Below, one piece after another: positions 1 through 32,151 of a stretch of DNA of 32,151 nucleotides; within the stretch, counting starts at the first letter, position 1, and each line of letters starts with the position of its first letter. The stretch is from contig NIVC01004890.1 in NCBI GenBank assembly GCA_002269645.1, positions 1 to 32,151 of the forward strand. The letters run 5' to 3'. Under the pieces are notes generated by a model. It was not told the origin of the DNA. It saw only the letters and a list, made by a program, of their open reading frames with translations, and made no database searches. A program made the translations under genes and the position numbers. Origin of the DNA: Macrostomum lignano (lineage: Eukaryota).

Positions 1-1
1 A

Positions 2-410
2 CAGCTAGCCGAGTATGTGCGCACTACCTGGCTGCAGCATCCCGTCTGGGACCGTGATGCTATCTGCGTCTTCGAGCAGTACAAGAGGACCAACAACGAC
101 GTTAGAAGCCTGGCATGGTCAACTCAACAAGCGTGGACAGAAACCGCTGAACTTCTACCTTCTGCTGGACCTGCTAGAGCGTGATGCTGAACGGGTGCGA
201 CGGCTACAGCAGCAAGTTCACAGGGGCCAGGCTGTTACTCATCACCAGCAGGTGCATGCCAGGTACGCACGAGTGAATGCTGCCTTCGAGACGCATTGCA
301 GACATCTTAGAGAAAGTACACTTTCAATTGCGGCTTTTCTAAGGGCCTGCAGCCATCTGCACACTCAGCCTGTCTGGCAGGTACAGCAGCCTGCAGACGA
401 GGAGGCTTAA
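2..410 (+). pseudogene. C-terminal part of a Mutator-like (MULE) transposase, frameshifted; 5' part lies outside the window
   Basis: The frame from nt 2 reads QLAEYVRTTWLQHPVWDRDAICVFEQYKRTNNDV, then shifts frame near nt 104 into EAWHGQLNKRGQKPLNFYLLLDLL. This matches the MULE pattern Y..TW...W.VF....RTNN..E.WH..LN. Confidence 0.75.
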
Positions 411-445
411 AAACTCATCAACTACCCAAGCCGCCCGCCCAAATC

Positions 446-687
446 TATTGCCATTTCAGATCATAACGAGTTAAAAAAGCCAAAAAATCCGCACTTACTT
501 ATTTGTACTGCACCCATTGCTATAATTTGCTTGAACTTTGCCATCTATCCATGCCACCCGTACCTTATTGCCATTTCAGATCATAATGAGTTAAAAAAGC
601 CAAAAAATCCGCACTTACTTATTTGTACTGCACCCATTGCTATAATTTGCTTGAACTTTGTCATCTATCCATGCCACCCGTACCTTA
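446..687 (+). repeat. Tandem duplication, 2 x 120 bp
   Basis: tattgccatttcagatcataa...ccacccgtacct starts at 446 and again at 566, near-identical. Confidence 0.9.
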
Positions 688-1704
688 GAATCACCGTGCA
701 CATTTCTTGCCAGATTTTACACTTTGTTTTACGCTCAAATTTGGGATGGGGGGGTTCATTGCGTCGCACTTACAGAGCAAACAGCCTTTACTTGGGCTAG
801 TCACTGCATGTATGTGTGACTCAGTGCACTTCTGCCTCCGTAATTCATCATCATCCCATCATCCCATCATTATGCATGATATTATATGAGCTACGTATAC
901 GAGCTATTAAAATGCAGATATGAGATACCTTTTGCACCCACATTTGCAGAACAGCTAGGCCTGATGAAAGATTTCATAGAAAAACAATTTATTCATTGCT
1001 ACAAACTGTTGTCAATCCGTTGGTATCTAGAAATAATATGAAGTATCGTGAATGGGTGGCAACTGATGCAGTTTTTTATTTTTGATTTCCACTTCTATTG
1101 AGTTCACATACGAGCCGTATTAATTTGTTTAAGTTGAATACAAAAGGTAGGTGGGGTTGCTTTCAATTCAAGCTTGAATGAGCAAAGACTTAATTTATGG
1201 TCACGGATCGTTACACTCAAGCCAACCCTAGAGCAACATTTTTTTCAATTGTGGCCTGTACGATACGACAACTGATACGATACGATTGGAAGTCATAAAT
1301 AGTCTAAATAACTGACTGGCTTGCGTGGAGATAAAAATCTATCTATATAAAACAGCTCACCTCAAATCAGCCATATTATTTTTCGTTGCAATCTTTTTTC
1401 AGTTTTAACATTTTTAGCCAACTGCTATGGTTGGTAACCATGATAACAATTTGGCTCGTAAAAAAATAACTCAATATAGTGAATCTGCATGCAGCACTTA
1501 GCATGAAGCCTCAGATTTATTTATGTAAATATCATTTGTACTCTTATGCACTGCGGCAAATTTGCACAGATATGAGATGCATGTATTTTTCAGCAAGTAC
1601 TGATACCCAAGAGACGCAAGGCTTCAATCAAAGTCTGACAATTCTGAAATCTCGTCAAATTAAGCCGAACCTCTAAATACATGTACAGACACAAGTCTGA
1701 TACA

Positions 1705-2222
1705 AACAGAAGAGAGAAGAGATCAGATAGGAGAGATTAAAGAGGAGAAAGGAGAGATGAGAAAGCAGAGACGAGAAATGAGACAGTAGAGCTAGAACAG
1801 AGGAGAGAGGAGAGGGAAGAGATTATAGAGACGAGTGGAGAGAGAAGAGAAATATGTGAGAGCAGACATGAGAGACAATGGGAGAGAAGTGGAGTGAAGG
1901 AGAAAGGAGAATAAAGGGGAGAATTGAGAGGACAGGAAGAGAGTGGAAGGGAGAGAAGAGAGATGAGAGGAAATAGAAGAATGGAGAAGGGAGAGAGTAG
2001 AAAGGAGAAGAGAGATGGAGAGCAGGAGAGATGAGAGGGAGGAGAGTAGAGAGGGGAGGTGAAAGAGTAAAGGGGAGAAAGTTGAGAGAAGAGTTGGGAG
2101 AGTTGGGAAAAAAGAGGAGAGATGTTAAAGGAGAGTACAGATGAGAGATGAGAGAGAGGAGATAAGACAGGAAATAAATAATAGGAGAGAGGGTCGAGAT
2201 GATAGAGGAGAGAGAATTGAGA
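1705..2222. repeat. Purine-rich (AG) low-complexity tract
   Basis: Almost exclusively A/G on the + strand; this explains the spurious S/L/P-rich minus-strand ORFs. Confidence 0.9.
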
Positions 2223-2779
2223 ATTTTGCACTGACCTACGAGGTGCGAACAAACACGAGAAATCAAACTGAAATGTGCTAATTTTAACAGTCCCAGACTT
2301 CCATTGTTCCTACAAAATTTTAAACAGCGGGGCAGGACCTCCTGCGGGGCAGACCCATAGAAATTTTTCCAGTTTCCAAGATAATATTGACTTATAGGGA
2401 ATAAACACATACCGTACGAGCTCAAATTTGAGCTCAAAGTTCGAGCTCAAATCCTAGATATTTAAACATCGCCACATGAGAACGGAGTCACAACATAGTT
2501 TGAATATGATGGAAAGCGCATGTAAATAAGCGAAAAGCGGTATCCAACGGGGCAACACGAGCAATCTTTCAATACGCTAATTGGGAGGGGATTAAGCAAT
2601 CACGGGCTGACTTCCATTCTGCCACTCAGCGGGGGTCAAACGGGAGACTAACTCCTAATAAATAAATTTTCTCAGTCCTATAATCTTTAATGACATGACA
2701 CGGCCTTCACACATGGGGCTCCAAGGCCTCCATGCTCCTTCCAGTGATTTTTTTAGAATAGTCTTTGGCTCTTAGCAAA

Positions 2780-3275
2780 GAGCAAAGAGAGAGCAAAGAT
2801 GAAAGAGAAGAAAGGTGAGGGAAGATCGACGAGAGAAGATGGAAGAGAGGAGATAGGAAAGAAGAGAAGAGAAGAGAGAGAGAGAAGAGAGAGGAAACAA
2901 AAGAGAAGATAGAGTTTCAAAGGATCCGAGGGACATAGAGAGAGACAGGAGGCCAGAGATTTTGCCGATACATGTTTTCGAAAGACAAGTTTTTGTTTGA
3001 GTATGACTTCAGATTTTAGAACTAGATATAAGCTGAGCTGAGAGAGAAGATGAAAGTAGAGGCTGAGAGTAGAGAGAGGCTGAGAGCAGAGAGGGGCTGA
3101 GAGCAGAGAGGGGCTGAGAGCAGAGAGGGGCTGAGAGCAGAGAGGGGCTGAGAGCAGAGAGGGGCTGAGAGTAGAGAGGGGCTGGGGATAGAGGTTGAGA
3201 GTGGATAGAGGCTGAGAGTAGATAGAGGCTGACAGTGGAGAGGCTGAGAATAGAGAGGTTGAGAGTAGAGAGGCT
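2780..3275. repeat. AG-rich tract followed by a 17-bp minisatellite (ggggctgagagcagaga)
   Basis: Period-17 repeat visible about 3060-3275; AG-rich sequence about 2780-2950. Confidence 0.85.
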
Positions 3276-3464
3276 AGTTCACGTTGTTCTCAATCCCATT
3301 CCACTATACATGTAGTTTTTATCTAATGTGACTAAGCCAGGTGCTTTTAGTGCAGGGGTTGGCAAACTTTTTACCTCGATTGAGAACCCAGCTCATGACT
3401 GCCCTTCTAGTCTGCTTCGTTGGCCCCCAAAGCGAAGCGAGGAGTCCTGATGACAGAGCGGGCC

Positions 3465-3885
3465 AGAGGTGAGGAGAGAGGGTAAGGAATAGAGAAGAGA
3501 AATACAAGCATAGGATAAAGGAGAGGCGAAGGAATAAAGGAGAAGAGAGTTGATGAGAGGAGAGGGCAGACATGAGAGAGAAAAGATGAGAGAAGAGGGC
3601 AGACATGAGAGAGAGAATAGATGAGAGAGAGGGCAAGAGATGAGAGGAGAGGGCAGAGATGAGAGAGAGAAAGATGATACAGGAGAGGGCAGAGATGAGA
3701 GAGAAAAGAGAGAACAGGGCAGACATGAGAGAGAATAGATAAGAGAGGAGAGGGCAAGAGATGAGAGAGGAGAGGGCAGAGATGAGAGAGAGAGAGAAAA
3801 GATTAGAGACGAGAGGGCAGAAATGACAGAGAAAAGAAAAGAGACGAGAGTGCAGAGATAAGAGAAAAGATGAGAGACAAGAGGC
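3465..3885. repeat. AG-rich degenerate tandem repeat (gagggcagagatgagagag-like)
   Basis: Repeated gagggcagac/gagggcagag motifs in a purine-rich tract. Confidence 0.85.
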
Positions 3886-4269
3886 ACTCCAATTTTTGCT
3901 TACTTCTATCATAACTAATACCTTTACCCTCTACCTTTAACTTTTAACATATACAAACAACACGTCAGTTTTAGTATATTGAGATACGTTTGAAACTATT
4001 ATCCATGATACAAAAATCAAATGTCTTGTGCTAGTAGTGCTACTAGCTTTAGTAGGTAGTAATACCTGCTGTAAAGGGAAGTGTTTTTTGTTTTACTTAG
4101 TCTAATTTCACTAACAAAATCTGTCTTCTCCGAGACTTGAAGCTACGTCATACCCCACCCCAATCACAGCCAATAGGAAATGAGGAAATATATAGACCTA
4201 TTCCTATCCAAGCAGCCATTCAGAGCTGTGGCCATCTTGGTGTGTGGCCATCTTGGTCATGCGCCAATA

Positions 4270-4890
4270 TATATTACAATAAAAAAGACTAATATGTAGA
4301 TGTAGCAATATTTAACATTAGTACACAAAACTAAACACAAACAACTGCATAATCTTAGCCTAAATACACAAAACTAAACACAAACAACTGCATAATCTTA
4401 GCCGTTGTCTATATATTATAGACAAACAAGATTATGCAGTTGTTTGTGTTTAGTTTTGTGTACTAATGTTAAATATTGGAATTAGCCTAAGATTATGCAG
4501 TTGTTTGTGTTTAGTTTTGTGTACTAACATACATGCGCAACAGTCGGCCGAGTCGGCCGATCCGGCCGACCGATTTGGCGGCCAATCAAGGAAGTCGCAA
4601 AAATGCCCACCCAAAAAATAACCTGAAGAGTAGTACTAAGTAGCTGACGAGGCATTTTAGCTTAATAAAACAGTCATAGTTACTCCTGCCGTTTACCCAA
4701 AGTTGCGTTAATTTTGCTTTCGGGTTTTTTTATATGTAAGTCGCATTTTTGGCCAAAAACTACGTCGCATTTTTGTTAAAACTAAGTCGCACGGCTGACC
4801 GAATTTTGGAGGTTGCACATGTATGTGTACTAATGTTAAATATTGCTACATCTACATATTAGTATTTTTTATTGTAATTTATATATTGCA
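4270..4890. repeat. AT-rich foldback (inverted repeat) structure interrupted by a MITE
   Basis: About 4270-4325 is the reverse complement of about 4826-4890. The unit tacacaaaactaaacacaaacaactgcataatctt occurs twice on each strand between 4320 and 4525. Confidence 0.75.
4528..4825. mobile_element. Non-autonomous hAT-type MITE, 298 bp
   Basis: 14-bp TIRs CATACATGCGCAAC / GTTGCACATGTATG (13/14 match); 8-bp TSD TGTACTAA at 4520-4527 and 4826-4833. Confidence 0.85.
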
Positions 4891-5732
4891 TAGGCCTAGC
4901 TTAAAATAATTGTTATATCAGTTATGATAATGTTGTATGACTTTCCAGGCCCCATTGAAGCTACAGTATGACAGTGTCATTTTAACATCTTGTTAACTCT
5001 ATTCAAAATTGATATTGTCATTATTATTATTATTATTATTATTACATAGGTCCTATTGAATTTAGAATCTTTAAAAGAATTGGTCTTTTAAAGATTGAAA
5101 AGATTCTTAGCCATGGGGATAGGCCTAAGCTAAAAATTATTGATAGATCTATGTAGATAAAATTAGACTTATTGACATAGCCTATAGACTTGAATAGTGG
5201 CAGCTATTTCAATAAGCTGCCATGGGGACAAGCTGAAAATTATCCACATGGATCTGTGTGAATAAAATTGGAATTATCGGCATGGGACTGCATCTATAGC
5301 CTAAGGATAAGATAAGCACTTCCTATTTTTTACTAATTGACTAGGCCTAGGGCCTAGGCCTAGTAAAGTAATTTAGACAATTATTTGAGTGGTCTCAGTT
5401 GGTCTTTTGTATAGTTCAATTGCAAAAACAATTGTCTAAAAATAGATATATGATAGCTTTGATAGGCCCTACCTATAGGGCCTAGCCTATATCATGGGTC
5501 CATAACTTAGACATATCACACTATGACACATGCCAAATAAGTGATGCAGCTGATATTATTATTATGTAAGGTGATGCATGCACTGTGTTGTGCAGAATAG
5601 CCTACACATAGCCAGATAGCCATCAAGCATCGCCAGATCAGATCCTAGATTGCAAATAGATGCTTCTATCTGTTTAATAATTAAACCATGGATTTTATTA
5701 TAGGGAATTTATAGGGGCCTATAAATTCAAAA

Positions 5733-6368
5733 TAGTGTTCCGCCGTAGCCGTAGCTACGGCTACGGGATCCTACGGCAAATACGGTAAAATAGGTGCCTA
5801 CGGCAGCTACGGATACGCCTACGGTAGCTAGCTGCTCTTACGGCTACGACTACGGAAATATGGTAGTTGCTTCCCGTAGATTCACGTAGGTCCCGTAGTT
5901 ATTAATGTTAAAAATTGAAAAAAATATTAGAAGCAGATAGAGTAAAACAAAGATACTTTTAGTAAACTGTATTATCAACCTAGAAACTTATAAAGTATAC
6001 CTAAAAAGTACAATAAAACACTAGCAAACTCTATTTTTTTATTGTAAAAAATTTCAGCATTCGTACTTTCAGTAACGATAAAGTATTGTTGCTCTGAAAA
6101 AAGACGAAATCTTACAAAGGCAATTAAGTGTTTCTTTTATTTTCTAATTTAATTTGCAGTTGTTTAAGCACTAGGTTATCTTCTTGATTCAAAATATTTT
6201 GTTTTTTTAGACTTTTTGTTAAAACTATACGGCTACGGCTGCGGGAACTACGGGAATATGGTAATTTCGGGGTCCCTACGGCTACGGAATACGGAGAATT
6301 GGAGTAAGCCGTAGTTTTGCTTACGGCTACGGCTACGGTACATGGACCCTCCTTACGGCGGAACACTA
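5733..6368. mobile_element. Non-autonomous hAT-type MITE, 636 bp
   Basis: 15-bp perfect TIRs TAGTGTTCCGCCGTA / TACGGCGGAACACTA; 8-bp TSD ATTCAAAA at 5725-5732 and 6369-6376; more than 20 subterminal TACGG/CCGTA motifs. Confidence 0.9.
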
Positions 6369-7131
6369 ATTCAAAATTAGACCTATAAAATAAAACTATT
6401 CACAGCCTATTCAAACACAATCAATCTCGAACTCTTCTCTGCAGAGCCATGAAAGCATAGGTGCTCAAATACACTCAGAGGGTGAAAAGTAGTTTTATTT
6501 CTGTTACAATGATATCGGAGGGCCGCCGCGTCTAAAAACTCGCTGGCGTGCACACGAGTTCTTTATTGGTCTCGTTTTAAACAAATATTTTTAGATGACA
6601 AAAAGAAGCCGTTTTTTAAAGGTTTATAAGTCAATATACGCACTGGTGGTTTGAGAAATGTTGCGCTATAAATACTTTAAACTCTTTTTCGCGGCACCGC
6701 GAAGTCTCCCAACAACACAACGCCGACTGGAAACTTATTGTATTTTTATTCATTGGCATTAAAGTACATCTAAAACTATATCTACGACGATTTGCAAAGA
6801 ATATTTTATTTAAAAGTTAAAAAATACAATCGAAATGTCACATTGTTCAGGGAAATGTAAAATTCTTCACATATTCGTCTGCGCGTTTTCCTTGTGTGAA
6901 CGTTTTTATCCAAATTACAAGGACGACTTTAATTTTGGCTAAGGAAGGACAACTAAAGTACGTTAATCAATGAAAATACTATATCAATTTAATAAACGTT
7001 CTCTTGCAATGGCTGTAGCATAAACTTGAATTTTTTATTTTAATTTTTATGATTTGCACAGTATTTGCATAGGATATAGAAATATATTTGTGTTTGTCAA
7101 GTGAAAGAGCTCATCATCACATGTATGATTG

Positions 7132-7908
7132 CTATTGCACCGCACACCTGGACCACAAGCTCTGTCTTTCACTCAATGATATCGGTGGAAAACCTGATTC
7201 AGTAGGTTCATCCGTCTTGCCATTGACCCTATCAAAATCTGTGCCAGTTGGAGGATAATACCTTGAGTAGAGAACGTCAGCCCGAGGTGTGAACTTTACT
7301 CCGCTTTGCACCAGGCTGCCCTCGTGCAGAATCTTGTGCTCGAAGATCACTGCCGAACCGGTGCGCGGCATCATCGCCACTCGTCGACGACCTTCAGGCT
7401 TGTCGCCTGCGCGCATCAGTCCATCTGGAAAGAAGGTTGTCTCGCCTCCTTCGAATCCTTCATTGAGATAGAGCTGGACAGTGATGAAGCTGATTGCCGA
7501 GTCATCTGCCGTGATGTAGGTTCCGTCCCTGTGCTCGCCGAAGAACCCGCCGGGACCATAGCGCAGCAAAGTCATGCGCTCGTTGAGACCAACCAGCTTA
7601 CCGAAGCCGAACTTTGGCGGCAAGTGCGGCCTGATGCGCTGAAAAATCGTTTCTCGGATGTCCACATCGGTCAGGTAGGAATTATCGCCAACGCGAAAGT
7701 CTGGCTGGTACTCCATAGTTTTGAAGCCAGTGCGCACTGTGGCCGGCTTGAATCCGACACCTTCAGCAGCTCGAATCACGGCGGCGCACTCGTACTTGTT
7801 AAGAACGTTGTGAAGGACAAATGCTAGGCGGTTTTGCAACAGTTCGGAATTCAGATCCTCACGCTGCACTTGTGCAGGAGCTTGCAATCCAACGATGCTG
7901 TCAGACAT
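7132..7908 (-). CDS. 2-oxoglutarate/Fe(II)-dependent oxygenase (prolyl 4-hydroxylase-like), intronless, 258 aa
   Basis: HxD motif (EHRDG), TVQLYLNEGFEGGETTF, distal His (FEHKILHEG), and a 2OG-binding K/R strand (GVKFTPRADVLY). Confidence 0.9.
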   Translation of the reverse strand: MSDSIVGLQAPAQVQREDLNSELLQNRLAFVLHNVLNKYECAAVIRAAEGVGFKPATVRTGFKTMEYQPDFRVGDNSYLTDVDIRETIFQRIRPHLPPKFGFGKLVGLNERMTLLRYGPGGFFGEHRDGTYITADDSAISFITVQLYLNEGFEGGETTFFPDGLMRAGDKPEGRRRVAMMPRTGSAVIFEHKILHEGSLVQSGVKFTPRADVLYSRYYPPTGTDFDRVNGKTDEPTESGFPPISLSERQSLWSRCAVQ

Positions 7909-8576
7909 GACTTCCAGTTTCAGGGTGTTGAGTTCCAGTGATGAAGCTAAGTAAAAAACTGTTCCCAGGGCGCTTGCATTTATAATAATCTGATGTGCAT
8001 GTACAAAAATGAAATGTACATTTACAGACCATATTACTACAGAATTTCTACAGTGTCACGAGTTCCAACATTTTTGCACACGTCATTCTGGCAAATCCAA
8101 CTGAAATATATACCGGTAAATAAGCTGGAAGCCAGGGGGGTTCTTAAGTTCTAACTTCTATGCAGTAGCTATGTGTACAGTTTTGTGTCTATTTTTAGAT
8201 TAGGAAATCCTCTTTCCAGCGTGGAGCAAATGTGTCATACTGCACGCATTAGACTGCAGGGTTGGAGTTGAAGGGACAGATTAAAACAAGCTTTGACACG
8301 TGCATTGTACATTGGTCTGCCTACGAAGATAAACTCGGTGAGCCAGTAAAGTTGAAGGCCGGACACCTATAGTGAGACAAAAATGTACAATTGACTCAGA
8401 AAATTGCGTCTTTGAGCCTCCCCTTGATAATAACCAGGTCGAAAATACGATCGTAATATGTGACTTAACAGCAGAAACATTGACGTATGGATATTCTATT
8501 ATCTACGTAGCATAATGATACCTCTCTGCATGGTTTTAAGCAGTTTGTTCGCAGGGAATGTCTTGAGAAGAAGCGT

Positions 8577-9013
8577 CCTGACCCGTTTGACCCACTCAGC
8601 TCCTGACCAGCTTGACCCACTCAGCTCCTGACCAGCTTGGCCCACCCAGCTCCTGACCAGCTTGACCCACTCAGCTCCTGACCAGCTTGACCCACTCAGC
8701 TCCTGATCAGCTTGACCCACTCAGCTCCTGACCAGCTTGGCCCACTCATCTCCTGACCAGCTTGACCCACTCAGCTCCTGACCAGCTTGACCCACTCAGC
8801 TCCTGACCAGCTTGACCCACTCGACAGACCCTGACCAGCTTGGCCCACTCAGACCCTGACCAGCTTGACTCACTCAGACTCTGACCAGCTTGACTCACTC
8901 AGACTCTGACCAGCTTGACTCACTCAGACTCTGACCAGCTTGACTCACTCAGACCCTGACCCACTTAGACAGTAACCAGCTTGACCCACTCACACCCTGA
9001 CCAGCTTGACCCA
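8577..9013. repeat. 25-bp minisatellite (tcagctcctgaccagcttgacccac), about 17 copies
   Basis: Period 25 (e.g. 8596, 8621); the unit drifts to tcagactctgaccagcttgactcac in the 3' copies. Confidence 0.95.
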
Positions 9014-9240
9014 GTCCGGGCTCCTCTCGATTTCCGGGTCGACCGGAGCGTCGGCGAACTGCAGCAGGCGGCAGGCGGCCAGCCGGCTGTTGTACAGAGC
9101 GCTGCGGCACCTGCTGCCACACAGGGAGGCTCTGATCAGGCAGGTCTGCAGCTCATCGTAGCAGCAGTACGAGCTACATGTCGGTCCGGGTTCTTAATGA
9201 ACTCGATGATGAACAGGCACAGCTTAGCGGAACTACATTT
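8990..9240 (-). pseudogene. GC-rich Cys-containing coding-like fragment, possibly PAN/apple-like
   Basis: The minus strand reads ...CSSYCCYDELQTCLIRASLCGSRCRSALYNSRLAACRLLQF..., with a frameshift from an upstream hydrophobic stretch (KLCLFIIEFI). No clean start codon. Confidence 0.3.
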
Positions 9241-9495
9241 ACTGTATAAACTCGCTATCTAGAAGTAGATTAATAGTTTCTCTGAGCTTTCCATATACAG
9301 TACTACCTCAAAAGCCGAATAAACGGCTGCAACTGCTAGCAATACCACTCCAGTTTCTCAGATTTTCTCGAGTATCGTTTTCTCTTACTTGTCAAAGCAC
9401 TGATCACAAGAATTTCCAGAACATCACTTACGATGCAAGTGCATAACTATAGGAAGGCTGTGCACGTGTGCAGTCTATATATAGCTCGTACATAG

Positions 9496-9878
<383 letters not shown>

Positions 9879-10511
9879 ATATGCAATTTCACTTAAATTT
9901 CACTTTAAGGCCGATAGTAGCTACTCCCAAGACGCTAGCTCAGTAGTCTGCTAAATGTACGAGTAAACCTAAGGCCACCTTAGTGTCGCTGGATGATAAA
10001 GATGACCCAGCAAACATTTTATCGCAATTTTATTTCGCTCTCGGCCGCAACAGCCGCCCAACTGGTACAGTAAGCATGCAGTAGTACCCAGAGTGTCCAT
10101 AAAATGAACTCAACTACAATAGGCGTGTACCTGCATATCAAACAGTCGCCCCCATCTGCCCCCACCATTACTCAGCATTGCCCCTGGGGACCAAGTGAGG
10201 GGGTGTTAAGAAAGCTCGAAGAAAACGTGCCCGCCCCAGCTCATTGCGGTGTCCAGCCGAGGTGCAGCCGCGGTGCGACACAACAACACAATGAACTAAT
10301 AACTTGTGCTGTTTTTTTTCTCTGGACACAAACAATATTTTTAAAAGTATAAAGCGAAAAAATGACCGACATTTTGAGAAATAAATAACGCTTGGTTTTA
10401 CCACAAAAACTGCATTTTTTGTTAGCCAATGAGTTTAGTTTAAAGTCAATGAGTTTCGAAAGAATAAATTTTCATTTTTCTCTATACAACAACTGCTATC
10501 AGATTTGCTTG

Positions 10512-11925
10512 AGTTAGTCATAGATAACTGCTATCCGATTAGCCAAAGTTAGTCATAGATAACTGCTATCCGATTAGCCAAAGTTAGTCATAGATAACTG
10601 CTATCCGATTAGCCAAAGTTAGTCATAGATAACTGCTATCCGATTAGCCAAAGTTAGTCATAGATAACTGCTATCCGATTAGCCAAAGTTAGTCATAGAT
10701 AACTGCTATCCGATTAGCCACAGTTAGCCATAGATAACTGCCATCTAATTTGTCCACAGTGAGCCATAGATAACTGCCATCTAAGTTGTCCACACTGAGC
10801 CATAGATAACTGCCATCTAAATTTGTCACAGTGAGCCATAGATAACTGCCATCTAAGTTGTCACAGTGAGCCATAGATAACTGCCATCTAATTTGTCACA
10901 GTGAGCCATAGATAACTGCCATCTAATTTGTCACAGTGAGCCATAGATAACTGCCATCTAATTTGTCCACACTGAGCCATAGATAACTGCCATCTAATTT
11001 GTCACAGTGAGCCATAGATAACTGCCATCTAGTTTGTCACAGTGAGCCATAGATAACTGCCATCTAATTTGTCCACACTGAGCCATAGATAACTGCCATC
11101 TAATTTGTCACAGTGAGCCATAGATAACTGCCATCTAATTTTTCCACAGTGAGCCATAGAAAACTGCCATCTAAATTTGTCACAGTGAGCCATAGATAAC
11201 TGCCATCTAGTTTGTCACAGTGAGCCATAGATAACTGCCATCTAATTTGTCCACACTGAGCCATAGATAACTGCCATCTAATTTGTCCACACTGAGCCAT
11301 AGATAACTGCCATCTAATTTGTCCACACTGAGCCATAGATAACTGCTATCTAGTTTGTCACAGTGAGCCATAGATAACTGCCATCTAATTTTTCCACAGT
11401 GAGCCATAGATAACTGCCATCTAATTTGTCACAGTGAGCCATAGATAACTGCCATCTAATTTTTCCACAGTGAGCCATAGATAACTGCCATCTAATTTGT
11501 CACAGTGAGCCATAGATAACTGCCATCTAATTTGTCCACACTGAGCCATAGATAACTGCCATCTAATTTGTCACAGTGAGCCATAGATAACTGCCATCTA
11601 ATTTTTCCACAGTGAGCCATAGAAAACTGCCATCTAAATTTGTCACAGTGAGCCATAGATAACTGCCATCTAGTTTGTCACAGTGAGCCATAGATAACTG
11701 CCATCTAAATTTGTCACAGTGAGCCATAGATAACTGCCATCTAGTTTGTCACAGTGAGCCATAGATAACTGCCATCTAATTTGTCACAGTGAGCCATAGA
11801 TAACTGCCATCTAGTTTGTCACAGTGAGCCATAGATAACTGCCATCTAATTTGTCACAGTTAGCCATAGATAACTGCCATCTAATTTGTCACAGTGAGCC
11901 ATAGATAACTGCCATCTAGTTTGTC
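10512..11925. repeat. 35-36-bp minisatellite, about 40 copies, two sub-variants
   Basis: Variant A agttagtcatagataactgctatccgattagccaa (period 35) to about 10730, then variant B cagtgagccatagataactgccatctaatttgtca. Confidence 0.95.
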
Positions 11926-12471
11926 CGAAAAAAAACCAATTTTTAGGCAGGTGAACATCAGTTCGTTTGGTAGATTCAGATAAAGAGGACTTCAGACTAA
12001 AGAAGACTTCATTGCAAAAACATCTACTCTAGCTTCCAGCGTCATCTTAACGAGCACGCTTAGAGGACATTCAGTCGCTTCTATTGTGCGCAGAGACATA
12101 CAGAGAAAAGCTGTTCCCTTGAAGCAATGAATAAACAGGCTTTTGCACCTCGAGCAGCCAATAGTGCGCGGCCTGGCTACCGAAGCTGCCGCCCCAGGGC
12201 GGAGTCCTCAGCTAGAGAGGGGGTTTGGGGTTTGGGGGTTGGGCGCCAAACAGAGAAGAGTCTGCGCCCGCGCCTCGTGCCCGACTCAAGACACCGGCCA
12301 CGTGCCCAAGCCAGCAAGTGACCGCCTATAGGACTGGCTAGAAGCAAGTCTCTCTGACAGGGAGGCCAGACTATTTAGCCAGTCGCAGCACAAGAAGCTC
12401 TGCCCCGACTAACTGTAAGTCAGTGGGAAAGCAACTGCCGTCACAGTGAATTATTCCACTGCAAACAGACA

Positions 12472-15400
12472 ATGAACGAAAGCAGCCGCAGCAGTAGCGA
12501 GATGATCAACAGGCTTTTTAGCCAGTTCGGCATTCCATTTGTCAAAGATCGAACTGGCTGCAGCTTGGCCGCCTGCGGCACCGCCGTGTGCCAGCAGGCG
12601 CTCAGCCGACGTCGGTTGAGTTCGCGCAGAGTCATGGAGAGAGCGACAGCCGGTCGGAGTCGAGTCGACAGGAAGAGACGCTTCCGCTTGGGAGGCGCCA
12701 GCGCGGGGAGCAGCGAAGTGGCGTGCGCGGTGTGCGAAGACGAGGCCTCCGGCTGGCACTACGGTGCAGTCACCTGCGACAGGTGAGCCACTGTCATTTC
12801 CTTCCTCTTTTGATGTTGAAAACTTTAATTTCGAGAATGTATCCAGATAAAAGTGCCTTTTATGATTTAGAGTTGGCCTTTTACAAAAAGTTGCATTACC
12901 GAGACATGAAGCTTGAAGGCTTTACAATAAATCAGTGTATACTGTAATGATTCTCAAACTTAGCTCAAAATGCGCCCATGTGTCTCAACAGTTGCAAGTC
13001 ATTCTTCGAGCGGTCGGTAAAAGACCGGCACATCTATGACTGCCACTTCAATCGAGACTGCGACCTGCGACTGCAGAGGAGAAACCACTGTCAGGGCTGC
13101 AGGTGGGACAGGTGTCTCGATGCCGGAATGATTGTCAGCGGTAAGTGAGGCTCAGTGAGTTCTTCCATTGCACAGGCTTCTATTTGGATTCACTAATTTT
13201 TACCCGCTCGTATTCTTAATCGAATTTGCAGCCGTCTGCAAGATCCGCGCTCTTGGGAATGACATCGAGACTGATGCACATCCGCATCTTGTAAGATCCT
13301 CTGCCAATCGTTCGTTCGACCTCGTTTGCATTTTACTCATTTTATTCAGCACATCGCAGTACGTTTTTATATGGTTCATATAAAAGCTGCAATGAACCTA
13401 ACCTGTAAAATTCTACTCCCCGAGGTCTGGTACGCTTACTCCCCGAGGTCTGGTACGCTTACTCCCCGAGGCCTAGTACGCTTACTCCCCGAGGCCTAGT
13501 ACGCTTACTCCCCGAGGTCTAGTACGCTTACTCCCCGAAGCCTAGTACGCTTACTCCCCGAGGTCTAGTACGCTTACTCCCCGAGGCCTAGTACGCTTAC
13601 TCCCCGAGGCCTAGTACGCTTACTCCCCAAGGTCTAGTACGCTTACCCCTCGAGGTCTAGTAGCATGCAGATTTTCTCCTGAGGTTCTGAGGTCGCGGAG
13701 ATTTTTGAGTCATGAAGGCATTAGTCTCAGTCTATCTGCGACACCTTAAGATAACCCCTCTCCCCACCGCAGAGGCACCGGCACTGGACTCGCCTGGAAG
13801 CTGAGGACATGCTCCGTATGGCGGACCAGTCCTCAAACCTGGCCGTGACGCCGCGTCCATCGCTACCCAGCCCGACAGACACCGAAAATAGCCAGTACGA
13901 TGAATTCTGGGAAGATGAAGCCGGCAATTGGACCGCTCTCAACGACAGCCAACCGCGCCAGGAGTCCATGCCCATTAGCGTTGAACTAGTGCGCAACGCT
14001 CTGATCCCGCTTGACGCGCCTGAGACTCTGGCGGCTCGACTCACCGACCTGGAGCGGTCCTGTCTGGCCACTCTGTTCCGGTGGAACAAGCGCCGTTTGG
14101 AGCACCGGTCGGACAATTCAAACGGAAACTTTGGCGCGGCTGCAGCCAATTGGGCGCCTATTTTGTTGGCCTCCGCGGCGCGTCAATTCTTGGCAAGTTG
14201 CCTAATCCTACCAACTGAGTCGGGAAAGTTGCTTACAGTCGCTTTAGTCGATCGACTTAAATGGCTGCTGCGAGGACGGGAGTTCGAATTCGAACCGCTT
14301 CTAGATCAGTTTGGTAAGTTTCCAAGATTTGCTTTTCGGTGTTGGTCTAGATTCAGCTAGAACCAGGCTAAAGACACTCAATGAATTAAGCCATGACCTG
14401 GCCATAGACACTCAATGAATTAAGCTAGGCCATAGACACTCAATGAATTAAGCTATGACCTGGCCATAGACACTCAATGAATTAAGCTATGACTGGTCAT
14501 AGACACTTAATGCATTCAGTTATGGCCTGGTCATAGATACTCAATGCATTCAGCTATGACCTGGCCATAGACACTCAATGAATTCAGCTATGGCCTGACC
14601 ATAGACAATGCATTCAGTTATGGCCTGGTCATAGATACTCAATGCATTCAGCTATGGTCTGGCCATAGACACTCAATGCATTCAGCTATGATCCGGCCAT
14701 AGACACCTCAAGGAATTAAGCTATGATGTGGCCATAGACACTCAATGCATTCAGCTATGATCCGGCCATAGACACCTCAAGGAATTAAGCTATGATGTGG
14801 CCATAGACACTCAATACATTCAGCTATGATCCGGCCATAGACACCTCAAGGAATTAAGCTATGATCTGGCCATAGACACTCAATGAATTCAGCTATGGCC
14901 TGACCATAGACAATGCATTCAGTTATGGCCTGGTCATAGATACTCAATGCATTCAGCTATGGTCTGGCCATAGACACTCAATGCATTCAGCTATGATCCG
15001 GCCATAGACACCTCAAGGAATTAAGCTATGATGTGGCCATAGACACTCAATGCATTCAGCTATGATCCGGCCATAGACACCTCAAGGAATTAAGCTATGA
15101 TGTGGCCATAGACACTCAATGCATTCAGCTATGATCCGGCCATAGACACCTCAAGGAATTAAGCTATGATCTGGCCATAGACACTCAATGCATTCAGCTA
15201 AGGGCCTGGCCATAGACAGTAAATTTCTGTAAGTAGCTCAGTAATGGTAGGATTTCGAAATTATTTGGTAAAAAATTACTAGCTTAAAAAATTAAGCTTC
15301 TAAAATCGCTTTCACTGCAGAGAACTTGGCAAAGCAAATAGGCGAAATGTGCAATCAATTGTTGAGCACCATACAAGAGGCTAAGCGTGATGTCATTCGC

Positions 15401-15737
15401 GACATCATTTTACTCATGGGAGAGCATACTGAGAATGGTAAGCTAAATGTTTGCTTTTAATATAGAGTTCATTAGGCAGTCTAGCTTAGACAAAGTTAAA
15501 TAATAACTAAAAAACCGGTCAGCATCAATACAGGTAGCTTTTCAGTTCCATTGAAACTACCTTTTTAAAATACCAGAAAAAGATGCAAAGCATAGAGAGC
15601 CGCAAGACAGCCTATACGTTACTACAGTGCTTTTCCAAGCTCAATGGAAAAACCTATTCAACTACGAAAGAGGGAGGTTGGCTGAGTTTAGCTGGGTGAA
15701 TGAGCTAGAAAATCCTATTGAGCTCAAAGCTTCATAG
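12472..15737 (+). CDS. Nuclear hormone receptor-like protein (C4 zinc-finger DBD, divergent C-terminus); 6 predicted exons, 445 aa
   Basis: Join of 12472-12782, 12992-13140, 13232-13290, 13773-14313, 15321-15437 and 15577-15737. All introns are GT-AG with compatible phases, and the total of 1338 nt is open. DBD: CAVCEDEASGWHYGAVTCDSCKSFFERSVKDRHIYDCHFNRDCDLRLQRRNHCQGCRWDRCLDAGM. Exons 1-2 are secure; exons 3-6 are inferred from splice signals and open frame. Confidence 0.8.
13414..13660. repeat. 23-bp intronic minisatellite (tactccccgaggtctagtacgct), about 10 copies
   Basis: Period 23 (13414, 13437...). Confidence 0.95.
14365..15218. repeat. About 31-34-bp intronic minisatellite (ggccatagacactcaatgcattcagctatgatc variants) with higher-order duplication
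   Basis: Recurrent ggccatagacac core with alternating variants. Confidence 0.9.
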
Positions 15738-16112
15738 TAAAAAATGAATTGCAACAGCTCTTATATATTGAGCCATCGTTTCAGTCAACCCAGAGTAGGC
15801 AGTCGTTCACGTGGACGACACGTTTTCATTGTCTTCTCTGGCCTCTCAGCCCCTCTCTCTCCCTTTGTGACTGCCCTGTGGACGAAAGCCCGAGCATAGA
15901 TATAGTATTTTAATGCTGGGGCCGCTGCCCCGAAAATGCAGAATCTCGAACCAGCTAGGTACACTTGTAGGCCATAACAATGCTTTTCTACCATTGTAAA
16001 AGCGGCGTGCCTGACCTAGTTATGAAATGAGCTTGTTTTGAGACATATTTAGAAAAGATGGCAGTTTTTATGCAGAAATCAGTGCGAGATTTATTGGGGC
16101 TTGTGGGCTGCA

Positions 16113-16329
16113 TCTCTTCCTCAGTTCCTTCAGTGTGGACTGCGGCTCTCCCTCAGTTCCTTCAGTGTGGACTGCATCTCTCCCTCAGTTCCTTCAGTGT
16201 GGGCTGCGGCTCTCCCTCAGTTCCTTCAGTGTGGACTGCGGCTCTCCCTCAGTTCCTTCAGTGTGGACTGCGGCTTTCCCTCAGTTCCTTCAGTGTGGAC
16301 TGCAGCTCTCCCTCAGTTCCTTCAGTGTG
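16113..16329. repeat. 32-bp minisatellite (ctctccctcagttccttcagtgtggactgcgg), truncated by the Polinton insertion
   Basis: Period 32 (16121, 16153...); the last unit stops after ...ttcagtgtg, where AGTAGT begins. Confidence 0.95.
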
Positions 16330-16650
16330 AGTAGTATATACGATACAAAATACCCAGCAAACCATTCTCACCATTGCAAACAATTTAACCCTTTATCAGT
16401 GTGAAATGGCCTGTTTCCCTTCATTTTCGCTCGTCTTCACTTCGCTCAACTCGCTTCGCTCATCCTCGCTTCATTTCGGTCAAACAGGCCATTTCACACT
16501 TACAACGACTAATTCTTTTTGAATGGTGAGAACACGCTCTCGTCGCTCGCTTTGGTTTGCTGGGTATTTTGTATCGTCAACGCTTCCAACTCTCTCCAAC
16601 ACACACAAACTTTCTAGAACCCGTCGCACGCGCCGCAGGCGCGAAGGGTC
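16330..16650 (+). repeat. Left terminal region (presumed TIR) with nested internal inverted repeats
   Basis: Starts AGTAGTA. Perfect inverted arms: 16341-16364/16553-16576 (24 bp), 16365-16375/16522-16532 (11 bp), 16398-16416/16482-16500 (19 bp). True TIR length cannot be determined without the other end. Confidence 0.8.
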
Positions 16651-16667
16651 TTTTTCTGTTATAAAAA

Positions 16668-16982
16668 ATGAACCGAGTTTACACCTTTTCTGTTAGTGAT
16701 ACTTTTGAGACTGTTGCTAAAAATGCAGAGATAATAAAACAACATATTTTGAATGGAATAATTGATGAAGTTTATTTAAAATATGACGACAAGCACGACC
16801 TAAAACTTTATCCATTAGAGCTAGATGAGATGTATGATTTAGAACAAGAGGGTGAGTTAATATTTCAACTTGGAGATTATTTAAATTCGGATGATTGGGA
16901 GGTTAGATCAACAGATTCCGAATCAACAAATAGTTCATATGAAACCAGTGATTCAGAGAATGAAAGTGAAATTTTTATGTGA
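16668..16982 (+). CDS. Hypothetical acidic Polinton protein, 104 aa
   Basis: ORF with a TATAAAAA-ATG start context and an acidic Ser-rich C-terminus. Confidence 0.6.
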   Translation: MNRVYTFSVSDTFETVAKNAEIIKQHILNGIIDEVYLKYDDKHDLKLYPLELDEMYDLEQEGELIFQLGDYLNSDDWEVRSTDSESTNSSYETSDSENESEIFM

Positions 16983-16998
16983 AAAAAATATTTAAAAA

Positions 16999-17253
16999 AT
17001 GAATTATTATTCTATAACAGAAACGACTTTTATTATGAAAAATATATATAAAAAAATGAAGGTAAATCGAACCCATGGTTCGCGTGCTTTGCACGATTAC
17101 TCCTACATCGGAAATGTGCCGATTAATGAACTTAATGAAAATTTAAGTTTGATAACAGTTGAACAAATGTCAATAATAATATTAGTAACAATAATAGTAA
17201 TAATATTGTTTTTGTTTGTTATAAAAAATTTACTACCTTGTTGTCTTAAGTAA
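16999..17253 (+). CDS. Small predicted membrane protein, 84 aa
   Basis: C-terminal hydrophobic helix IIILVTIIVIILFLFVI followed by LPCCLK; AAAAA-ATG context; contains one double-hairpin copy. Confidence 0.6.
   Translation: MNYYSITETTFIMKNIYKKMKVNRTHGSRALHDYSYIGNVPINELNENLSLITVEQMSIIILVTIIVIILFLFVIKNLLPCCLK
17068..17095 (+). repeat. 28-nt double-hairpin element, copy 1
   Basis: CGAACC-cat-GGTTCG CGTGC-ttt-GCACG, flanked by AT on both sides. Confidence 0.8.
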
Positions 17254-17263
17254 CTGTTCGAAC

Positions 17264-18871
17264 TTAGTTTGCAGATAATATCTGATTCTCATAAAAAGAA
17301 CCCAATATTTCTTCACCATCCTTATCAGCAATTATATAGGTTGTAGGATTTGTATTTAAAACTTTACTGATGGTAAATTTCTCACTTATCTTCCAATATC
17401 CTTTTCTTCCTTTTTCAAACTTATCTTTCCATTTATAGATATAAACAGAATCACCAACCTTAAAACCTTTAGTTTTCTTTTTTTCAAAATCTCCAAAAGT
17501 AACCTTAACATTTTCAGGTTTGTTATAAGCTTGTTGAGGAGTCATCTTTATAGCTGAATGATATGAATTGTTATAATCTTTCACTACGTCTGGTAATATT
17601 TTTACCCATTTTTGGTTACCATTAAGACTAAACTGAAACCATAATTTCTTACCTAAAGTTCGATTAAATCTTTCTATTAATGCGTTTTTACTCTCTCCAT
17701 AAATAGAATAAATTTTATTAATATACTCCCCATTCGCGTCTTTTTTCCTTTCTTGTCCTTTTTCAAAATGATACAATTTATACATGTGAGGATTGTAAAA
17801 TTCTTTTCCTTCGTCAACACACAACCGTTCGCTTTTTTCTCCAATGCTTCTAAAAGCACTAGCAACCACCTCTCCCTTTTTGGATTTTAAAGGAACAGCC
17901 CACGCGTAGCGAGTAAAACCATCTAATATTGTTAAGATATATTTATATCCATTATCATTTGGCATTGACATTAAATCAGCATACCAAATTTCATTCTTTT
18001 TGAAGTTCATGATTTTTCTATAAAATTTAGGTTTTCGATATTCTTTATGAAGAATCTTTGCCTCATCAGAACTTAACCCACCGCCACTTAACAACAAACA
18101 CTCAACACAATTATTTCCATGTTGATTATAATTAATTCCCAAACCAAATTTAACTTTAGACTGCAAAATCTTTTTAACCATCCACCTAGTTAATCTTTGC
18201 CCTACCGATAATCCCTGCAAGTTATCTAATCCTTGAATCATTTTTTGATCGGCTTCATGTTTTAATCTTAATGCTTCCTCGGGTGTGTTCTTATCAGCAT
18301 CTCTGTATGCTAAGTCATGATAGTATGCTAACCAATCAATTCCATTTATGGGAATTGAATCGGCTTTTGGAGTGTCATCAGGATTTAATCTCAAATCTAA
18401 GCGAGTGCCGGGTAGTTTACCCTCAATCTTTCGAATGAGGCTGGAGCACACCTTAAGCGGCGATAATTACCGCCCATCTCCGTCTGCTCTCTGAACCTTC
18501 TCCTTATATTTAAAATACTTAGGAGCTTGGCTGCGCATTGCCACCGTGTCTTCAAGCTTTTTACCATCGAACCATAGGTTCGCGGACGAAGTCCGATTGG
18601 GAAGAGGAGTTACCTCTGTTCCTTCAAAAGATTTCTCAATTGAAGTGGTACTTGAAGCTGTATGACGGGTTTCACGCAATTTGGAGACATCGCCACAAAT
18701 AGTGACTAGCAAGGACATTGCCTTCCTCACTCAGGCCACGGGTTAACCTGTGAAGTTCATTGATGGTAGGTGTAGTTCCCCTGTATATTTACCAGTAGTA
18801 AAGATTGGTGGTAAGCTTGTTAATCCTTTTTGTAAGTCTAAAAACCCTCCTTCAAATACTATTTGGGTCAT
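17264..18871 (-). CDS. Phospholipase A2 (parvovirus-type/PLA2X)-retroviral-like DDE integrase fusion, split by a group I intron; join(18871..18746, 18412..17264), 424 aa after splicing
   Basis: Exon 1 MTQIVF...GELHLPSMNFTG plus exon 2 PGTRLDLRL...PINGIDWLAYYHDLAY...KHEADQKM...KVKFGLG give the PLA2 Ca-loop and HD dyad. The rve core follows: WYADL (D), LCVDEGKEF (D), ALIERFNRTL (E), then a C-terminal FKVGD..SFY SH3-like tail. Confidence 0.92.
18413..18745 (-). ncRNA. Group I intron (IC1-like, with P5abc), 333 nt, no internal endonuclease ORF
   Basis: P1: exon CAGGU pairs with IGS GCCUG (U-G wobble at the splice site). P3 UGUCUCC/GGAGAUG; P4 UGCGUG/UGCGCA; P5a CUUCAAGU-ACCA/UGGU-AAAAA-GCUUGAAG with an A-rich bulge; P5b with GAAA loop; P6 GCC/GGU; P6a CUCCU/AGGAG; P7 G(A)GAGCA/UGCUCC; P8 GGCGGU/AUCGCC; P9.0 AG/CU; P9 with GAAA loop. 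The P/Q/R/S-like blocks are AAAUUGCG, GCGCAGCCAAG, GGUUCAGAGAGCA and CUUAAGGUGUGCUCC. Excision restores NFTG-PGT. Confidence 0.93.
18568..18595 (+). repeat. 28-nt double-hairpin element, copy 2 (inside the intron P5 extension)
   Basis: CGAACC-ata-GGTTCG CGGAC-gaa-GTCCG, flanked by AT on both sides. Confidence 0.8.
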
Positions 18872-19421
18872 TTTTAATAGCCTTAAAAATACATGAAAGC
18901 ACCAATTGTTTTGCAAATTCTTCAATGGTTGGTTGCTTAACTTTTTTATAGTTATTATCTACGCTAGTTAAGTATCTTTTATTTCTCCAATTTTCAGACT
19001 TTTTAATCTGATCATCGTCTTTGTAACTAAATGAAGAAGCGGGAATGAAATGATCAATATCTAACTTTCCAGTATAATTTTTTGGAACATAATAATTTCT
19101 TGTGAAATTTAACCAATCAAAAAAGAATTCTTTTGTGCAACCAAGATAGGAGATATAATGTTTGTCATGAAAAGTTCTCAATGCCCAAGTTATTTTAGCT
19201 CTAATTAGACTAATATTTTTGAAATTTTCATCAGTGCGATATTTATTTTTTGCATATTTATTACATTTATCTTTATTGTTTATTCTCCACATAGTACATT
19301 TAACTTTCTCACAAGATCGACAAAGATTTTTAAATTTTTTTGTGTCATTTCTCCAACAAAAAAATTCTTTAGTCATCGGTTTCTCAATTTTACACGTAGT
19401 ACAAATTTTTGTTTCATCCAT
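18852..19421 (-). CDS. Free-standing HNH endonuclease with N-terminal CxxC...CxxC zinc ribbon, 189 aa
   Basis: CTTC...CRSC; YLGCTKE; LDIDHFIPASSF...NWRN...LTSVDNNYKK matches the DH..P...N...N HNH family seen in large DNA viruses and phages. Confidence 0.8.
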   Translation of the reverse strand: MDETKICTTCKIEKPMTKEFFCWRNDTKKFKNLCRSCEKVKCTMWRINNKDKCNKYAKNKYRTDENFKNISLIRAKITWALRTFHDKHYISYLGCTKEFFFDWLNFTRNYYVPKNYTGKLDIDHFIPASSFSYKDDDQIKKSENWRNKRYLTSVDNNYKKVKQPTIEEFAKQLVLSCIFKAIKNDPNSI

Positions 19422-19448
19422 TTTATAAAAAATAAATTTAACAATTAA

Positions 19449-20135
19449 TTAAACACCAGTATGTCCAGCAGCTTTCGCGGCAGCTAAAACAAGTTTTCGC
19501 GGAGTTTTAAATCCTTCACCAACAGCCGGTTTGTTATTTATAGAATTAACAATCCATTTATACAAGCTGGTATTTTTAACAGCTCCTACTCCTAAATCAT
19601 CATAAAAAATTCTAGCACTTACTAATTCATCCTTAGTATAAAAATCAGGGTTAAACTTAACCCTAGGGTTAGTAATAATTCTATATGCTCCGCCCAATTC
19701 TCTATATAGTTCATTTCGATCTTTATCAACGTTACCAATTCGATAATTATTACCTAAATCTGTCGCAGCAATACTACGTGGCGCATCTCTTGGAAATTGT
19801 TTAACTTCTTCACCCCTTTCTGCAGCCCTAATCTCTGCACGTCTAATCTCTGCAATTCTCAATTGAGCTTGATCAACATCATAAGCAGGCGGCTCATCCA
19901 AAATTTCATCCTCTTTTGGCTCAGTATTTTTAGCAATTTTTTCCAGAAGGTCTTTATCTGTTTTTTCTAGTTCACTAATTTTCCCCGTAATAGGATTAAC
20001 AAAAGGAGCAGCAAATCTTTCACCAGCTAATTGTATTCCTAACTTTCTTTTTTGTAAATTTCTAACAAAATCAGAATATCTTTGCTTCTCTTTATAAATC
20101 GCTAACTCTCCATCAACGTCCATAAATTGACTCAT
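19449..20135 (-). CDS. Hypothetical Polinton protein, 228 aa (possible core/structural protein)
   Basis: Intact ORF divergent from the MCP gene, AAAAA-ATG context; no domain recognised. Confidence 0.7.
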   Translation of the reverse strand: MSQFMDVDGELAIYKEKQRYSDFVRNLQKRKLGIQLAGERFAAPFVNPITGKISELEKTDKDLLEKIAKNTEPKEDEILDEPPAYDVDQAQLRIAEIRRAEIRAAERGEEVKQFPRDAPRSIAATDLGNNYRIGNVDKDRNELYRELGGAYRIITNPRVKFNPDFYTKDELVSARIFYDDLGVGAVKNTSLYKWIVNSINNKPAVGEGFKTPRKLVLAAAKAAGHTGV

Positions 20136-20168
20136 TTTTTAACATAAAAAACTTTTTTAACTTAAAAA

Positions 20169-31100: not shown

Positions 31101-31724
31101 GACCTTTCGTGTTTAAGTGTAATTTCGTTTGGTGTCATTTTAAGTCTTCCAGAAAACACACTTAAATTCATGTCGTAATTTCTACCAAATGCTTAAACCA
31201 AGCTTGAAATTGCTTATATTATAAAATGTTGCTAAGTATTGATTAATCTCTTCACGATCATCTCCGGTTTTATTATAAAAATATTGTACCCTCGCATTAG
31301 TAATTTCAACACATATCCGTTTGAAAGCTGGGTTTCAATAAAATCTAGACATTCTGCATTGGTTCAAATCGATAAACCCTAATAAACTCATCTAATGGTT
31401 TTTCATCCGATTTATTCGAGGTTTCCGACGTGTGGGTTTCTTTTGGTTTTTTTCTAATTCTGCTATTCTTTTTTCATATTCAGCCTTTTCTATTAATCGC
31501 TTCATTTCATATTCTGCCCTTATATTATTTGCTAATGCATTTATTTGTTGGTCTTGTATTTCTCTTTCTCTCTGCCTTTCTCTCTGTCTTTCTCTTGCTC
31601 TTTGGCGGCGTTGTTGTCTTTGGCGCTGTTCAATTTGTTCAATCTGTCTTTGTAATCGATTGAACTGTTGGCGCTCATTTGCAAGAAGTTGTCGAATCTG
31701 ATCTGGGGTCAATCTTTGTTCCAT
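28143..31724 (-). pseudogene. Protein-primed family B DNA polymerase (pPolB) with N-terminal OTU-like protease region; at least 8 apparent frameshifts or stops
   Basis: ExoI YIFDFET, ExoII AHN.SRFDSY (frameshifted), ExoIII YLQFDLISL, PolA NFDGVSLYPSAM, PolB KTLLNSLYGK, PolC YGDTDSLY. OTU-like IPSDGNCFYKC and HWHYCLI. In-frame TAA at 31193-31195. Assignment of 31392-31724 as the N-terminus is tentative. Confidence 0.9.
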
Positions 31725-31802
31725 TTTATAGAATATAATTTATATAATGTTTGAATTATTGGTTTTTTAATTTTATTTTTTATCCTGACCCACCCCAGGA
31801 GC

Positions 31803-32151
31803 CTATTCGAGATCTGCTTTTGGTAATAGCAATCCATTGCCATAACGTTTGAATTTAAGAAAATTCCTGAACCTGCTTTTGGTCTCATTTCGAGATATAA
31901 TCCGCTTCCATCATGTTTTTCAATTATGTTAAAATCTTTTCCTAATTTAGTAAAAATCTTCTGAACTGCTGGTCTAAAATTGGATCCAATATTGTCAAAA
32001 AATCCTTTAGCTTTCTCACCCGTTTTTTCTAAAGTTTGACCAAATTCTGTAGTTTATCTGCTACAACTCCACTTCCTTGGGTTGTTCCTTGTAAAAGTAA
32101 ACCATTGCCATGATTTGATCCTTTTAGTATTAACCCTTTTCCAGCTGATAA
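31803..32151 (-). pseudogene. 3' part of a frameshifted ORF with repeated GxG(L/I)xL motifs (candidate core protein)
   Basis: AGKGLIL, HGNG, QGSGV, DGSGLYL, AGSGIFL and YGNGLLL across frames. Confidence 0.45.

Follow-up and report, generated by a model that had tools for sequence, protein, structure and literature searches.

Nuclear group I introns have been described as exclusive to the rRNA genes of microorganisms (PMC3679873), and a database of 42,459 introns places the group I introns of animals only in placozoans, corals, and sponges, where they are mostly mitochondrial (PMC11835236). The hexacoral mitochondrial intron ND5-717 ends in A and is correctly spliced in vivo, though at low efficiency (PMC6545197). 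RF00028 introns have been published in Polinton-like viruses of Rhodomonas lacustris, Paulinella micropora, and Desmodesmus armatus (PMC12220804), and Bodo saltans virus carries nuclease-bearing "parental" and ORF-less "offspring" group I introns (PMC5871332). Collaborative homing is known from phages (Zeng et al. 2009 and Bonocora and Shub 2009, cited through PMC3984707 and PMC11296320), for which a pathway with a free-standing and then an embedded nuclease has been described (PMC3984707). Among restriction enzymes, the Eco47II-type system recognizes GGNCC (PMC12376442), EcoO109I has the site RG^GNCCY (PMC3089450), and the family PF09553 was listed as bacterial in a 2012 survey (PMC3424549). 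Here we compare with these systems a group I intron in a protein gene of a Polinton in an animal genome.

The intron lies in the window, by which we mean the whole 32,151-nt stretch of DNA that was analysed, within the following arrangement of host and element genes:

12472..14360, plus strand: exons of a host nuclear-receptor gene next to the element, a GT-AG intron dividing the C4 zinc fingers
16330..32151: Polinton, left end to contig end, 15,822 bp, with no GGNCC anywhere
17264..18412, minus strand: exon 2 of the PLA2-integrase gene, PLA2 domain and rve integrase, 382 codons
18413..18745, minus strand: group I intron of IC1-like anatomy (P2.1, P5abc), identified by RF00028, covariation, and intron-less alleles
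18746..18871, minus strand: exon 1 of the PLA2-integrase gene, 42 codons, ending in the Gly of the Ca-binding loop
18852..19421, minus strand: nuclease slot, here a free-standing HNH/EndoVII-like ORF of 189 aa whose stop is 106 nt from the 5' splice site
20169-21641: putative major capsid, a weak match (E 2e-4 to a PF21738 protein)
21693-22454: A32 ATPase, PF04665, above the Pfam cut-off
28143-31171: pPolB, PF03175, in several pieces, E 4.7e-19, above the cut-off

The left end of the Polinton is marked by AGTAGT at 16330, which we take to be a Polinton terminal motif, in a minisatellite behind the nuclear-receptor exons, and these match PF00105 at 12472-12783 and 12993-13139. The element also encodes putative penton, protease, and fibre genes. 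No methylase family was found among the 24 window ORFs scanned, several of which carry no assignment; the contig stops inside the Polinton and the right end lies off it. IMG/VR scans returned no relatives of the window's ATPase and polymerase. The genome (764 Mb) contains Antp-class homeoboxes, which we read as Hox1- and Hox3-type, so the host is presumably a bilaterian. Many host genes are present in triplicate, and counts of genomic places therefore overstate insertion events. An animal host, and a position of the intron in a Polinton protein gene, are thus supported, as the original prediction had it: PF03175, PF04665, and the rve integrase identify the element, and nuclear-receptor exons (PF00105, GT-AG introns) flank it. 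The interrupted gene had been named PLA2X, a term defined as PLA2 with a C-terminal pX-like domain (PMC8502044), and this name has to be dropped, since PLA2 of the parvovirus type is joined here to an rve integrase. The integrase (PF00665, E 4.9e-7) is slightly below the cut-off in the window, and the domain is carried by most of the 120 listed homologues. An internal ATG at 18241, in exon 2, opens a 325-aa ORF that holds the whole rve core and could yield integrase alone.

From 18871 to 17264 the minus strand is one reading frame, with stops solely inside the ORF-less 333-nt insert at 18745-18413, which separates the Gly codon of the PLA2 calcium loop from the Pro codon that follows. A permissive Rfam search matched RF00028, the family that covers group I introns, at 18422-18755 on the minus strand (59.7 bits, E 1.6e-14, GC 47%; gathering cut-off 50 bits). 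The default fast Rfam scan of the whole window at the gathering cut-off gave no matches, its filter having missed the intron at 18413-18745. The main parts of the fold are as follows:

18732..18750, minus strand: P1, exon CAGGU with guide GCCUG, U.G wobble at 18746
18692..18706, minus strand: P2.1 hairpin, the loop that houses an Eco47II-like ORF in a second Polinton family
18550..18657, minus strand: P5abc domain with A-rich bulge and GAAA L5b, containing a 30-nt two-hairpin module
18443..18491, minus strand: P7 (18491-18485 with 18448-18443) and the P3 3' strand/P8
18413, minus strand: terminal intron nucleotide A (omega-A), after P9.0, with G at the homologous position in relatives

We found that P1, P2, P2.1, P3, P4, P5abc with its GAAA L5b, P6, P7, P8, P9.0, and a GAAA-capped P9 all pair, and that the insert is more stable than chance (MFE z = -3.29, with 0 of 100 shuffles equally stable). 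When 16 related introns were aligned, 98.5% of 912 cells were paired, against 35-51% for slid-partner controls. Both sides were altered in 18 of 57 pairs, a level reached by 0 of 500 shuffles, though the 16 introns represent about three lineages and the count is support rather than a probability. P7 was 100% paired in this alignment, with both sides changing in 4 of its 6 pairs; within the 59 family loci parsed, the P7 strands were identical, as was P1 with its U.G wobble at the 5' splice site (18746|18745). The G-binding G-C pair of P7 is retained and the next pairs are swapped relative to relatives (G-C for C-G, C-G for U-A), and the 30-nt two-hairpin module of P5abc is cleanly missing from 303-nt copies. 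Extensions of P5abc and P2.1 are features of the IC1 subgroup; both are present here, and P9.1/P9.2 are missing.

Intron-less alleles define the boundaries independently of the fold. Three alleles of family 1, the window's Polinton family (L061-L063), and one of the second family (L068) are continuous across the Gly|Pro boundary, and the Gly-Pro motif is uninterrupted in 49 of 120 homologous proteins. The original prediction had drawn the insert from the letters alone, with these same ends (18413-18745), length, and group I helices and with a frame restored at Gly|Pro on its removal, and had named a covariance search and a comparison of homologous copies as checks. All of this held: every helix it named pairs, the RF00028 score of 59.7 bits exceeds the cut-off of 50, 18 of 57 pairs show compensatory change, and the single frame and the four alleles agree on the junction. 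We regard it as practically certain that the insert is a real group I intron.

A family search of the genome detected 28 further RF00028 matches (72.7-91 bits). The 11 of these that were inspected all lay at the same site, in the PLA2-integrase gene of a second Polinton family, and none sat in a host gene. The integrase of this family is 59% identical to that of the window's family, and its capsid and ATPase are 23-29% identical. In all 11 introns the P2.1 loop carries an ORF, whole or decayed, that matches RE_Eco47II (PF09553): two intron copies scored 26.2 (L069) and 25.2 bits (L072) and a free-standing copy 18.2 (L026), against a cut-off of 25.9 bits. The PD-(D/E)XK-type residues E49, D65, E76, and K78 are invariant in 12 nuclease sequences. 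An AlphaFold model of the Eco47II-like nuclease (pLDDT 90.8) had EcoO109I as its nearest fold (Foldseek E 6e-5; VIA-align Z 9.8, rmsd 3.8, 165 aligned, with the next row at 6.6). Among homologues in the protein collection, 8 of 13 judged by eye read through into a translated group I core.

In family 1 the nuclease is found outside the intron. At 55 distinct loci, the slot upstream of the PLA2-integrase holds an HNH-like ORF in 41, an Eco47II-like gene in 13, and nothing in 1. All 13 free-standing Eco47II-like genes adjoin an intron and are 106-127 nt away from its splice site; they occur at 13 of 52 intron-bearing and 0 of 3 empty family-1 loci, the empty ones being too few for significance. 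Free-standing and intron-embedded stages of the nuclease thus coexist in one animal genome. The slot ORF of the window itself matched PHROGs at E 0.001-0.003, with an Atlas lead of 0.89 to HNH. We considered the HNH-like ORF as the intron's specific partner and rejected it, as it is present in all three empty family-1 alleles. Relatives outside this genome extend the pattern: one (L083, JGI contig Ga0224502_10072777) combines the nuclease with an intron (80.6 bits) in the same position, and in another (L119, IMGVR_UViG_3300027939_000003, 35% identical) the same codon boundary is occupied by a group I intron (52.0 bits) that the permissive search found and the default scan likewise missed. The latter encodes a GIY-YIG gene and gave no Eco47II-like match. 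No RF00028 match lay near 10 giant-virus homologues of the nuclease, so the nuclease family is not always intron-linked.

Because Gly-Pro codons read GGN CCN, GGNCC is unavoidable at the insertion site. We found 0 GGNCC in the 15,822 bp of the window element versus 31 in the 16,329 bp of host flank. It is the sole word with a zero count among 16 such palindromes in the element, where composition models predict 7-17 and a codon shuffle 11.7 (none of 1000 shuffles came down to zero). The element likewise encodes no Gly-Pro dipeptide (0 vs 6.6 expected). Across the 120 homologous proteins, Gly-Pro occurs 16 times versus 79.8 expected, a depletion to which we give no weight, over aligned positions that are not independent. 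Pooled over 67 distinct loci (201,585 bp), GGNCC occurs 10 times versus 221 expected. Four of the ten sites are empty junctions, one in each of the four intron-less alleles; three lie at one locus end, one is upstream in L068, and two are in decayed copies. In two empty elements, over stretches of 5.4 and 7.2 kb, the insertion site is the only GGNCC, and both Polinton families are fully purged. The controls were public contigs, namely all 18 viral loci and, from the genome collection, the 25 out of 57 loci that reach 4 kb; they gave 167 vs 182 expected for the 18 IMG/VR contigs and 437 vs 536 for the 25 genome-collection loci. Intron-less PLA2-integrase contigs were also near expectation (16 vs 15.2 in L120, 29 vs 31.7 in L130). 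Three further loci were low: L119, with 0 vs 6.4 expected; L135, with 0 vs 4.2 and no PLA2 or nuclease match; and L127, with 3 vs 13.8. For the last two no cause is visible.

We suggest that this Polinton lineage has been in conflict over a short-site nuclease. On the strength of its sequence family and modelled fold, the Eco47II-like enzyme probably cuts GGNCC, perhaps with flank preferences. The element genome is small (15-20 kb) and purged, so that a five-base restriction-type cutter would behave as a single-site nuclease for homing and exclusion. When a nuclease-bearing element shares a cell with an intron-less one, the latter would be cut at its empty junction and either lost or repaired from an intron-bearing template, which would spread the intron. 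Collaborative homing may have come first, and a composite mobile intron after the nuclease gene entered the intron. The intron itself would be the immunity, in place of a methylase, and the ribozyme would excise itself from the mRNA, which would preserve the production of PLA2-integrase. The window copy may have lost the nuclease, or never had it, and would be passively protected by its intron. That the intron masks the last unavoidable GGNCC and spreads by collaborative homing is, taken as a whole, likely in our judgement, well short of assured. A true five-base cutter would also hit host DNA, with 31 sites in the 16 kb flank, which is a difficulty for a GGNCC specificity. Host DNA might be spared through a lytic or episomal phase, a compartment limit, or a tighter, flank-dependent specificity. 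Chlorovirus restriction enzymes degrade host DNA. The purge of L119 and L135 without an Eco47II-like match, and the low count of L127, also weigh against the conflict.

The 3' end of the intron bears on whether it is still spliced. The canonical terminal omega-G is absent from the window's intron, whose last base, 18413, is A, a feature that escaped the original prediction. Its 3' junction is present at 103 genomic places, and the 100 that were listed divide, by hand count, into 77 with A and 23 with G; the second-family introns parsed all end in G (8 of 8, with 3 further copies unparsed). Since ND5-717 sets a precedent for an A end, omega-A weakens the claim of canonical self-splicing and leaves the group I class intact. 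Splicing of the window copy would probably be less efficient than from a G end, or protein-assisted. Purifying selection acts on both exon 1 and the PLA2 part among A-ending copies (pN/pS 0.22 and 0.07) and is similar among G-ending copies (0.27 and 0.06), although these copies are related and recombining, so that pooled counts and pN/pS are not independent and are no proof of splicing. We detected unspliced junctions and no spliced joint in four of four public runs, which were available as contigs and whose RNA status is a guess. An empty allele with the window-type exon 1 was sought by pattern, giving 5 matches vs 8 in a control and none at a known element place.

A serious, if unlikely, alternative is that A-ending copies no longer splice usefully and keep the intron purely as a mask of the cut site, the conflict being correctly described at the DNA level. 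Integrase would then start at the ATG at 18241 or be provided in trans, with G-ending or empty copies as the source of PLA2. The replacement of the near-universal G, the four runs without a spliced joint, the complete rve core in the 325-aa ORF that begins within exon 2, and the fragmented polymerase of the window copy are all consistent with such a state. The low pN/pS of A-ending copies in exon 1 and PLA2 argues against it, as do P7 strands that are constant in the 59 family loci, the majority held by A ends (77 of 100 listed copies), and the splicing of ND5-717 from an A end. On balance the sequence evidence inclines us modestly towards useful splicing of A-ending copies.

We think it improbable that the nuclease is an ordinary long-site homing endonuclease and that GGNCC was lost for a separate cause, such as the restriction system of a helper giant virus, of a past host, or of the host, with the intron merely sitting on a conserved codon. 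The PD-(D/E)XK homing endonuclease I-Ssp6803I does have a 17 bp site (PMC3424549), L119 and L135 are purged without the nuclease, and the giant-virus contigs encoding its distant homologues are poor in several palindromes. The purged word, however, is the very one to which sequence family and fold each point independently, CCNGG, GCNGC, and CGNCG are not purged from the element, and the purge is full in two Polinton families whose capsids and ATPases are just 23-29% identical. An origin of the elements in a co-sequenced protist or free virus rather than in animal chromosomes is very improbable. In its favour, the contig ends within the element, putting its right end and target-site duplication beyond reach, and environmental metagenomes contain relatives. 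Against it, the left end adjoins a minisatellite that follows the nuclear-receptor exons of this contig, copies lie deep within many long contigs with differing flanks, and 20 of 23 listed runs (7 studies, all under one organism label) contain at least half the words.

Well-preserved group I introns thus occur in protein genes within an animal nucleus. This makes it possible to test ribozyme splicing on RNA polymerase II-type transcripts in animal cells, with natural A and G alleles for the mechanism of the A end. The nuclease link offers a test of the origin of homing endonucleases from restriction enzymes, and is an indirect sign that these Polintons compete as replicating viruses. We put forward more tentatively, at slightly under even, that a methylase-free five-base enzyme and a ribozyme form a new selfish unit in hundreds of Polinton proviruses of a probably bilaterian nucleus. 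In this unit the virus would clear GGNCC from its entire genome, a splicing intron that tolerates an A end would hide the single site imposed by an essential Gly-Pro, and the enzyme would destroy rivals and possibly host or helper-virus DNA while also driving the spread of the intron. If so, a restriction enzyme would have become a homing endonuclease by purging of its target, with both stages side by side. A default Rfam scan misses such introns, so they may be widespread and overlooked.

The original prediction held such an intron to be undescribed and to offer group I introns a route into animal nuclei. The first claim stands for the animal host and fails for nuclear-integrated Polinton-like viruses, whose introns are already published in protists (PMC12220804), so that on that axis the animal host alone is new. 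The second holds for the element only, as none of the 11 inspected among the 28 other matches was seen in a host gene. What is new and most unusual here is the link to an Eco47II/EcoO109I-like nuclease and the avoidance of GGNCC, neither of which the original prediction had noticed. A literature search, with subscription papers and supplements outside its scope, brought up no report of an animal Polinton with a group I intron, of an Eco47II-like intron nuclease, or of such a purge. The parts available of PMC11131425, PMC8502044, 10.1101/2023.08.22.554363, PMC11296320, PMC9240083, and 10.64898/2026.10.13.758929 likewise mentioned neither an animal-Polinton intron nor an intron nuclease of Eco47II type. 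Relevant entries may exist in tables S11-S12 of PMC12220804 and in the PMC11835236 database.

The Polinton introns share features with each of several known systems and differ from each in others. ND5-717 is mitochondrial, obligatory, and non-bilaterian, whereas the Polinton copies mix A and G ends. Nuclear rDNA introns of eukaryotic microbes (PMC3679873) share the P/Q/R/S motifs, the nuclear location, and a nuclease gene in a peripheral loop, and those of the IC1 type share P2.1 and P5abc, but the window's intron is in an animal protein gene, ends in A, and is without P9.1/P9.2. With Eco47II (PF09553) and EcoO109I the Polinton nuclease shares sequence family, fold, and a GGNCC core that matches the empty junction; it differs in having no methylase partner in view and a gene in or beside a eukaryotic viral intron. 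In Bodo saltans virus, too, introns mask nuclease targets in essential genes, and interference competition has been proposed (PMC5871332), though that system is a protist giant virus with HNH and GIY-YIG nucleases and without integration in an animal genome. The introns of protist Polinton-like viruses are likewise ORF-less, 300-380 nt long, and in a protein gene of a nuclear-integrated element (PMC12220804). Their host gene differs, being a short unannotated ORF upstream of the capsid gene; they were identified by Rfam scan only, and that part of the source reports no empty alleles, nuclease link, or site purge. Phage collaborative homing shares the nuclease gene beside an ORF-less intron, the target at the insertion site, and a proposed precursor of the composite intron; unlike the phages, the Polintons here show both stages, a nuclease of a type II restriction family, and an apparent element-wide purge.

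The 5' site of the window's intron is occupied by a second, different intron of about 323 nt in other copies of the window's Polinton family (L064-L067 and L098).

L066, positions 223-540, minus strand: example copy of the second intron, scoring 38.8 bits against RF00028, under the cut-off.

The two introns share P2.1 and P5abc sequence, and because these elements are joined to another core, the second intron looks chimeric. Its in-frame 3' end produces Gly-Ala where the joint otherwise encodes Gly-Pro, leaving no GGNCC, the inferred cut site of the Eco47II-like nuclease.

Window, positions 18567-18596 (approximate): 30-nt, two-hairpin P5abc module.

This module is either present or cleanly missing in both Polinton families, giving 333- and 303-nt intron forms, a structure-preserving indel common to both.

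Among homologous PLA2-integrases, Gly-Ala replaces Gly-Pro in the calcium loop of P0009, P0017, P0022, and P0027, a substitution that may represent escape from the cut site. Other homologues (P0003, P0007, P0046, and P0080) have called N-termini that resemble a translated intron tail or begin right at the Pro, which suggests that public assemblies hold more unrecognised introns at this site.

We detected several further pPolB families in this genome, where the 91 candidates scored gave 119 matches, and other features within the window itself.

Window, positions 4267-4884: stretch of host DNA in which near-perfect inverted repeats cluster and may mark a foldback or MITE-type element.
Window, positions 7132-7908, minus strand: host-DNA gene without introns, encoding a 2OG-Fe(II) oxygenase (PF13640) and possibly acquired horizontally or formed as a retrocopy.
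Window, positions 23931-25595: fibre-like ORF of the Polinton, combining tandem repeats of 19 aa with a discoidin (F5/8 type C) domain.

The slot upstream of the intron-bearing gene is used by three nuclease families, namely HNH-like, Eco47II-like, and GIY-YIG, the last of these on an IMG/VR contig.

L119, positions 2804-3142: free-standing GIY-YIG gene in this slot.

Distant Eco47II-like genes were found on giant-virus contigs L094 (IMGVR_UViG_GVMAG-M-3300022752-26_000001) and L085-L093. A search with RF00028 found no intron near these genes on the ten contigs, and GGNCC occurs 4 times in L094 against 32.6 expected.

Follow-up and report, generated by a model that had tools for sequence, protein, structure and literature searches.

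A group I intron in an animal Polinton is probably paired with an Eco47II-like nuclease rather than with its HNH neighbour

The window analysed here, a stretch of 32,151 nt forming a contig of genome G000, contains an integrated Polinton in which a PLA2X-integrase gene is split by a group I intron without an open reading frame (ORF). Judging from the copies of this element and its relatives, we consider it probable that the intron and an Eco47II-like nuclease, a predicted cutter of GGNCC, together form an immunity and homing pair, and that the HNH gene adjoining the intron in the window is not the partner. An earlier note on this DNA had proposed collaborative homing by that HNH gene. Its central idea, that an ORF-less intron at this site has a free-standing nuclease as its partner, is supported, while the evidence as to which nuclease is involved points to the Eco47II-like one. 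The predicted GGNCC target spans the insertion site and has been purged from nearly all the rest of the element, a coincidence which would be expected of a homing target.

The element and the interrupted gene

The left half of the contig is animal host DNA and includes a nuclear-receptor zinc finger exon (PF00105). The Polinton that follows encodes pPolB, an rve integrase, an A32-like packaging ATPase and a fibre protein, along with capsid-sized ORFs that, by size and position alone, are the putative capsid genes. Its pPolB, rve integrase, packaging ATPase and terminal AGT motif are those of Polinton/adintovirus-like elements. The main features are as follows.

16330..32151, no strand assigned: integrated Polinton, with its left end AGTAGT at 16330; it runs off the contig, and its right end lies outside the window
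17264..18412, minus strand: exon 2, 382 codons; remaining part of the PLA2-like domain (HD..Y..D), continuing in frame into the rve integrase
18413..18745, minus strand: ORF-less group I intron, type A, 333 nt; splits a Gly-Pro codon pair (GGN/CC) and has A as its last base
18746..18871, minus strand: exon 1 of the PLA2X-integrase fusion gene, 42 codons; ends in the first Gly codon of a Gly-Pro-Gly loop, with U as its last base
18852..19421, minus strand: free-standing gene for a nuclease of HNH type (His-Me finger), 189 aa; Cys4 zinc ribbon at the N-terminus, a long helix and a D-H..N..N..K core

The integrase matches rve PF00665 (E 3.7e-7) and the PLA2-like domain matches PF08398 at E 0.001, which is under the cut-off. 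This domain is fused in frame to the integrase, in an element with a Polinton gene set. PLA2X has been described as a parvovirus-like PLA2 gene that adjoins the integrase in adintoviruses and Polintons (PMC8502044); the two genes are neighbours here too, but they are fused and the PLA2 part is split by an intron. The HNH ORF is open throughout, with DIDHFIP..WRN..DNN; it overlaps the start of the PLA2X-integrase gene (18871) by 20 nt, and 106 nt separate its end from the intron's 5' splice site at 18746/18745, all as previously described.

Copies of the close family were scored at 139 places, drawn from 150 of 497 candidates, and counts are therefore lower bounds; the same applies elsewhere, where 150 of 404 candidates were scored. 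Sixteen of 169 loci were removed as duplicates, and L259 and L260 were left out. As the copies are related to each other, the number of independent units is approximately two families and one outgroup set.

Structure and ends of the intron

The intron matches RF00028 with 59.7 bits (cut-off 50; E 9.1e-14), in agreement with both the core fold and the covariance of group I introns, and its folding z is -3.3. By its motifs the core appears to be IC1-like. As the earlier note had it, the intron has no room for a nuclease: its longest ATG frame is 83 aa and has no Pfam match. Three structural elements are placed as follows.

18444..18489, minus strand: P7 (18489-18485 with 18448-18444), which has the canonical G-C guanosine-binding pair, and P8
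18568..18597, minus strand: double-hairpin insertion of 30 nt within the P5 extension, present in some copies only
18732..18736, minus strand: internal guide sequence of P1, pairing with 18750-18746; the pair at the splice site is U-G

Across 83 distinct sequences, pairing was 95-100% for P1-P4, P5a-c, P6a, P7 and P9.0, 81% for P8 and 84% for P9. P1 was paired in 99% of cells and P7 in 100%, and both marks of a group I intron, the U-G at the 5' splice site and the G-C guanosine site in P7, were present in all 83. Several helices have been kept by changes on both sides, namely P2 (four pairs, in 21/83), P3, P5c and P7 (three pairs, in 5/83).

The boundaries match those given by three intron-less copies of the family, and the position of the last base is fixed because the P9.0 register, these three copies and 30 homologues ending in G all agree. 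The terminal G of group I introns is lacking in the window, where the intron ends in A at 18413, a point absent from the earlier note. Among the type A copies at scored places, the last base was A in 82 of 112 and G in 30, and sister-family introns end in G wherever they could be read. Splicing from the mRNA would yield the PLA2X-integrase protein. Twenty of 23 sequencing runs contain the stretch, none of them recorded as RNA; no joint crossing the intron was seen among four joints from contigs of four runs, contigs being a form in which rare variants are lost. Removal by the spliceosome was rejected, since the intron does not have GT-AG ends and the use of GT/AG pairs close by would disrupt the reading frame (by eye).

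A second type of intron (type B) occupies the identical insertion site in some copies, and neither of the two that were tested matched RF00028. When the commonest exon haplotype was searched for without its intron, as a degenerate pattern, there were no matches in G000.

Depletion of GGNCC

Any Gly-Pro codon pair contains GGNCC, and because the intron lies between those codons it splits the word. Within the window, GGNCC occurs 0 times in the 15,822 bp of Polinton against 31 times in the 16.3 kb of flanking host DNA. No other of the 256 gapped 5-mers is as rare in this Polinton (0 against 6.8 or 16.6 under two models); codon-order shuffles gave 9.6, with none of 500 as low as the observed value, and 8 of 500 synonymous shuffles were as low. 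The proteins show the same loss, with no Gly-Pro dipeptide in 14 ORFs (3527 aa) where 5.4 were expected.

This pattern extends to the family. In 415 kb from the 139 scored places there are nine GGNCC, three of which are at the empty insertion site of the intron-less copies and six in one foreign insertion. Over longer stretches, eight of nine intron-bearing copies are without GGNCC and the ninth has it only inside an insertion, while the intron-less copy L200 has one in 9.1 kb, at the insertion site, and L201 has one extra. Five GGNCC in L206 were considered as counter-evidence and set aside, as they fall in a ~790-nt insertion that does not align to the window.

In the sister family, intron-bearing copies have 0 GGNCC in 39 kb (17 expected). 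Intron-less sister copies have 5 in 42 kb (18 expected) and have no Eco47II gene; since these copies are depleted too, the purge is lineage-wide, and it might be older than the gene or be due to something else. As a control, eight metagenomic Polinton loci, all without the intron, held 38 GGNCC against 30 expected; Gly-Pro was kept in 7/7 of those covering the site, and no upstream nuclease was present in the five where that position was visible.

The Eco47II-like nuclease and its association with the intron

At 36 of the 139 scored places the slot upstream of the intron is occupied by a gene for a 167-aa Eco47II-family PD-(D/E)XK protein. All 36 carry an intron (29 type A, 7 type B), and at a further six places an intron is present and neither this gene nor HNH was scored. 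The segment that is swapped runs from ~18862-18895 to ~19401-19427, and the two alternative genes share their ends. Family membership is indicated by PF09553, which the ORF of L163, an intronic form, passes with 26.2 bits (cut-off 25.9) and the free-standing L021 form matches at E 0.0024, and by Atlas matches, of which 21 of 30 were Eco47II. The gene evolves at a dN/dS of 0.25. A single-sequence structure model (pLDDT 37) was unusable, and a phage collection gave no match.

Eco47II cuts GGNCC. The same specificity is predicted for the Polinton protein from its family label together with the depletion. For an Eco47II homologue, GGNCC has been given 'without certainty' (PMC10305163). The longer site RGGNCCY, that of EcoO109I, was set aside, because every GGNCC is missing and the empty sites of the sister family do not fit it.

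In the sister family a homologue ~65% identical to the 167-aa protein is encoded inside the intron, which has the identical insertion site, in 26/26 loci examined and in five more (31 places). Intron-less places number 27 (22 in the sister family, two in a third family and three in the close family), and none of the 27 had an Eco47II match on its contig, with 122/122 candidates scored. Taken over 67 places, the Eco47II gene was never found with an intron-less allele; within the close family alone, 0/36 is expected by chance (P 0.38). In the exons on either side of the sister-family site, among the loci that aligned without gaps (17 intron-bearing and 11 of 13 intron-less), all four fixed differences in 399 nt are at -6, -4, -1 and +3. 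A short co-conversion tract would leave such differences, although the one at -1 is forced by P1, so selection accounts for part of the pattern.

The order of events leading to the two arrangements could have been otherwise. A turnover of nucleases, in which the Eco47II gene started out within the intron, was then lost from it or moved elsewhere in the close family, and HNH later invaded the slot as an unrelated gene, differs from the preferred reading in event order only, and we regard it as possible but doubtful. Such a turnover has been published as an alternative origin of loci of this kind (PMC10448857), and the 83-aa frame of the window intron is the very frame in which the intronic gene reads on into the core. 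Against it, the intronic Eco47II gene retains a leader rich in A/T, similar to the leaders of Polinton genes that stand alone (by eye).

The HNH gene

HNH is the commonest occupant of the slot, being found at 97 of the 139 scored places (78 with type A introns, 16 with type B and 3 without an intron). Its assignment is by motif, and nuclease activity would follow from it: the catalytic D-H..N..N residues are in place, and D123, H124, P127, N147, N156 and K159 are each present in at least 90% of 91 homologues. The window ORF has no Pfam or NCBIfam match, PF01844 is matched by 2 of the 91 homologues, and 1265 relatives were found among protein representatives at E 0.001 or better. The structure model is of high confidence (pLDDT 96), and searches of solved structures with it gave weak matches only; the best by Foldseek was at E 0.09, with matches mostly to HNH domains, and VIA gave Z 5.6 to Hpy99I (42 residues, rmsd 2.3) and Z 5.4 to Cap5 (87 residues, rmsd 4.5). 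One partial match came from the phage collection. A scan of viral contigs with both nucleases, the PLA2 exon and the intron motif returned nothing useful, one match of 18 residues aside. The gene is under purifying selection (dN/dS 0.49 overall, 0.36 in the core and 0.67 in the zinc ribbon, from 49 distinct alleles), and it is full length in 66/97 copies at scored places, 62 of which have I/V-D-H-F-I-P. Free-standing HNH genes are known in Polinton-like viruses (PMC12220804), and HNH domains occur in the pPolB2 of nematode Polintons (10.1101/2023.08.22.554363). Nucleases in Polintons are common to both cases, but here they are separate, exchangeable genes.

The earlier note suggested that HNH may act on PLA2 alleles lacking the intron, by cleavage or nicking around the insertion site, and be co-converted with the intron. 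A free-standing HNH gene next to an ORF-less intron is indeed the arrangement of collaborative homing, with a geometry as in the phage cases (PMC6083498), and the intron is present in 94 of the 97 HNH copies. That HNH travels with the intron was not borne out, however. All three intron-less close copies carry HNH, in two cases full length but divergent (identity to the other alleles no higher than 92% and 88%), and another nuclease accompanies the intron at 36 close and 31 sister places. Linkage is also weak: across the 78 copies with HNH and a type A intron, the pairwise distances of the two correlate with a Spearman coefficient of 0.25-0.32, less than the 0.50 found between a more distant upstream gene and the 3' half of the intron, and five intron haplotypes are found beside the 15 copies of the window's HNH allele group. 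The HNH gene and the intron thus do not act as a unit. Had HNH been a core gene in relatives without the intron, this would have told against the proposal, but it is not, and the divergent HNH genes of the intron-less copies may have other targets; moreover, with 136/139 sites occupied, free shuffling is expected even after past homing, and because nearly all sites are filled HNH could have driven homing at an earlier time. The HNH proposal also leaves the GGNCC purge unexplained. We think it unlikely, though it is compatible with a role for the Eco47II-like enzyme, in which case both nucleases would converge on the site.

Proposed mechanism

We propose the following for the intron and the Eco47II-like nuclease. 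These Polinton families are nearly free of GGNCC, including that in every scored Gly-Pro dipeptide. The one Gly-Pro that relatives keep, in the PLA2X loop, is split at the DNA level by the intron, and an Eco47II-family gene is either free-standing beside this intron or, in the sister family, within it. The enzyme would cut GGNCC and would spare its own genome, purged and intron-bearing, with no need of a methyltransferase. Intron-less rivals would be cut once, at the empty site, and either repair from an intron-bearing copy would spread the intron (homing) or the rival would be removed (interference). In most copies HNH replaces the Eco47II-like gene in the slot, where it is under selection and shuffled relative to the intron; it may spread on its own account, and HNH copies may keep the intron as a defence against their Eco47II-bearing siblings. 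A 5-bp cutter would also cut host DNA, given the 31 sites in the flank, so its expression must be confined somehow.

The enzyme might instead serve chiefly as a weapon against the host or a co-infecting large virus, with purge and intron as self-protection and homing as a side effect. This overlaps with the pairing that we prefer and as a separate account seems rather improbable. A homing enzyme with a long site would account less well for a complete purge than a frequent cutter would, no match to the methyltransferase family PF00145 lies alongside, and competition through intron nucleases has been proposed for Bodo saltans virus (PMC5871332). On the other hand, the sister-family gene has entered the intron and the flanks differ at the site only, as homing would give, and the Eco47II gene is dispensable, with HNH in its place in most scored copies.

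It is very improbable that the intron is a relic unable to splice and that the deficit of GGNCC is a product of host methylation, mutation bias or another virus's enzyme: the last base is A in most copies, sister copies without the nuclease are also depleted, and CCNGG and CANTG are mildly low too (ratio about 0.6), but helices are kept by two-sided changes, exon 2 is open in 65/82 A-ending copies, the host flank is not depleted, and a natural intron without a terminal G is known to give ligated exons in vivo (PMC6545197).

Comparison with known systems

The proposed pairing would work like the collaborative homing of F-CphI and the psbA intron in cyanophage S-PM2 (PMC6083498, PMC3984707). It differs in that the element is a Polinton residing in the nucleus of an animal, the enzyme probably belongs to a restriction family, its predicted site is 5 bp long and has been purged across the element's genome, a second nuclease alternates with it, and the present system is known from its sequence. 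In phage PhiPA3 an intron nuclease reportedly acts in viral competition, the intron masking the target and an HNH or GIY-YIG gene lying inside the intron of a polymerase gene. In the model for Bodo saltans virus, as in the one proposed here, the intron masks its carrier's target while rivals without it are cut, but there the HNH or GIY-YIG genes lie inside polymerase-gene introns, and avoidance of the site across the genome is not described in the sections of that report used here (PMC5871332). Collaborative homing has also been raised for entomopoxvirus helicases (PMC11296320).

With the type II restriction-modification systems whose nucleases are of the Eco47II family (PF09553), the Polinton gene shares the family of its catalytic domain and the predicted GGNCC site. 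Those systems have a cognate methyltransferase beside the nuclease, whereas a search of G000 for the C5 methyltransferase family PF00145, the one family searched, gave 12 matches, none sharing a contig with the nuclease; self-protection would here come from loss of sites together with the intron. In protists, integrated Polinton-like viruses have a small gene with RF00028 introns that are 309-376 nt long, much as here, but these are reported as limited to a few protist groups and, in the portion of the source drawn on, are assigned no nuclease (PMC12220804), whereas in the present case the host is an animal, the interrupted gene is PLA2X and there are two candidates for the nuclease.

Significance

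Reviews have described nuclear group I introns as confined to the rDNA of microbial eukaryotes (PMC3679873), and for animals they have been listed in the mitochondria of placozoans, anthozoans and sponges (PMC8393795). Against this stated confinement to rDNA, we find more than 160 intron copies in a protein-coding gene of an animal-integrated element. In the open-access literature, supplements aside, we found no report of an intron in a Polinton PLA2X gene or of such an intron paired with a nuclease from a restriction family. Since alleles of one ribozyme ending in A and in G occur naturally, the requirement for a terminal G is directly testable, and the target of the nuclease is predictable from sequence.

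A wider reading is, in our estimate, evenly balanced between true and false. On this reading we have restriction without modification in an animal virus: a five-base cutter, a word deleted throughout the genome, and the indispensable Gly-Pro site of PLA2X hidden behind a self-splicing intron that would be active in animal cells and often ends in A. A single genome, in holding the free-standing and intron-encoded states, empty alleles, a second intron type at the insertion site and a competing HNH gene, would then display the stages through which a mobile intron arises. The route from free-standing to intronic nuclease had rested on a few phages; for one nuclease family, both states appear to be present in this genome. 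If the proposed pairing is true, Polintons compete by DNA cleavage, and a selfish nuclease can shape the codon content of its carrier, as in the loss of Gly-Pro.

A second intron type at the same 5′ site

At 24 places among the Polinton copies compared, a different intron (type B, ~330 nt) begins at the 5′ site used by the ORF-less group I intron of the window (type A).

Places carrying the type B intron: L086, L098, L106-L114, L118, L119, L121-L125, L134, L135, L137-L139, L153

The two types have P2, P2.1 and the P5 extension in common; the core of type B, judged by its motifs, is IE-like, and neither of the two type B introns searched with RF00028 gave a match. The 3′ boundary of type B is ambiguous: no boundary that follows a G restores in one step both the frame and a complete Gly-Pro-Gly loop, yet downstream the frame is open in all 24 places. 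Either the loop would be made shorter in type B copies or an additional RNA processing step would take place.

Of 112 type A introns, 82 end in A and 30 in G (position 18413 in the window), and this final base is linked to the first codon of exon 2, with A accompanied by CCC (73 copies) and G by CCG (28). No change at the P7 guanosine site of type A introns accompanies the A versus G difference.

Insertions within the Polinton copies

Small double-hairpin insertions of 30-37 nt form one family, with window sites at 18568-18597, ~17068 and ~23256. They lie in the intron in 28 copies, at the boundary between exon 1 and the upstream gene slot in 29, and also elsewhere, including the gene boundaries of many copies; the family is possibly a tiny mobile element. 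Three copies (L114, L202 and L206) contain mutually related, GGNCC-rich insertions of ~800 nt, probably a small transposon that arrived after Polinton integration.

Neighbouring genes

In both families the integrase is fused in frame to PLA2X (window 17264-18871), and in metagenomic relatives the two are encoded by overlapping but separate ORFs, the PLA2X one bearing a zinc ribbon at its N-terminus. Two copies of the close family (L069 and L138) have an acidic ORF of 153-155 aa upstream of PLA2X, and in L162 of the sister family a Prim-Pol-like ORF of 225 aa (PF09250, E 0.001) lies upstream of it. The pPolB of the window (28143-31171, minus strand) is split over several ORFs, reflecting either frameshifts or assembly errors, and a weak otubain-like match lies inside this region (30923-31171). 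Host features of the window are:

7132-7908, 2OG-Fe(II) oxygenase ORF (PF13640)
12472-12786, nuclear-receptor zinc finger exon (PF00105)

Variation at the insertion site and between families

Three intron-less sister-family copies (L247, L249 and L250) have Gln in place of Pro and have thereby lost the GGNCC site, a substitution that may represent either escape or decay. Another copy (L248, G000:C1464) combines exon 2 of the sister family with an exon 1 and intron start like those of the close family, and is a possible recombinant between the two. Loose contig ends at window 18703 and 18739 in sequencing runs X2, X3 and X11 carry additional intron cores and exon 1 types, with the 5′ part of the intron in common, so the variants outnumber those scored.
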